Shown: positions 1 through 64,000 of the stretch, one piece after another
Position numbering within the stretch: position 1 is the stretch's first letter
Layout: each line of letters opens with the position of its first letter
Origin: Longimicrobiales bacterium
Lineage (GTDB): Bacteria; Gemmatimonadota; Gemmatimonadetes; Longimicrobiales; Gaopeijiaceae
Assembly (NCBI GenBank): GCA_965226375.1
Contig: CBDDCX010000005.1
Location: 160,001 to 224,000 of the forward strand
DNA length: 64,000 nucleotides
Direction: 5' to 3'
Made by a program: the position numbers and the translations under genes
Notes under the pieces: model-generated
Database searches by the model: none
The model's input: only the letters and a program-made list of their open reading frames with translations
What the model was told of the DNA's origin: nothing

Positions 1-460
1 CGAGGAACTCGAGGAACAAGTCCTGAGTGTGACGCCAAGGCCCCTCCGGTGTGTGCACCGTGTTGATGAACCTCACCCCGTCGCGGGTTCGCGATGGGGC
101 CAGACCAACGCGCACGGATGCTCCCGAGAGGTACGTAGGGAGCAGGGTCTTGGCGTATCGTTGCATGTTGAGGGTGACCTCGCAGGGATTTCCCCGAAAG
201 GCGGACCACAGCGTCTTGAAGGTCCTCAGGCCGGTTTTCGGTTGCAGGACGACGATTTCATCTATAGCGGGGTGGTGCTCGAGGAGTTGGGCTGGGGCGG
301 GCTGGGCGACCCACACCATCTGACGAGCGGGGCGATCTCGCTTGAGGGCCATGGCAACCGGGAGGCCGTGGACCACGTCGCCGATTCCCCCGAGAAGAAC
401 GATGCACACACGGTCGGCATGAGCGAGGTGTACGTCCGCACCGGCTCCCCTAGAGTTCAC
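1..460 (-). CDS. Glycosyltransferase family 9 (LPS heptosyltransferase-like), truncated by the window edge
   Basis: Manual minus-strand translation RVCIVLLGGIGDVVHGLPVAMALK...LLEHHPAIDEIVVL matches the GT9 N-terminus (xGDxxH). The GTG start overlaps the upstream stop (GTGA). Confidence 0.85.
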   Translation of the reverse strand, partial: MNSRGAGADVHLAHADRVCIVLLGGIGDVVHGLPVAMALKRDRPARQMVWVAQPAPAQLLEHHPAIDEIVVLQPKTGLRTFKTLWSAFRGNPCEVTLNMQRYAKTLLPTYLSGASVRVGLAPSRTRDGVRFINTVHTPEGPWRHTQDLFLEFL

Positions 461-870
461 GCCGGCGCATCCCCCATCGGCTCCGCCTCCATCAGGAAGA
501 GTGAGGGACCTTGGTGGGTCCGGCCCTTCACCTGTATCTGAAACCGGTACTGGCCGGCCTCGGGGAAGACCACGTCCTGCAAGGGCATGATGATCCGCGT
601 GCGTGCAGGCGGGCGCTCGGGATCGCGTCGGTCCACGTCGGAGTGCCCCCGTATGGTCATCGTGGATCGATCGGAGGGATCCAGGAGATCGACCTGGAAG
701 TCGTATCTTCCCTGGTCGGATCGGCCCCACTCCACCGCCAGCACGAGAAACATGTCGTGCTTGGCCGGGAAGCCAGGGGCCGCCAGGTCGTGGAACACGC
801 CTTTGAGGTCCAGTTTTCCTTCGGGAGTTTCCTCGACGTGGTCGCACACGAGAGCGAGCTGTAGCTGCAT
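457..870 (-). CDS. DUF6941-like hypothetical protein
   Basis: MQLQLALVCD...GKLDLKGVF...FPEAGQYRF pattern typical of this small beta-sandwich family. Confidence 0.7.
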   Translation of the reverse strand: MQLQLALVCDHVEETPEGKLDLKGVFHDLAAPGFPAKHDMFLVLAVEWGRSDQGRYDFQVDLLDPSDRSTMTIRGHSDVDRRDPERPPARTRIIMPLQDVVFPEAGQYRFQIQVKGRTHQGPSLFLMEAEPMGDAPA

Positions 871-906
871 CGACGTTCCGGTCAGTGAGTCATGGGACAA
901 ACACGA

Positions 907-1130
907 TCAGGGATTCACTTCGGGCATACCCCACCCCCCGCCACCAGGTGACCGGATACTGATAATGTCTCCGGCCTCGGCTCCGAACGAAGCCTTGGCA
1001 GGAAGGACGGTCTCCTCGTCGGCGAGAACGAAGCGCGCCGGAGGGCGGCCCCCATCTCCTCGGTGAGGGCTGTGAAGAGGTGTCGAAAGACCTCCAGGGT
1101 CACCGCGTCCGGCCTCGTGCGATCCGTCAT
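907..1130 (-). pseudogene. Hydantoinase B/5-oxoprolinase remnant with a large internal deletion
   Basis: N-terminus DAVTLEVFRHLFTALTEEMGAALRRASFSP is joined out of frame to the family C-terminus LPAKASFGAEAGDIISIRSPGGGGWG. Confidence 0.85.
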
Positions 1131-1286
1131 GGCGCCCGTACGGAGCGCCCGATTCGGCACGACAGGGGCGCGTAGACCGCTAGTTGGCCGACCATGGGGC
1201 ATTAGTTAAGTTGAATGGCTGAGATATTATGTTGCATTCTCGGAGCGGGCAAAGAGTCCCGCTCCTGACGTATACGGGAGGTGTAG

Positions 1287-1670
1287 GTGCCCAACGAAAA
1301 ACTCTTCGCGCAGGCTCGGGACGAGTTGTTTAGCCATATCAACCGATGTGGTGTTCTCACCGCCACGGATGAGGACAAGACTGTTTGGATGGACGAGACC
1401 ATCGACTATCTAGGCGAGCGTTACCCCGAGTTGGCGAAGCCCGATCTCTCCGAGCTGTACTCCGTAGGGATACGGTTTTGCCAGCCTGCTATCAACAACG
1501 TGCCGACCCAGACGGCCGTTGCAGATCCTCCGCTTGCGGATACCGAAGCGGAGGTCGTGCCCGGGGCGGAGCCCGTCGCGGAAGGCGATTCGCTCGACGA
1601 GCAGACGGCCGCCTCGACGGGTGGAGCCGAGAATACCCCGGACGAAGGCGACGACGCAAACGCAGCCTGA
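1287..1670 (+). CDS. Hypothetical protein (helical N-domain, acidic tail)
   Basis: GGAGGT RBS before GTG; downstream terminator. Confidence 0.8.
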   Translation: MPNEKLFAQARDELFSHINRCGVLTATDEDKTVWMDETIDYLGERYPELAKPDLSELYSVGIRFCQPAINNVPTQTAVADPPLADTEAEVVPGAEPVAEGDSLDEQTAASTGGAENTPDEGDDANAA

Positions 1671-1706
1671 GCGCATCGAAGCGATCGAGCCGCGCAGTAA
1701 TGGAGC

Positions 1707-1740
1707 GGCGGGGGACGGTGGTTTCCCGCCGTTTTTCTTT
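1707..1740 (+). terminator. Rho-independent terminator
   Basis: CGGCGGG...CCCGCCG stem followed by TTTTTCTTT. Confidence 0.7.
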
Positions 1741-1957
1741 GTAGGTCACTGAAGTTGGGGCCATGATGGGCCGAGATCTCCACCTGCTCATGCCCACGTT
1801 TTGCGGACTCGCGTGACGCGTGATATCTTGCCGGGCCTTTCGCGGCGGAATGGGGATGGAGAAGGGCCGGACGGGCCATCCCACAGCCCTCCGGTTGGGC
1901 TTAATTCTATTCTCTTGGAACACAAGACCGCGGGCTTGTCGAGCGCTACGAGATCTC

Positions 1958-2329
1958 ATGAGCAACACGAAACCGGATAGCGTCGTGGACGAAGCTGAAA
2001 CGCCCTTTCCGCTCTCCGACGAGAAGGGACTCCTACGGCTCTACTACGAGGGGAACCGTTTACCGTCCCCCACGGGAGGGTTCCTCATGGTGCTGCGCGT
2101 GCAGCCGGAGGCGGACGGGTCGGGGTCGATGCTCCTCGAGTGCAATTCCTCTTCTCTCCGTTACCGGCTCAACGTCAACAAGGCCACGCGCACGGAGCGA
2201 GCGAAGGTCCGGGAGATGGTGGACGATGGCCGGGAGCCCAAGTGCCCACGACATGTGGACCAGCTCCTGATCCGTGTAAAGAACGACTTTTTGTGCCCGC
2301 TTTGCGGGGTGCGTTTCGCCAAAGCGTGA
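1958..2329 (+). CDS. Hypothetical protein with a C-terminal putative Zn site
   Basis: ORF from MSNTKPD; CPRH...CPLC at the C-terminus. Confidence 0.75.
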   Translation: MSNTKPDSVVDEAETPFPLSDEKGLLRLYYEGNRLPSPTGGFLMVLRVQPEADGSGSMLLECNSSSLRYRLNVNKATRTERAKVREMVDDGREPKCPRHVDQLLIRVKNDFLCPLCGVRFAKA

Positions 2330-2450
2330 TGCGCTGAACTCCGAAACCGATGACGTCGGCAGGCCTAAAAAAAACAGGGTGGTGATTGGGATCGGCCTTC
2401 ATTAAGTTCGGGGCAGACGTCTAACCTCCAGCCGAAGGAGCCATATCGCG

Positions 2451-3548
2451 ATGTCAGAGCGATTCCTCAGCTCCGAGGAATACGACGAACAAGCGCACCA
2501 GCTCTACAACGACGGTGACTATGAAGGGGCCCTCGAGATGCTCAAGGAGGGCCTTTCGTTATACCCCAATGCCGCCGAGTTATGTGTGGGGCTGGGCTAC
2601 GCTCGTCTGGCCAGGGAGGAATATGCGTGGGCGAGGCAGGCATTCGAGCGTGCTCTCGTCCTCGACAATGGGCACGAGGACGGCTTGGTGGGCCTCGGTG
2701 AGACGCTGCTCCGATTCGGTGAGCAGGAAGCGGCGCTCGGCTTGTTCGAGCGTGTCGCCTCCATGGGCTTCGAGGACGATGTCGAGCTCATGCTGACCAT
2801 GGGACGTGCGCTTTACCGAGAGAGTCTCTACGCCGCGAGCCGAGACGTGTTCGCCAAGGCCGCGGCGGCCCGACCCGACAACGCCGAGGCGGCGGCCTCG
2901 CTCGGCTATTCGCTCCACAGGCTCGGTGATGAGGTCGGAGCGGGTCGGCAGATCAGACGAGCCTTGCGCTTGGACCCCGACCTCCATGAGGCCCGGGTGT
3001 ATCTCGGACACCTTCTGTACGATCGCGGCGATTGGGATGGCGCGCTCCGGGAGTTCGAGCGTGTTCCGCCGCTCGATCATTGGGACTCACTCGCGGTGTG
3101 GCGACTCATCGAACTCAAGCGGGCGCTCTGGCACATGGAGGAGGGTGACGAGCGCTTGGAGCCGTGGCAGGAGCGGTTAGCTGGACTCGAGGCGCTCCAT
3201 GATCCGATCGACCGGCTTCTCGCGGAGGTCGAAGCTCAGGTCAATGGAGTACAGGGACCCTTGCCCGACCCCAGCCAGCTCGAGCTCTTCGAGCGTGGAG
3301 AGCGCACTGCGGACACCGAGGTGCACCAGATTCGTCTTGCCGACGGGCACCTGTTTAGGGGGACTTGGCATGAAATCGTGCGCCAGATGCGAGATCACGC
3401 GGGGTTCTCGCACGAGACGTTGTCACACTACATGAGGAGGCTGGCCGAGCGCTGGCACGAGCAATGCGGTGTAGAGATTCCGTTCCTTGATCCCCAGAGC
3501 TTCCTTCAGGCGGCCATAAAGGCTGCTGTGGTGTATCTCGAAGACTGA
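2451..3548 (+). CDS. Tetratricopeptide-repeat protein with an unknown C-terminal domain
   Basis: Multiple TPR-like repeats; AAGGAG RBS. Confidence 0.85.
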   Translation: MSERFLSSEEYDEQAHQLYNDGDYEGALEMLKEGLSLYPNAAELCVGLGYARLAREEYAWARQAFERALVLDNGHEDGLVGLGETLLRFGEQEAALGLFERVASMGFEDDVELMLTMGRALYRESLYAASRDVFAKAAAARPDNAEAAASLGYSLHRLGDEVGAGRQIRRALRLDPDLHEARVYLGHLLYDRGDWDGALREFERVPPLDHWDSLAVWRLIELKRALWHMEEGDERLEPWQERLAGLEALHDPIDRLLAEVEAQVNGVQGPLPDPSQLELFERGERTADTEVHQIRLADGHLFRGTWHEIVRQMRDHAGFSHETLSHYMRRLAERWHEQCGVEIPFLDPQSFLQAAIKAAVVYLED

Positions 3549-3570
3549 GTCCCCTCGCAGACTGAGTCCC

Positions 3571-4581
3571 ATGCCTCCAACCAGCGACACTCTCGACCGA
3601 TTCCACCAGGTCTTGCTGCATGAGATCTCGGAGTCCCGACCCGAGTACCTGACCACGCCCTTTACGGTTGCGGAGATCTATCAGAATCTGGTGCCGTACC
3701 GGTCCCATCGCGACCTCATCGGTGTCGAGATGAATGGGGACTACGAGGATATTCTCTTGAGGCTTTTGGCCGGAGAGGGTGACTACCTCGTCCTCGACTC
3801 CGAAGTGGCTCGTCGTGAGATCCGCGAGGAGTTGGAGAGCCCGAATCCGAATACGGGTCTCTTCCGTGATTTTGCGGCTGTAGATGTCCGGCTGAACCCG
3901 GATCGGATCCTTGCCGGCGCGGTTGATCGGAATGGCGATCCGCAGCGCGAAGAGGAGGATGGTACGTCCCTCCTCGAGATCGAACCGCAAGAGTCGGAGG
4001 TGGTCGTCGATATCGCGGAACTGAGTCCCGACGAGGACGGTGGTGAGGTGGGCGGTGTAGACGCTCCGGAAGTTGGGGCGTCCGGAGAGGATGGGGTAGT
4101 CGGTCACATCGATTTGGTGGATGTCGGTTTCCTGAACGCGATGCCGGGTACGGAGGCAGAGGAGATCGAGCCGCAGGGGTACGACGCCTCAGAGGCATCG
4201 AGCGGCGAGGACGCTTCAGAGGCGCTCGCCAAGCAGAACGACGTGCCCGACGAGCCGGGAACGTTTGCCAAGCTCGAGCAGCCGGGGGTGCCCGAGCGGT
4301 CCGCGGAGCCCGAGTCTGAACAGATCGACGAGCCGGAGGAGTCCGGTGAGCTTGCGGCGCCCGAGGAGCCGGAAGGGGTGGCGGCTCCCGCTGCGTCAGA
4401 CGAGGGTGAGCCATCGGCCTGCCACTGGTGCCGTCAGAATCTACCGAGTCGTGAGCTCCTCAACTTCTGTCCCTTTTGCGGCAGCGACATGAGGCTCTTC
4501 CCTTGCCCCAAGTGTGGGGAGGAACTCGAGCCTGGCTGGCAGTTCTGTGTCTCCTGCGGGACCGAAGTGAGTGGTGAGTAG
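3571..4581 (+). CDS. Double zinc-ribbon protein with an acidic linker
   Basis: C-terminal CHWC..CPFC..CPKC..CVSC; D/E-rich middle. Confidence 0.8.
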   Translation: MPPTSDTLDRFHQVLLHEISESRPEYLTTPFTVAEIYQNLVPYRSHRDLIGVEMNGDYEDILLRLLAGEGDYLVLDSEVARREIREELESPNPNTGLFRDFAAVDVRLNPDRILAGAVDRNGDPQREEEDGTSLLEIEPQESEVVVDIAELSPDEDGGEVGGVDAPEVGASGEDGVVGHIDLVDVGFLNAMPGTEAEEIEPQGYDASEASSGEDASEALAKQNDVPDEPGTFAKLEQPGVPERSAEPESEQIDEPEESGELAAPEEPEGVAAPAASDEGEPSACHWCRQNLPSRELLNFCPFCGSDMRLFPCPKCGEELEPGWQFCVSCGTEVSGE

Positions 4582-5032
4582 GCTTCACCACGTTCCGGCG
4601 CTGGTGCTGCTCGCGTTAGCCAGGTGTGGAGTAGAGGCCGAGACACAGGCCGGAGAGGCCGCTTCTGCTACCGTCCGCGAGCCACCGCTCCCGGGCGTGG
4701 AGATCGTCCAGATCATCCAACTGGGTGGTGGTAGAGATCAGGAACACGTGATTCCCCTGGCCAGTGAGATCTCGGCGGGATGGGTCGAATTCATCACTCT
4801 CGACCGCAGGGTGCACACCCTCTCGTTCATCGTCGACTCTCTCGCTGCCGAGGCTTACGACTATCTGCGGACCACGGACCAGGTACACAGCCCGCCCCTC
4901 CTCGAGCGAGGGACCCGGTTCCTCGTGGACCTCAGTGGGGCGCCGGAAGGACGATACGTCTTCTCGAGCCGGAGTCATGGAGAGCCGGTCTACGGGAGTA
5001 TCACTGTCCGGAGGGGAACAGTCCCGTCTTGA
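4571..5032 (+). CDS. Putative exported/lipoprotein, cupredoxin-like fold
   Basis: Hydrophobic leader ending in Cys; H-T-L-S-F...GRYVF...HG...GSITV beta pattern, with no full copper ligand set. Confidence 0.55.
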   Translation: MVSRLHHVPALVLLALARCGVEAETQAGEAASATVREPPLPGVEIVQIIQLGGGRDQEHVIPLASEISAGWVEFITLDRRVHTLSFIVDSLAAEAYDYLRTTDQVHSPPLLERGTRFLVDLSGAPEGRYVFSSRSHGEPVYGSITVRRGTVPS

Positions 5033-5091
5033 GCCCACGGCGCTCCGACCCTCTTTTGGGCTCCCGAGCTTCGGTAACGAAACCCTAGGCG

Positions 5092-6147
5092 ATGCCTCGA
5101 ATCGCCATCATTCCCGGAGACGGGATCGGGACTGAAGTGACGCGTGAGGCGATCCGCGTATTGGAATGCCTCCGAGACGTCGCGACACTCGACCTCGAAC
5201 TCGTCGAACAGGATCTGGGGGCCGAGCGGTACCTTCGAGACGGGGTGACCATCACGGAAGAGGAGTTTCGTTCCCTCTCCGAAGACTACGACGCCGTCTT
5301 CCTGGGGGCCCTGGGTGACCCGAGGGTCCCCGACAATGCCCACGCTCGGGATATCCTCTTGGGCATGCGCTTCCGCCTCGACCTCTTCGTCAACTTTCGC
5401 CCGTGCGTGCCCCTGCATCCCTCGCTTTGTCCCCTCAAGGATGCGGGCCCCATCCATCTGGAGATCTTCCGGGAGAACACCGAGGGTCTTTATGTGAACC
5501 GTGGGCGGGTCATCGACGAGGGGACACCCGACGAGGTGGCGATCCAGGAGGACCTCAACACCCGGCCGGCGGTGGAGCGCATCATACGGGCGGCCTTCGA
5601 GCATGCGGATTCGAATGGACGCGATCGAGTGACCATGGTCGATAAGGCCAATGCCATGCCCAAGGCCGGCTCGTTATGGCGCCGCACCTTCGCGGAGGTG
5701 GGCGAGCACTATCCTGACGTCCGGCAAGACTGTATGTATGTGGATGCAATGGCCATGGACCTTGTGCGCCGGCCGGACCATTACTCGGTGATCGTGACCT
5801 CGAATCTGTTCGGGGACATTCTCAGCGACCTGGCCGCGGAGATCACGGGTGGGCTGGGACTTGCCCCTTCGGCCAACATACATCCGGGTCGCCACGCTCT
5901 TTTCGAGCCGGTCCATGGTTCTGCACCTGACATAGCGGGGAAAGGCATCGCGAACCCCATGGGCGCGATCCGATGCGTCGCCCTGCTCCTTGCCCACTTC
6001 GCGTGGCACGAGGAGTCGGCGGCGGTGGAGAGCGCGGTCCGGGAGGCCTTCAGCGAAGGCGTGATGACGCCCGATCTCGGGGGGAGCAGTTCCACGTCGG
6101 ACGTTGGTCGGTGGATTTGCGGCGCCCTGGCGACGGGCGGGCCCTGA
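5092..6147 (+). CDS. leuB: 3-isopropylmalate dehydrogenase / isocitrate-isopropylmalate dehydrogenase family
   Basis: IPGDGIG, RENTEGLY, NLFGDILSD and FEPVHGSAPDIAGKGIANP motifs; substrate not certain. Confidence 0.8.
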   Translation: MPRIAIIPGDGIGTEVTREAIRVLECLRDVATLDLELVEQDLGAERYLRDGVTITEEEFRSLSEDYDAVFLGALGDPRVPDNAHARDILLGMRFRLDLFVNFRPCVPLHPSLCPLKDAGPIHLEIFRENTEGLYVNRGRVIDEGTPDEVAIQEDLNTRPAVERIIRAAFEHADSNGRDRVTMVDKANAMPKAGSLWRRTFAEVGEHYPDVRQDCMYVDAMAMDLVRRPDHYSVIVTSNLFGDILSDLAAEITGGLGLAPSANIHPGRHALFEPVHGSAPDIAGKGIANPMGAIRCVALLLAHFAWHEESAAVESAVREAFSEGVMTPDLGGSSSTSDVGRWICGALATGGP

Positions 6148-6174
6148 ACATCTCACAGCAACGGATGACCCAAG

Positions 6175-7437
6175 ATGGCTGAACGACGCACCATCGGTCA
6201 GATCCTCATGAGCTTCGGCCGCATCACGGAAGAGGATGTGGAGAAGGCGCTGGCGCATCAGCGAGAGGCCGGAGGGTTCTTCGGCGAGTCGCTTCTGGCT
6301 CTGGAACTCGTGAGCCCCGAGGAGCTCGAGTGGGGATTGGCGTCCCAGTTCGACCTCCCCTACGTGTTCCCTGATGCCGACAGCATCGATCCCGAGGCGG
6401 CGGCTCTTGTGTCGCCTGAGTGGGCTTTGGCCAACCTCACGCTTCCCATCATGAAAACAAGGAGGGTCCTCACCGTGGTGGTGGACTCGCCCATCAAGAC
6501 GGAGGCCGTGGACGTGCTCCAGGCCCGGACAGATCTGACCATCGAACTGGCTCTGGCTTCTTCCACGAAGATCCGTGAGCTGATCCGCCAGGTGTACGCT
6601 CGAGCCGCCGCCCAGGACGAGGGAGAGCGGCCCGCTCCGGCCAACATCTCAGACGTGTTCTCGATGGCCTTGGACGCGACGTCCAAGCGATTCGGCATCT
6701 CCACCCGCGGCCATCGGGCTTGGGCATGGTATGACGACACCGGTCGGATCCTGAGAAGGCCACTCGAGGGCCTCTGGAACTCCGAGCTTCAGGAGCTCAT
6801 CTCGCCCCCGCCGAACGAGGAAATCGGTGATGCCCTGAGAGCGAAATGGAGTGGGCACGTCAACAGGGAGGGCATGGTTACACCCATCGAGATCCAGTAT
6901 CTGGCAGATGAAAGCGGCTCGGAATACCTGTTCCGGCCCATCGAGGCTCACGCCCAGCTGCAGGAGAAGTATCCACCACCGGCCGCGGGAATCATGTCCG
7001 AGATCAGGCTTTTGGCCCGGTCGGGAACCGCTCGCTTCCTGGTCGTCACGGACCCGCTCGAGCTGGGCCACGACATTCTGCCTCACCTGCCTACGCTCAT
7101 GCTCGACACATCATGGCGAAGCATCTACCTGACGGACCCGGAAAGCCGCGCCGCGAGCCAAGCTTTCTCGGTCGAGCTCCCGATGAGCGAAGATGATTGG
7201 GCGGCGGAGCTGGACTCCATCCGTGGCTTTCACTTCGACGTGGTCACGGTGGACCTGCCCGGAGATCCTGAGAAGTGGCTACAGTCGGCGCTGGACATCG
7301 CCGCCATCGCGTTCGTGCGCTGGACGGGTGAGGCTGAAACCCGCGTCGCCCACGAGGCCGGCATCCGCTGGGAGCTGAAGATCGAAGCTCGAGAGGGGGA
7401 CAAGCTCGAGTGGAGCCTGGAGCCGCTCCACGGATGA
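6175..7437 (+). CDS. MshEN/GspE N-terminal domain protein with a degenerate PilB-like C-terminus
   Basis: TIGQILMSFGRITEEDVEKALAHQ...FFGESLLALELVSPEELEWGLASQ tandem motif; no Walker A. Confidence 0.75.
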   Translation: MAERRTIGQILMSFGRITEEDVEKALAHQREAGGFFGESLLALELVSPEELEWGLASQFDLPYVFPDADSIDPEAAALVSPEWALANLTLPIMKTRRVLTVVVDSPIKTEAVDVLQARTDLTIELALASSTKIRELIRQVYARAAAQDEGERPAPANISDVFSMALDATSKRFGISTRGHRAWAWYDDTGRILRRPLEGLWNSELQELISPPPNEEIGDALRAKWSGHVNREGMVTPIEIQYLADESGSEYLFRPIEAHAQLQEKYPPPAAGIMSEIRLLARSGTARFLVVTDPLELGHDILPHLPTLMLDTSWRSIYLTDPESRAASQAFSVELPMSEDDWAAELDSIRGFHFDVVTVDLPGDPEKWLQSALDIAAIAFVRWTGEAETRVAHEAGIRWELKIEAREGDKLEWSLEPLHG

Positions 7438-7486
7438 CCAGGGGCACGCGCGGAATCACTGAGAATACGAACGACAAGGACACCTG

Positions 7487-8566
7487 ATGGCTCAGATCGA
7501 CCAGTTTCTCAAGGTGATGGTGGACCAGGGGGGTTCGGATCTCCACCTGACGACGGGCTCCGTACCCGTCATCCGTGTCCACGGCCATATGCAGCGGATC
7601 AAGTTCCGTGAGCTATCGGCCAAGGACACGGAGAAGCTCATCTTCGAGATCATGGAAGAGGAGTGGCGGATGCGGTTCCTCGACGAGATGGACTTCGACT
7701 TCGCTTACGAGATTCCGGGGGTTTCGCGCTTCAGAGTCAACGTCTTCCATCAGAAAAACGGGCTCGGCGCGGTCATGCGAACGATCCCCACTGAAATCCT
7801 GACTGCCGACCAGTTGGGTCTGCCTGAGGCGGTCCGGAAGATGTGTATGCTCAGCAAGGGCCTGGTGCTCGTCACAGGGCCCACAGGGTCGGGCAAAAGC
7901 ACGACGCTGGCGGCCATGGTAGACCTCATCAACGAGACCCGTGCCGACCACATCCTCACCATCGAGGATCCCATTGAGTTCGTGCATCCCAACAAGAAGT
8001 GTCTGGTCAACCAGCGCGAGGTCGGTACGAACACCAAGAGCTTTGCAAATGCGCTGCGGGCGGCACTCCGGGAGGATCCGGACGTGATCCTCGTGGGAGA
8101 GATGCGTGACCGGGAGACCATCGAGCTGGGCATTACGGCTGCCGAGACCGGTCACCTCGTGTTCGGGACGCTTCACACGAATTCCGCGCCCAAGACGATC
8201 GACCGCATCATCGACGTCTTCCCGGCGGACCAGCAGGAGCAGATCCGGTCCATGCTCGCCGAGTCCATCAAGGGGGTGGTCGCCCAAGTTCTCCTTCGAA
8301 AGAAGGGTGGCAAGGGCCGCTGTGCCGCCTGGGAGATCATGGTGGGAACCAACGCGATCAGAGCGCTGATTCGGGAAGGCAAGATCCACCAGATCCCGTC
8401 CATGATCCAGACCGGCAAGAAGGACGGCATGCAGCTCATGGATCAGCACATCCTCGAGTACCTCATGTCGGGCGTGATTGACGGGACAGAGGCCTATATG
8501 AAGGCCAACCAAAAAGACGCGTTCAAGCAGTACCTGGAGCAGAAGCCGGACGAGGAGTTCGTCTAG
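7487..8566 (+). CDS. pilT: Type IV pilus retraction ATPase PilT
   Basis: GPTGSGKST, TIEDPIE, LREDPDVILVGEMRD, GTLHTNSA and AIRALIRE motifs. Confidence 0.95.
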   Translation: MAQIDQFLKVMVDQGGSDLHLTTGSVPVIRVHGHMQRIKFRELSAKDTEKLIFEIMEEEWRMRFLDEMDFDFAYEIPGVSRFRVNVFHQKNGLGAVMRTIPTEILTADQLGLPEAVRKMCMLSKGLVLVTGPTGSGKSTTLAAMVDLINETRADHILTIEDPIEFVHPNKKCLVNQREVGTNTKSFANALRAALREDPDVILVGEMRDRETIELGITAAETGHLVFGTLHTNSAPKTIDRIIDVFPADQQEQIRSMLAESIKGVVAQVLLRKKGGKGRCAAWEIMVGTNAIRALIREGKIHQIPSMIQTGKKDGMQLMDQHILEYLMSGVIDGTEAYMKANQKDAFKQYLEQKPDEEFV

Positions 8567-8788
8567 AGGGCCTTGGTGCGGAATCGTCGCCTGCTTGTTG
8601 GATCCTCGGTGCTCCTGACGCCACCCGCAGCGTTACCCCAGCCTTCTGGGGCCGGCCCCAGAGTGTAGTGCGTGGCCGCGCGGAATCACGAATCGTTCCA
8701 ACTCGGCGGGGGTAGCCCAAGGTCCGGTGGCACCTCGATTCCGATGCGCCGATTCGTGAGCAACGATCATCAGACTTGTGAGGGCTAG

Positions 8789-9994
8789 ATGGGAACACAG
8801 GGGCAATCCAAGGACGTCGTCATCCTCTCTGGCAAGAGGACCGCTTTCGGGACCTTCGGGGGGAGCCTGAAGAGCTTCACCGCCTCCGATCTGGGCGTGT
8901 TTTCGAGCAAGGCCGCCATCGATGCCGCGGGCATTACCTCCGATCAGGTCGACCACACCTTTTTCGGCAACGCCCTGCAGACCTCGGCGGATGCCATCTA
9001 CCTCGCGCGCCACGTAGCGCTCCGCTCGGGCGTTCCCCAGGAGAAGCCGGCCCTGACGGTCAATCGGCTGTGCGGCTCGGGTTTCGAGGCTATCGTGCAG
9101 GGTGCCAAGGAGATCTTGCTCGGCGGTGCCGACGTGACCCTCTGCGGGGGCACCGAATCGATGAGCCAGGCTCCGCACGTGCTTCGAGGGGCGCGGTGGG
9201 GCAACCTTCGGCTCGGACCTGCGGGCGGTGCCCTGGAGGACCTGCTCTGGGAGTCGCTCATGGACACGAATTGTGACCTGACCATGGCCCAGACGGCTGA
9301 GGAACTGGCGGAGCGCTACGAAGTCACGCGTGAAGAGGTCGATCAAGTCGCCTGCGCGAGCCAACAGCGGGCAAAGGCAGCTTGGGACGAGGGTCGCTTC
9401 GAGGCAGAGATCACGCCGGTCACCGTCAAGTCGAGGAAGGGTGAGACCGAGTTCGCGTATGATGAGCACATACGTCCGGATGTCACCCTCGAGGGCCTCG
9501 GTGCGCTCCGTCCTTACTTCAAGAAGGACGGACTCGTGACGGCCGGAAACGCCAGTGGAATCGGCGACGGATCGGCGAGCGCAGTAGTGGCGTCGGCCGA
9601 GTGGGCCGAACAGAACGGAATCGAGCCGTTGGGACGCATCGTATCCTGGGGCTTCGTGGGAGTGGAGCCCAGCGTGATGGGTATCGGGCCCGCACCGGCA
9701 GCCCGCATGGCGCTGGAGCAGGCGGGCTTGACTCTCGAGGACATGGACCTCGTGGAGGTCAACGAGGCTTTTGCGCCACAGTACAAGTCCGTGGAGAAGG
9801 AGCTCGGGCTAGATCCTGAGAAGACCAACGTCAATGGTGGTGCCATCGCGATCACGCACCCTTTGGCCGCGTCCGGTGCCCGTATCACGATTCACCTGCT
9901 TCACGAACTGCGCCGGATTGGGGGGCGCTACGGTCTCGGGTCCGCGTGCATCGGTGGTGGGCAGGGTGGGGCCGTGATCGTCGAGATCCCGTAG
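8789..9994 (+). CDS. Acetyl-CoA C-acyltransferase (thiolase)
   Basis: NRLCGSG, NEAFA, NGGAIAITHP and CIGGGQG motifs. Confidence 0.95.
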   Translation: MGTQGQSKDVVILSGKRTAFGTFGGSLKSFTASDLGVFSSKAAIDAAGITSDQVDHTFFGNALQTSADAIYLARHVALRSGVPQEKPALTVNRLCGSGFEAIVQGAKEILLGGADVTLCGGTESMSQAPHVLRGARWGNLRLGPAGGALEDLLWESLMDTNCDLTMAQTAEELAERYEVTREEVDQVACASQQRAKAAWDEGRFEAEITPVTVKSRKGETEFAYDEHIRPDVTLEGLGALRPYFKKDGLVTAGNASGIGDGSASAVVASAEWAEQNGIEPLGRIVSWGFVGVEPSVMGIGPAPAARMALEQAGLTLEDMDLVEVNEAFAPQYKSVEKELGLDPEKTNVNGGAIAITHPLAASGARITIHLLHELRRIGGRYGLGSACIGGGQGGAVIVEIP

Positions 9995-10006
9995 GATACC
10001 GCGGGC

Positions 10007-10864
10007 ATGGCCGAGGAGAGAGGCACGAGCCTGACCCGGCGGGAGTTTGAGGCCGTGATCAAGCGCGCATCTGAGCTCTCTACATCGGACCCTGAGGGTG
10101 CCGAGGGCGCTCTCGACGAAGGAGAGCTGTTCCGAATCGCTCGTGAGGTGGGGCTTTCGGACGCCCATGTACAGCGGGCGCTCACCGAGCTACGCACCGC
10201 CGATGATCCGGAAGGTCTGGTCGCTCGTTGGTTTGGATCCGTGACGGTGCGGGTTTCGAGGGTGGTGCCGGGCGACAGGGAGCGCCTTCGGGTCATCATG
10301 GACGAATTCCTCGTGGCGGGGCACTTGCTTCAGCCTGTGCGCCAGGGATCGGACATTCTCCTCTATCGGCCGGCCGTGGACTGGATCTCGAACTTTGCGC
10401 GGGCTGGCGCCTCCATGTCACAGACGGTGTACTGGGCCTCGGCCAAGGAGATCGAGGTTCGACTCACGGAAGTCTACGAAGACACCACACTGGTGGAGAT
10501 CCACGTGGACCCGGGTGTCCGGTCCGACTACACGGCCGGTGCCGTCCTGGGTGGGCTGGCGGCGGGTGGAGGAGTGAGTTTCGGTGTGGCAGCTTTTCTT
10601 GGTGCGGCTCTCGCGGTCCCGATGGTGGGTGCGTGGTCTCTCGGCATCGGTGTGGGTGCGGCAGTGGCGCTCGGAGTGGTCCGTGTCACGGGTCACTACT
10701 CGCGGAAACGTCGAGAGGAAGTCCAGCAGGAGTTGGAGGGGATCCTCGATCGGTTGGAGCGCGGCGATGACCTCTCACCTCCTCCCGCGTCGTGGCGGAG
10801 GTGGGTGACGCGTCAAGCCAGGCGGTTCAAGCTCGAGTTGTCTGGGGATGACGTAGATTTCTAA
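10007..10864 (+). CDS. Hypothetical membrane protein
   Basis: In operon; two C-terminal hydrophobic helices. Confidence 0.75.
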   Translation: MAEERGTSLTRREFEAVIKRASELSTSDPEGAEGALDEGELFRIAREVGLSDAHVQRALTELRTADDPEGLVARWFGSVTVRVSRVVPGDRERLRVIMDEFLVAGHLLQPVRQGSDILLYRPAVDWISNFARAGASMSQTVYWASAKEIEVRLTEVYEDTTLVEIHVDPGVRSDYTAGAVLGGLAAGGGVSFGVAAFLGAALAVPMVGAWSLGIGVGAAVALGVVRVTGHYSRKRREEVQQELEGILDRLERGDDLSPPPASWRRWVTRQARRFKLELSGDDVDF

Positions 10865-10940
10865 GACCGACCTGCGCCCGTCGGTCGTTTCCTGATCTGA
10901 CCCTTGTGGTCGTCGGGGCACCTAATCATCTGGAGGACCA

Positions 10941-11819
10941 GTGAACATAGAAAAAGTAGGCGTCGTCGGTTGCGGTCTCATGGGGAGCGGGATCGCCGAG
11001 GTGGCCGCCAAGTCGGGCTTCGACGTCGTCATTCGTGAAGTCAGCGCCGAATTGATAGAAGCCGGCCAGCGGAAGATCGAGAAGTCACTGGATCGGGCCG
11101 TTGACAAGGGTAAGCTGGAGGCCGCCGACCGGGACGCAGCCTTGGCCCGCATCCGCTTCACCACCGATCTAGCCGACCTCGCTGATCGGGATCTCGTCAT
11201 CGAGGCCATCGTCGAAGACATGGATGCCAAGAACGAGCTCTTTTCGGCACTCGACGAGATCTGCGGGGCCGATACGATCTTCGCCTCGAACACTTCTTCG
11301 CTGCCCATAACGGATATCGCGGCCGCCACGGGTCGTCCCGACAGGGTCGTGGGCCTTCACTTCTTCAACCCTGTGCCCGTGATGAAACTCGTCGAGGTCG
11401 TGCGCACCATCGCCACGAGTGACGAGGCCTTCGACTCGGCGTTCGCTTTCGCAGCCGCGCTTGGTAAAGACCCCATCACGGCCAAGGACAACTCTGGTTT
11501 CGTGGTGAATCTCCTCCTCGTGCCGTATATGCTCGATGCCATACGGCAGCTCGAGCGTGGAGTCGCAAGCATCGTGGATATGGACAAGGCGATGACGCTC
11601 GGTCTGGGATACCCCATGGGACCCTTCGTACTCTGTGATTTCGTTGGGATCGATACGCTCTATCGGATCTCCGAGATCATGTTCGACGAGTATAGGGAGG
11701 AGCGTTATGCCCCCCCTCCGTTGCTGAAGCGCATCGTGGCGCTGGGACGTTACGGGAGGAAGACGGGCCAGGGATTCTACGACTGGTCGGGAGAGCAACC
11801 GACCCCTCTTCCCATCTGA
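10941..11819 (+). CDS. 3-hydroxybutyryl-CoA dehydrogenase
   Basis: GCGLMGSGIA, ASNTSS, GLHFFNPVPVM and YPMGP motifs. Confidence 0.95.
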   Translation: MNIEKVGVVGCGLMGSGIAEVAAKSGFDVVIREVSAELIEAGQRKIEKSLDRAVDKGKLEAADRDAALARIRFTTDLADLADRDLVIEAIVEDMDAKNELFSALDEICGADTIFASNTSSLPITDIAAATGRPDRVVGLHFFNPVPVMKLVEVVRTIATSDEAFDSAFAFAAALGKDPITAKDNSGFVVNLLLVPYMLDAIRQLERGVASIVDMDKAMTLGLGYPMGPFVLCDFVGIDTLYRISEIMFDEYREERYAPPPLLKRIVALGRYGRKTGQGFYDWSGEQPTPLPI

Positions 11820-11870
11820 CATGGTCAAGCGAAGCTTGCCCGGCCTTCGGTCCGTTCCCAGTATTGAAGA

Positions 11871-12662
11871 ATGATCCTCGCTGCCGTCAACGATCCGTTT
11901 CTGCTCCATTCCGTCCGGAGGGCTGCTCTGCCCGCTGAGGACGTGTTCTCTGCTGTAGAGGATGTATCGGCGGCACTCGAGTTGGGCTTCCCGAGAATGT
12001 GTGTCGTCGAGCGGGGTGCGGGCGGAGCGGTGGAGCGGCTCCTCCAGGCCAGAGGCTCCAACCTTCCCGTGCTGGAGGTGGCGCCCCTCGATCTGCCCGG
12101 ACTGCGTCGCTCGGCGTCGGCCATTGCAATTCAGCGTATCGATATGGCTCCGGCCAGGATGCGCCAACTGATCGACGAAGCGGCGCTTCCCGTGACCTGG
12201 GTGGAGGGCCTCCTGCGTGATCTGGGCCGGACGGCGGGACATTCCCTCCCACCCGCACTGAGCGCGCTCGGGCGCAGGACCCTGGAGTTCCCCTCGAGGT
12301 ACGCCCGCCTCGAAGACGTATCCGAGGCGATCGGACTCACGCCGGGAGCGCTCAAGGCGCGTTTCCGACGTCGGGACTTGCCGTCGCCGTTCGCATATAC
12401 GACCCGTCTCCGGGCGCTCTGCGCCAGCGAACTACTGACCCGACACGGCATGACGACGGCCAGGGTGGCGTTCCACCTGGGATACTCCAGCAACGGCAAT
12501 CTTTGTCGCGCGTTCCGCTCGCTGACGGGCCTCACTCTGTCGGAGGCCTCGACCCTGGAGGGACGTTTACACGTTCTGACTCGCATCAGTCGCGAGCTAT
12601 TGACGCCGGCTTATCTGAACCGGTGGGCTGCGTTGGATCCGCTCTGGGTGAGGGCGGCGTAG
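11871..12662 (+). CDS. AraC-family HTH transcriptional regulator
   Basis: C-terminal VAFHLGYSSNGNLCRAFRSLTGLT signature. Confidence 0.8.
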   Translation: MILAAVNDPFLLHSVRRAALPAEDVFSAVEDVSAALELGFPRMCVVERGAGGAVERLLQARGSNLPVLEVAPLDLPGLRRSASAIAIQRIDMAPARMRQLIDEAALPVTWVEGLLRDLGRTAGHSLPPALSALGRRTLEFPSRYARLEDVSEAIGLTPGALKARFRRRDLPSPFAYTTRLRALCASELLTRHGMTTARVAFHLGYSSNGNLCRAFRSLTGLTLSEASTLEGRLHVLTRISRELLTPAYLNRWAALDPLWVRAA

Positions 12663-12689
12663 GAGAGGCGTTGTGGCTCCTCTACGAGA

Positions 12690-12719
12690 AAGAACGGTGA
12701 CCTGAGGGTCACCGTTCTT
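12690..12719. terminator. Bidirectional terminator hairpin
   Basis: Perfect 13-bp stem AAGAACGGTGACC/GGTCACCGTTCTT between convergent genes. Confidence 0.8.
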
Positions 12720-12764
12720 CATTTGTATCGGCTTGCCGGCCTGAGAAAGACCGTGGGTCGGTGC

Positions 12765-12959
12765 CTACCGCTTACCGCGTCGCTGACGCCGTCGCTCTCG
12801 CCGGATGGCGGCTTCACGCTTCCGCTTCCGCTGGGCGCTGGGCTTCTCGTAGAAGCGACGCTTACGAAGCTCCGAATAGAGTCCCGATCGCTGCACTTTA
12901 CGTTTGAACCGTCGGAGCGCTCGCTCGAGGCTCTCGTTGTCCTGAATGGTTACTTCCAA
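12765..12959 (-). CDS. rpsU: 30S ribosomal protein S21
   Basis: [18 protein letters not shown]...[11 protein letters not shown] start after AGGAG. Confidence 0.95.
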
Positions 12960-13024
12960 GAGAGGTTCTCTCCTCTGGTAAATCTCCAAAGCCAAGAGCC
13001 AAAAAAATAGTGGAGCCGGACCGA

Positions 13025-13751
13025 TCAGGGAAGCCTTCCCTCACGATGGAGGGTATGGGCGTAGAGGAGGTACTCTTCTCGGTGGGCCAGGAAGTCGGCC
13101 GTCCAGACCTCGAAAGGCGGCATGGGTATGCGCATCTCGAGGTACTCCACCACCATCATGGCGAGCTGTAGGCGGTCCTTTGCCCCAAAGTCGACCGCCT
13201 GCCCTTCCAGAATGCTATCTACCGCCGCCTCGAAGTCGTCGGGCCTGAGAAGCGCGATGAAATGGCAGACCTGGTCCAGTCGGTAGGAGGCGTAGAGAGA
13301 CCGTAGTTCCGCCATGTTGGCCTGGCTGGACGGATCGTCGAGACAGCCTCCCGCGGCAGCCGCCATCTCCCGGGAGTTCTCAGAGAGGAGGTTCCGGAAC
13401 CACTTGCGCAGCTTGGGAGATGCTACTTCGTCCCTTTGTTGGGCATGAAGAGCAGAGGAGAACAACGCTCTCAGGAGGGGTCGACCGAGCCCTCTCGCCT
13501 TTTGGTCGATATCCGCCTCGGATGCCTCGATGAAGATATCTGCCGTCCGGACCTCGTCCACCTCGCCTTCACTGTCTCGGGGCCGGAAAGAAAGGTGGCC
13601 GTGCCACTGGTTGTCACGGCCTTGGAAGGTGATGAGGAAGCACGTCACGGCCTTGGAAGGTGATGAGGAAGCACGCCCACTTCTCGCCGTCCGACTCGAG
13701 AAACCCGAGAGAACGTTGGCGAGCGCGATCGATGAGGGCGTGTTCAGCCAA
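13025..13751 (-). pseudogene. Uncharacterised two-domain protein (order B-A), frameshifted by a 31-bp tandem duplication
   Basis: 727 nt minus 31 = 696 nt in frame, giving (M)AEHALIDRARQRSLGFLESDGEKWACFLITFQGRDNQWHGHLSF...MPPFEVWTADF; paralogous to 15197 and 16593. Confidence 0.75.
13613..13674. repeat. Exact 31-bp tandem duplication
   Basis: GTCACGGCCTTGGAAGGTGATGAGGAAGCAC x2. Confidence 0.95.
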
Positions 13752-13894
13752 GTCTTCAGTGGGACGAGGTGCTCAGGAGGCCATGGAGATTGCCGCGCAG
13801 CGGTGCACACCATGATCAACGTCCAAGATGTCCGCACATGTCTGCAGGGGCAAGGAAGACGAGTGCTGAGTTCGGAACGCCAGCGAGAAACGTC

Positions 13895-13924
13895 TTGCCA
13901 GAATGGTAAACATATTGTTATCGT
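13895..13924 (+). promoter_or_regulatory. Putative sigma70 promoter
   Basis: TTGCCA-N18-TATCGT with an extended -10 (TGn). Confidence 0.5.
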
Positions 13925-13930
13925 GAGACT

Positions 13931-14025
13931 CACGGGGCATGAAAAACCCTGAAAGACCGCATCCCACGGCCAATGATGGCTGTTGGGAGCGCAGACGAGG
14001 CCCGGCGAGAATGCCGGGCTTTTTT
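13931..14025 (+). ncRNA. Candidate ~95-nt small RNA
   Basis: Upstream promoter, internal hairpin TCCCACGGCCA-ATGA-TGGCTGTTGGGA, and terminator GGCCCGGC-GAGAAT-GCCGGGCT followed by a T run. Confidence 0.45.
13999..14025 (+). terminator. Rho-independent terminator
   Basis: GC-rich stem followed by T6. Confidence 0.75.
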
Positions 14026-14071
14026 GCCCGGTCAGCCACGGTGTGGCGCCGGTCGGGCGAGACATACCCAT

Positions 14072-14110
14072 AAAAAAAGTGAGAGTCCCGGCTGGCACCG
14101 AGACTCTCGC
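14072..14110 (-). terminator. Rho-independent terminator (minus strand)
   Basis: GAGAGTCTCGG-TGCCAG-CCGGGACTCTC followed by ACTTTTTTT. Confidence 0.75.
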
Positions 14111-14148
14111 TGGAAGACACGGGTGGCGACCCGCTTTTCCTCGTTCGC
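14072..14148 (-). ncRNA. Candidate ~75-nt small RNA
   Basis: Lies between a TTGACA promoter (14155-14184) and the minus-strand terminator; internal hairpin CGGGT-CGCC-ACCCG. Confidence 0.45.
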
Positions 14149-14154
14149 AAAGGA

Positions 14155-14184
14155 AAAGTAAGAGAATCGCCGAACGAGTGTCAA
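14155..14184 (-). promoter_or_regulatory. Putative sigma70 promoter
   Basis: Minus strand TTGACA-N18-TACTTT. Confidence 0.5.
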
Positions 14185-14269
14185 GGGTGTTGTACGCCTG
14201 GGACTCGCGGAATCGCCCCCGTTGGCCGGCCCGCCGGCAGTGGGGGCGTTTTACGCTAGAGGAGACACG

Positions 14270-15181
14270 ATGAACGCGACGACTCTTTCTTTTCAGTCTG
14301 AGGCGCGGCCGGAGGCGATGGCCGATGTGCCCGGAATCTGTGAGCTTCCGCTCACGCGAGCAGTGGTCCAGTACCGAGACCTGCACGAGATTGATCTTCC
14401 TGGTGGCAGGATTCAGGACATCGGGCTTGCGTTGGTGCTCGAAGGGCGCTTTGCGTCTTCGGCAGAGGTGCTCGATCTGGGGAGTTCGACGGTCAAAATG
14501 CTCGATCTCAGTTCGGAATTGGTCGTGCTGGACTGGGTGTACGAGCCGACCTTGGAGCATGTGAACGGGCTCATCAGGGAGCGTGCCGTCGGCGAGACCG
14601 ACGAGCACGGTGGTCGACTGAGCACCTACTGCTTCCAAATGGCGTTGAGCCTGCTGGGTCGTGTGGGATATGGTGCGCTGACCCGGCCCTCCATCCTCAG
14701 AATCGGCTTTCGTGACATCTGCCGAGACCTGGACTTCCACGAAGGCACCTCCGTGCGCATCGTCGCGGGAGAGCACCGGATCACGCGGGCCTACCTGGAC
14801 TACGACGCCAACTCGCTGATCTTCCGTGCCCCCTCCCCAGAGCCGGACGCGATCTTGGAAGCCGCGGTTCTCGAAGCGTTTCCCCACAGCGAAGTGTTGC
14901 GAGTCACCGAAGCCCACGAAGGCGGTTCGGTGCAGTATCAGGTGCGCCTCAACCTTCCGGTGACCTTGGCCGAGGCTCGTGAAGAGCTCCAGACCATCCG
15001 GCGGGGCCTGGGCCGGCTTCTGGCCCGCTTTGAACCTGGCCGCTTCGAGGCTGTCGAACACCACCTGTCCACGTTCGGCTCTCGTGAGACCCTGGCCCGT
15101 CTTTCCATTCGCGAGCGTCGTGTGAAGTCGGTCCCACTTCGTACCCACGCCGCCACGGTCGGTGGCGGGACCGTGCACTAG
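14270..15181 (+). CDS. Hypothetical protein (303 aa)
   Basis: GAGGAG RBS before ATG; globular-looking sequence with no recognised motif. Confidence 0.8.
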   Translation: MNATTLSFQSEARPEAMADVPGICELPLTRAVVQYRDLHEIDLPGGRIQDIGLALVLEGRFASSAEVLDLGSSTVKMLDLSSELVVLDWVYEPTLEHVNGLIRERAVGETDEHGGRLSTYCFQMALSLLGRVGYGALTRPSILRIGFRDICRDLDFHEGTSVRIVAGEHRITRAYLDYDANSLIFRAPSPEPDAILEAAVLEAFPHSEVLRVTEAHEGGSVQYQVRLNLPVTLAEAREELQTIRRGLGRLLARFEPGRFEAVEHHLSTFGSRETLARLSIRERRVKSVPLRTHAATVGGGTVH

Positions 15182-15196
15182 GTCCTCCGCGTACCC

Positions 15197-15796
15197 ATGG
15201 CGATGCAACTCGACGGAGTTCGAGGGGTCAGACCCCGTCTCCATGCGGGTCCTGGGGGACCGCGGACAGGCACGGCGTTGAGGCGGCAGTACCGGGAGTA
15301 CTGTCGGTGGCAGGCCGCCGGTCTTGTCGAGTTGGTGCCGGCCGAGGGTGTGCGCCCGCTATATCGACAGGCCCGGGAGTGGGCGATGAGCCGCGGGGTA
15401 CACGAGTCGAAGGATCCGATGGCTACTCTCCATCATTTTTGCCGCGAGCTTCTGCCGTTGCCGTCGTTCGACGTCTGGTTGGCGGACTACGAAAGCCATC
15501 GTCTCGCGCATCTCAAGGCGGGTCTGCCCTATCCACCTTCCGGTGAACCCTCGGAGCCCGTTACGGTGGAGCTCAGAAAAGTGGAGCACGCGTCGGATTG
15601 CTGGCAGGCTTCCCTCGACGTCTATCGAGACGGCAACGTCTGGCGAGGATACATTCGCTTCCATCGGGGTTCCGCCGAGGCACACGTACGTACGGGCGAC
15701 ATCTTCTGCGAGGAGGAGCTCCAGGACCTCCGCGACCGCTTTCTTTCCTTCACGTCGGCCACGCTGGCGGCCTTCCTCCGGTCGATTCTTCCGTAG
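15197..15796 (+). CDS. Uncharacterised two-domain protein (order A-B)
   Basis: LRRQYREYCRWQ...LPSFDVWLADY followed by WQASL...WRGYIRF...VRTGDIFCE. Confidence 0.8.
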   Translation: MAMQLDGVRGVRPRLHAGPGGPRTGTALRRQYREYCRWQAAGLVELVPAEGVRPLYRQAREWAMSRGVHESKDPMATLHHFCRELLPLPSFDVWLADYESHRLAHLKAGLPYPPSGEPSEPVTVELRKVEHASDCWQASLDVYRDGNVWRGYIRFHRGSAEAHVRTGDIFCEEELQDLRDRFLSFTSATLAAFLRSILP

Positions 15797-15797
15797 C

Positions 15798-15817
15798 TCA
15801 TTTTTTGCAAAAAATGA
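15798..15817. promoter_or_regulatory. Perfect 20-bp AT-rich palindrome (candidate operator)
   Basis: TCATTTTTTGCAAAAAATGA. Confidence 0.5.
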
Positions 15818-16021
15818 ACCGGCATCCAGACACCGATTCTCGGTGACCTCAACTCCGTAAGTGCCCATCGTTGCTGGTTTTCTAAACGGGAGAATCAAGA
15901 AACAGCGGTGTCGTGGATCAGTGAGGAACAGTTGGTTTCGTCCCAAAAGCCATATTCATAAGTCATTGTAACACAATGGGTTACAAGATCTAGTTGGGCA
16001 CACGACAATTTTAGAAAAGGC

Positions 16022-16050
16022 TTGCGTCCCTGGAAAGTGACCTGTATACT
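16022..16050 (+). promoter_or_regulatory. Sigma70 promoter
   Basis: TTGCGT-N17-TATACT. Confidence 0.65.
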
Positions 16051-16169
16051 GGAGTCGCCTCAAGAAAATAATTCGTCCTTCCGGACGACGTTTGGTTTGC
16101 GCTGGGATCATCCGATTCCAGCTAACATTCCAAGAAATTTCAACTACAAACCAGGGGAGAGGTGTGCGT

Positions 16170-16373
16170 ATGTGGGAGACCTGCTCCGTTCAGCTCAACG
16201 TCCAACTTCCTCGCGATATCGCGGAGCAGGCTGAAGAAGTTCAAAAGACGGATCCGGAGTTTCTGAGCCGGGTCGTGCTATATGGACTCACCCGCCGGTC
16301 GATCTATCGTCACCTGCGCGAACGGGGCCAGGGTCAGGACAGCGGAGACGCACAGACGCAACTGGCGACCTGA
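16170..16373 (+). CDS. Small protein, possibly ribbon-helix-helix DNA-binding
   Basis: GGAGAGGT RBS; alternating VQLNVQLP strand followed by two helices. Confidence 0.65.
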   Translation: MWETCSVQLNVQLPRDIAEQAEEVQKTDPEFLSRVVLYGLTRRSIYRHLRERGQGQDSGDAQTQLAT

Positions 16374-16592
16374 GGAACCTCACTTGCCGTAGCTCCGCTA
16401 CGGACCCCTCTCGGTGCCTCTCCTTGAGTACTCGCGAACCCTGGCGAGAGCCCACCGATTCGAACCGACTCCCCGCCCGGACTTGACTCTCCCGGGGTAC
16501 CCCTACTAATACGTAACCACAAGACGGGCCTGCATTTGCGCGCCGAATGACGGTACGCATGGCGAGCCTGAGAGTCATTCGGGAGGCCGGGC

Positions 16593-16943
16593 GTGAGTGA
16601 CGCCGATCCCAAGACCCCCCCTCACGGACAAAAAAGCGAGACTGACTTGGTCTTGCGGTCGAAGTATCTGGAGTACTGTTCGGCACAGGTAGCCGAGCAT
16701 CTTCTGTTGCTGTCACCCGACGAGATCTATCTGCTCGCCGAAGAAGCCCATCGCTTGGCTGGAGGCCAGGGCGAACCCACGTACGAGCGTATGGTCCATC
16801 TGGCTACATCAGGCGTCTCGCGCCGTCTGGCGTTGCCGCCTTTTGATGCCTGGGCGGAGGACTATGCTCGCAACCCGGCACAGTACGAGGCTCAATTCCT
16901 GGGGCTTTGGGAGAGCGAGCTGAGAGAGGCGCTCGACTCATGA
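16593..16943 (+). CDS. Uncharacterised single-domain protein (domain A only)
   Basis: GGAGG RBS before GTG; LRSKYLEYCSAQ...LPPFDAWAEDY. Confidence 0.8.
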   Translation: MSDADPKTPPHGQKSETDLVLRSKYLEYCSAQVAEHLLLLSPDEIYLLAEEAHRLAGGQGEPTYERMVHLATSGVSRRLALPPFDAWAEDYARNPAQYEAQFLGLWESELREALDS

Positions 16944-16990
16944 ACTCCCCTCTGCGAGCCCCGAGGCTCCTTTAGGACGGTAGTCGTCGC

Positions 16991-17425
16991 CTAGAACGGC
17001 AAGTCGTCGTCCGGCTCCGCGATCGGGGCGGATGGCGACTGGCTCGGCGCCGGCGCTCCTCCTCCAAACCCACCACCACCATCACCGCCGCCGCCGGTGG
17101 ACCCCAGCATCACCATCTCGGAAACTACGATGTCGGTCCAATATCGCGTTTGGCCGTCCTTTTCCGTCTGCGAGTACTCGACGCGGCCCTCGGCGTAGAG
17201 GCGATCACCCTTCTTCACCCACTGCTCTACGATATCGACGAGCCGACCGAAGAAGGTGAGCCGGTGCCACTCGGTTTTTTCCTGCTGCTGTCCCGAGCCG
17301 TCTTTCCACTGCCGATTGGTGGCCAGCGACAACTTCGCGACGCGACTACCCGACGAGGTGGCGCGAATCTCAGGTTCGCTTCCGACGTTACCGATGAGCA
17401 TGACCTTGTTGAGGGACCGGCTCAT
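16991..17425 (-). CDS. ssb: Single-stranded DNA-binding protein
   Basis: SLNKVMLIGN...EKTEWHR...DDDLPF. Confidence 0.97.
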   Translation of the reverse strand: MSRSLNKVMLIGNVGSEPEIRATSSGSRVAKLSLATNRQWKDGSGQQQEKTEWHRLTFFGRLVDIVEQWVKKGDRLYAEGRVEYSQTEKDGQTRYWTDIVVSEMVMLGSTGGGGDGGGGFGGGAPAPSQSPSAPIAEPDDDLPF

Positions 17426-17615
17426 TTCAGAGTACTCCTTGGCGTTCATGCGGGGTGCGATCCGGCTCGGAGGCCGGGCGGAGCCCAAAGTATCAAAGGC
17501 CGGAACGAGGCGCTATGCCCGGGTGGCGGCGCTTGGACCCCCCTCCTAGTTTTCCCCTTGCCGGCGCCGGCGAATGGCGCCTTCCGAAGCAATTCTGAAA
17601 CAACCGAGTCGGCCT

Positions 17616-18401
17616 ATGAGTGACCTTCAATTCATCCGTGTCGAGTGGGACGGAGATCTGGCCGTTGTGGTGATCGACCGTCCGGACAAACTGAACGCAT
17701 TGAACGCCGAGGTGGTCCGGGAGCTCGGCGATGTCTTCCGTGACCTCCGCGACGACGACGACGTGAGGGGAGTCATCCTTACCGGGGCAGGCGACAAGGC
17801 ATTCGTGGCAGGCGCCGACATCGGCGAGCTCGCGAAGATGAGCCCACTGAGCGGCGTCCAGGTGAGCCGCGACGGTCAGCGGATCTTCTCCGAGATCGAG
17901 CGCTTTCCCAAGCCGGTTCTCGCTGCTGTTGGAGGCTACGCACTCGGTGGCGGATGCGAACTCGCCTTGGCGTGCCACCTTCGAGTAGCGAGCGAGAATG
18001 CCCAATTCGGACTCCCGGAAGTGGGCCTCGGAATCATTCCGGGTTACGGGGGAACTCTGAGGCTATCCCGACTCGTGGGGCTGGGCAGGGCCGTAGAGCT
18101 GACGCTTACCGGGGCGATGCTCGATGCCCAGAAGGCGGAGCGAATCGGGCTCGTCAGCGCCGTGTACCCCCAGGAGGAACTCTTGGACCGGGCCAAGGAC
18201 TTTGCTCGTGGCATCACCAAGAACGGTCCGGTCGCCGTTCGGATGGCCTTGGAGGCCATCTACCTCGCCCAGGATTCGGCCCCGGCCGATGCTCAGAGCT
18301 TCGAATCGGCCCTCTTCGGCTTGCTCGCGTCGACGGGTGATATGAAGGAGGGTATGACCGCGTTCCTCGAGAAGAGGAAACCGGCATTCGAGGGGAAGTG
18401 A
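17616..18401 (+). CDS. Enoyl-CoA hydratase (crotonase)
   Basis: LNALN, AFVAGADI, GGGCELALAC and FGLPEVGLGIIPG motifs. Confidence 0.93.
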   Translation: MSDLQFIRVEWDGDLAVVVIDRPDKLNALNAEVVRELGDVFRDLRDDDDVRGVILTGAGDKAFVAGADIGELAKMSPLSGVQVSRDGQRIFSEIERFPKPVLAAVGGYALGGGCELALACHLRVASENAQFGLPEVGLGIIPGYGGTLRLSRLVGLGRAVELTLTGAMLDAQKAERIGLVSAVYPQEELLDRAKDFARGITKNGPVAVRMALEAIYLAQDSAPADAQSFESALFGLLASTGDMKEGMTAFLEKRKPAFEGK

Positions 18402-18519
18402 GCGTGGCGCCGAAAACGGGCGCGCCATAAGGGGTTTCGGCTTCTTCGGGGGCTGGCTGGCAACCCCGGGAATCGTTAAATTCCTCTATGCTTGAAAGGC
18501 CCTTTTCGGCGTCCGCGCC

Positions 18520-19644
18520 TTGTACCTGAGCCTGCTCAAGCTCCGGTTCTTTCGCAACCTAGGGCACCAGGAGCTCTCCTTTCCTCCGGAGGGGGTGGCG
18601 ATCGTCGGCCCTAATGCTCAAGGGAAGTCCAACCTGCTCGAAGCGATCTATTATCTGGAGACGTTCAGGTCGTTCCGAGGAGCCCGCGCCGAGCAGCTGA
18701 TCGCCTTCGGAGAAGACGTGTTTCGGGTGTCGGCGTGTGTGGGCTCGCCGGACGAAGCCGAGGTCCGGGGCACGGAAGTGGCCGCGGCGTATGAGGCGTC
18801 GAGTGGTCGTCGCAAGGTGACGGTCGACGGATCGGAGCCGCCTCGGATCGGAGACGCCGTCGGACTACTAGGGGCCGTGATCTGTTCGCCGGCGGACGTC
18901 GCGATCATCAATGAGGGGCCGTCGAGCCGTCGAAGGTTCTTGGACATCGTCCTTTCCTTGAACTGCGCCGGCTACCTGACCGCGCTACAGGAGTACAAGC
19001 ACGTTCTGGCTCAGAGAAACGCGGCCCTCAGGGGTGATCAGCCGGCGTCTGTGATCCGAGCCTGGGACGAGCCGTTGGCCGGAAGCGGCGCTTCCGTGAT
19101 GTTAGGGCGCTCCCGTTGGGTAGAGGAGTGGCGAGAGACGTTTCGGAGCCACTATGAGGTCGTGAGCGGGGGACCGTCGGCGTCTATGGACTACGTGCCG
19201 AATGTCTCTGTTGGAGTCTGGGACGAAGAAGGTGTCCTCGAAGCGTATCGCGAGGCATTGGAGGCCACGTGGTCGCGGGACGTCCGCTTCCGGAGTACCG
19301 GGATCGGACCCCATCGTGACGAGTTGCTGCTGAGCCTGACGGGTGATGCGCAACCCACCGAGATGCGGGAGTGCGGTTCGGGGGGGCAGCGGCGGACCGC
19401 CGCGTTGGCCCTCCGCTTGGTGGAGGGTGACTGCATCCGTCGCACGCGGGGCACGGAGCCGATCCTCCTGTTGGACGATGCGTTCGCGGAGCTCGATGAA
19501 GCGCGGCGCGAGCGGGTGGTTGGACTGATGAACAGTGGGCGCTTCGGACAGGTCATCCTCACGGCGCCGAAAGAGAGCGACCTGCCCCTCCAGGGAGACG
19601 GACTTCCTCGATGGGGCATCAAAGATGGGCGGATTTGCGCGTGA
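18520..19644 (+). CDS. recF: DNA replication and repair protein RecF
   Basis: GPNAQGKSN, RRRFLD, GPHRDEL, SGGQRR and LLLDDAFAELD motifs. Confidence 0.95.
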   Translation: MYLSLLKLRFFRNLGHQELSFPPEGVAIVGPNAQGKSNLLEAIYYLETFRSFRGARAEQLIAFGEDVFRVSACVGSPDEAEVRGTEVAAAYEASSGRRKVTVDGSEPPRIGDAVGLLGAVICSPADVAIINEGPSSRRRFLDIVLSLNCAGYLTALQEYKHVLAQRNAALRGDQPASVIRAWDEPLAGSGASVMLGRSRWVEEWRETFRSHYEVVSGGPSASMDYVPNVSVGVWDEEGVLEAYREALEATWSRDVRFRSTGIGPHRDELLLSLTGDAQPTEMRECGSGGQRRTAALALRLVEGDCIRRTRGTEPILLLDDAFAELDEARRERVVGLMNSGRFGQVILTAPKESDLPLQGDGLPRWGIKDGRICA

Positions 19645-19952
19645 GCGGGGGCGGGCCGACCCGGGTCGGGGCTTTGCTCGACGACGTGCTGAAGCGGCGG
19701 GGTGTCGGGACCCAGATCCGGCGCGTCGGCGCGCTGGATGCGTGGGCGCAAGCGGTAGGCGAGAAGATCGCTGCTGTGACTCACGCCAAGGCGGTCGTCG
19801 CGACGACGCTATTCGTGGAGGTGAAGAGCAGTGCTTGGCTCATGGAGCTGGACTTCATGAAGGGGGCTCTGCTGGAGCACGTGAATGAACAGCTGGAAAG
19901 AGACGGGGCGATCGAGAGGATCGTTCTTACGTTGATGGAGGGGGACGGGTAA
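19641..19952 (+). CDS. DUF721/DciA-family protein
   Basis: W..AVGEKIA...LFVEVKSSAWLMEL; position between recF and gyrB. Confidence 0.85.
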   Translation: MSGGGPTRVGALLDDVLKRRGVGTQIRRVGALDAWAQAVGEKIAAVTHAKAVVATTLFVEVKSSAWLMELDFMKGALLEHVNEQLERDGAIERIVLTLMEGDG

Positions 19953-20008
19953 GGACTCCCGTGCCGAAGGCGGGCACCCCCCGACACCCACAACCGAGCG
20001 AGCGGTAG

Positions 20009-21952
<1,944 letters not shown>

Positions 21953-21973
21953 AGGGACTGCCAGGGGGGCGGA

Positions 21974-22480
21974 TCAGGGGAGCGGTAGCGGCTCCAGCTG
22001 AACGGTGCCGGGGCCGGATACCTGGCTCACGTGGCATTGGCAGTCATCACGGCTGAAAACGAACTCGGCTCGAAAACCGGTGTCTCCGCGCGTTCCCACC
22101 ACCTCGACACGCGTGCCTTCCTCGGTCACATCGTCGACCGCATTGTCCGTTAGGATGACGTACACGCCAGGTTGTCCGAATCCCATATCGTCGGGCGTGA
22201 GGTCCATCCCGTCGGAGACCCGCGTCGCGGAGATCTCGACGTCGCCGGCCGGTTGACCTTGGGCGTCGACCACCGTGACCGTAAAGAAGCGGAACTCCGT
22301 CGTACAGGTGCACACTTCGGTGACGGTAGAGCAGGACAGAATCGGTAGGCCGGTCAGCAACGCCCACCCAAGCAACGTGCCAAGGCGCAGCGAGATCCCG
22401 ATCCGTGAACGGATCTTCGGCCCGTCTGACCATCGTCGGATCATGCGCCAACTACCGCTTGTCGGCGGTGATTGATCCAC
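21974..22480 (-). CDS. Putative lipoprotein (start uncertain)
   Basis: Hydrophobic stretch ending ILSC, then a Cys-containing beta-rich domain. Confidence 0.6.
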   Translation of the reverse strand: MDQSPPTSGSWRMIRRWSDGPKIRSRIGISLRLGTLLGWALLTGLPILSCSTVTEVCTCTTEFRFFTVTVVDAQGQPAGDVEISATRVSDGMDLTPDDMGFGQPGVYVILTDNAVDDVTEEGTRVEVVGTRGDTGFRAEFVFSRDDCQCHVSQVSGPGTVQLEPLPLP

Positions 22481-22612
22481 CCGCAGCTGCCTGGTGACCT
22501 TGCCGGCAGATGCGTCATGCCACCCTGTCTAGATAGAGATAGATCTACATTGCAACCAATCTAGGTGGGGGCCTGTCCAAGGAAGCGTTACGAAACCAAA
22601 CGGGGAAATGTG

Positions 22613-22930
22613 ATGAGCGGAATGCGGATGACGTACGCCACGGCGATGGTGCTACAGGCCTTGGACCAGGGATATCGGTATGGCTTCGACATCGCGGAGG
22701 CGACGGGATTGAGGGGCGGCACGGTGTATCCGATCCTCCGGCGGCTCGAAGAGGCCGGGATGGCGCGGTCACAGTGGGAGAAGGTGCACATCTCCCGGGA
22801 AGAGGGCCGCCCCCCCCGGAAGTACTACACGGTGGCTCCGGTGGCCGAAGAGCTGATCGCCACTGCCCGAGCCCGCTATCCGCTTCGCGCGACCGCTGCC
22901 CTTGCCCACGCCGTGCCGAGGCGAGCATGA
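22613..22930 (+). CDS. PadR-family transcriptional regulator
   Basis: YGFDI...GTVYPILRRLE...RPPRKYY. Confidence 0.9.
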   Translation: MSGMRMTYATAMVLQALDQGYRYGFDIAEATGLRGGTVYPILRRLEEAGMARSQWEKVHISREEGRPPRKYYTVAPVAEELIATARARYPLRATAALAHAVPRRA

Positions 22931-25575
22931 GTGGCGAGAGGAAGGTGAACGGGTCGTATCGTCGAAACGGCGTCCTCGGGCTGCTCAGCACGCTCGTGCC
23001 GTCTTCGGAGCGTGAGGATTGGCGGCAGGAGTGGGAGGGTGAACTAGGAGCTCTCAGCGTTGGCAACGCAGCTTCCGCATGGGCACGGACCCGCGTCCTG
23101 TCCGCCGCCGCCGAGGACGCGATGCGTCTGAGCTTCCGGCGCATCCAGCCGGGGGCTTGGGCTCAAGACGTCCGGTTCGCCCTCCGTACAATCCGCACTC
23201 GCCCGGCTTATGCCTGTGCCGCGATGCTAACGTTCGCCCTCGGGATCGGGGCCAACGTGGCCATCTTCACGGTCATCAACGCCTATGTGCTGCGGCCGTT
23301 TCCCATCGAGGAGCCGGACAGGATCGTATGGCTCGAGGGCCGCAAGGAGGGACGCCAGGGTGCGGTGTCCGCTCCCGACTTCTTGGACTGGAGGGATCGA
23401 GCACGAGCGTTCGAGGATCTCGTTGCCGTGCATCAATGGTCCGCGACCCTAACAGAGATGGATCGTCCCCTGAGGGTCACCCGCGCCCTGGTAACGCCCG
23501 GCTTCTTCCGCCTGATCGGTGTCCAGCCCATGCTCGGACGCTCCTTCTCTGAGGACGAAGGGATGGTGGGCAACGAGCGTGTGGCGATTCTCAGTCACGA
23601 TCTGTGGTTCGGCGTGTATGGTTCCGACCCCGGAGTCATCGGTGAGACCGTGGTGCTGGATGGAGTCCGAAGTACCATCGTCGGTGTGCTTCCACCAGGC
23701 TTTCTTTTGCCTCCGTTTACGTCCCAGGTGTGGGCCCCCCTCGCCTTCACACAAGAGACCCTGGAGCATCGGGGCCGTCACAACCTCCGCGTGATCGGAC
23801 GTCTTTCTGAAGGGGTGGGCCTGCCCACTGCTCAGGCCGAGATGGACGTCATCGGTGAGAGCTTGGCGTCGAGCTATCCGCTGTCGAACGAGGGTTGGGG
23901 AGTACAAGTGCGGGGGCTTCACGATGTGGTGGTGGCCTCGAGCTCAGGAAGCCTGTGGGTGCTCTTTGGGGGTGTCGGGTTCGTTCTGCTCATCGCGTGC
24001 GTGAACGTCGCCAGCCTCACGGTGGCCCGCGGAGCCGGGAGGCAGCAGGAGCTCGCGGTTCGCGTTGCCCTGGGGGCCTCCAGAGGTCGGCTACTCAGCC
24101 AACTGCTGACGGAGAGTCTGCTGCTGGCGTTGGTGGGCGGGGCCTTGGGCGTCGCTGTGGCGTACCTCGCGTTGGGTCCCATCGAGGCCCTGGTACCGGC
24201 CTCGCTCGCGAGCGTCGGCGTACTCTCCCTGGACTGGAGGGTCCTCCGCTTTGCTCTGGTGGCCTCGGGCGTCACGGGGCTGGCTTCGGGTGCACTCCCC
24301 GGACTTCAGTTGAGCACGGTGGCGGGCTCGGGTGGGGCGGTCGCCGGTCGACTTCGCACGAAGTCCGGGTACGCTCGCGTGCGCGGCGGGCTCGTGGTCG
24401 CCGAGTTCGCGTTGGCTATGATTCTCTTGGTAGGTGCGGGACTCTTCCTGCGGAGCTTGTCCAACCTCTACTCCGTGGACCTCGGCCTGGACCCCCAGGG
24501 TGTCACGACGTTCGGCCTGACCTTCCCCGACGCCGACTACGTCGAGCCGGCGGAGGTGATTGCCGGACTGAACGGAGTCCTGGCGCAACTCGAGGAGCAG
24601 GGCGGTTTCGCTCAGGTCGCCGCCACCTCCCACCTCCCGCTGTCGGGGGCCCGACTCGCGTCGTCGGTACAGTTGGACGGTGACACGGAGCAGATGGGGA
24701 CCAACTCTCCACACGCTGCCATCAAGGTCATCACTCCCGGCTACTTCGAATTGCTGGGAATCCCGCTCGTCGAAGGTCGGCTCCTGAGCCGGGACGACGA
24801 CGACGCGGGTGAGCTGGCGGTCGTGATCAACCAGTATGCCGCAGAGCGATACTGGCCGGGAGAGAGCGCCGTCGGAAGGCTGATCGCGTATACGCAAGAC
24901 GAACGAGAGGAGCCCGTCCAACGGCGCATCGTAGGGGTCATCGGAGACATCCGTTGGGCAGGGCCACAACGTGATCCTACGGAGGAGCTCTACCAGACCC
25001 ACCTGCAGACGACCGAGGTGTGGAGGTGGTTCGGCCGCGGGATGTCCGTCTTGGTACGTCAAGAGAGGGGAGCCCCTCTCACACTGATCGATGCCCAGAC
25101 TCTGGTGGCCGACGTCGACCCTGACCTTCCGGTTGTTCGCTTTCGATCCTTGGACAGTGTGTTGGACTCGTCCGTGGCCGCGCCGCGCTTCCAGGGCACC
25201 TTGCTGGGACTCTTCGCATGGCTGGCTCTGCTCCTTGCGGCGGTGGGTACATACAGCGTCATGGCCTTCTCCGTCCGCCAGAGGACCCGCGAGATCGGAA
25301 TTCGGGTCGCCGTCGGTGCCGACCGAGGCGCGGTCATGCAGTCCGTGATGTTCTCCGGCGCGCGTCTCGCGCTCACGGGTACGGCCGTGGGTACCGTGGG
25401 AGCCCTGATCCTCAGCCGTTTCGTCTCGTCTCTCCTCTGGGGCGTGGGCGGGACGGATCCACTGACATATGTGGTGGTGGCGGGGCTCCTGGGGGCCGTG
25501 ACTCTCCTGGCTTGTTTCGTTCCGGCCAGGCGGGCGGCACATGTCGATCCGGTAGTGGCGTTGAGGACGGAGTGA
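22927..25575 (+). CDS. ADOP-type duplicated ABC permease (MacB_PCD/FtsX x2)
   Basis: QDVRFALR, ALGIGAN, LLIACVNVA, RTREIGIRVAVGA and VPARRAAHVDPVVALR; ATGA overlap with padR. Confidence 0.92.
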   Translation: MSGERKVNGSYRRNGVLGLLSTLVPSSEREDWRQEWEGELGALSVGNAASAWARTRVLSAAAEDAMRLSFRRIQPGAWAQDVRFALRTIRTRPAYACAAMLTFALGIGANVAIFTVINAYVLRPFPIEEPDRIVWLEGRKEGRQGAVSAPDFLDWRDRARAFEDLVAVHQWSATLTEMDRPLRVTRALVTPGFFRLIGVQPMLGRSFSEDEGMVGNERVAILSHDLWFGVYGSDPGVIGETVVLDGVRSTIVGVLPPGFLLPPFTSQVWAPLAFTQETLEHRGRHNLRVIGRLSEGVGLPTAQAEMDVIGESLASSYPLSNEGWGVQVRGLHDVVVASSSGSLWVLFGGVGFVLLIACVNVASLTVARGAGRQQELAVRVALGASRGRLLSQLLTESLLLALVGGALGVAVAYLALGPIEALVPASLASVGVLSLDWRVLRFALVASGVTGLASGALPGLQLSTVAGSGGAVAGRLRTKSGYARVRGGLVVAEFALAMILLVGAGLFLRSLSNLYSVDLGLDPQGVTTFGLTFPDADYVEPAEVIAGLNGVLAQLEEQGGFAQVAATSHLPLSGARLASSVQLDGDTEQMGTNSPHAAIKVITPGYFELLGIPLVEGRLLSRDDDDAGELAVVINQYAAERYWPGESAVGRLIAYTQDEREEPVQRRIVGVIGDIRWAGPQRDPTEELYQTHLQTTEVWRWFGRGMSVLVRQERGAPLTLIDAQTLVADVDPDLPVVRFRSLDSVLDSSVAAPRFQGTLLGLFAWLALLLAAVGTYSVMAFSVRQRTREIGIRVAVGADRGAVMQSVMFSGARLALTGTAVGTVGALILSRFVSSLLWGVGGTDPLTYVVVAGLLGAVTLLACFVPARRAAHVDPVVALRTE

Positions 25576-25698
25576 GCGTGGAGCCCGGCGTGTAGCCGGG
25601 ACGCTTGAGCCCGGGTTGCGAGAGGCGGTACCTTTGAAGTTCGGCCTGCAAATGGCCGGACTCGATTCGTGCTTCACGAATGACCGGGGGATAGCCCG

Positions 25699-26298
25699 TT
25701 GACGGACCCGAAAAGGCTGAACATGCAGGAGCTGGTCTCGTTCCTGGCGGACAACGCCGGGCACTGGATCTCGAACCAGCGTGATCTACACAGAGCTCAT
25801 TCAGAGCCGCTGCCGGACACCACGATGGCAGCCCTGCGGGGCTTCTTCAGCGACGAGACGCTCGACAGGGCCCGCATCCGTAGGGTGCCCGTGATCGAGA
25901 ACCCGCCCTTCTACCGGGAGTTCGAGGAGTCGGGGCAGTCGATCCCCCTCGACTTCAGCGTCTGGGCTGCGATCACGTTCGGGGACGTCATTCTCGTGAG
26001 CGACGACCAGGTGCCTTGGCCGCCGTCCCACTCGGTGGTCTTCCATGAAATGGTCCACTTGGTCCAGTACGACGAGTTGGGGATCTTCGAGTTTGCGCGT
26101 CGCTACGTGACTCCTTTCGTGCAGAATCGTTTCAACTACATGACCATCCCGTTGGAGTCTGATGCCTTTGATCTCCAGGGGAGATTCGAAGGCTGGACGG
26201 GCGAGCCGTTCTCGGCAGAGGCTGAGGTGAGAGCCCACATCGCCAAACCTGGTCTGCCGTACGCCGGTCGTCGTAGGAATCGCCAATCGGTTGAGTGA
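25699..26298 (+). CDS. Hypothetical HExxH (zincin/DUF4157-like) protein
   Basis: AITFGD...VFHEMVHLVQY...PLESDAF. Confidence 0.65.
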   Translation: MTDPKRLNMQELVSFLADNAGHWISNQRDLHRAHSEPLPDTTMAALRGFFSDETLDRARIRRVPVIENPPFYREFEESGQSIPLDFSVWAAITFGDVILVSDDQVPWPPSHSVVFHEMVHLVQYDELGIFEFARRYVTPFVQNRFNYMTIPLESDAFDLQGRFEGWTGEPFSAEAEVRAHIAKPGLPYAGRRRNRQSVE

Positions 26299-27655
26299 AG
26301 GTCTCCCCGGTCTGTCGATGGGCTCCCATGCTGGAGAACTCTCGGACAGAAGCGAACGCGTCTGTGTAATCGGCGCGGGGAGCTCCGGGCTTGCGGCGGC
26401 TCGTAACCTCCGGGAGGTCGGCCTCGAGGTCGATGTGCTCGAGGCTTGTGATGATCTGGGAGGGAACTGGAACTACCCTCTTGAGGCGTCCCGAGTCTAT
26501 CGGTCCACCCACACCATTTCATCCAAGCCGGGCACCGAGTTTCCGGACTATCCCATGCCGGCTTCTTACGTGGATTACCCGCACCACACGGAGATCCTGG
26601 CCTATCTGAGAGGTTATGCCGAGCATTTCCGGCTCGGGCCGCTCATCGAATACGGCGCGGAGGTGTCGCGCGTGGAGCCGTCGACGACGACCGGACCCAC
26701 CGGAGACCCGTGTTGGGACGTGTGGTTGTCGGGTGGAGAGGGACGTCGATACGGCGCGCTGGTCATTGCCAACGGCCACAACCGCGATCCCATAATACCC
26801 GAGTATCCGGGAAGCTTCGATGGTGAGGTCATGCACTCGGCCGACTACAAGGTCTCCGAGACTCTCCTGGGCAAGCGGGTCCTGGTCGTGGGTGGGGGGA
26901 ATTCCGGCTGCGACATCGTGGTAGAGGCGGCGCACAAGGCTGCTTTGGCGTTCCACAGTACTCGCAAGGGGTACCACTACGTTCCCAAGTACCTCTGGGG
27001 CCAACCTTCGGATCAGGTGGCCAGCTTCATGCACGCGCTGCGCATTCCGATGGGAGTCCAGAGGATCGTCGCCAATATCTCGTTGCGGCTCTTCATGGGG
27101 CGCCACGAAGATCTCGGCCTTCCCAAGCCGGACCATCGGCTTTTCGAGTCACACCCGATCGTCAACACACTCCTGCCCTATTTCGTGCAACACGGGGCCA
27201 TTACGCCGAAGCCGGACATCGTGCGCTTGGACGGGGAGCACGTGCACTTTTCCGACGGGACCTCGGAGGCCATCGATCTTCTCATATGGGCTACCGGGTA
27301 CCTCATCACGTTTCCCTTCATGGACGAGCGCCACCTCAACTGGAGGGACGGACGCCCGATTCTCTACAAGCATGTCTTCCACCCGGAGAGCGACAACCTT
27401 TTCGTGGTCGGTTTGATCCAACCTGACAGCGGGCAGTTCGGGATCGTCCACTGGCAGTGTCGGGCGATGGCTCTCTATCTGGCCTCGGGATGGGGCGGTG
27501 GGAGGTTGAACCCCTGGCTCAAGCAGAGAAAGCGTTCACCTGAGGAAGACCTGAGCGGTGGTGTGCGTTATCACGAGACGTACCGTCACCACCTCGAGGT
27601 GGAACACGCGAGCTACACTCGCGGACTCAAGAGGCTGGTTCGTCGACTGAGTTGA
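26291..27655 (+). CDS. Flavin-containing monooxygenase
   Basis: GAGSSG, FDGEVMHSADYK, GGGNSG and WATGY motifs. Confidence 0.9.
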   Translation: MSEGLPGLSMGSHAGELSDRSERVCVIGAGSSGLAAARNLREVGLEVDVLEACDDLGGNWNYPLEASRVYRSTHTISSKPGTEFPDYPMPASYVDYPHHTEILAYLRGYAEHFRLGPLIEYGAEVSRVEPSTTTGPTGDPCWDVWLSGGEGRRYGALVIANGHNRDPIIPEYPGSFDGEVMHSADYKVSETLLGKRVLVVGGGNSGCDIVVEAAHKAALAFHSTRKGYHYVPKYLWGQPSDQVASFMHALRIPMGVQRIVANISLRLFMGRHEDLGLPKPDHRLFESHPIVNTLLPYFVQHGAITPKPDIVRLDGEHVHFSDGTSEAIDLLIWATGYLITFPFMDERHLNWRDGRPILYKHVFHPESDNLFVVGLIQPDSGQFGIVHWQCRAMALYLASGWGGGRLNPWLKQRKRSPEEDLSGGVRYHETYRHHLEVEHASYTRGLKRLVRRLS

Positions 27656-27762
27656 CCGAGAAGGACCAGCGGACCCGGCTACGCGGACGATATCTGAAAC
27701 AGTTGTTCCGGGGCATCCGTAGTAAGTTGCAGGGTGGTGATTGATAGTGTGGTGGATCATAG

Positions 27763-28866
27763 ATGAGTGATGACGGGAGGACCCGGATGTACACGCGCAG
27801 TATCGGGGGGCGGTTCCGCGGCGTGGGACCAGCCCTCCTTTTGGTCTTGTCCGCCTTCGTCTTGGCCCTGCCTGGACCAGCGAGCGCGCAGTCGGTGCCG
27901 GGTACGCAGGCATCGGAGTCCGAACTCTTCACGTCCCACGAAGTGATCGACCTTTCGCTGGAAGCCAACTTCGTCAAGCTCAAGGCAGATCGGGGCCTGG
28001 ACACCGAGTACCGCCCCGCGATCATGACCGTTACGGCCGACGACGGTACTCCACGCACGATCGACATCAAGTTGAAGACGCGCGGTCACTTCAGGCTCGA
28101 GACCTGCCGTTTCCCTCCCCTCAAAGTCAATCTTCCCAAGACGTCGCTGGGTGGGACCGTGTTCGACGGAGAGGACAAGATCAAGCTGGTCAGTCATTGT
28201 CGCGACCGTGACAGCGACGAGCAAAACGTCCTCGAGGAATACCTGGCCTACCGGACGTTCAACGTGCTAACGGACAACAGCTTCCGGGTGCGCCTGGCTC
28301 GAATCACGTATGTGGACTCACGGGGCAAGGACGCTCCCGTCATCCGGTACGCGTTCTTCATCGAGGAGAAGGAGGCTGTCGCCCAGAGGTTGGGCGGCAT
28401 GATGCTCGACGTACCCCAGGTCCATCCGACCAACCTGAGTGCCGAGGCCTCGACTCGTATGGCGCTGTTCCAGTACATGGTGGGGAATACTGACTGGGAC
28501 ATGGTCTACTTTCACAACGTCAAACTGCTTCGGACCAGCGACGGCGCCCACCTTCCGGTGCCGTACGACTTCGACTTCACCGGCCTCGTAGCCGCGTCGT
28601 ATGCCACGCCCGACGAGCGGCTCGGTCTTCGGACCATCAAGGACCGCATGTATCGCGGTTTCTGCCGTCCCGAAGTGGACTTCTCCGCCATGTACTCCGA
28701 GTTCAACGGGCACCGCCCGGAGATCGAGGAGATCTATGGGGCTTTGGAGGGGCTCGAGGAGGCCGAGAGAAAGAGGGCCCTCGAGTATGTGGACGGTTTC
28801 TACGATATCATCTCTTCGGAGAGGCGTTCCAAACTGCACATCGAAGAGGCTTGCCGGAGGGTCTAG
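27763..28866 (+). CDS. Exported CotH-like kinase-fold protein
   Basis: Signal peptide; RGHFR, KLVSHC, EYLAY, GNTDW...HNVKL...PYDFDF. Confidence 0.6.
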   Translation: MSDDGRTRMYTRSIGGRFRGVGPALLLVLSAFVLALPGPASAQSVPGTQASESELFTSHEVIDLSLEANFVKLKADRGLDTEYRPAIMTVTADDGTPRTIDIKLKTRGHFRLETCRFPPLKVNLPKTSLGGTVFDGEDKIKLVSHCRDRDSDEQNVLEEYLAYRTFNVLTDNSFRVRLARITYVDSRGKDAPVIRYAFFIEEKEAVAQRLGGMMLDVPQVHPTNLSAEASTRMALFQYMVGNTDWDMVYFHNVKLLRTSDGAHLPVPYDFDFTGLVAASYATPDERLGLRTIKDRMYRGFCRPEVDFSAMYSEFNGHRPEIEEIYGALEGLEEAERKRALEYVDGFYDIISSERRSKLHIEEACRRV

Positions 28867-28876
28867 GCCGGAGAGG

Positions 28877-30580
28877 TCATCCCGCCCACAGCGGTCCGGC
28901 CAGCCTGAGGTCGTAGACCGCCACCAACCCCAGCACTCCTATCACCACCAGGTAGTAGAGCGTGGGGAGGATGGTCTTCCTCAGTGTCGACCCCTCCCTT
29001 CCCAACAACCCCACCGTCGCCGAAGCGGCGACCACGTTGTGGATGGCGATCATGTTGCCGGCTGCGGCTCCCACGGCCTGTAACGCCACGACCATGGCAC
29101 TGGAGATGGCGAGGCTGGTGGCCACTCCGTGCTGAAACGCGGCGAACATGAGATTGCTCACGGTATTGGACCCGGCGATGAAGGCTCCCAGGGCACCGGT
29201 GACTCCCGCGAACAGCGGCCAAATGCCCCCCACGTTGTCTGCCACCCATCCGGCCATCGTCAGGGGCATGGACGCCAGGCCCGCCCCGTTGATTCCCGAG
29301 TTGATGTAGACGCGTACCATGGGGACCGTAAACACCAGGACGAAACCGGCACCGAGCAATACTCGACTCGAGTCGACCAGGGCGGTCTTGAGGGCCGCGG
29401 CGCTCATTCGGTGGAGAAGCGCCGTGATCCCCACCACTACGATGAGGATCGTGCCCGGCAGGTAGAGAGGCGTCGTCGTCGCGCTCACCGATGTGCCGAA
29501 GATCTCGGGCCACTGGATGCTCACGCTCCGGAGCGCGGTCCCGAGAGGCAGCCAAGGAAGCCGGCTGAGTACCAGTAGAACGGCCAGGAGCAGGTACGGG
29601 AGCCACGCCTTGGTCGCCGACATCTCCGGGTGCTCGCCTTCCGTCTCGGAAGCCACCTCGATGCCGCTCACCCACCCGGCGGGCCATGTGCTCCGTTGGG
29701 GGAATTCCCAGGAGTCGGAGGGCAGGAGGAAACCCTTCCGGGCCGCGAAGGACACGATGGCCAACCCTACCAGGGCACCCAGCAGAGATGGGAATTCGGG
29801 TCCCAAGAGCCAAGCGGTGAGTACGTACGGCACGGTAAAGGCGAGGCCTCCGAAGAGGGCGAAGGGCACGATCGAAAGGCCTTCGGTCCAGGATTTCTTC
29901 TCGCCGAAGAAGCGGGTCATCATCATGACCATGAGGGTGGGCATGAGGGTCCCGGTGATTCCATGGAGGAGGGCGGCGCGGACCGTCACGGCACGGATGT
30001 AGTCGTCCAGGCTGACCCCCCACTCAGCAAGGGCGGCGGCGAATTCGGGGCTGGCCACACCGCCCTGCACGCCGACGAGGATCGGCGTGCCGACGGCTCC
30101 GAACGTCACAGGCATGAGGGTGCTCTGGAGCATCATGCCGATCATCACCGCGCCCGCCGCGGGGAAGCCCATGGCCACCATGAGTGGCGCGGCCACGGCG
30201 GCCGGGGTGCCGAAGCCTGCTGCACCTTCAATGAAGGATCCGAAGAGCCAGGCGATGATCACCACCTGCACGCGCCGGTCATCGCTGATTCCGTGGAAGG
30301 TTCGCCGGATGGCGGCCACCCCACCCGAACGCTCGAGGGTGTTCAGGAGCAGGATCGCACCGAAGATGATCAACAGGAGGTCGAACGTGAGGAACAGCCC
30401 CTGGACGGTGGAGGCCGCCACGTCTGCCGCCGGCATGTTCCACACACCCAGGGCGATGACCACTGCCGTCACGTACACGAGCGGCATGGCCCACTTGGCG
30501 GGAACACGGAAACCGACGAGCAGAACTCCGCCCAGGAGAATCGGTAGGGCGGCCAGGGTGGCCAGGGTAGCAGGGCTCAC
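28877..30580 (-). CDS. L-lactate permease
   Basis: [16 protein letters not shown] and [10 protein letters not shown] motifs; polytopic membrane protein. Confidence 0.92.
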
Positions 30581-30648
30581 GTGCTCTCCTTAGAAGATGC
30601 CGACCGATGTGAGACGTCGGAGAATGGCCCCCGACCTTTCCTCATCGT

Positions 30649-33069
30649 GTGTCCTCCGCTCTGGAGCGACTCGACAACATGGAGCGAGCTTCGGGGTCCC
30701 GCGAGACGACCGGTTACCTTAGACGGATGCAGGAGTCCACCAGGTCACGAGTGCCCGCCCTCCTCATAGAGGCGCACAAGAGAGGCGTCACTCGTGTGGC
30801 TGTGGCCTATATGGTGGCCGCTTTTGCCCTCTATCAGGTGGTCGACCTGCTCAGCGTCCTCTTCCAGCTGCCGCTCCAGATTTTGGATTCGGTGTCGGTC
30901 GTGATCGTCCTTGGCCTCCCCCTGGCCCTGATTCTGAGCTGGACTCTCGTCTGGACGTCCGACGGACTCCGGCGGGCGGATACGTTGTCAGGACGGTGGG
31001 AGGCCCCACCACGGGTGGCAGCATACGTCAATGCTCTCGTGGTGGGACTGGCCCTCTTCGGTGTGGCGCTCTGGTGGCTCAAGCCCAGGGACGGTGTGGT
31101 GGCGAGAGGTGCGGAGGTCGTGGCGATTCTACCCTTTGCCGTCTCGGGCGAGGGAGCGAACCACCTTGCCGAGGGGCTGGCCGATCTGCTGGCGCTCAAC
31201 CTCGAGGGCGTGGGCCCTATCCGTACAGCCAACAGCCGGATCGTCTTCCGGCGTCATAGGGAGGCGGGCCGGCCCGGGGACGGAGATTTACCGGCCACCC
31301 TGGCGTTGGCACGCGGCGTCGGTGCCGGATCTGTCCTGACGGGAAGCGTCGCGGCTCGCGGGACCGACCTCGAGTTGTCGGCCACGCTCCGTCGAACGGA
31401 CGGCTGGCGGATCGCCGAGGCCCGGGCCGTAGGGCCCGCCAGCGAGGTGTCCGCACTGGTGGACGATCTGTCCGGGACTTTGATCAAAGGTATCTGGCGG
31501 TCCCGAGAGCTCGTGTCCGAGTTCGACGTCGGCGCCGTCACTACGAGTAGCTCCCAGGCCTTGAATCACTATTTGCGAGGCGAGGCCCTTTTCCGGCGGG
31601 GACAGTGGAGGGCCGCTGCTACCGCCTTCACGCGAGCCGTGCGTGCCGACACTACTTTCGCGCTGGCGTATGCCCGGTTGTCAGACACGTATGGGTGGGC
31701 CGACGGCGCGTTCACCGAGAGTGCCAGTCTCAATGCGGAGGCTGCCTATCGGCTTGCCGACAGGCTTCCCGACCGTAGACGTCGCCTCATCGTCGCTCGC
31801 TGGCAGGCAGGCCAGGATGTGAGCGACCGCGCCCCGGCGGATTCGATCCGAGCGCTCCTCGATGCCTATCCCGACGACCTGGAGGCTCTCCATCTACTGG
31901 CGGAGATCGGCTTCCATCAACGCACGATCTATGGATTGGGGTTCGAGGAGCTGACGGAGCCGGTCGAGCAACTCTTGGCCCTGGACTCGACCATGACCAC
32001 GGGCCTGATTCACCCCATCGAGGTAGCGCTGCAGTTCGGTGACCAGACGCGGTTCGAGCGCTACTTGGGGATGGCCGAGGCTACGGGCCTCCGACGTGCG
32101 CCTGCGTTCCGGCGTGTCGGGACGGCTCTTTGGCATGCTCCCGAGACCCGTGAAGACATTGCTCGCGAGCTCATGGCCGACATCGGTTCGGCCTTTACCT
32201 ACACCGTGGGTTCGTACAGGGTGGGCGTTGGTAGCCCTGCCGACTTCAGCGGTGGGCTCGACGCGGTGGTCTCCTTGGTACCCGCCGAGCGGAAGACGGC
32301 TCTCTGGAGTACTCGGACTCTTCTCTTGACCACCACGGGCCGGATGGCGGCGGCGGCCGACACGGCCCGGCTGGACGTGGTGCCGGCTCGCGTCGTTCGG
32401 GCCTACCTCACCGATTATCCTGCGGTGGCAGGATTCATTGACCCGGCCGCTGTGACACGCGGGCTAGAGATCGGGGTTACCGACGACGCCGCGGACTCGG
32501 TTCCGCCGTGGGAGACCCGCTTCCTTCAGGCGCTCGCCTATCTGGCCTCGGGAGACGCCGGGCGGGGCGAGGCTGCCTTAGAGGTGCTGCAGCTAGACGA
32601 TCCCCCGATCGAGTTAGCATCGGCGGCCTTGGGCCTTGTGGATGCCTCTCGGGGTTGGGCCCTGCTCCTCAGGGGAGACACGGCGGCGGGAATCGAGAGG
32701 CTGCAGGTCGGACTCGCGCAGGCGGGTCGATGGACTCCTGCGGGTGTTAATACGGCTCCGACCGACGCATTCGGTGCCATGGGAGGCGGGGCTGCGCTCT
32801 CCTTCCGGCTGGTGGCGGCGATGGCGTCATGGACCCCTACGGCCGCTCAGGGGCGACGCCTTCTCCACGACGTACTCTGGCCGGACTTCCACTACGAAGT
32901 CCTCCGCCACTACGAACTGGGCCGCGCGCTCGAGTGGGCCGGCCGAGGGACGGAGGCACGCGCGTCGTATGATCGATTTCTGAGGCTGCTCGAAGGAGCC
33001 GACGAGGGATTGCTGGTGGCAGACGAGATGGCTTGGGCCAAGGAGGCGCTGATCCGGCTGGCCGGCTAG
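30649..33069 (+). CDS. Membrane-anchored TolB-like/TPR signalling-type protein (start uncertain)
   Basis: N-terminal TM block (RVAVAY...GLPLALILSW), VAILPF domain, ADTTFALAYARL TPRs. Confidence 0.75.
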   Translation: MSSALERLDNMERASGSRETTGYLRRMQESTRSRVPALLIEAHKRGVTRVAVAYMVAAFALYQVVDLLSVLFQLPLQILDSVSVVIVLGLPLALILSWTLVWTSDGLRRADTLSGRWEAPPRVAAYVNALVVGLALFGVALWWLKPRDGVVARGAEVVAILPFAVSGEGANHLAEGLADLLALNLEGVGPIRTANSRIVFRRHREAGRPGDGDLPATLALARGVGAGSVLTGSVAARGTDLELSATLRRTDGWRIAEARAVGPASEVSALVDDLSGTLIKGIWRSRELVSEFDVGAVTTSSSQALNHYLRGEALFRRGQWRAAATAFTRAVRADTTFALAYARLSDTYGWADGAFTESASLNAEAAYRLADRLPDRRRRLIVARWQAGQDVSDRAPADSIRALLDAYPDDLEALHLLAEIGFHQRTIYGLGFEELTEPVEQLLALDSTMTTGLIHPIEVALQFGDQTRFERYLGMAEATGLRRAPAFRRVGTALWHAPETREDIARELMADIGSAFTYTVGSYRVGVGSPADFSGGLDAVVSLVPAERKTALWSTRTLLLTTTGRMAAAADTARLDVVPARVVRAYLTDYPAVAGFIDPAAVTRGLEIGVTDDAADSVPPWETRFLQALAYLASGDAGRGEAALEVLQLDDPPIELASAALGLVDASRGWALLLRGDTAAGIERLQVGLAQAGRWTPAGVNTAPTDAFGAMGGGAALSFRLVAAMASWTPTAAQGRRLLHDVLWPDFHYEVLRHYELGRALEWAGRGTEARASYDRFLRLLEGADEGLLVADEMAWAKEALIRLAG

Positions 33070-33265
33070 TGCGTCCCCGCACGAGTTGTCGGGAGTCCAT
33101 CCCAGCGCCTATCTTCGGCGAGTTTCAGAGCCTCACAGCCTTCTCGGAAGGACAGGCATGGGTCGCTGCCTGCCTAGATAAGTGAGTTGCCCGGCGGAGT
33201 GAGTGCCACGTATTCTTGCGCCCTACCGGTCCCAGCGACCCCCCGAACCTAAAAGGCCGACCACC

Positions 33266-34522
33266 ATGGAGCACAATCCGGACCTACCCTGGTACCGCCA
33301 GCTTCACTGGCAAGTACTCGTCGCGATGGGCCTCGGCGCTCTGACCGGAGCCATCTTCGGCGCGCCGGCGGCCGATCAGCTCGGCTGGATCGGCGACCTC
33401 TTCATGAAGCTCCTGCGGATGATCATCGTGCCGCTGGTGCTGACGTCGATCATCTCGGGCGTGGCATCGGTAGGCGGCGGTCGCGCGCTCGGGCGGCTCT
33501 TCAGCAAGACACTTGGCTACTACGTCTTGTCGAGCTTCCTGGCGGCGATAGTGGGGCTCATGATGGTCAACCTGATCCGGCCGGGAGTGGGCGCGAACAT
33601 GGTCGACGTCGCGGCCGCAGAGCTGCCGGACCTGCAGACGCCCGATTCCCCGGTCGACCTACTGCTCGACGTCGTCCCGGAGAACTTCGTCCAGGCGACG
33701 GCGGCCGGAGACATGCTGGCGGTCATCTTCTTCTGCATCGTCTTCGGCGCCTCGATCGCGACGCTACCGGGGAAAGCCCGCACGCTCCTCACGGACACCT
33801 TCGACGCGCTCTTCCACGCGATGATGGTGCTCACGTCGGGCATCATAAAGTTCCTCCCCATCGGCGTCTTCGCGCTCATCGCGCGGATGGTGGGAACCAC
33901 CGGCTTCGACGCGTTCCGGCCGCTCGCGCTCTACGCGGTGACGATCTTCTCCGGCGTCTCGATCCATTTCTTCGTCACGCTCCCACTGCTCCTCATCTTC
34001 CTCGGACGGATCAAGCCGCGGATCCATGTCGCGAATATGCGAGAGCCGCTCCTGATCGCGTTCTCGACCAGCTCGTCGGGCGCCACGCTTCCCGTAACGA
34101 TGAGGGCCGTCGAGGAGAAAGTCGGCGTCTCGAACAAGATCACCTCGTTCGTGCTCCCGATGGGAGCGACCGTCAACATGGACGGCACCGCAGTCTTCGA
34201 GTGCGCCGGGGCGCTCTTCATCGCCCAGGTGCTAGGGTTCGACCTCTCGATCACCACGCAGGCCGTCGTCGTCCTCACCGCGCTGGCCGCATCGATCGGT
34301 GCGGCCGCGGTGCCTTCGGCCGGCCTCGTGATCATCTTCATCGTTCTCGGCCAGATCGGCCTGGAGGGGCCGGAGGTGAATGCGATCGTCGGTTCGATGC
34401 TCGCGATCGACCGGCCGCTCGACATGTACCGCACGGCGGTCAACGTGTTCGGCGACTCTTGCGGCGCCGCAATTATCGCGCGGTCCGAGGGTGAGAGTAA
34501 CGTGGATACAGAGATCATATAG
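33266..34522 (+). CDS. Dicarboxylate/amino acid:cation symporter (DAACS)
   Basis: FSTSSSGATLP, GATVNMDGT and DMYRTAVNVFGD motifs. Confidence 0.93.
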   Translation: MEHNPDLPWYRQLHWQVLVAMGLGALTGAIFGAPAADQLGWIGDLFMKLLRMIIVPLVLTSIISGVASVGGGRALGRLFSKTLGYYVLSSFLAAIVGLMMVNLIRPGVGANMVDVAAAELPDLQTPDSPVDLLLDVVPENFVQATAAGDMLAVIFFCIVFGASIATLPGKARTLLTDTFDALFHAMMVLTSGIIKFLPIGVFALIARMVGTTGFDAFRPLALYAVTIFSGVSIHFFVTLPLLLIFLGRIKPRIHVANMREPLLIAFSTSSSGATLPVTMRAVEEKVGVSNKITSFVLPMGATVNMDGTAVFECAGALFIAQVLGFDLSITTQAVVVLTALAASIGAAAVPSAGLVIIFIVLGQIGLEGPEVNAIVGSMLAIDRPLDMYRTAVNVFGDSCGAAIIARSEGESNVDTEII

Positions 34523-34531
34523 GGCGCCCTC

Positions 34532-35908
34532 ATGAGCGAACACCACGAAGCCGGGCTGTCTCGGGCGATCCGTCTGCCCCACGCCACGGCCATGGTGGTG
34601 GGGACCATCATTGGGACCGCGATCTTTGTGCAGCCCTCGGAGGTCACCGGCCAGGTTCCGTCTCTCACTGGAGCTGCCCTCGTGTGGTTGGTGGCAGGCG
34701 GGCTGACGCTCATCGGGGCGCTGGTCACGGCCGAACTCGCCTCTACCTTTCCGGAGAGTGGGGGGGTCTACGCCTTTCTGCGGGAGTCCTTCGGCGGTTG
34801 GCTGGGCTTCCTGTGGGGCTGGGCCATGTTCTGGACCATGCACTCCGGGATCATTGCGGCTATCGGGATGGTCTTCGCGTTCTATGTGGGATTTCTCGTT
34901 GAGTTGGGTCCGATTGGGACACGTGCAGTGGCGATCTCGGCCATTCTCGCGATCTCCGCCGTCAACTATTTCGGCGTCAAGCGGGGGAGTGACCTTCAGA
35001 CGGCGATCACGTTCATCAAGGTCCTTGCCATTGTCCTGATCGTGGCCCTGGGCTTCTCCGTGGGATCTCCGCCCGATGCGGGCGACGTGGGCGCCTCGGC
35101 TGTAGTCGGCGCGGCCGGAGCGGCGGCGGGTGGCGGCCTCTTGGGAGGCGGCACCTTCTCCGACTTTCTCCTGGCGCTGGTCGCCGGACTCTTCGCCTTC
35201 GGAGGGTGGCACATGGTGACGTACAACGCCGAAGAGACTGTGGACCCGACCAAGACCATCCCCAGAGCGTTGGGTTGGGGGGTGCTCATCGTGACCGTCT
35301 GCTACGTCGCACTCAACGCGGTCTATTTCTATGTATTGCCCCTGGAGACGGTGATCGCCTCCGAACGTGTGGCGGCGGACGCTGCCGAGCGCGTCTTCGG
35401 ATACGTGGGCGGGGTGACCATGACCGGCCTTGTCATGTTCTCCGCCTTCGGAGCGCTGGCCGGCATCGTCCTCTCTGGGCCACGTGTCTACTACGCGATG
35501 GCTCGTGACGGGGTGTTGTTCGAATGGGTTGCTGGCCTCCATCCCCGCTATCGCACGCCACATCGGGCTATCGTGCTGCAAGCGGTGTGGGCCTCCGTTC
35601 TCGTGGCGACGGGCACGTATCGAGCGCTCTTTACGCGCGTGGTCTACACGGAGTGGATCTTCTTTGGCCTCATGGCGATCGGCCTTTTCGTGCTCCGACG
35701 CCGGCCCGGGGTGACTCGGGCGTATTCCGCGTGGGGCTATCCGTGGGCCCCCGCATTGTTTGCCCTGTCCGCCTTCGCGATCGTGGTAAATCAAGTCATC
35801 AACGATCCGGTTGAAAGTGCCCTCGGTCTCGGTATGGTCGCCATCGGCTATCCCGTGTACCGTTTCTGGGCCCGGCCCGACCGTCTTCCTCCCGAGACCA
35901 AAGCATGA
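34532..35908 (+). CDS. APC-family amino acid permease
   Basis: GTIIGTAIF, AEL...PESGG, FAFGGW and RVYYAMARDG motifs. Confidence 0.9.
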   Translation: MSEHHEAGLSRAIRLPHATAMVVGTIIGTAIFVQPSEVTGQVPSLTGAALVWLVAGGLTLIGALVTAELASTFPESGGVYAFLRESFGGWLGFLWGWAMFWTMHSGIIAAIGMVFAFYVGFLVELGPIGTRAVAISAILAISAVNYFGVKRGSDLQTAITFIKVLAIVLIVALGFSVGSPPDAGDVGASAVVGAAGAAAGGGLLGGGTFSDFLLALVAGLFAFGGWHMVTYNAEETVDPTKTIPRALGWGVLIVTVCYVALNAVYFYVLPLETVIASERVAADAAERVFGYVGGVTMTGLVMFSAFGALAGIVLSGPRVYYAMARDGVLFEWVAGLHPRYRTPHRAIVLQAVWASVLVATGTYRALFTRVVYTEWIFFGLMAIGLFVLRRRPGVTRAYSAWGYPWAPALFALSAFAIVVNQVINDPVESALGLGMVAIGYPVYRFWARPDRLPPETKA

Positions 35909-36882
35909 TCATCGACTTCCACAATCACTTCTTCCCGCCGGAGTTCCTGGACGCCATCCGTTCGGGGCCGAGCAACTTCAGGATCACCGAGGACAAGGAG
36001 GGCAATCCTGTCCTTCACTCCCCCGGGGACTACAATGTCATCGTTCCGGGCCATCGGGACATCGACTTCAGGCGGAACGTCCTCGACGAGGCCGGTGTGG
36101 ACAGGCAGGTGATCACGTTCACGGCTCCTGGGACGAGCATCGAGGTGCCGGACAGAGCGGCTGAGCTCGCCACGATCATCAACGACGGACTCGCCAATGC
36201 CCGGGACAGGCATCCCGATCGTTTCACGCCCCTGGCCCACCTGCCCCTGAACAATCCGAAGGCGGCTGCCGTAGAACTCGACCGAGTGCTCGGGAAACTG
36301 GGCTTTCCGGGAGCTATGCTCTTCAGCAATGCTAGCGGTGTGCCACTCGCCGACGAGCGCTTCTGGCCGCTCTACGAGCGGGCGGACGAGGCCGGAGCCG
36401 TGATCTACATCCACCCGACCTATCCCCTGGGAGTGGAGGCCATGGAGGATTACATGCTCATGCCTCTGGTCGGCTTTCTCATGGACACGACGCTGGCCAC
36501 CGCTCATCTGATCTATGCCGGGATTCCCGAGCGCTTTCCTGGCATTCGATGGGCACTTTGTCATACGGGAGGTGCCATTCCTTTCCTGGCCGAGCGCCTG
36601 GATCGCGGGTTCGAGGCGTTTCCGCGCTGCAGGGCGAACATCTCCCGACCTCCCACGGACTACCTCCGCCAGTTCTACTTCGACACGGTGAACTTCGACC
36701 CGGCCTGCCTGAAGTTGGCGCTGGACTTCGCCGGGCCAGATCACGTGATCGCGGGGAGCGACTACCCGCATATGATCGGGAGCCTCGACAAGATGAAGTC
36801 CTCCATCGCGCAGTTGGGACTCTCTGCCGAAGACGAGGCCCGTGTGTGCGGTGGCAACGCGGCGGGGCTGTTGGGGCTGTGA
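35905..36882 (+). CDS. Amidohydrolase_2 family (ACMSD-like decarboxylase/hydrolase)
   Basis: DFHNH, IYIHP, CHTGG and GSDYPH motifs. Confidence 0.88.
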   Translation: MIIDFHNHFFPPEFLDAIRSGPSNFRITEDKEGNPVLHSPGDYNVIVPGHRDIDFRRNVLDEAGVDRQVITFTAPGTSIEVPDRAAELATIINDGLANARDRHPDRFTPLAHLPLNNPKAAAVELDRVLGKLGFPGAMLFSNASGVPLADERFWPLYERADEAGAVIYIHPTYPLGVEAMEDYMLMPLVGFLMDTTLATAHLIYAGIPERFPGIRWALCHTGGAIPFLAERLDRGFEAFPRCRANISRPPTDYLRQFYFDTVNFDPACLKLALDFAGPDHVIAGSDYPHMIGSLDKMKSSIAQLGLSAEDEARVCGGNAAGLLGL

Positions 36883-36914
36883 GCCTTGTAAGGACTGGGG
36901 GTGAGAGCGTTTCA

Positions 36915-39017
36915 GTGATTCCCCCAGCGAGTTGGGCCCGACCCACGGCACGCAGGCGCACATTGGCGGTGCTCATCGCGGTGGCGGCTGTCACCCTCTC
37001 CGGCTGTGGGGACACATCCGACGCCCTCATGCGAGCCGCGATCATCGACGCCGAGGACGCCAGGGCCACCGGCCCCGAAGGACTCCAGCCCCTCGAGAGG
37101 GGACTGGGCTCGGCCGAGGCCGCGATCCAGAGGCTCGCCGTGCGAGCCGTGGGGCGGCTCGAGAAACCGGAGACCATCGGCCTGATCGCACCTCTCCTAG
37201 CGTCGTCTGATACGAGCGTCAGGGCGGAGGCTGTCAACGCGCTCGGGCAGGCCGTCCTGGCGTCGGAAGGGGACGTAGTGGCCGACCTGCTCTTCGCCCA
37301 CCTTGCCAGAGAAGGGGACGCCGGAGTCCGGGGCGTAGTGGCACGGACGCTGGGGAGGCTTCAATACGCGGAGGCCGATCGGGCCCTGGCCTCGGAACAG
37401 ATGCTGGTGCAGCTCACCAGGGGCACGGAGGCCGACGCACCTTCGGCAACCCTCACGGGGGCCGTCATGGGCCTCGAGTCCCTGTCCCGCCGCCTGGGCC
37501 CCGAAGGGCTCTCGGCGGCCACGGTGAGCAGGCTGGAGGACTTGGCCGCCTTCGGCCGCTCGGGTGGATCGGACGATCCGGACAGCGCCGCCCGCATAAG
37601 GCGCACGGCCATGCTGGCGCTCTCGTGGTTCGGAAACCCCAGCGTCAGCGCCCTGACCGAAGCCATGGACTACGACGATCCGGACGTGAGACGAATCGCA
37701 GTGACCATCATGAGAGGTGAGGCTTCGGTCGACGTCGACATCGATCTCCTGATTAGGGGCCTGGACGACGCATCGCCACGCGTGCGGGCGGAGGCCGTAC
37801 GGAGCTATGCCGCCCTGGCACCCGGTAACGAGGAATGTCGGCGCCTTCTTGATGCGGCCATCGACGCTGATCTCCACGTCGCGGTGGCGGCTTTGGATCT
37901 TCTCGCCCAGAGATGTGCGGATCGCTTCAGCCAGATCGAGTTGCTTGCCGGCATCGCAGCCGGGCTCGACGCGGCCGGTCCGTTGGACTGGCACAGGCCT
38001 GCGCACGCGCTCGTTTCCCTCGCCTCGGTATCGCAGGGCCGAGCGGCCGGGCTGCTCGAGGGCTTTGTCCGGCATGCCAACCCATTCGCTCGTGTGTACG
38101 CCGCCCGGACGGCTGCGGTTCTGGGGGACGTGGAGGCGCTGGAGGTGCTCGCTACCGACGCGGTCCCCAACGTCCGTACGGCGGCGGTGCAGGGGGTGGC
38201 CCGACTTCGTGGGCGCGATGCCGACGACCTGCTGATCGCGCAGCTCGATCAGGACGACGGTTTCCTTCTTCTGACCGTGGCCGGGTTGCTGGAGGGCACG
38301 TCGAACGGCAGCGCGGTGAGGGCTCTGATGGACGCCCTCGCCAGGATTTCCGTGGACCGACGACAGACGGCCCGGGATCCCCGGATGGCCCTCCTGAACC
38401 GCATCGCGGAGCTTGGCGGTGCGGACGAAGCGGGCGGATTGGAGCCGTACCTCACGGACTACGACCCTTTGCTCGCGGAGCGAGTAGCGGAAATTCTGAG
38501 TCGCTGGACGGGCGGGGCTTGGCAGGCCGAACCCAGACCTGTTGCGCGGACACCTGTGCCGTCCCCCGAGGAGATCGATGCGCTCGCCGAGACTCGGGTC
38601 GTCCTGGAAATGGAACGGGGTGGAGAGATCGAGATCCGGATGCTGGCCCGCAATGCCCCCACCCACGCCGCGCGCTTCGTGCGACTCGCCCGGTCAGGGG
38701 AGCTCGATGGGCTCACATACCATCGTGTGGTCACGAACTTCGTGCTTCAGGGGGGAAGCCCGGCGGCCAACGAGTTCGCCGGTGACGCGGCCTACACGAG
38801 GGATGAGCTCGGCCTGATTTCGCACTGGCGTGGGACCGTCGGGACGTCGACCAGGGGTCGCGATACCGGTGATGGCCAGATGTTCATCAATCTCATCGAC
38901 AATCTCCGTCTCGATCACAACTACACCGTTTTCGGCGAGGTAGTGAGAGGGATGGATACGGCGGATCTGGTCGCCGAAGGTGACGTGATCACGCGTGCAA
39001 GGGTGGTGGAGGGGTAG
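36915..39017 (+). CDS. Lipoprotein with HEAT repeats and a C-terminal cyclophilin-type PPIase (start may be 36879)
   Basis: LSGC lipobox; HEAT repeats; YHRVVTNFVLQGG...NYTVFGEV. Confidence 0.85.
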   Translation: MIPPASWARPTARRRTLAVLIAVAAVTLSGCGDTSDALMRAAIIDAEDARATGPEGLQPLERGLGSAEAAIQRLAVRAVGRLEKPETIGLIAPLLASSDTSVRAEAVNALGQAVLASEGDVVADLLFAHLAREGDAGVRGVVARTLGRLQYAEADRALASEQMLVQLTRGTEADAPSATLTGAVMGLESLSRRLGPEGLSAATVSRLEDLAAFGRSGGSDDPDSAARIRRTAMLALSWFGNPSVSALTEAMDYDDPDVRRIAVTIMRGEASVDVDIDLLIRGLDDASPRVRAEAVRSYAALAPGNEECRRLLDAAIDADLHVAVAALDLLAQRCADRFSQIELLAGIAAGLDAAGPLDWHRPAHALVSLASVSQGRAAGLLEGFVRHANPFARVYAARTAAVLGDVEALEVLATDAVPNVRTAAVQGVARLRGRDADDLLIAQLDQDDGFLLLTVAGLLEGTSNGSAVRALMDALARISVDRRQTARDPRMALLNRIAELGGADEAGGLEPYLTDYDPLLAERVAEILSRWTGGAWQAEPRPVARTPVPSPEEIDALAETRVVLEMERGGEIEIRMLARNAPTHAARFVRLARSGELDGLTYHRVVTNFVLQGGSPAANEFAGDAAYTRDELGLISHWRGTVGTSTRGRDTGDGQMFINLIDNLRLDHNYTVFGEVVRGMDTADLVAEGDVITRARVVEG

Positions 39018-39083
39018 CACATACCACACCGGCCGGGCGTCTTTCGAATGTCGTCAACCGGTCGCGCACACCGGAGGTCCGGG

Positions 39084-40823
39084 ATGTCTGATCGCCGCTT
39101 GTTCTCCGTTCCCGCTGTGGTTCCGCTGTCTGTCTTGTTGATTCTCACGGCCTGCTCCGGCCAGGGGCCCACCACGTTCGGCGTCTCCTTCGGCGAGTCC
39201 TTGGGCTCCGAGCCAGTCGACGGTCGCGTCATCCTGATCCTGAGCACCAACGAGGGGTCGGAGCCGCGTTTCCAGGTGAACTCGGGACCCATGGCTCCGA
39301 TGGTGCTTGGCATCGACGTGAATGGCCTGATGCCCGGCAGTGAGGCCGTCATCGATGAAGGCGTGTTCGGTTTCCCGATTGAGAGCCTGTCGGGATTGCC
39401 CGCCGGCGAGTACTGGGTGCAAGCGGTGCTACACAAATATGAAACCTTCAACCTGGCCAACGGCAAGACCGTGAAGCTGCCGATGGACCGAGGCGAGGGA
39501 CAGCATTGGCAACAGGCGCCAGGCAACCTGTACAGCACGCCCCGCCGGATCCAAGTCGATCCTTCCGTGGGGGGCCATGTATCCATCGAGCTCGACCAGG
39601 AGATTCCTCTCATCGCGGGGCCGGAGGATACCCAGTACATCAAGCACGTCCGAATTCAGAGCGACCTTCTTACCGAGTTCTGGGGACGGCCAATGCACCT
39701 CGGCGCTCACGTACTTCTTCCCGACGGGTTCGACGAGCACCCTGAGGCGCGTTATCCCCTCGTCGTGTTCCACGGCCACTTTCCGGCCGACTTCGGCGGC
39801 TTTCGCACCGAGCCGCCCGATCCCGACCTCGAGCCCACGTATAGCGCTCGGTTCGACGTGGACGGCTACAACCGGATTCAGCAGCAAGAGGCGTACGACT
39901 TCTACCGCAAGTGGATTGGACCCGACTTTCCTCGGATGCTCATCATCTCGGTGCAGCATGCGAATCCCTACTACGACGACTCCTATGCCGTGAATTCGGC
40001 GAACATCGGTCCGTACGGCGATGCGATCACCTATGAGCTGATCCCATACATCGAGGAGCGGTTCCGTGGGATCGGAGAGGGGTGGTCCCGGTTCACCTAC
40101 GGGGGCTCGACTGGAGGATGGGAGGCGCTGGCCGTGCAGGTCATGTATCCGGACGAGTACAACGGCGCATTTGCCGCGTGCCCTGACCCGATCGATTTCA
40201 GGGCCTTTACCCAGGTCAACATCTACGAGGACGAGAACGCCTACTTCATGGAAGGTCCCTTCAAGCGGACCGAGAGGGCCGGACGGCGGGACTGGTTGGG
40301 GGTTGTCGATCGCTCCGTCGAGGATGACAACCACGTGGAGCTGGCTCTGGCCACGCGAGGTCGCTCGGGCCAGCAGTGGGATATCTGGCAGGCGGTCTAT
40401 TCGCCGATGGGGGAAGACGGATATCCTGAGCCGATCTGGGACAAACGCACGGGAGTCATCGACCGTCGGGTGGCCGAGTACTGGAGAGAGAATTACGACC
40501 TGCGCTACATCATGGAGCGCGATTGGGCGACGCTGGGTCCCAAGCTCGAAGGGAAGGTCCACATCTACGTGGGCGACATGGACAACTACTACCTGAACAA
40601 CGCCGTCTACCTGACGGAGGACTTCCTGGAGGGCACCACCGAGCCCTATTACGGCGGTGAGGTGGACTACGGCGACCGGGCGGAGCACTGCTGGAATGGT
40701 GACCAACAGAACGGCAATCACATCTCACGGCTGCGCTACAACACCATGTACGTACCGAGGATTCTAGAGCGCTTGCGCGCGGGGTCGCCACCGGGCGCGG
40801 ATCTGACGAGCTGGCGATACTAG
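39084..40823 (+). CDS. Exported alpha/beta-hydrolase (esterase-like) lipoprotein
   Basis: LTAC lipobox; GGSTGG nucleophile elbow. Confidence 0.8.
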   Translation: MSDRRLFSVPAVVPLSVLLILTACSGQGPTTFGVSFGESLGSEPVDGRVILILSTNEGSEPRFQVNSGPMAPMVLGIDVNGLMPGSEAVIDEGVFGFPIESLSGLPAGEYWVQAVLHKYETFNLANGKTVKLPMDRGEGQHWQQAPGNLYSTPRRIQVDPSVGGHVSIELDQEIPLIAGPEDTQYIKHVRIQSDLLTEFWGRPMHLGAHVLLPDGFDEHPEARYPLVVFHGHFPADFGGFRTEPPDPDLEPTYSARFDVDGYNRIQQQEAYDFYRKWIGPDFPRMLIISVQHANPYYDDSYAVNSANIGPYGDAITYELIPYIEERFRGIGEGWSRFTYGGSTGGWEALAVQVMYPDEYNGAFAACPDPIDFRAFTQVNIYEDENAYFMEGPFKRTERAGRRDWLGVVDRSVEDDNHVELALATRGRSGQQWDIWQAVYSPMGEDGYPEPIWDKRTGVIDRRVAEYWRENYDLRYIMERDWATLGPKLEGKVHIYVGDMDNYYLNNAVYLTEDFLEGTTEPYYGGEVDYGDRAEHCWNGDQQNGNHISRLRYNTMYVPRILERLRAGSPPGADLTSWRY

Positions 40824-41481
40824 TGCCCCATCCTGGAATACGGGGACGCACACACTAGCGGCCGCCTGAAACGACGTCGGCCGAGGCACCCGTGAGGGCA
40901 CCCCGGCACCGATTGGACTGCCGGGTGGCATGGCTTCCTCCAGCGATGCCGACCACTTGCGGCGGCTCGGGACGGCGTCAGCGCACCGTAAGTTCTCCAT
41001 CGAGGAGACGTCCGAGTCCGCGCTGCTCACGCTCGTGCCACGGATGAACCGCTGTAAGTTCTGGAAGCGAGCCCGAAGGCTCTTCCGCTCCCTCCGTGCA
41101 GCCATCCTCCAGTTTTTGTGGCCCACAGCTCCCCGGTCGTTTCATACCACGAAACTACACCCGTCTTGTTCAGAGCTTCCCTAGTGCCCCATCCTGGAAT
41201 ACGGGGACGCACACACTAGGGCCGCCTGAAACGACGTCGGCCGAGGCACCCGTGAGGGCACCCCGGCCGATTGGACTGCCGGGTGGCATGGCTTCCTCCA
41301 GCGATGCCGACCACTTGCGGCGGCTCGGGACGGCGTCAGCGCACCGTAAGTTCTCCATCGAGGAGACGTCCGAGTCCGCGCTGCTCACGCTCGTGCCACG
41401 GATGAACCGCTGTAAGTTCTGGAAGCGAGCCCGAAGGCTCTTCGCTCCCTCCGTGCAGCCATCCTTTTTTGTGGCCCACAG
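40820..41481. repeat. ~300-bp imperfect direct repeat (40820-41128 and 41181-41481)
   Basis: The two copies are near-identical, differing by small indels; both begin CTAGTGCCCCATCC. Confidence 0.92.
41129..41184. mobile_element. Probable IS5-family end remnant
   Basis: CTTGTTCAGAGCTTCC followed by CTAG resembles an IS5-subgroup terminal IR and YTAR target. Confidence 0.45.
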
Positions 41482-41515
41482 GGCGCGGCAGCACTTTTAT
41501 CATGGAGTTCCGGTA

Positions 41516-42652
41516 TTGGATTCGCAAGATCTGTACGACCTGGCCGACATCATCATCAACCACGCGCCGGTGGGCCCGCGGGTCGGAGTACACCTGGGAA
41601 CCTCCCGCGAAGGGCGGCCGATCCAGGGCTTTCGTTTGGGCACCGGCGCTGTCCGAGCGAGTCTGATCGGCGGCTGTCACGCCGATGAGCCTGTCGGGCC
41701 TCGCTTCCTGTCCCGGTTGGTGGCGTACCTGCTGTCACTCCCAACCGGCCATGAACTGCTCACGGATCACGGGTGGTGGATCGTGCCTCACATCAACCCC
41801 GATGGCGCGGAGAGGAACAGAGGCTGGCACGAAGGTGACGGTCCGGTAACACCTTCAGACGTCTTTGATCCGGTTCGTTATCTGTCTTCAGTAGTCCGCG
41901 AGCTACCGGGCGATGACCTGGAGTTCGGCTTTCCCAGATCCCGGGATGACCCCGACGTCCGGCCGGAGAGTCGAGCCGTGCTGGAGTGGTGGAGGAGTGC
42001 CGGTGCGGCGTTCCACCTTCACGCCACTCTCCACGGCATCGCGTTGGCCGGAGGCCCGTGGTTCCTGCTGGAGCCGGAATGGTTAGACCGGGTGGAGCAC
42101 CTGAAACGGTGCTGTGCCGAGGAGGCCCGTCGCCTCGGCTACAGACTTCACGATGTGGAGAGGGAGGGGGAGAAGGGATTCCACCGCGTGGGGCCCGGGT
42201 TCTGTACCCGACCCAGCTCGACGGCGATGCGCGACCACTTCCTGGCACTCGGAGACGAGGACACGGCCGCCCGTTTTCGACCGAGTTCCATGGAGGCCAT
42301 CCGCTCCCTCGGCGGTGATCCCCTGACGCTGGTAAGCGAAATGCCCCTGTTCATTACCCCGGGAGTAGGCGAGACCCTGGGTCCGCCGGACCCCGTTGGT
42401 GAAGAATGGAAGGCGCGGCGCGCTCGCTGGCAGCTAGCATTGGGTCGTACGAAGCCGACGGAGGGTCCGCGCGAGGCAGCCATGGGTGAGAGAGAAGGGT
42501 CTTCAGTCGCCGCGGTCCGCGCTGAGGTCTCCGACGAGATTCGGGCCAGCGGGCTCACCCCCATGCCCATCCTCGATCAGATGAGACTTCAATGGAGGCT
42601 GGTCAGCGCCGGCCTCGAGCAGGTGCGCCTGGAAGCGGAGGCGCGGGGCTGA
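41516..42652 (+). CDS. M14-family zinc carboxypeptidase
   Basis: GTSREGRPI, HADE, INPDG, TLHG and SEMP motifs; GGAG RBS before TTG. Confidence 0.82.
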   Translation: MDSQDLYDLADIIINHAPVGPRVGVHLGTSREGRPIQGFRLGTGAVRASLIGGCHADEPVGPRFLSRLVAYLLSLPTGHELLTDHGWWIVPHINPDGAERNRGWHEGDGPVTPSDVFDPVRYLSSVVRELPGDDLEFGFPRSRDDPDVRPESRAVLEWWRSAGAAFHLHATLHGIALAGGPWFLLEPEWLDRVEHLKRCCAEEARRLGYRLHDVEREGEKGFHRVGPGFCTRPSSTAMRDHFLALGDEDTAARFRPSSMEAIRSLGGDPLTLVSEMPLFITPGVGETLGPPDPVGEEWKARRARWQLALGRTKPTEGPREAAMGEREGSSVAAVRAEVSDEIRASGLTPMPILDQMRLQWRLVSAGLEQVRLEAEARG

Positions 42653-42979
42653 TCCCTCCGGAAGCAGCGTCGACCCCGCTGCTTCACGGAGCTCACTTCA
42701 GTCTGTCGCGAACCTCCGGGCGATCTCGTCGAGACGTTCTTGGATGTAGCCGTCAGAGAACCAGCGGCCCCGCACCATCACCCCTGCCCGGTCGGCTACG
42801 TTGCCGACATCGTCCAGTGGATTGGAGTTCAGGAGGATCAAGTCGGCCCTCCGGCCCACCGCCACAGTGCCGAACGTGTCGCTCCTCCTGAAGTACTCAC
42901 CCACGGCTCGTGTGCCCGCGACGAGGATCTCGTACGGTGACATGCCGGCTTCGGCCATGGCCTGCATTTCCCTATGCAA

Positions 42980-43566
42980 GCTCGTTCAGCCGCAGCACGC
43001 GAATCCGGCCGCTGTGGCTCCGGTCCCCACGCGGGTGCTTTCCGCGCCGTACGGGGGCCAGCAGCCCATTCTCCCGCATCAGCCGCAGCACGCGGTTCTT
43101 GCCCACACCGATCCCCTTGGCTCTCAGACGGGCCCGGACCTTCCGGTGGCCTTCGCCCAGGAAGTCGCTCTCCTTCAGCACCTGTCGGATCTCCTCCACC
43201 AACTCCTCGTCGCTCAGCTTCGTCTTCGGTCCGCGCTTCTTCAGCCCTGCCGGCCCGTCGCTCTCTTCTCGATCTCGGCGTAGACCGTCGAGCGCCCCAC
43301 CCGCCAACCTCGCAGATCATCGTCAGAGGGTAGAGCCGCCCTGTCCCCGGACTCACCCGCGTCCGCGCTTCAAGAGCTTCTCCAGCTCGTCCCCGTACCC
43401 CCTTTTTTCCAGGAGTTCTCTCGCAAGCTCCAGTCGCATCGTCAACTCTCCCAGCTTCGCCCGGGTCCGGGTCAGCTCCCGTTCTCCAGGGTCTCGGCCC
43501 CGGCGTCTCAGTCCCTGCTGACCGGTCTCCAGGAACACCCGCCGCCATTCCTCCAGCTCCGGCGGT
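42980..43566 (-). mobile_element. IS3-family transposase fragment (orfA end plus orfB start, frameshifted, no ends)
   Basis: ELEEWRRVFLE...KLGELTMRLEL and LSDEELVEEIR...GEGHRKVRARLR...GKNRVLRLMRENGL. Confidence 0.8.
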
Positions 43567-43854
43567 CGAGCCTGTTGGCTGCCCAACCGCTCGGGTCCGC
43601 GGCTGCCGGATTCGCCTGCGCTCGCTGTGCTCCTCCGTCGTGTCTGCCGATCCAGCCTTCCACACCTTGCAACGAGAAGCCCGGCACCGAGAAAATCTGT
43701 GGTGAGTCCGTCCCCATCAGGATGCCCACACCGCCTTCGGACAACGCTTTGAGCACCTCGAGCCTGTTGGCTGCCCAAAGGTCCGCGGCTGCCGGATTCG
43801 CCTGCGCTCGCTGTGCTCCTCCGTCGTGTCTGCCGATCCAGCCTTCCACACCTT
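43567..43854. repeat. ~100-bp duplication of amidohydrolase sequence (43567-43668 and 43758-43854)
   Basis: TCGAGCCTGTTGGCTGCCCAA...CCTTCCACACCTT is repeated, with one A replaced by CCGCTCG. Confidence 0.9.
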
Positions 43855-43886
43855 CGACGACCCGCGGGATGTTCCGCTTGGGCCAA

Positions 43887-44953
43887 AGGGGGTATTCCCT
43901 TAAGTCCACCGACCCCAAGATATAGTGGTTACCGGGGCTCTGCGGGCCGTTTCCCACGTCCGGTGCCGAGGTAAAGGGCCGAAGCTGGCGTGGGAGCACA
44001 CTGAACAGCCTGCTCAAGCAAGCGGTAGAACAACAGGCCGCGAGCCCGGGATGTGCGTCGGTTGAAGCGAAAGGTGAACTCGTCCAGATAGTAGGGGAGG
44101 TGTTCGCGGGCGATCCCTCCTTGGAGGGTTCCGAGGACCCAGCGCTTGAGGAGAGACGCCACCCGATGTACGGCCGACATGAGCACGTGAGCGGGATCGC
44201 CGGAGGTCGAGAGGTTCGTGACCGTGTGGCGAAAGCCCAGTTTGGCGAGTCCCTGATAGCTTGGCCATCCGTCGGTATGCACCGTGCTTGCCGGTGCGAT
44301 GCTATCCTTGACGAAGCCTCGCAGAACCGGAGCGGAGAGGTCGGGCACCCAACGCAGCCGTATTCTCCCGATCTTGCGTCCGTCGACCTCGGCGGCGATC
44401 GCGACGATGGCCTTCTTGATCGTCTCGCGGCCCCGCACTCCAGCCTCCACGCCCCCGACATAGCTCTCGTCCACTTGCACAACGCCGCTCAGCTGGTCGC
44501 GATCCGGTCGGACCATGGCCCGGCGGAGCTTGTGGAGCCAGACCCACGCTGTCTTGTAGCTTCCCAGTCCGAGCACGCGCTGGAGCCCGAGAGCATTGGC
44601 TCCGTATTTCTGGCTCGTGAGCTCCCAGGCAGCGAGAAACCACAGACGCAGGGGCGAGCGCGTGCGGTGGAACACGGTTCCCGCCAGCACCGAGGTCTGC
44701 CTTCGACAGTGTGGGCAGACGAGACGCCCCCGCGATGCTCGCCAGACCTCTCCCAACCCGCCACAGCCCACGCACACAAACCCTTCCGGCCAGCGCAGAC
44801 CCTCCACGTACTCCAGGCATGCCGCATCGTCGGGGAAGAACTCGTCCAGCTCCAGCCGCGTACGGGGATAGTCCACGCCGCCACGGAGCTGAGAAGCCGG
44901 AACCGCCATGACCACAACATGTAGTGGGCGGTGGACTTAAGGCAATACCCCAT
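43887..44953 (-). mobile_element. Complete IS1595-family insertion sequence
   Basis: 25-bp terminal IRs (AGGGGGTATTCCCTTAAGTCCACCG / ATGGGGTATTGCCTTAAGTCCACCG) and an 8-bp target duplication TGGGCCAA (43879-43886, 44954-44961). Confidence 0.92.
43929..44915 (-). CDS. IS1595-family transposase
   Basis: RWPEGFVCVGC..CPHC Zn ribbon; VDESYVGG, HTDG and YLDEFTFRFNRR motifs. Confidence 0.93.
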   Translation of the reverse strand: MVMAVPASQLRGGVDYPRTRLELDEFFPDDAACLEYVEGLRWPEGFVCVGCGGLGEVWRASRGRLVCPHCRRQTSVLAGTVFHRTRSPLRLWFLAAWELTSQKYGANALGLQRVLGLGSYKTAWVWLHKLRRAMVRPDRDQLSGVVQVDESYVGGVEAGVRGRETIKKAIVAIAAEVDGRKIGRIRLRWVPDLSAPVLRGFVKDSIAPASTVHTDGWPSYQGLAKLGFRHTVTNLSTSGDPAHVLMSAVHRVASLLKRWVLGTLQGGIAREHLPYYLDEFTFRFNRRTSRARGLLFYRLLEQAVQCAPTPASALYLGTGRGKRPAEPR

Positions 44954-45959
44954 TGGGCCAATACTTCATCTCCGGGTAGGCCGCCATGACTCCGGCGTCG
45001 CCACGGCCGATGACGCCCACGTCCCAGAGTACCATGGTGGGCACGACCCAAGCGTCCGCGGCCCTGACCATGGCGACCAGTTCACGGAGCCGGCCCTGGT
45101 CGATCGGCTCCTCGAAGGCGTTGAGATGCTCGATGAAGCCGTCCAGGTGGTCGAACGTCTCCTGCCCCATCGCAATGGCATGCTCGAGCCCCACCTCGGC
45201 GGGAACGTGACCCCCGAAACGGATGCCCACCTCATGGGCGGTCATGGCCATGGCGTCGTACTCGGCCACGGTGAGTCCGGGGTGAATCTTCAGGAGATCC
45301 CGGCCCTGGTCCTTTTGCGTGCGGACTTTCTGGGCGGCCTGCTCAGGCGAAGAAACCGAGTTCCCGTTGAAGCTGGGCCCGGCCATGTAGAGGGTCGGGG
45401 CGACGATCTCACCGGCGTTCGCTTTGCGGCGCAGCTCCATGTGACCGTCGAGCCCGAGCATGCCCCGAACCGTTGTGACTCCGTTGGCCACGTAGAGAAA
45501 CATCACCATCTCCTCCACGTCTCCACCGGGCATATGGCCGTGCATCTCGGCCAGGCCGGGCATGAGGTACTTCCCTGCGCCATCCACCGTCGTGACCCCC
45601 ACGGGGACTTGCACCTCAGCGGTCGACCCGACGCGGCGTATCCGGCCCTGCTCAACGAGGACGGTCTGATTCCTCAGGACTCGGTCAGAATCCATCGGAA
45701 CGACGTTCACGTTCGTAAAGGCGACCGGCTCGGGAGCGTTCTGCTCCGTCGCGAGGAATGCCGCGAGGTCAGGTGCTACGGGGGCGCGCGAGCTGGCCAA
45801 CATCGAACCACTCACGAGAACGGCGCCTAATGCGACAGCGGTCCCAGTCTTCATACAGGAAGCTCCTTACCCATCATCCACAATCCGACGTCCACGAGCG
45901 ATTGAAACCTCGAAGAGGTGGGGGCGCACGGCAAGTCCTGCAGGGAGCCCAAGGCCCGA

Positions 45960-46646
45960 TCAGAACGGAACGGACACGGCCTCGCAGAGGAACTTCATGA
46001 GGGGCGTGGCCGCAGCGAACACCTTGGCGAGCTCCTTCGGCAGCTCCGGGCCTGTGATCGTCTTCTGCGCAATGTTCGCGACCCCGATGAAGTCCTTCCG
46101 CTTCAGATCCTCGACTAGAGCGTGATCGGGATCGAACCCTCTCGGGGGACGCTTCAGCCTGTCGCCCTCGAGTTGGTAGCTGTCGTTGAAGCGCTTTCCA
46201 CTCACGGCCCGCTTCCACGACTTGGGGTCGTCGACCATGGCCTCCCGAATGCCCTTCAGGCTGGGGGAGTCGGGGCGCCACATTCCGGCGCCGGCAAAGC
46301 AGCCCCCCACCTCCAGGTGGAGGTAGAAGCCGGGGGCGTGGGCATTCTTCCCGAGCTCGTGTCGAAACTGGATGCCGACGTGCGTCTTATACGGCGTCTT
46401 GTCGGGTGAGAAGCGGGTGTCCCTGTAGATACGGAACATGGAGCCGCCAACGGTACGGGGATCTGAGCGAAAGTGTTCGCTGATCTTCTTGAGGTGAGCG
46501 CCGAAGTCGGAGATGAACCGGATCGCGGGATCCTTCAGATCATCCTCGTACCGGTGCTTGTTGGCCTGAAACCACTCCCGGTTGTTGTTCGCTTTCAGGT
46601 CCTTCAGAAAGGTGAACGTCGCCTGGGTAAAGTACCTCGTCGTCAT
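45960..46646 (-). CDS. DUF2461 (TIGR02453) family protein
   Basis: NNNREWF...FRIYRDTRFSPDKTPYK. Confidence 0.9.
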   Translation of the reverse strand: MTTRYFTQATFTFLKDLKANNNREWFQANKHRYEDDLKDPAIRFISDFGAHLKKISEHFRSDPRTVGGSMFRIYRDTRFSPDKTPYKTHVGIQFRHELGKNAHAPGFYLHLEVGGCFAGAGMWRPDSPSLKGIREAMVDDPKSWKRAVSGKRFNDSYQLEGDRLKRPPRGFDPDHALVEDLKRKDFIGVANIAQKTITGPELPKELAKVFAAATPLMKFLCEAVSVPF

Positions 46647-46836
46647 GCCCCCTCCGTGCCGGGTCTCGTGCTCGCCCCCCGGGGTGCTTGTGATCCTCCG
46701 GTGCCGTCCTGTGGCCTGCAGGGATTACGCTCAAAGGTGAGCGCGGATGCTTTCGCTGCAAGTTGGCTCTGTTCGTTCGTCGTCCGCGAAGCAGCGAAGG
46801 TTGCTCGCCATCACCGATGGCTCCTAGTCTGGTGCC

Positions 46837-48102
46837 ATGACACTCGAGCTCACAGCGTCGGATCGGGCCCTCCTGGAGGGCGAAGAGGGTGAAGGGGCCC
46901 GCATGGCCATGTCCATTCTGGTGCGCGTGGCCGAGGTCCAGGAGGCCGAGCGGCTCATTCCGGTGACCGCCGCGCACATCGACAGTTCGCTCTACATGGG
47001 GGACGCGACCCTCGAATACGCCGAACGTCTGGCCGGCTTGGGCGCCAAGGTCGTGGTGCCGGCGACGCTCAACGTGGCCGGGGTCGACCCCCACGGATGG
47101 GAGAGCTGGTCGGTGCCCCCCGAGTGGGCGGACAAGGCCCGCCGACAGATGGTCGCGTATCAGAGCATGGGGTGCATTCCGTCTTGGACGTGCGCCCCTT
47201 ATCAGACCGAGGCTCGACCGGCCTTCGGTGACCAGATCGCCTGGGGAGAGTCCAGCGCCATCGTGTTCGCCAACTCCGTTCTCGGGGCTCGTACCGAGCG
47301 TTATCCGGACCTCCTGGACATCTGTGCGGCGATCACCGGCCGTGTCCCCGAGGTGGGGCTTCATCTGACGGAGAACCGCGCAGGGCAGGTACTCTTCCGT
47401 TTTCACGACCTCCAGACCAACCTGCTGGCCGCCGATGAGCTCTACCCGGTTCTCGGACACCTGGTGGGTAAAGTGGCAGGCGATCGCGTCGCCGTGCTGG
47501 ATGGGTTGGACGTGACCCCTTCGGAGGACCAGCTCAAGGCCCTCGGTGCCGCCAGTGCGTCGTCGGGGGCGGTGGCCCTCTTCCATTGGGTGGGCGTTAC
47601 GCCCGAGGCGTCCACGCTCGATGAAGCTCTTCAGGAGAGGGATGCCGAAGAGACGCTGGACGTCGGGATGGGAGAGCTGCGCGCCGCCCGCGATCAGCTT
47701 TCCACCTCCGAGGGAGAACGCCTCGACATGGTCGTCCTGGGGTCTCCCCACTTCTCCTTGGAGGAGTTCAAGACGCTTGCTCCGCTGCTGAAGGGACATG
47801 TAAGGCACCCTGACGTGCGCTTCCTGGTGACGACGGGACGAGGAGTGAAGTTGATCGCGCAGGAAGCCGGACTCCTGGACGTTCTACGCGAATTCGGTGG
47901 GGATGTGACGGTCGATACGTGCATCCTGACCACCCCGATGCTGCCTTCGGAAATCGAGATCCTCATGACCAACTCGGCGAAGTATGCCTACTACACACCG
48001 GGGCTGCTGGGCCGGGCGATGGCTTTCGGCTCCACGCCGGACTGCGTGGAGTCTGCCGTCCAGGGCAAGGTCATTCGCGACCACAGCCTCTGGGGCGCCT
48101 GA
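46837..48102 (+). CDS. Aconitase X catalytic (large) subunit, DUF521
   Basis: TCAPY, AWGESSAIVFANSVLGART, GSPH, DTC and TNSAKYAYY motifs. Confidence 0.9.
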   Translation: MTLELTASDRALLEGEEGEGARMAMSILVRVAEVQEAERLIPVTAAHIDSSLYMGDATLEYAERLAGLGAKVVVPATLNVAGVDPHGWESWSVPPEWADKARRQMVAYQSMGCIPSWTCAPYQTEARPAFGDQIAWGESSAIVFANSVLGARTERYPDLLDICAAITGRVPEVGLHLTENRAGQVLFRFHDLQTNLLAADELYPVLGHLVGKVAGDRVAVLDGLDVTPSEDQLKALGAASASSGAVALFHWVGVTPEASTLDEALQERDAEETLDVGMGELRAARDQLSTSEGERLDMVVLGSPHFSLEEFKTLAPLLKGHVRHPDVRFLVTTGRGVKLIAQEAGLLDVLREFGGDVTVDTCILTTPMLPSEIEILMTNSAKYAYYTPGLLGRAMAFGSTPDCVESAVQGKVIRDHSLWGA

Positions 48103-48140
48103 CGGCAGTACGATCCTCCGGGCGGCGTTTCAGCCACCCC

Positions 48141-48177
48141 TTGACTGATGATGTATCTGTTTTAAAATGATACATCA
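48141..48177 (+). promoter_or_regulatory. padR promoter with an overlapping palindromic operator
   Basis: TTGACT-N16-TAAAAT overlapped by TGATGTATC-N11-GATACATCA. Confidence 0.65.
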
Positions 48178-48223
48178 GATATCGATGGGTACGAGAAGCT
48201 GACAACGTCTCCTGTGAGGAATC

Positions 48224-48550
48224 ATGGAAACGGGCGCATTGCTCCCCGGAACGCTGGACCTGCTCATTCTCCGGTCCCTGGAGAAGGGGTCGAGGCACGG
48301 TTACGCCGTGGCTTCGTGGATCAAAAAGACTAGCCAGGGACTCCTCGAGGTCGGCGAGGGGGCGCTCTATCCCGCGCTTCATCGCATGCGCCTGAAGGGT
48401 TGGGTTGAGACCGAGTGGGGCCTTACCGAGACCAAGCGTCGAGCCAAGTTCTACCACCTCACCAAGGCTGGGCGCGAGCAACTCAGCTCGGAGGTCTCTC
48501 GCTGGAGCCAGTATTCCGAAGGTGTCTCCATGATCCTCGATGGTCGCTGA
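48224..48550 (+). CDS. PadR-family regulator (Acidobacterial type)
   Basis: LLPGTLDLLIL...HGY...GALYPALHR...RRAKFY. Confidence 0.93.
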   Translation: METGALLPGTLDLLILRSLEKGSRHGYAVASWIKKTSQGLLEVGEGALYPALHRMRLKGWVETEWGLTETKRRAKFYHLTKAGREQLSSEVSRWSQYSEGVSMILDGR

Positions 48551-48594
48551 AGTGAAGATCTCGGGAACCGGGTCCGTGTCGGAGGGCTGACGCA

Positions 48595-51154
48595 GTGCTT
48601 TCGAGTTTGAAGGGGCTGTTCGGTGGCGCGCGTCGTCGCCGTGCCGTCGAGCGCGAGGTCAGAGAGGAGATCCTCTTTCACTTGGAAATGCTGGCGGATG
48701 ACTACAAGAGCCAGGGGTTGGAGGCGGAGCAGGCTTGGCGGGCGGCGGTCAGGGACTTTGGCGAACGTGATTCCGTGGAAGTCGAGTGTCGTCGCTTGAC
48801 GACGAAACATGAACGGAAAGAATTCAGGGAGGTCGTGATGGGTGGATGGGCGCAGGATCTCAGGCAGGTGCTCAGGTCCCTCCGGAAGGCGCCGGGCTTC
48901 ACGGCTGTGACCGTGCTGACTCTGGCCCTCGGTATCGGTGCCAACACGGCCATCTTCAGCGTGGTGAACGGTGTGTTTCTTCGACCGTTGCCCTACGGTG
49001 CTCCCGAGGAGCTCGTACTCGTGACCCATGCCTTTCCCGACGCGGGCATTCAGGGTGTGGCCCTCTCGGGCCCGGACTTTGTCGCCTATCGGGAGGCAGC
49101 CGATCTCTTCCAAGGGGTGGTCGCGACCTTTGCCGTGGACACCAACATCACCGGTGACGGAGACGCCGAGGGTGCTGTCATCTCCTGGGTGACGCCGAAC
49201 TTCTTCGACCTCCTGGGTGTGCAGCCCACGCTGGGACGCGGCTTCACCGAGGACGACGTGGTGTCCATTGACCCGAGCATCTTCAGTGATCCCAACGCCA
49301 CCCCACCTTCATTGGCGGGGGTCCTGTCGAACGGCGTCTGGCAGCGCCGGTATGGTGGCGACCCCTCCGTGGTGGGACGCACGCTGCGCATCAACGGGCA
49401 GACCGTCACGGTCATCGGTGTGGCCCCGCCGTGGTTCAAGATGCATCTGCCCGCGGACGTGGCTATGCCGACGGACATCGACGTCTGGACGCTGTGGCCC
49501 TTCGAACTCGCGGACATGCAGCCGGGTCCGGCAGGCTTCGTAACGGTCATCGGCCGGCTCGCGGAGGGGGTGACCGTCGAACAGTCCCAGGCGCAGATGT
49601 CTTCCATCCTCTCCAGCATCACGGAGGGGTCCCAGCCCCACGCTCAACGCAACACGAGGGTGGACGTGACCCCGCTACAGAGACAAGCCGTGGCTCACGT
49701 GCGCCCGGTGTTGATCGTGCTCTTCGGGACGGTGGGATTCGTCTTGCTCATTGCCTGCGCCAATGTCGCGAACCTGCTTATGGTTCGTGCGTCGTCGCGG
49801 GAGAAGGAGATGGCGGTCCGTGCCGCCCTCGGTAGCGGGCGGGTTCGCGGCTCTCCTCTTCGGCATGGCCCCGTTCCTTCAATCGTCACGCGTCAATCCG
49901 GCCGGGATCCTTCAAGAGCGGATCTCCACGGGGAGCCGGAAGAGGAATCGTGCTCGGGCCACGCTCACGGTGCTTCAAGTCGCCGTTTCCGTAGTGCTCC
50001 TGGTGGGGGCGGGGCTGCTGCTCCGGAGCTTTACAGGATTGGCGTCTGTCGATCCGGGCTTCGACGACGAAGCCGTTCTTTCCTTCCGCTTTGCCCTTCC
50101 GGTTTTCGAGTTCCGGAACAGCGAGGTGATGCGTGACTTCTACCTCGAGTTGTCTCAGAAACTGGAGCAGATGCCCGGGGTGCAGTCGGCCGGGGCCGTC
50201 ATGCCTTTGCCCCTCACCGATCAGGCGGAGGGCCAGATCGGCGGCTTCACCCGCAGCCGTGACGATGCGGACGACTACGAGCGCCATGAGGCGGACTACC
50301 GGACCGTGATACCAGGGTATTTTGAGACCTTGAGCATACCGCTCCTGGCAGGGCGAGTGTTCGACGACCTGGATGAAGAGAACGCCGATGAGACTCCGGT
50401 CATTGTGATCGACCGGATCATGGCGGAGCAGGCGTTCGCGGGGGAGGATCCGGTAGGACAGGAACTCACCATCTGGGCGCCGACCGGGGGATTCCAGACG
50501 GCCGACGGGATCCGACCGGCCCGTATCATCGGTGTGGTCGAAGCCGTGCGTTCGACAGACCTGGCCAGCCTCGGCCGTCCCGCCATCTACTGTCCGCTCC
50601 ATTACAGCCCGGCGTATCGGCTCGACTACGTGGTCAAGAGCTCTGCTCCGTCGGCTGTTTTGACGACGCAGATTCGACAGGCTGTTCGAGAGGCCGGGCC
50701 AACCGTCCCCATCCTGGACATGCGTCCCCTGTCGGACTACAGTCGCGATGCCCTGGCACCGACCCGGTTCGCCATGACCCTCCTGAGCGTGTTCGCGGTG
50801 GTGGCACTCCTCCTGGCTTGCATCGGCTTGTATGGGGTTCTGTCGTATGGCGTGCGTGAGCGGGTCCACGAGGTGGGCGTTCGCATGGCGTTGGGGGCCG
50901 GGGCGGACATCGTACTGCGGATGGTCATCGGTCAGGGACTCCGGCTTGTGCTCATCGGTGTTGCACTCGGACTCGTGGGAGCCTTTTTCCTCAGCAACGT
51001 CATGACCGGCCTGATCTTCGGGGTCTCGGCCACGGACCCCGCCACATACCTCGGGATCACGGCCGTTCTGGTAGCGGTGGCCGTCGTGGCGTGTTATGTC
51101 CCGGCAGCGCGGGCTGCGAGAGTCCAGCCGGCGGTGGCGCTCAGATCGGAATGA
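48595..51154 (+). pseudogene. ADOP-type duplicated ABC permease with an internal deletion and frameshift near 49840
   Basis: ...EMAVRAALGSGR jumps out of frame to FAALLFGMAPF; the RQLLTES segment present in the 22927 paralog is missing. Confidence 0.85.
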
Positions 51155-51252
51155 TCCTCGAGTGAGTCGGGGAGGAGAGGCGAGGGGCGGGCCCCGGGGC
51201 CGCATGAGGGAGCCGGCGGGCCCGTGACCATAGGACGGAGCAGAGACGGACG

Positions 51253-51681
51253 ATGATATCGGGTGATGAAATAGTGCTGACGGGCCGCGCCCTGTTACCG
51301 GGCGACGCCAGTGGGAGCCTTCTGGTATCCGATGAGCCTCTAAGTTTCTGGGGCGGTTACGACGCTGACACCGGAGAGATTATCGATCGCCGCCATCCCC
51401 TCTCGGGGGAGAACGCATCAGGCCGGATTCTCGCCATTCCGGGAACTCGAGGTTCGAGTACCACGACGGCCGTCCTGCTGGAGGCCATCCGGCGGGGAAC
51501 CGCGCCCGCTGCTCTCCTGACGGCGGGGACCGATTCGTTTCTGGCCCTGACGGCTATCGTGGCCGACGAGATGTATGGTCGGGCCCCCCCAATCATCGCC
51601 CTCACGGATGCGGACTTCAACAGACTGATCGACGGCCGGCCCGCTCGCGTGAGATCCGATGGAACGGTAGTCATGGAGTAG
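51253..51681 (+). CDS. Aconitase X swivel (small) subunit, DUF126
   Basis: LSFWGGYD..TGEIIDRRHPL...RGSST. Confidence 0.9.
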   Translation: MISGDEIVLTGRALLPGDASGSLLVSDEPLSFWGGYDADTGEIIDRRHPLSGENASGRILAIPGTRGSSTTTAVLLEAIRRGTAPAALLTAGTDSFLALTAIVADEMYGRAPPIIALTDADFNRLIDGRPARVRSDGTVVME

Positions 51682-52303
51682 GACCCGCGCTGGTCCGTTC
51701 CAGCGTATGGATGAGGTCCCCAAAGGGCGAGTTGTCACCGTTAGCCGAATTGCCCGCGACGTGGAGGGCCACGGCGTCTCCGGATCGAGGCGACGTCCAC
51801 TCGACCACCCACTCTCCACGTTCTGCAGCGACCGGCTCGGCGCCTATCGCGGTGTGGACCGCGTATTGCACCGCGGTCAGTGTGTCCGAACCGACCACCA
51901 CCCGACTGTCGATGGCGCTCAGATACCCCGCCTGCAAGCCTCTCTGTGGACCTTCAGCAAACCGAATCGAAGCCTGGAAGCCGTTGCTCCCTTGCCCTGA
52001 TCCGGTGACGGAAACCGTGATGCGGTATACGGTTACCGACGTGTATTGCTCGGGAAGCCCATCGATCGCGAGGGTGGCGTCCGGGTCGTTGAGGGCGGCG
52101 TCGGTGTGGCAGGCCCGGCAAGTGGGCTCGCCGAATCCGCCCGTGTGGCCGAGCGGAGGGTTGCTCGCATAAGGGGACGAAGACAGAGTGGGTTCAGGAG
52201 CAGGCCACACCGAGAAGGCAGCCCCCATCAGGGCCGGTAACGCCAAGAGGGCGGCCCCCTTAAGGACCGCCCTCGACCGGAAGCGCGGCAGCTGCTTTGC
52301 CAT
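51671..52303 (-). CDS. Exported Reeler-like (choice-of-anchor V) protein with CxxCH
   Basis: Signal peptide; GHTGGFGEPTCRACH; W..P...AGNSANGD..GD. Confidence 0.7.
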   Translation of the reverse strand: MAKQLPRFRSRAVLKGAALLALPALMGAAFSVWPAPEPTLSSSPYASNPPLGHTGGFGEPTCRACHTDAALNDPDATLAIDGLPEQYTSVTVYRITVSVTGSGQGSNGFQASIRFAEGPQRGLQAGYLSAIDSRVVVGSDTLTAVQYAVHTAIGAEPVAAERGEWVVEWTSPRSGDAVALHVAGNSANGDNSPFGDLIHTLERTSAGPTP

Positions 52304-52312
52304 GCGGACTGA

Positions 52313-53359
52313 CTATTGGTCGGTGGTCGTGCGCGGCCTCAGCGGAGGGAGCTTGGCCTGCCCAATAGTGTTCGCATCGGATCCGAACCAGATCGAGTTG
52401 GTGCTCTCTTCATAAAACATGTGACGAACCGAGCCCCCGCCGCTTCCGATGTCGGTGACCGAGAAAAACTCTTCGGTCGACGGATCGAAGCCGACGAACT
52501 TGTTGGGGTACACTCCGGTCTCGACGAACCAAATCCGGTCCGCCCCATCGATCGCCATCGCGTAGGGCCTCGACCGTTCGCCCGACGGGTTGTCCCACTC
52601 TTCGATGGCCCCGGTCTTCGGGTCTAGCCGACCCAGCCGACCCAGGCTGTGGTCCACATACCAGATCATATCGTCGGAGTCGACCACGAGGCGGCGCGGT
52701 CTCGTGCGCTCGTCGGGGAGGTCGAAGGAGGTGAGCTCCATCGTCTCCGGATCTACGGTCGCGATCTTGTTGGTGTTGAACAGCGCGATCCAAGGGTGGT
52801 TCTGCGAGTCCATGTGAATCCCGTAGGGTCGGCTGGAGGTGCCCCTTCCACTGATGACCTCGGGGGCCTTCACCAGACTCACGTCACCGGTGCCGGAGAC
52901 GAAGCGTCCGACGAAGTTCCCGCCCTGAACGGTGAACCAGAGGTCGTCGCCCTCACCGAAGACCAGCGTATGGGGATCACGAGCCGCCAGCTCCGGCATC
53001 CTGAACCTCTCGATGTCACCGGTCGTCGGGTCGAGCTTGCCGATGTTCCCCACCAGGTTGCCCGTGTAGTAGACCGTACCGTCATCGTCTACGACAAGGT
53101 TGTGAGGGCCGGTCCCGTCACTCAGGGGAAACTGCTTGAACTCCCCGGTTGTCCGGTCCAGCCATGCGGCGTAATGGGTACGCTGGCCGACGAACCAGAT
53201 CTTGCCGTCCGGGGCTACGTACGGATCGCGTGGCCGACTCTCCTCCCAAGGCACCTTCCATTCGGCGATTTCGATCTCCTGGGCTTGCTGGGCCGTCAGG
53301 GCACCGCCCGAGAGCCCCAGCGCCAGGGCTGTGAGTGGCATCAGATTCACGAGCCGCAT
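52313..53359 (-). CDS. Exported virginiamycin B lyase (Vgb)-like beta-propeller
   Basis: Repeated GPHNL/DPHTL/RPYGI/RPRRL blades; signal peptide. Confidence 0.82.
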   Translation of the reverse strand: MRLVNLMPLTALALGLSGGALTAQQAQEIEIAEWKVPWEESRPRDPYVAPDGKIWFVGQRTHYAAWLDRTTGEFKQFPLSDGTGPHNLVVDDDGTVYYTGNLVGNIGKLDPTTGDIERFRMPELAARDPHTLVFGEGDDLWFTVQGGNFVGRFVSGTGDVSLVKAPEVISGRGTSSRPYGIHMDSQNHPWIALFNTNKIATVDPETMELTSFDLPDERTRPRRLVVDSDDMIWYVDHSLGRLGRLDPKTGAIEEWDNPSGERSRPYAMAIDGADRIWFVETGVYPNKFVGFDPSTEEFFSVTDIGSGGGSVRHMFYEESTNSIWFGSDANTIGQAKLPPLRPRTTTDQ

Positions 53360-53434
53360 CGTCCCCTCCTTGCTAAAGATTCCCCATCTGACTCGATACG
53401 TCTCGGCCGACGCTCGGTGACTTTCGCTAGTGAA

Positions 53435-53947
53435 TCAAGCGTCGAACGGTTCCGTATGCCAGAGTCCACCTGCTGATCCGGCCACCTCCTCGAACGCGAT
53501 GGCGGATATGGCGTCGAGCTGCTGACCTATCTGTTCCCCAAGTAGCTTGCGGATGAACTTCGTCGGGTGATCTAGATCCCATTCCACGAGGGGCTCGGGG
53601 CCATCTTCCAGTACCTGGAGAATGCGGAGCACCAAGTACGTGTCATCCAGAAGTCCGGCCAATCCCAGAGTCATCTCGGGGAGGATGTCTACGGGGTGTA
53701 GAAAGTAACGTGCCGCCCGGTCCAGCAGGGGCTGAACGACCGGAGTCATGCCGCGGTCTGCAGCTTCCTGAGCGGCCGTAGCGAATAAAAGGGGGACGGT
53801 CTCGATGATCTCGAGCGCGACCTCAGCGGCGTCGAGGACCTCCTCCTCCGAGGCCTCGGGCATCCTGTCGCGAATATACCGCTCGAGTACTCCCGTGCCT
53901 CGCGCTTTGGCGCTGTCGATGACAGCCTGGATCTCATCCAGCTTCAC
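53435..53947 (-). CDS. DUF1232/YkvA-like hypothetical protein
   Basis: YFLHPVDILPE...GLAGLLDD. Confidence 0.7.
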   Translation of the reverse strand: MKLDEIQAVIDSAKARGTGVLERYIRDRMPEASEEEVLDAAEVALEIIETVPLLFATAAQEAADRGMTPVVQPLLDRAARYFLHPVDILPEMTLGLAGLLDDTYLVLRILQVLEDGPEPLVEWDLDHPTKFIRKLLGEQIGQQLDAISAIAFEEVAGSAGGLWHTEPFDA

Positions 53948-54062
53948 GGGTCACTCCTCAGGACTCGTTACGGCAATTCGAGCTGCCGGAAAAATAAGCG
54001 CGACGAATGTCGCGGTTGTCATTCACGGAGCCAACCACGTGAGCGCCGCGTGTGACCCAGGA

Positions 54063-55526
54063 TCACGAGGTGGGAGGTACGGCCTTTTGACTGCGTCGCC
54101 AATCCTCGGAGCGCACCAAGGTTTTCCAGACGGCCGTGGGTATGGCGGCGAAGGGGAATGCGATGACGGCGATCGCGAGGTCGGGGTGGAGCCGGAGCAG
54201 CGCCATGATCGACATCTTTTCCACGCCCAGGATGATCAGCAGTGGAAGTGCCGCGGCGAACGCAAGCTCCAGAGCCAGGCGACTGAGGATGGGTGGGGTG
54301 TGAGCGATGGCCGTGGGTCGTCCACTCGCCCTCCAACGGTGAAGCCAGCGCAACGGCAGCAGGATGATCCCGACGACGACCAGGATCAACAGCATCAGGT
54401 GCAGGATACGCTCCCAAAGAAAGTAGGCTTGCCCGGCACGCCCCAGAGCCCGGTCCGCAACGCCGCGTAGGAGCACGCTAGCCGCGTCGGGCCCGGGACC
54501 CCCCGCGCGGCTTGCGAGAACGACGATACCCAGACCTTGCTCCGGAAGGACCGCGATCAAGGCGTGGAATCCTGGGCTCAGCCCCTCCTGGTACCTCGCT
54601 CGCACATCCTCGCCCCAGAGGGGCTCCCAACCGTAGGCGAGTGCCGGGTCTGTGCCGGTCGCCTGATTCACTGCTGTCGGCAGAAGCGCCTCGACTCCCG
54701 AGACCGACAGCGATGGCGCATCGTCGCGAGTCCCATGGGCGAGAAGCACAGACAAGAACCGGCCCAGGTCTGCGGCGCTGGCGGCCACGCGGGCGGCGGG
54801 GACCACGGCGTCCGCGTATGCGTGGCCGTCTGTCGCCATGGGCCATCCGAACATGTAGCGATGGCCCGTTACGACTCCCTCGTTCCGGGCGGTCTCGCCG
54901 TCCGCACTGACGGATCGCATCCCGATCGGCTCGAAGACCCGCTCCGCCATGTGCTCGGAATACGGTTGCCCCGATACGGCCTCCAAGACTCTGCCCAGGA
55001 CCAGGTAGTCCAGGCTCGCAGCCTCGTGCTTCGCGCCCGGCTCGCGGACGAAATCGATATGGTCGAGCCGCCCTTGGACTTGCACTCGGCGGTTGTAGAA
55101 ACCGATTCGGGGAAGTCCGCTACGGTGGGCCAGCAGGTGACGGATCGTCAGGCGCCCGGTGCGGGCGGCATCCTTGAAGGCCAGTCGCGGAAGGTATCGG
55201 ACGACCGGTGCGTCCAGATCGATCAATTCGTCATCCACGAGCCGCATGACCGCGAACGCCGTGAGCGTCTCCGAGACCGAACCCAGGTAGAAGCGATCGG
55301 GGGAGGCGGCCACCCCTTCGGTACTGGGGCCGCGGGGTGTGAAGCGTCCTTCGTACAAGGGGCCCTCCGGTCCCACTACAACCACTGCCACGTCCGGGAG
55401 CTGCCCTACTCTGGCCACCGAAGCGACGTACTCCGACAGAGCAGCCGTGTCGAGAGCGGGTGGTCCCTGCCCCTCCAGGGGAGGAGCCCACAAGACTCCC
55501 ACCAAGACGCATGGGAGGATCCTCAC
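54063..55526 (-). CDS. Beta-lactamase-family serine hydrolase homologue with C-terminal TM helices, probably inactive
   Basis: FYLGSVSET, LDAPVVRYLP and TIRHLLAHRSGL motifs. Confidence 0.8.
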   Translation of the reverse strand: MRILPCVLVGVLWAPPLEGQGPPALDTAALSEYVASVARVGQLPDVAVVVVGPEGPLYEGRFTPRGPSTEGVAASPDRFYLGSVSETLTAFAVMRLVDDELIDLDAPVVRYLPRLAFKDAARTGRLTIRHLLAHRSGLPRIGFYNRRVQVQGRLDHIDFVREPGAKHEAASLDYLVLGRVLEAVSGQPYSEHMAERVFEPIGMRSVSADGETARNEGVVTGHRYMFGWPMATDGHAYADAVVPAARVAASAADLGRFLSVLLAHGTRDDAPSLSVSGVEALLPTAVNQATGTDPALAYGWEPLWGEDVRARYQEGLSPGFHALIAVLPEQGLGIVVLASRAGGPGPDAASVLLRGVADRALGRAGQAYFLWERILHLMLLILVVVGIILLPLRWLHRWRASGRPTAIAHTPPILSRLALELAFAAALPLLIILGVEKMSIMALLRLHPDLAIAVIAFPFAAIPTAVWKTLVRSEDWRRSQKAVPPTS

Positions 55527-55545
55527 TTATGCACCTCCGGGGCCG

Positions 55546-58500
55546 TCAGCGGCCTCCTCGTGTCGGGATCTCCACGACATCCCCGGGATCGGCCCGTACA
55601 TTCGCATCGTCGAGACTGCGGTTGAGAGCGGGCATGCGCTCCGAGATCACGGTGTTGAGTCGCTCTATGATGCCTGGCACGTCGCTCCACGCCTTGTCTA
55701 CGGCCTCGATTTGGTCTTCGGTGGGCCGTGTCGTGGATCCCTCGATAGCCGAGCGGGTTCTGCGCACCGAGAGGTCATCCAGGTCGTCGCTGATACTGCC
55801 GAGGTCTTCCTTGATCGCCTTCACCTCTTCGCCTAGTGTCTCGGACGCATCGTCGGCGTCGTTCAAGAGATCGTCCACGTCGCCGAGTTGGTCGCGAAGT
55901 CGCAGTATCGCTTGTCCAGCGTCATGGATCGACGTCTCGAGCCCATAGGCCGACATGATGGCGGCTTGGCGCGCTGCGAGATCCCCACGGGAAACTTCGA
56001 TACGAGGATCCTGCCGCAGCACCAGATCACCCAGCATGGTCGTCTTACCGTATTCGATCTGGATCTGATAGACTCCGGGGAGCACCTTGGGACCCTGTAC
56101 AGGGCCTCCGAACCCGCCTCCCCCGCCCGTGGCTTGTTCGGTCTCGTAGGGTGGATCCAGCCGGAAGTCCCAGATGACCTCGTGGGCTCCCGGGGAGGAC
56201 GGCCCCTCGAGGGTCCGCACTTCCTGCCCGGTGGCCGTCGTGATCTGGATGTCGATCGAGTCGTCGTCGGCCTCCTGCTCTGCGTCGGCCGATTCCTCCT
56301 CGTCGGCCGCTTCATCGTCCGGGTCGTCGGAATCGTCAGCGTCGTCGTCGGCCATCGTGGCCTCCTCGGGCAGCCAATACCGGATACGAGCGCCGGTGCT
56401 CGGGTTTGGAATGCGGAATTCTCCAGAGGCGGTCCACTCCTGGTTGCGGAAGTTCCTCCAGTCCACCGCCCGGCCGACGCGGAAGAGATAGGAGCGAGAG
56501 GCCTCGACGGATCCGGCAGCGAGCTCGTCGAGCGGCGTGATGTTGTCCATCACCCAGATGCCCCGGCCATGGGTTCCGATGATGAGATCATTGTGGTCGG
56601 GTTGGATCTTGATGTCGTCCACCGGCACCGTGGGCAAGCCGTTCATCAGCGCGGCCCAGCTCGAGCCGCGATCGGTCGACACATATAGGCCTACCTCATT
56701 TCCGACAAAGAGCAGGTTCTCCTGGTCCGGGTGCTCGGCCAGGATGTTCACGGAAGAGTTTGGGAGCCCCGCGGTGATCGAGGTCCAAGTCTCACCGAAG
56801 TCGTCGCTCACATACACGTACGGAGCGAAGTCTCCCGAGTAGTGCCCATCGAACGTGGCGTAGACGCGGCTCTCTCGTGCGTTGGAGGCTACCAGGCGAC
56901 TGACGTAGGTGTTGGTGGGCAAGTCCCGTATTCCCGGCGTCAGGTCCACCCAGTTCACACCTCCGTCCTGCGTACCCATGATCCGGCCGTCGTCGCTGCC
57001 GGTGTAGAGGACGTCTGGACGCATGGGCGACTCTCCCACCGTGGTCAGAGTGCTGTAGGTCGAAACCCCGTCGTGACGCGAGATCATGGAGTCCGAGGGC
57101 AAGACCCCCATGATGGGCAGCTGAGACCGATTTATGTCGAAGGTCAGATCGGGGCTGATCTGGCTCCAGGTCATGCCTTGGTCCGTGCTCCTCATCAGCA
57201 TCTGGCTGCCTGTGTAGACCGTGTTCCGGTCGTGGGAGGAGAGCAGTGTGGGTGTATTCCAGTTGAAGCGGTATTGAGCGTCCTCCGAGTCGGGATCGTC
57301 CGCAGAGGGGTAGTCCTTCTTGCGAGGCGAACCCTCTTCCAGGTCGAAGTTGGGCGTCGGTGCGATCGACATTCGCTCCCCCGTCGCCAGGTTCACACGA
57401 CTCACACGGCCGCCCTGAGACTCGGCGTAGAGCACGCTCGAGTCCTCCGGGTCGATCTGGACGTAGAAGCCGTCTCCCCCCCCGATGTTCTGCCAGTCGG
57501 CGTTACGAATGCCTTGACTGTCGAGCGTGTTGGTCGGGCCGCACCAGCTTCCGTTGTCCTGCAATCCCCCACACACCCAGTACGGATTTCGCGTGTCGAA
57601 GCCGATTTCGTAGAACTGGGACACGGGAAGGTTGTCGTAGAAACGCCAAGTTTCCGAGCCGTCGAACGAGGTCGAGACACCGCCGTCGCTTCCCAGGATC
57701 AGGTGGTTCGAGTTGGACGGGTCGATCCACAGGGCGTGGTGGTCGAGGTGGACGTTTCGGGCACCCTCACTCGTGAACGTCCGCCCGCCATCGTCGGACC
57801 GCATCAGGTTCACGCCACCCACGTAGACGCGTTGAGGGTTGTTCGGATCCACGCGGATCATGCTGAAATACATCGGGCGGCGGTTGGTGTTCGACAGCTT
57901 CTCCCAAGTGTCGCCTCGGTCCCTCGATGCGTAAATGCCGGTCTGGCCCCGGCGGGCCTCGACCGTGGCGAAGACCAGATTGCCGTCCCGTCTGTAAACG
58001 TCGAGCCCGATGCGCCCCAGGTCTCCGTCCGGGAGACCGTCCTCCAAACGCTTCCACGTGGCGCCACCGTCCAAGGTGCGGTAGATGCCGCTTCCCGGGC
58101 CGCCCCCGTTGAAGCCCCACGCCGTACGCTGACGCTGGTACATCGCGGCGAACAGCGTGTTGGGGTCGGCCGGATCCATGATCAAGTCGATGGCCCCGGT
58201 CTGGTCGTCCACGAAGAGGACCAGGTCCCAGGTGGCGCCGCCGTCGGTGGTCTTATAGACACCCCGCTCCGGGCTCGACTTCCAGAGATTACCGACGGCG
58301 GCCACATAGGCGACGTCGGGATCGCGCGGATGGACCCGAATGCGACCGATGTGCCGGGTTTCCTGCAGGCCCATGCTGTTCCAGGTACGCCCGCCGTCCA
58401 TCGACTTGAAGACGCCGTCACCCCACGGCGAGCTCTGCCGATTCTGCGGCTCGCCCGTGCCCACCCACACCACGTTGGGGTTCGACGGTGCCAGGGTGAC

Positions 58501-58812
58501 ATCCCCGATGGAAGCCGTGGACTGGTCGGTGAAGACCGCGGTCCAGGTGGTGCCGTGGTTGGTGCTCTTCCACACCCCGCCGGTGGCCGTGCCCACGTAG
58601 ATGTTGCGGGTGTCCGCCTCATCCACCGCCAGGTCGCTGATGCGCCCGCCTACAACGGCGGGACCGATCTCACGCCACTTCAGGAAGGCCGTCAGTTCCG
58701 CTGGGTCGCTGGACGCGTCTTCTTGGGCGTGAACTGGCGTCCCTACCACGCACAGGACGGCCAGGACAAGGCACCACGATGTGAGCGAGGCGTAGGCTCT
58801 GGGCATCTTCAT
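55546..58812 (-). CDS. VPS10/BNR-repeat (sortilin-like) exported protein
   Basis: WREIGP..GGRI; many SxDGGxTW Asp-boxes; GGLQDNGSW; GTHGRG. Confidence 0.9.
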   Translation of the reverse strand: MKMPRAYASLTSWCLVLAVLCVVGTPVHAQEDASSDPAELTAFLKWREIGPAVVGGRISDLAVDEADTRNIYVGTATGGVWKSTNHGTTWTAVFTDQSTASIGDVTLAPSNPNVVWVGTGEPQNRQSSPWGDGVFKSMDGGRTWNSMGLQETRHIGRIRVHPRDPDVAYVAAVGNLWKSSPERGVYKTTDGGATWDLVLFVDDQTGAIDLIMDPADPNTLFAAMYQRQRTAWGFNGGGPGSGIYRTLDGGATWKRLEDGLPDGDLGRIGLDVYRRDGNLVFATVEARRGQTGIYASRDRGDTWEKLSNTNRRPMYFSMIRVDPNNPQRVYVGGVNLMRSDDGGRTFTSEGARNVHLDHHALWIDPSNSNHLILGSDGGVSTSFDGSETWRFYDNLPVSQFYEIGFDTRNPYWVCGGLQDNGSWCGPTNTLDSQGIRNADWQNIGGGDGFYVQIDPEDSSVLYAESQGGRVSRVNLATGERMSIAPTPNFDLEEGSPRKKDYPSADDPDSEDAQYRFNWNTPTLLSSHDRNTVYTGSQMLMRSTDQGMTWSQISPDLTFDINRSQLPIMGVLPSDSMISRHDGVSTYSTLTTVGESPMRPDVLYTGSDDGRIMGTQDGGVNWVDLTPGIRDLPTNTYVSRLVASNARESRVYATFDGHYSGDFAPYVYVSDDFGETWTSITAGLPNSSVNILAEHPDQENLLFVGNEVGLYVSTDRGSSWAALMNGLPTVPVDDIKIQPDHNDLIIGTHGRGIWVMDNITPLDELAAGSVEASRSYLFRVGRAVDWRNFRNQEWTASGEFRIPNPSTGARIRYWLPEEATMADDDADDSDDPDDEAADEEESADAEQEADDDSIDIQITTATGQEVRTLEGPSSPGAHEVIWDFRLDPPYETEQATGGGGGFGGPVQGPKVLPGVYQIQIEYGKTTMLGDLVLRQDPRIEVSRGDLAARQAAIMSAYGLETSIHDAGQAILRLRDQLGDVDDLLNDADDASETLGEEVKAIKEDLGSISDDLDDLSVRRTRSAIEGSTTRPTEDQIEAVDKAWSDVPGIIERLNTVISERMPALNRSLDDANVRADPGDVVEIPTRGGR

Positions 58813-58923
58813 ATGTCCGCTCTTCTCAATGATCGACGGCAATGAGTTCCAAGTCCGCAAGAATTCCGGAGTGCGACCCCGTAAGATGGGACCGGTGGAT
58901 ATCTGCGGGCAAAGGGGGTGGTG

Positions 58924-60018
58924 TCAGCGAGGCGCCGTTGCGACCTCGTAGGCCTGCTTGGCCACTTCGCGTGCGTACTCTCGCAACGTGTCACCTCGCC
59001 TCGGATCAGACCGATCAAGGAAGTAGGGGAGGGCGAGGCGGTTGATATGTTCGAGTGTCGCGTCCCACCCCAGGCCCGCTCGGTGCACCTCGGCAACGGC
59101 ATCCGCCACCGTCCGCATGAAGTCGCGCTGACCCTGCAGCAGGTTTGCGTCCCGTAACACGGGCCCGTGCGAGGGAACGATGATGTTCACGTCGAGCTCG
59201 GCGATGGCCGTTAGGGCTCGGGCCCAGCCGGCGGGAGAGCTGCTCTCGTCCACCCAAGGAAGGCCGTCCTCGACAAGGTCCCCCACCGCGAGGATTCGCT
59301 GGGCCGGCAAGTACACCACGATGTCCCCTCGAGTGTGGGCACGGCCGAAGTGAAGGAGATGGATGGGTTGAGTCGCATCATCCGCCAGCGTGAGAATTTC
59401 CTCGAAGGTGACGTCGGGAGCCGTCAGGCGTAGTGTCTGGAGTTCCTCCAGGTAACCTTGGCGGAGACGGGCGCTGCGACTCAACTGTTCGACCTCTGCG
59501 TTCGCCAGATCCTCTCCGCTCGGGCCTTTCCGGGTTCTTATCTGCTCCTCCCGATCGGCGATGCTGGCCGGCAGGTCGGCAATCTCCTGAGCGAGGGCGG
59601 CTGCACCCTGCGAGTGCACGTCCGTGACCGTGGTCACGTGTCCGATGAATTCGACGTCGGGGAACTGTTCCTTGTAGCTCTGGTTGCCGTAGACGTGGTC
59701 CCCGTGCCAATGGGTATTCACCACGTACCGCACCGGGAGAGGCGTGAGCTTTCTGATCTCGTCGATCAGGACGTTCGCCGCGGACGGCGACTGATGGGAG
59801 TCGACGACTAGTACGTCCCGTTCTCGTATGACGATGAGCGCATTGGCAAAGACGTACCGGGGAGGATTCGGGCGGACCAGTGCCACATGGACGTTCGGGG
59901 CGAGTTGCACGAGCTCGAAGGTGTCTTGCGCAGGGAGGCGACCGAACATCGCGAGGAGGACGCACAACGTTAAGGCTCCGCCACGCGTGGCGACGGCGGC
60001 CTGCGAAAACACGCTCAA
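58924..60018 (-). CDS. Exported MBL-fold metallohydrolase
   Basis: THWHGDHVYGN, AHTRGD and VPSHG motifs. Confidence 0.88.
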   Translation of the reverse strand: MSVFSQAAVATRGGALTLCVLLAMFGRLPAQDTFELVQLAPNVHVALVRPNPPRYVFANALIVIRERDVLVVDSHQSPSAANVLIDEIRKLTPLPVRYVVNTHWHGDHVYGNQSYKEQFPDVEFIGHVTTVTDVHSQGAAALAQEIADLPASIADREEQIRTRKGPSGEDLANAEVEQLSRSARLRQGYLEELQTLRLTAPDVTFEEILTLADDATQPIHLLHFGRAHTRGDIVVYLPAQRILAVGDLVEDGLPWVDESSSPAGWARALTAIAELDVNIIVPSHGPVLRDANLLQGQRDFMRTVADAVAEVHRAGLGWDATLEHINRLALPYFLDRSDPRRGDTLREYAREVAKQAYEVATAPR

Positions 60019-60353
60019 GTGACGGAGCCACCGACAAAGGCCTGCGCCTCGGCCATCAGGTCGACCCAGACCCTCTCGTCTCGTTCGGGAATGAGCACCC
60101 ACTGAGAAAAAATCCGGCCCGCCGGGGCGAAGGGCTGCCCGACCCCGGTCGTTATGAGCTCCTGCACCTGCGTCTTGGATAGCTTCACGATCAGCTCGCC
60201 CGTCCGATGATCGCAGGTGGCGAAGAACTCTCCGCCTGTGTGCAGGCACGGGAATCCCATCAGGCTTCCTTCCGTCACAGCATCCGCGGCGAAGAGCGGG
60301 CTGGCGAGCTCCCAGAAGAAGTCGGTGGCAGGCGGCTTCAAGTCCTTGGCCAT
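60015..60353 (-). CDS. Hypothetical protein (TfoX/YjbR-like)
   Basis: LMGFPCL...LIVKL...PFAPAGRIFSQWV...EAQAFV. Confidence 0.7.
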   Translation of the reverse strand: MAKDLKPPATDFFWELASPLFAADAVTEGSLMGFPCLHTGGEFFATCDHRTGELIVKLSKTQVQELITTGVGQPFAPAGRIFSQWVLIPERDERVWVDLMAEAQAFVGGSVT

Positions 60354-60480
60354 ATCTGTAGTCCTTGTCGCGTAAGAGTCCTGCGTACCATACGTGCGAA
60401 TCAGTCTCGGCTGTCCTCCACGGTCCTGCCAGGGGTGACGTCGGCGGCGTCCGGCCTGTGGGGGGCTCACAACCCCCGAG

Positions 60481-61173
60481 TCACGGGCCCGCCATCGGCA
60501 GCGACACGTGCAGGTGGTCCGCAGTACCCACGTGCCGTAGCGTGTGAAACCCCATGATCCGGAAGTATCCCGCGGTGAGTCGGTTTCTGCGCTCGGTTCG
60601 CCCGACGGTCCGCAGATCCAGGGCATGCACGAAGCGGTCCTGCAACGTGAAGTGGAGTGACGTCTCGTTCACGGGGAGTCCCATCTTCAGGTAGTCCTCG
60701 GCCGTTCGGCCCAGATCGGTGACCACCGCTTCACGATCGAAGAGCAGGAACGTACTCGCACCGATTCGCATGAGGGGGTGGAGTGACGTGTAGTACGCCC
60801 GGAGCTCGGGCGTCTTCGCATTCGCCGCGGACAGATACAGCAGTCCGTAGACCGAATATCCGCCCACCACCGCGAAGAGCAGGTGCCTGGCCAACCGCGG
60901 CACACTTCCCTTGCCGATCATCCGCTTCCAGAGGATCGAAGCGTAGATGAGGAAGAGCAGCGCAGTGGCGAAGATCCCACTGGCCAATGAGGACCACGTA
61001 CCCCACCCGAGGTCCTGATAGGCGTACACGGAGCCGCGCACCAGCAGTAGGAAGGGCAGTGCCAGAATGATGGCGACCTTGAGCGAGAACCATCCGACGC
61101 GGGCTCCCAGGCCGAGGGCCTTTACCCACAGCCGTTTCTTTCTCGGGCGCACAACGCCGAGATCCAAATTCAT
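60481..61173 (-). CDS. Membrane protein with a C-terminal LAS/M15-like metallopeptidase motif
   Basis: Three TM helices, then SLH...HALDL...DHLHV. Confidence 0.65.
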   Translation of the reverse strand: MNLDLGVVRPRKKRLWVKALGLGARVGWFSLKVAIILALPFLLLVRGSVYAYQDLGWGTWSSLASGIFATALLFLIYASILWKRMIGKGSVPRLARHLLFAVVGGYSVYGLLYLSAANAKTPELRAYYTSLHPLMRIGASTFLLFDREAVVTDLGRTAEDYLKMGLPVNETSLHFTLQDRFVHALDLRTVGRTERRNRLTAGYFRIMGFHTLRHVGTADHLHVSLPMAGP

Positions 61174-61335
61174 GATGCTTTCCCGATTTCCACCCATCAT
61201 CACCCTCCCTACGGGGAAAGCGCTGTGTCGATTTCTGACGTCCGGAGTGCGCACGCACCCCGTTGACTTAGTGTGGTGCTACAGAAGCGTCTCGGCACTT
61301 TCGGTGGCTCGCGAACTCCCCGAAAAAAAAGGACC

Positions 61336-62631
61336 ATGCAGAGTTTATCCCAGGACGAGGTCCAGAGCCTTCTCCTCAGCCGGCCCGGCTGGGCAGAGGG
61401 ATGGGCCGGCTCGGCTGCGGGTCCGGAGCTCGTCACCCATTGGGTGGGTGCCCTCATCTGGAATACTCTGGGCGTTCCTGTCGGATGGCTCGCGCTCTTC
61501 GGGGACAAGGATTTGGGCCTCTTCCTGTCGCTCCTGCTCCCGGGGTTTACACTGGTGGGGGGTCTACTCCTGGTCATCGCTGTCCGGGAGACCCTGCGCT
61601 GGAGCCGCTTTCGTAATCTCCGCATGGAACTCGACCCTCACCCTGGTTCGCTGGGCGGGCATGTCGGTGGGTCGTTGGAGCTTCCAGTGCACCGTGTGGA
61701 TGACGGAAACGTTCGGGTTCTCCTCGTGTGCATCCGCGACCGTCTGCACAAGACGAGCGACGGATCGTCCCGAAAGGAGTCCATCGAGTGGGCCGAAGAG
61801 ATGATCCCCGAGGTAGTGCGTTCTGGCCGAGGGCATCTCGTTCGCTTCACCTTTCAGATCCCTGGGGGTCTGCCGCCGACCGGCGAGAAATCCGATGACT
61901 ATCACAAGTGGGTCGTGCGTGTGCAGGCGGATCTTGCGGGCGCCGATCTGGACCAGGCGTTCGAGGTGCCGGTGCTAGTCCTCGACCCGGTGCTGCATGC
62001 GGCACGTCCTACGTTGGCCACGCCGACGCCCGTGCGAACGGAGGCTCTACCGGACGATGTGGTTCGTGTCACGAGACGCGGGGGTGCCCTGACGCTCCAC
62101 TATCCTGTGGGCCGTGGTGGTTTGGCAGGCGTGATGTTCCTGGTGTTCGGGGCCATCTTCACGGGTATGGGTGTCTTCTTCTTCGGTGCCGTCTCGCAGA
62201 TGACGGATGGGAGTGCATTCGGCGTCGTCGCTGTTGCCTTCGGATCCATCTTCCTCGTGATTTTCGGTGGGGTGGGCGCCCTGATCATGTTCCTGGGACT
62301 CTATTCGCTCCTGAATTCTCTCGTGGTCGAGATACGCAATGGCAAGATCTCGACACGCCGGTGGTTTCTCCTGCCCGTTACCCGGTCGGCTCGGATCGAC
62401 GAGGTCGAACGCCTCGAGATGAACGAGAGCAGCCGGGTGGGTGACGGTGCCAAGGCGAAGCGCAAGGTGACGATTCGGGCGTTCTTGAGAGGGGGGCGCC
62501 GGCTCTGTCTGGGGGACGAAATCCCGTGGGGCCCGCCCGCCGACGCGATGTCCGCGTTGCTCAGTGGAGAGTTGGGCCTTCCGGTGGATCTTGTGAAGAG
62601 GCCGGATCGATTCCGCGCGGATCGCGGGTGA
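61336..62631 (+). CDS. Hypothetical membrane protein (DUF3592-associated type)
   Basis: Two TM hairpins flanking an arrestin-like beta domain. Confidence 0.7.
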   Translation: MQSLSQDEVQSLLLSRPGWAEGWAGSAAGPELVTHWVGALIWNTLGVPVGWLALFGDKDLGLFLSLLLPGFTLVGGLLLVIAVRETLRWSRFRNLRMELDPHPGSLGGHVGGSLELPVHRVDDGNVRVLLVCIRDRLHKTSDGSSRKESIEWAEEMIPEVVRSGRGHLVRFTFQIPGGLPPTGEKSDDYHKWVVRVQADLAGADLDQAFEVPVLVLDPVLHAARPTLATPTPVRTEALPDDVVRVTRRGGALTLHYPVGRGGLAGVMFLVFGAIFTGMGVFFFGAVSQMTDGSAFGVVAVAFGSIFLVIFGGVGALIMFLGLYSLLNSLVVEIRNGKISTRRWFLLPVTRSARIDEVERLEMNESSRVGDGAKAKRKVTIRAFLRGGRRLCLGDEIPWGPPADAMSALLSGELGLPVDLVKRPDRFRADRG

Positions 62632-62665
62632 GCGCCTGCGCTGACGCGAACGCACCTTACAGCAT

Positions 62666-63748
62666 CTAGGCTCTTCCGATCGAGTCGAGAATCCAGCGTG
62701 CGGTCGGCTCACTGCCGTTCGTGAGCTTGGAAGGAACCGAATTCAAGGCCATGAGATCGTCGAGCCGATCGATCCAGGCCCCTGTGGAGTAGTCCGCCTG
62801 GAAAATCTCCAGGGACGGGATCTCGCTCCGGGCGAAGTCTTCTAGTGGACCCGTCTCGCGGAAGTCGCTCCGTCCCACGTAGCCCAGAGGCCTGCCAGCC
62901 GCCCACACCTCAGTCAACGTGCCGTATCCCAGCTTGGCGACGATCCAGTCGGAGGCTCGGATCAGGTCAGGCAAGAAGAGCCGTTCGGCGTTGTGAAAGA
63001 GCCGAAGGTTGCCTTCTCGTACCGTTTGCTCCGAGCCCGTCACCACGAAGGTTACGTCCTCCCGGCGCCGAAGCTCCCCGAGAAAGGGAAGGGGTTGGCC
63101 CACCCCCCCCATGGTGATCAGGACGAGCGGCACCTCGCCACCCACATGGAGCTCATCTCTCACATCCTGACGCTCCCGTCGCGGACGGCGGCTGATCGGC
63201 GGCACCACCAGGTCGGATTCGGCCAGGGTATCGCATCTCGGTCGAGCCTGGATGTGTTGGCCGGCTTCGCCGAATCGTGCCCGCATCCACTCCGCTATCG
63301 GGTCGAAGCGGGGGTCCTGGGCGATGAGGGGCTCGTCAAGCCAATCCCACGTGAAGTTCTCGACCAGAACCGAAGGGAGCTCCGCTCTCTCGGCCGCCAT
63401 CAGACCGAGAGGTGAGATATCACAAACCACAGCCGTGCATCCCAGCTCACTCAGCTGGCCGGCGAGTACCTCAGCCTCTTCCGGCGCCCGCGAGATGAAG
63501 GCCTCGACGGCCGTACAGGTTGCCCCGACATCGAACTCGAGAGGCGAGGTCTGGCTGAAGCCGACGTCCGCGGCGCAGGGATGGTGCTGAAACAGTCCCT
63601 CCAGCGAACCCCCGAAGAACCACTCCGGCACGGTGGTGAACAGGTCGAAGCAAATCGTCGGGTCCTGTGCGTGGAGCGCCTCCATCACGGCGGCCGACCG
63701 AGCCGCGTGTCCGAATCCGTGGGGTGAGATGAAGAAGGCGAGGCGCAC
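62666..63748 (-). CDS. GT-B fold protein resembling the N-terminal domain of plant L-arabinokinase
   Basis: ISPHGFGHAARS, NFTWDW and AKLGYGTLTE motifs. Confidence 0.75.
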   Translation of the reverse strand: MRLAFFISPHGFGHAARSAAVMEALHAQDPTICFDLFTTVPEWFFGGSLEGLFQHHPCAADVGFSQTSPLEFDVGATCTAVEAFISRAPEEAEVLAGQLSELGCTAVVCDISPLGLMAAERAELPSVLVENFTWDWLDEPLIAQDPRFDPIAEWMRARFGEAGQHIQARPRCDTLAESDLVVPPISRRPRRERQDVRDELHVGGEVPLVLITMGGVGQPLPFLGELRRREDVTFVVTGSEQTVREGNLRLFHNAERLFLPDLIRASDWIVAKLGYGTLTEVWAAGRPLGYVGRSDFRETGPLEDFARSEIPSLEIFQADYSTGAWIDRLDDLMALNSVPSKLTNGSEPTARWILDSIGRA

Positions 63749-63764
63749 GGTGTCTAGCGTAGGC

Positions 63765-64000
63765 TCAAGGAGAGGTGGCTGGAGCGGTATGAGGGGCTTG
63801 CGGAGCGTCCCGATCAAGACCCCGAGTCGATCTGCTCAACCATTCGCTGGAAGTCGGGACTGGTTTGCAGCGGCTCCCAAACGGGGTCCGTGGGAAGCCA
63901 CATCAGCGAGGGAGACCGGGCCTCGAACGCACTCTCCACCTGATAGACCTTGATGGGTTCGTCGATGCCCTTGGCTGTCCGTGTGCCACAGTCCGTGAGT
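63765..64000 (-). CDS. 3' end of a class III nucleotidyl cyclase-family gene fused directly to a TPR-protein tail (partial)
   Basis: Manual translation CGTRTAKGIDEPIKVYQV|ESAFEARSPSLMWLPTDPVWEPLQTSPDFQRMV. Confidence 0.6.

Follow-up and report, generated by a model that had tools for sequence, protein, structure and literature searches.

Several described systems offer points of comparison for the locus that we analyzed in a 64,000-nucleotide stretch of DNA (the window) from the Gemmatimonadota, a phylum that is widespread, abundant and poorly studied. The Arc/MetJ/CopG repressors (RHH_1, PF01402) compare with only one of its genes, coding for a 67-aa protein that has the same strand-Pro-helix-helix pattern, size and a weak profile match and, as with these repressors, conserved boxes at nearby promoters. 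This RHH-like protein differs from them in having no Pfam match, a longer and highly conserved second helix, and a fixed chromosomal partner that itself matches no known family. Partner-switching regulators of the RsbW/RsbV/SpoIIAA type resemble the locus in having small modules that occur alone or fused, and in a possible titration by the single-domain form. However, the five locus proteins have no match to STAS, HATPase_c or PP2C, and no sigma factor was seen at the locus. In a third comparison, CsrB/RsmZ titrate CsrA/RsmA, and the locus likewise has a putative short RNA with a repeated loop motif, its own predicted promoter and a terminator, but the motif is GCCA rather than GGA, only 2-3 motifs are present, Rfam gives no match at gathering score, and no CsrA-like protein is found at the locus. 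A search of mainly open-access literature found no description of the locus or of its domains. Taxonomic context for the group is given in PMC11596202.

The locus, inherited vertically in the Gemmatimonadota (Longimicrobiales), is a gene cluster built from two undescribed domains, termed here A and B, and it is syntenic and under purifying selection (Table 1). Beyond ssb there follow, in order, what we take from their translations to be a crotonase-like gene and recF, then a dciA-like gene, and then what is presumably gyrB. The AT-rich DNA, the 303-aa reading frame and the 67-aa RHH-like reading frame that were pointed out in an earlier note on this DNA, made from its letters alone, are all present as claimed, with the AT-rich stretch (15800-16099) having a GC content of 0.45 compared with ~0.62.

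Table 1. Features of the locus and its flanks, in window coordinates.
Feature	Position	Strand	Remarks
rpsU (S21), left flank	12765..12995	-	Pfam PF01165, E 1e-21
B-A gene, ~231 aa, frameshifted in assembly	13025..13751	-	B ~13445-13720; A ~13040-13315
Perfect 31-nt tandem duplication, cause of the frameshift	13613..13674		copies 13613-13643 and 13644-13674
Predicted sigma70-type promoter of B-A	13825..13853	-	by eye; -10 hexamer partly conserved; missed by promoter scan
Predicted sigma70-type promoter with conserved box in spacer	13895..13924	+	promoter scan; box ~13908-13919
Structured leader or short RNA (candidate)	13930..14026	+	terminator-like hairpin 14000-14025; z -5.4
Small-RNA candidate	14066..14150	-	two hairpins, GCCA-containing loops, U-tail; predicted own promoter 14184-14155
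Conserved hypothetical protein of Longimicrobiales, 303 aa	14270..15181	+	36/301 genomes; dN/dS 0.049
A-B gene, 199 aa	15197..15796	+	A ~15266-15520, helical; B ~15554-15793, beta-meander plus two helices; dN/dS 0.097
Conserved box resembling the 13895-promoter box, candidate operator	15925..15938	+	core columns ~90% conserved, 77 loci
AT-rich palindrome	15959..15983		like two inverted IHF half-sites
Predicted sigma70-type promoter of RHH-like gene	16022..16050	+	hexamers conserved in alignments; missed by promoter scan
RHH-like protein, 67 aa	16170..16373	+	single copy; best conserved of the locus genes; dN/dS 0.013; 75/301 genomes
A-only gene, 116 aa	16593..16943	+	dN/dS 0.069
ssb, right flank	16991..17425	-	Pfam PF00436

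According to the earlier note, A is present three times and B twice, with their order swapped between two oppositely oriented genes, and this is what we observe, with the B-A gene on the minus strand and the A-B gene on the plus strand. The homology of the copies is significant. Specifically, hhalign profile comparisons gave a probability of 97.9-99.2% (scores 71-100) for A with A and 98.9% (E 1e-17, score 87) for B with B, far above the best scores of 17-23 among 40 column-shuffled profiles per pair, and cross comparisons of A with B did not exceed 3.8%. A further profile match, orphN-orphC, was discarded since it arises from overlapping slices. The count of two B genes holds within the locus but not for the genome, which has a third, stand-alone B at G000:C6:597534-597845 for which the ESM Atlas returns only unnamed Gemmatimonadota clusters.

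The B-A gene requires separate comment. The B motif that had been quoted for it does not lie within one frame, as the 31-nt duplication shifts the frame. The gene is a single open reading frame in 19/19 relatives, with a dN/dS of 0.067 between genomes G001 and G002, and the contigs of 4/4 sequencing runs from four studies skip the extra copy, although contigs built at k=31 could collapse a real repeat. Given its absence from these runs and relatives, the duplication is probably an assembly error. The window's assembly also contains further isolated exact duplications.

No family was recognised for A or B in the earlier note, and the family libraries agree, as none of the five locus proteins has a match in Pfam, NCBIfam, PADLOC or PHROGs (phage occurrence was judged from PHROGs and BFVD only). 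A PDB sequence search with seven profiles gave best E values of 0.016-1, with matches to DnaA domain I, TFAM and histones that we regard as noise. The predicted structure of the A-B protein has a pLDDT of 88 and a pTM of 0.73, a value that would appear to exceed what is usual for two unlinked domains of 80-90 residues. The Foldseek comparison that had been proposed for the domains was run on this A-B model and gave nothing significant (lowest E 0.2 for PDB and 0.013 for BFVD), and a fold search with the same model gave no Z ≥8 (best Z 5.6); A was barely covered. The predicted B has the 3-4-strand antiparallel sheet on helices that is also present in MmoD, AcrF1, WGR, the PUR repeat and the SAS-6 head (Z 3.8-5.6), with scores at background and identity ≤15%, such that no homology is claimed.

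The best fold neighbour of B is the inhibitory subunit of methane monooxygenase (Z 5.6, rmsd 3.5, 61/64 residues aligned), which would favor A and B acting in signalling or metabolic enzymes, as connector or inhibitor subunits rather than as co-factors of the RHH protein, with the latter doing no more than regulating their transcription. Two gene arrangements point the same way: a stand-alone B lies before a 60-aa HisKA-only gene in 7/9 f4/f8 loci, and 114/120 long matches among those listed carry A fused to a degenerate methyltransferase. Nevertheless, the Z score is below 8 and the locus has no conserved kinase or enzyme target, and we regard this explanation as unlikely. The C-terminal domain of the methyltransferase fusion resembles class I SAM methyltransferases (Methyltransf_25, TehB-like) in matching PF13649, over the cut-off in 1/8 from Gemmatimonadaceae-type genomes, but in the consensus its glycine-rich motif has degenerated. 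No such fusion turned up in the window's genome.

In all, A occurs in five architectures and B in three. Across subfamilies only Tyr, Leu, Pro and Trp are kept in A, while Gly, Phe, Thr and Ser are kept in B, and no candidate catalytic residue is invariant in either domain. A partnership of A with B, as the earlier note had supposed, is suggested by the fusions in both orders, by the adjoining stand-alone A and then B genes 3' of the RHH gene in 17/19 family f7 loci, and by the pTM of the A-B model. No B turned up in 70 f5 genomes or in three A-carrying f2 genomes. If A-B and B-A had arisen by circular permutation of one ancestral two-domain gene, they would be expected as sister groups for both domains. 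In the A tree the architectures group separately, and A-B is united with B-A at 90/86 (not starred, and in an unrooted tree); the B tree, in which the bootstrap had not settled, does not unite them. An MI-APC analysis of 155 A-B sequences was uninformative, with invariant columns in the top ranks. The separate grouping in the A tree, together with the separate losses and relocations of locus genes that are seen in reduced genomes, would fit tandem paralogues that are still linked yet independent in function. This we hold to be improbable, as fusions both ways, a common box and a gene order kept in 69/80 loci argue against it. Scattering of the genes among relatives had been named as evidence against a system; synteny is instead conserved over those same loci, and relocations occur in reduced genomes.

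The core of the locus is the RHH-like gene followed by the A-only gene, and not the three-paralogue set. The pair is single copy and is found in 46/48 f1 and 21/23 f7 genomes, and an A-only match lies 114-408 nt 3' of the RHH match in 70/75 genomes from five families. In contrast, the A-B, B-A and 303-aa genes have been lost separately across genomes in which the RHH-like and A-only genes are retained. Thus, the regulatory three-paralogue system proposed in the earlier note stands in so far as the locus is lineage-specific, syntenic and in a regulatory-looking context, but an obligate trio is not supported. A-only is also kept more widely than any other member and thus looks like the core and not a decoy.

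A small RHH-like gene directly before a ~110-aa gene could also represent a domesticated type II toxin-antitoxin pair, with an RHH antitoxin and A as the toxin. This is very improbable given that the pair is single copy at a fixed locus under strong purifying selection across two orders, that they are separated by 219 nt here and do not overlap, and that A-only has neither a toxin family match (Pfam, NCBIfam, PADLOC, PHROGs) nor catalytic residues. The assignment of the 67-aa protein itself is based on an hhalign match of its profile to RHH_1 members (46.7%, E 2e-4, score 22.8) that runs from the first strand on but is weak, with an unclear register of helix B; control scores reached 15.8 in 40 shuffles and 11.0 with the reversed profile. 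RHH families are absent from the Pfam matches of 63 RHH-like members at E ≤0.5, and a PF01402 search of the window's genome gave no match.

The box in the spacer of the 13895 promoter is present by eye in 16/19 aligned loci, and the boxes are fainter in the RHH-carrying f3, f6 and f7 loci. The palindrome, which was compared with what we take to be the IHF consensus, has a pattern that recurs in 69/121 genomes across the phylum, some of them from families that lack the RHH gene. It was rejected as an RHH operator because it is common in f4 (39/55) and f5 (15/28), two families in which no RHH gene was detected. Near the stand-alone B gene, a box match was also discarded, as it sits within a transglutaminase-like open reading frame.

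A box similar to these is located upstream of one lexA paralogue in this genome, and this, together with the fixed position beside ssb, recF, the dciA-like gene and gyrB, raises the prospect of replication or DNA-repair accessory proteins under SOS control. The chance of this is slim, since the lexA box occurs in only 3/23 upstream regions of lexA paralogues and, by eye, is seen in front of neither recA nor the other lexA of the window's genome, and since these neighbours were undetected in the f7, f2, f6 and f4 loci. Furthermore, the locus is ruled out as a replication origin, with dnaA, DnaA boxes and the skew switch being on another contig.

Both small-RNA candidates claimed in the earlier note fold well (z -4.2 and -5.4), but sequence conservation across genera is seen only for the minus-strand candidate; that of the plus-strand RNA is kept mainly within the genus, with its hairpin found in several other loci. 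The minus-strand candidate is present in 16 distinct genomes. It adjoins the 303-aa gene wherever it was mapped except in G374, where two copies are upstream of RHH-A. The 303-aa protein has no match in Pfam, NCBIfam, PHROGs or PADLOC and no usable match in the ESM Atlas, and yet it is not the orphan that it had been called, as 998 clusters among 8000 candidates scored. The GCCA loops of the RNA are near-invariant while the stems covary (9/12 pairs in the 3' stem). These features, the linkage to the 303-aa gene, and the PUR, WGR and AP2 domains among the weak fold neighbours of B (Z 3.8-4.5) would be consistent with an RNA-centred control in which the GCCA-loop RNA titrates a protein that binds single-stranded RNA, either B or the 303-aa protein. 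This is decidedly unlikely, as these Z scores do not rise above background, the covarying stem may be no more than a terminator, and the RNA is patchy (found in 0/34 other f1 genomes sampled) where the proteins persist. Weak matches to the RNA model (22-32 bits) in f2 and f3 may be generic terminators, and no holder of the RNA is among the matches listed.

The reading that we prefer, tentatively and at somewhat less than an even chance, is that A and B are non-catalytic partner modules in a transcription-control circuit around a small, probable DNA-binding protein. Arguing for this circuit are the lack of an invariant catalytic residue, the three linkages of A with B (A-B, B-A and adjoining genes), the pTM of the A-B model, the profile match to RHH_1 members, the adjacency of RHH-like and A-only, the box at two promoters, and the occurrence of B before the HisKA-like gene and of A in the methyltransferase fusion. 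Arguing against it are the weak RHH call, a box without a tie to the RHH protein, the fact that A and B do not always co-occur, and that gene neighbourhood alone does not show a complex. In such a circuit an RHH-like dimer would bind the shared box, repressing the 303-aa/A-B transcript from the promoter-spacer box and tuning its own promoter with the aid of an IHF-type bend. A-only would be a co-factor of the RHH-like protein, with B docking on A. The two fusion proteins, gained in one order of the phylum, would be tethered A.B pairs altering the amount of free A. The small RNA would then be a later, optional layer. A broader version, which we consider doubtful, is that A and B form a two-part signalling code of the class Gemmatimonadetes in which A docks on B and the pair is rewired by lineage, to an RHH-type regulator, a pseudo-methyltransferase sensor, a lone phospho-acceptor helix pair, and reciprocal fusions (A-B and B-A) that a GCCA-loop sponge RNA would gate.

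The gene set is likely a lineage-specific gene-control module, and the locus can be tested through its parts, namely a putative DNA-binding protein, the candidate operator that two promoters share, the three A/B proteins and a small RNA. The B-A gene also illustrates that an assembly duplication can conceal an intact gene. The presence of A and B across much of the class Gemmatimonadetes, kept single-copy under purifying selection and recombined, points to a core lineage-specific function that annotation has missed, and if the two-part A/B code were true, it would amount to a bacterial regulatory switch of a new class, with one or more new folds.

The interval between rpsU and ssb holds five genes, as the earlier note had placed them, and profile-profile comparison confirmed its claim that three copies of domain A and two of domain B are paralogues. 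Specifically, the B copies matched each other at 98.9% and the A copies at 97.9-99.2% (scores 71-100), as compared with scores of at most 23 in shuffled controls (40 column shuffles per pair), and A compared with B gave at most 3.8%. Alignments for the locus proteins were built on 20 related loci. In a tree of domain A the A-only, A-B and B-A copies each form one group, and trees do not separate circular permutation from independent fusions. Comparison of two genomes of the genus indicates purifying selection on all five genes. No description of the domains or the locus was found in the literature, and both domains look new.

Coordinates of the features discussed, in the window unless a contig of the same genome (C6, C8) is named, with dN/dS between two genomes of the genus
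Feature	Position	Strand	dN/dS
285-aa membrane-type protein gene	10007-10864		
AraC-family regulator gene	11871-12662		
rpsU	12765-12995	-	
B-A gene	13025-13751	-	0.067
Predicted plus-strand promoter	13895-13924	+	
Box in promoter spacer	about 13908-13919		
Small-RNA candidate	14150-14066	-	
303-aa protein gene	14270-15181	+	0.049
A-B gene	15197-15796	+	0.097
Box ahead of RHH-like gene	15925-15938		
Palindrome	15959-15983		
RHH-like gene (67 aa)	16170-16373	+	0.013
A-only gene	16593-16943	+	0.069
ssb	16991-17425	-	
recF, dciA-like gene, gyrB	18520-21952		
HTH_21 fragment, IS1595-family transposase	42975-44909		
Stand-alone B paralogue (L053)	G000:C6:597534-597845		
LexA paralogue	C8:1317210-1317863		
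LexA paralogue	C8:1757687		

Elsewhere in the window, recF, the dciA-like gene and gyrB stand without dnaA, which is on contig C7; the conserved membrane-type hypothetical protein, flanked by thiolase-like and hydroxyacyl-CoA dehydrogenase-like genes, has paralogues elsewhere in the genome; and the insertion-sequence fragment and transposase lie amid unannotated ORFs.

A perfect 31-nt tandem duplication splits the B-A gene, which has no open frame in the window. The B motif that the earlier note read from this gene spans the break and so is not in one frame. The gene is a single ORF in 19/19 relatives, and contigs from all four sequencing runs (four studies) skip the extra copy, with one run, possibly the source sample, giving a contig otherwise identical to the window there. 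The likely explanation is an assembly error; as a caveat, a real 31-nt repeat could be merged into one copy in contigs assembled from 31-letter words. Several contigs of this genome carry isolated exact tandem duplications (e.g. 17, 23, 25, 26, 29, 31, 32 and 83 nt), which may be assembly errors and may disrupt further genes.

Among the best 80 of 303 relatives, record titles label 78 loci Gemmatimonadota, the others being one unlabelled locus and one 4-kb contig labelled Gammaproteobacteria; those hits of the 303-aa protein that carry a name fall in Longimicrobiales or Gemmatimonadota. Families were coded f1 (the genome's own), f2 and f3 (same order) and f4-f12 (others), with f4 read as Gemmatimonadaceae from names among the A hits, and f7 probably Palauibacterales, which PMC11596202 places next to Longimicrobiales. 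Across 301 sampled genomes, A was found in at least 106, B in at least 174, the RHH-like gene in at least 75 and the 303-aa gene in at least 36, these being lower bounds because a broader A profile detects A in 5/5 f2 genomes. The tallies of B, the palindrome, the small-RNA candidate and Pfam RHH_1 (PF01402) each include one or two unpublished genomes (G025, G212, G392, G393), on which none of the conclusions rests.

In 70 of 75 genomes the RHH match is followed, 114-408 nt downstream and in the same orientation, by an A match, the exceptions being one at a contig end and four separated pairs, all in one genus. In 80 further loci RHH occurs together with A-only in 77 and with A-B in 69. Searches of 125 f4 and 70 f5 genomes did not find the RHH gene. 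Against a profile of 27 RHH_1 members the 67-aa protein gave a weak match (46.7%, above 40/40 shuffles), and it matched no Pfam RHH model. That the locus is a domesticated toxin-antitoxin pair is very improbable. The remaining members come and go: one genus has RHH and A-only alone between rpsU and ssb, another has all but B-A, two f3 loci hold B-A, RHH and A-only, and several loci have the 303-aa gene without A-B. This separate presence and absence of A-B, B-A and the 303-aa gene indicates that the three-paralogue state is the most complete version of a modular locus, and it is confined to one order. We give little credence to a set of independent paralogues.

Both domains also occur in other architectures. 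In f7, 15/17 new loci and 2 earlier ones have a stand-alone B after RHH and A-only. Stand-alone B is also present in 101/125 f4 genomes and in this genome, and in 7/9 f4/f8 loci it is followed by a 60-aa HisKA-like gene that has a conserved His. A ~260-aa protein of f4, f5 and f8 begins with A and continues as a degenerate class I methyltransferase (114 of the 120 long matches listed, of 222 found), and this type of A is found truncated in f2 and f3. The A and B proteins could on this basis be enzyme or kinase connectors, which we consider unlikely. As to surroundings, stand-alone B lies near cytochrome c, molybdopterin oxidoreductase, NrfD, LuxC/LuxE-like and small AbrB/MazE-like genes in several f1 genomes, beside an M50 peptidase and rho-ruvX-mltG in f4/f8 (L054-L059, L066, L071, L072), and 6-10 kb from an A-methyltransferase gene in six f4 loci.

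The A-B protein was modelled from 86 sequences (pLDDT 88, pTM 0.73), the alignment input being 67 of 140 library hits plus 18 loci. In the model A has five helices and B a beta-meander with two helices, and the pTM value suggests that the two domains pack in a fixed arrangement. The conserved residues of both domains are structural, not catalytic. Fold searches with this model, which barely covered A, returned nothing significant; for B the nearest was the small binding module MmoD (Z 5.6, rmsd 3.5, 61 aligned), followed by others such as AcrF1 (Z 4.8), WGR (4.5) and PUR (4.2), none significant.

The B-A and 303-aa genes have predicted divergent sigma70-type promoters, and a box occupies the plus-strand spacer in 16/19 loci (by eye). 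A box like it stands some 245 nt upstream of the RHH start; after it come an IHF-like palindrome and a predicted promoter, and this arrangement is conserved in 77 loci. The palindrome occurs in 69 of 121 genomes of the phylum (reversed control, 5) and so is not RHH-specific. An SOS or replication accessory is improbable: only 3/23 genomes have a similar box ahead of one lexA paralogue, and the replication origin is elsewhere. Of the genome's two LexA paralogues, one is preceded by GTTC-type direct repeats, and the other is kept in 36/41 genomes of the family, with strong conservation of its promoter. The AraC-family regulator, which adjoins rpsU and is syntenic in many f1 loci, is a possible alternative binder of the box.

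The small-RNA candidate, seen in 16 distinct genomes, has a 3' stem with both-side changes in 9/12 pairs and covariation of 0.54 (0.25 shuffled, at most 0.24 slid), keeps GCCA in both loops, and has no Rfam match. Its distribution is patchy, with strong matches in 4/33 f3 genomes and 0/34 other f1 genomes sampled, and RNA-sponge control is unlikely. One locus (L174, G374:C50:1105-1493) has two tandem copies upstream of RHH and A, with no 303-aa gene in that stretch.

We tentatively read the locus as a transcription-control module, for which the observations concern anatomy, distribution and selection only. Our favoured but unproven working principle is a variant of a small regulator with partner proteins, in which a dimer of the RHH-like protein, with A-only as co-factor, would occupy the shared box, A would serve as the docking site for B, and the A-B and B-A fusions would tune free A.
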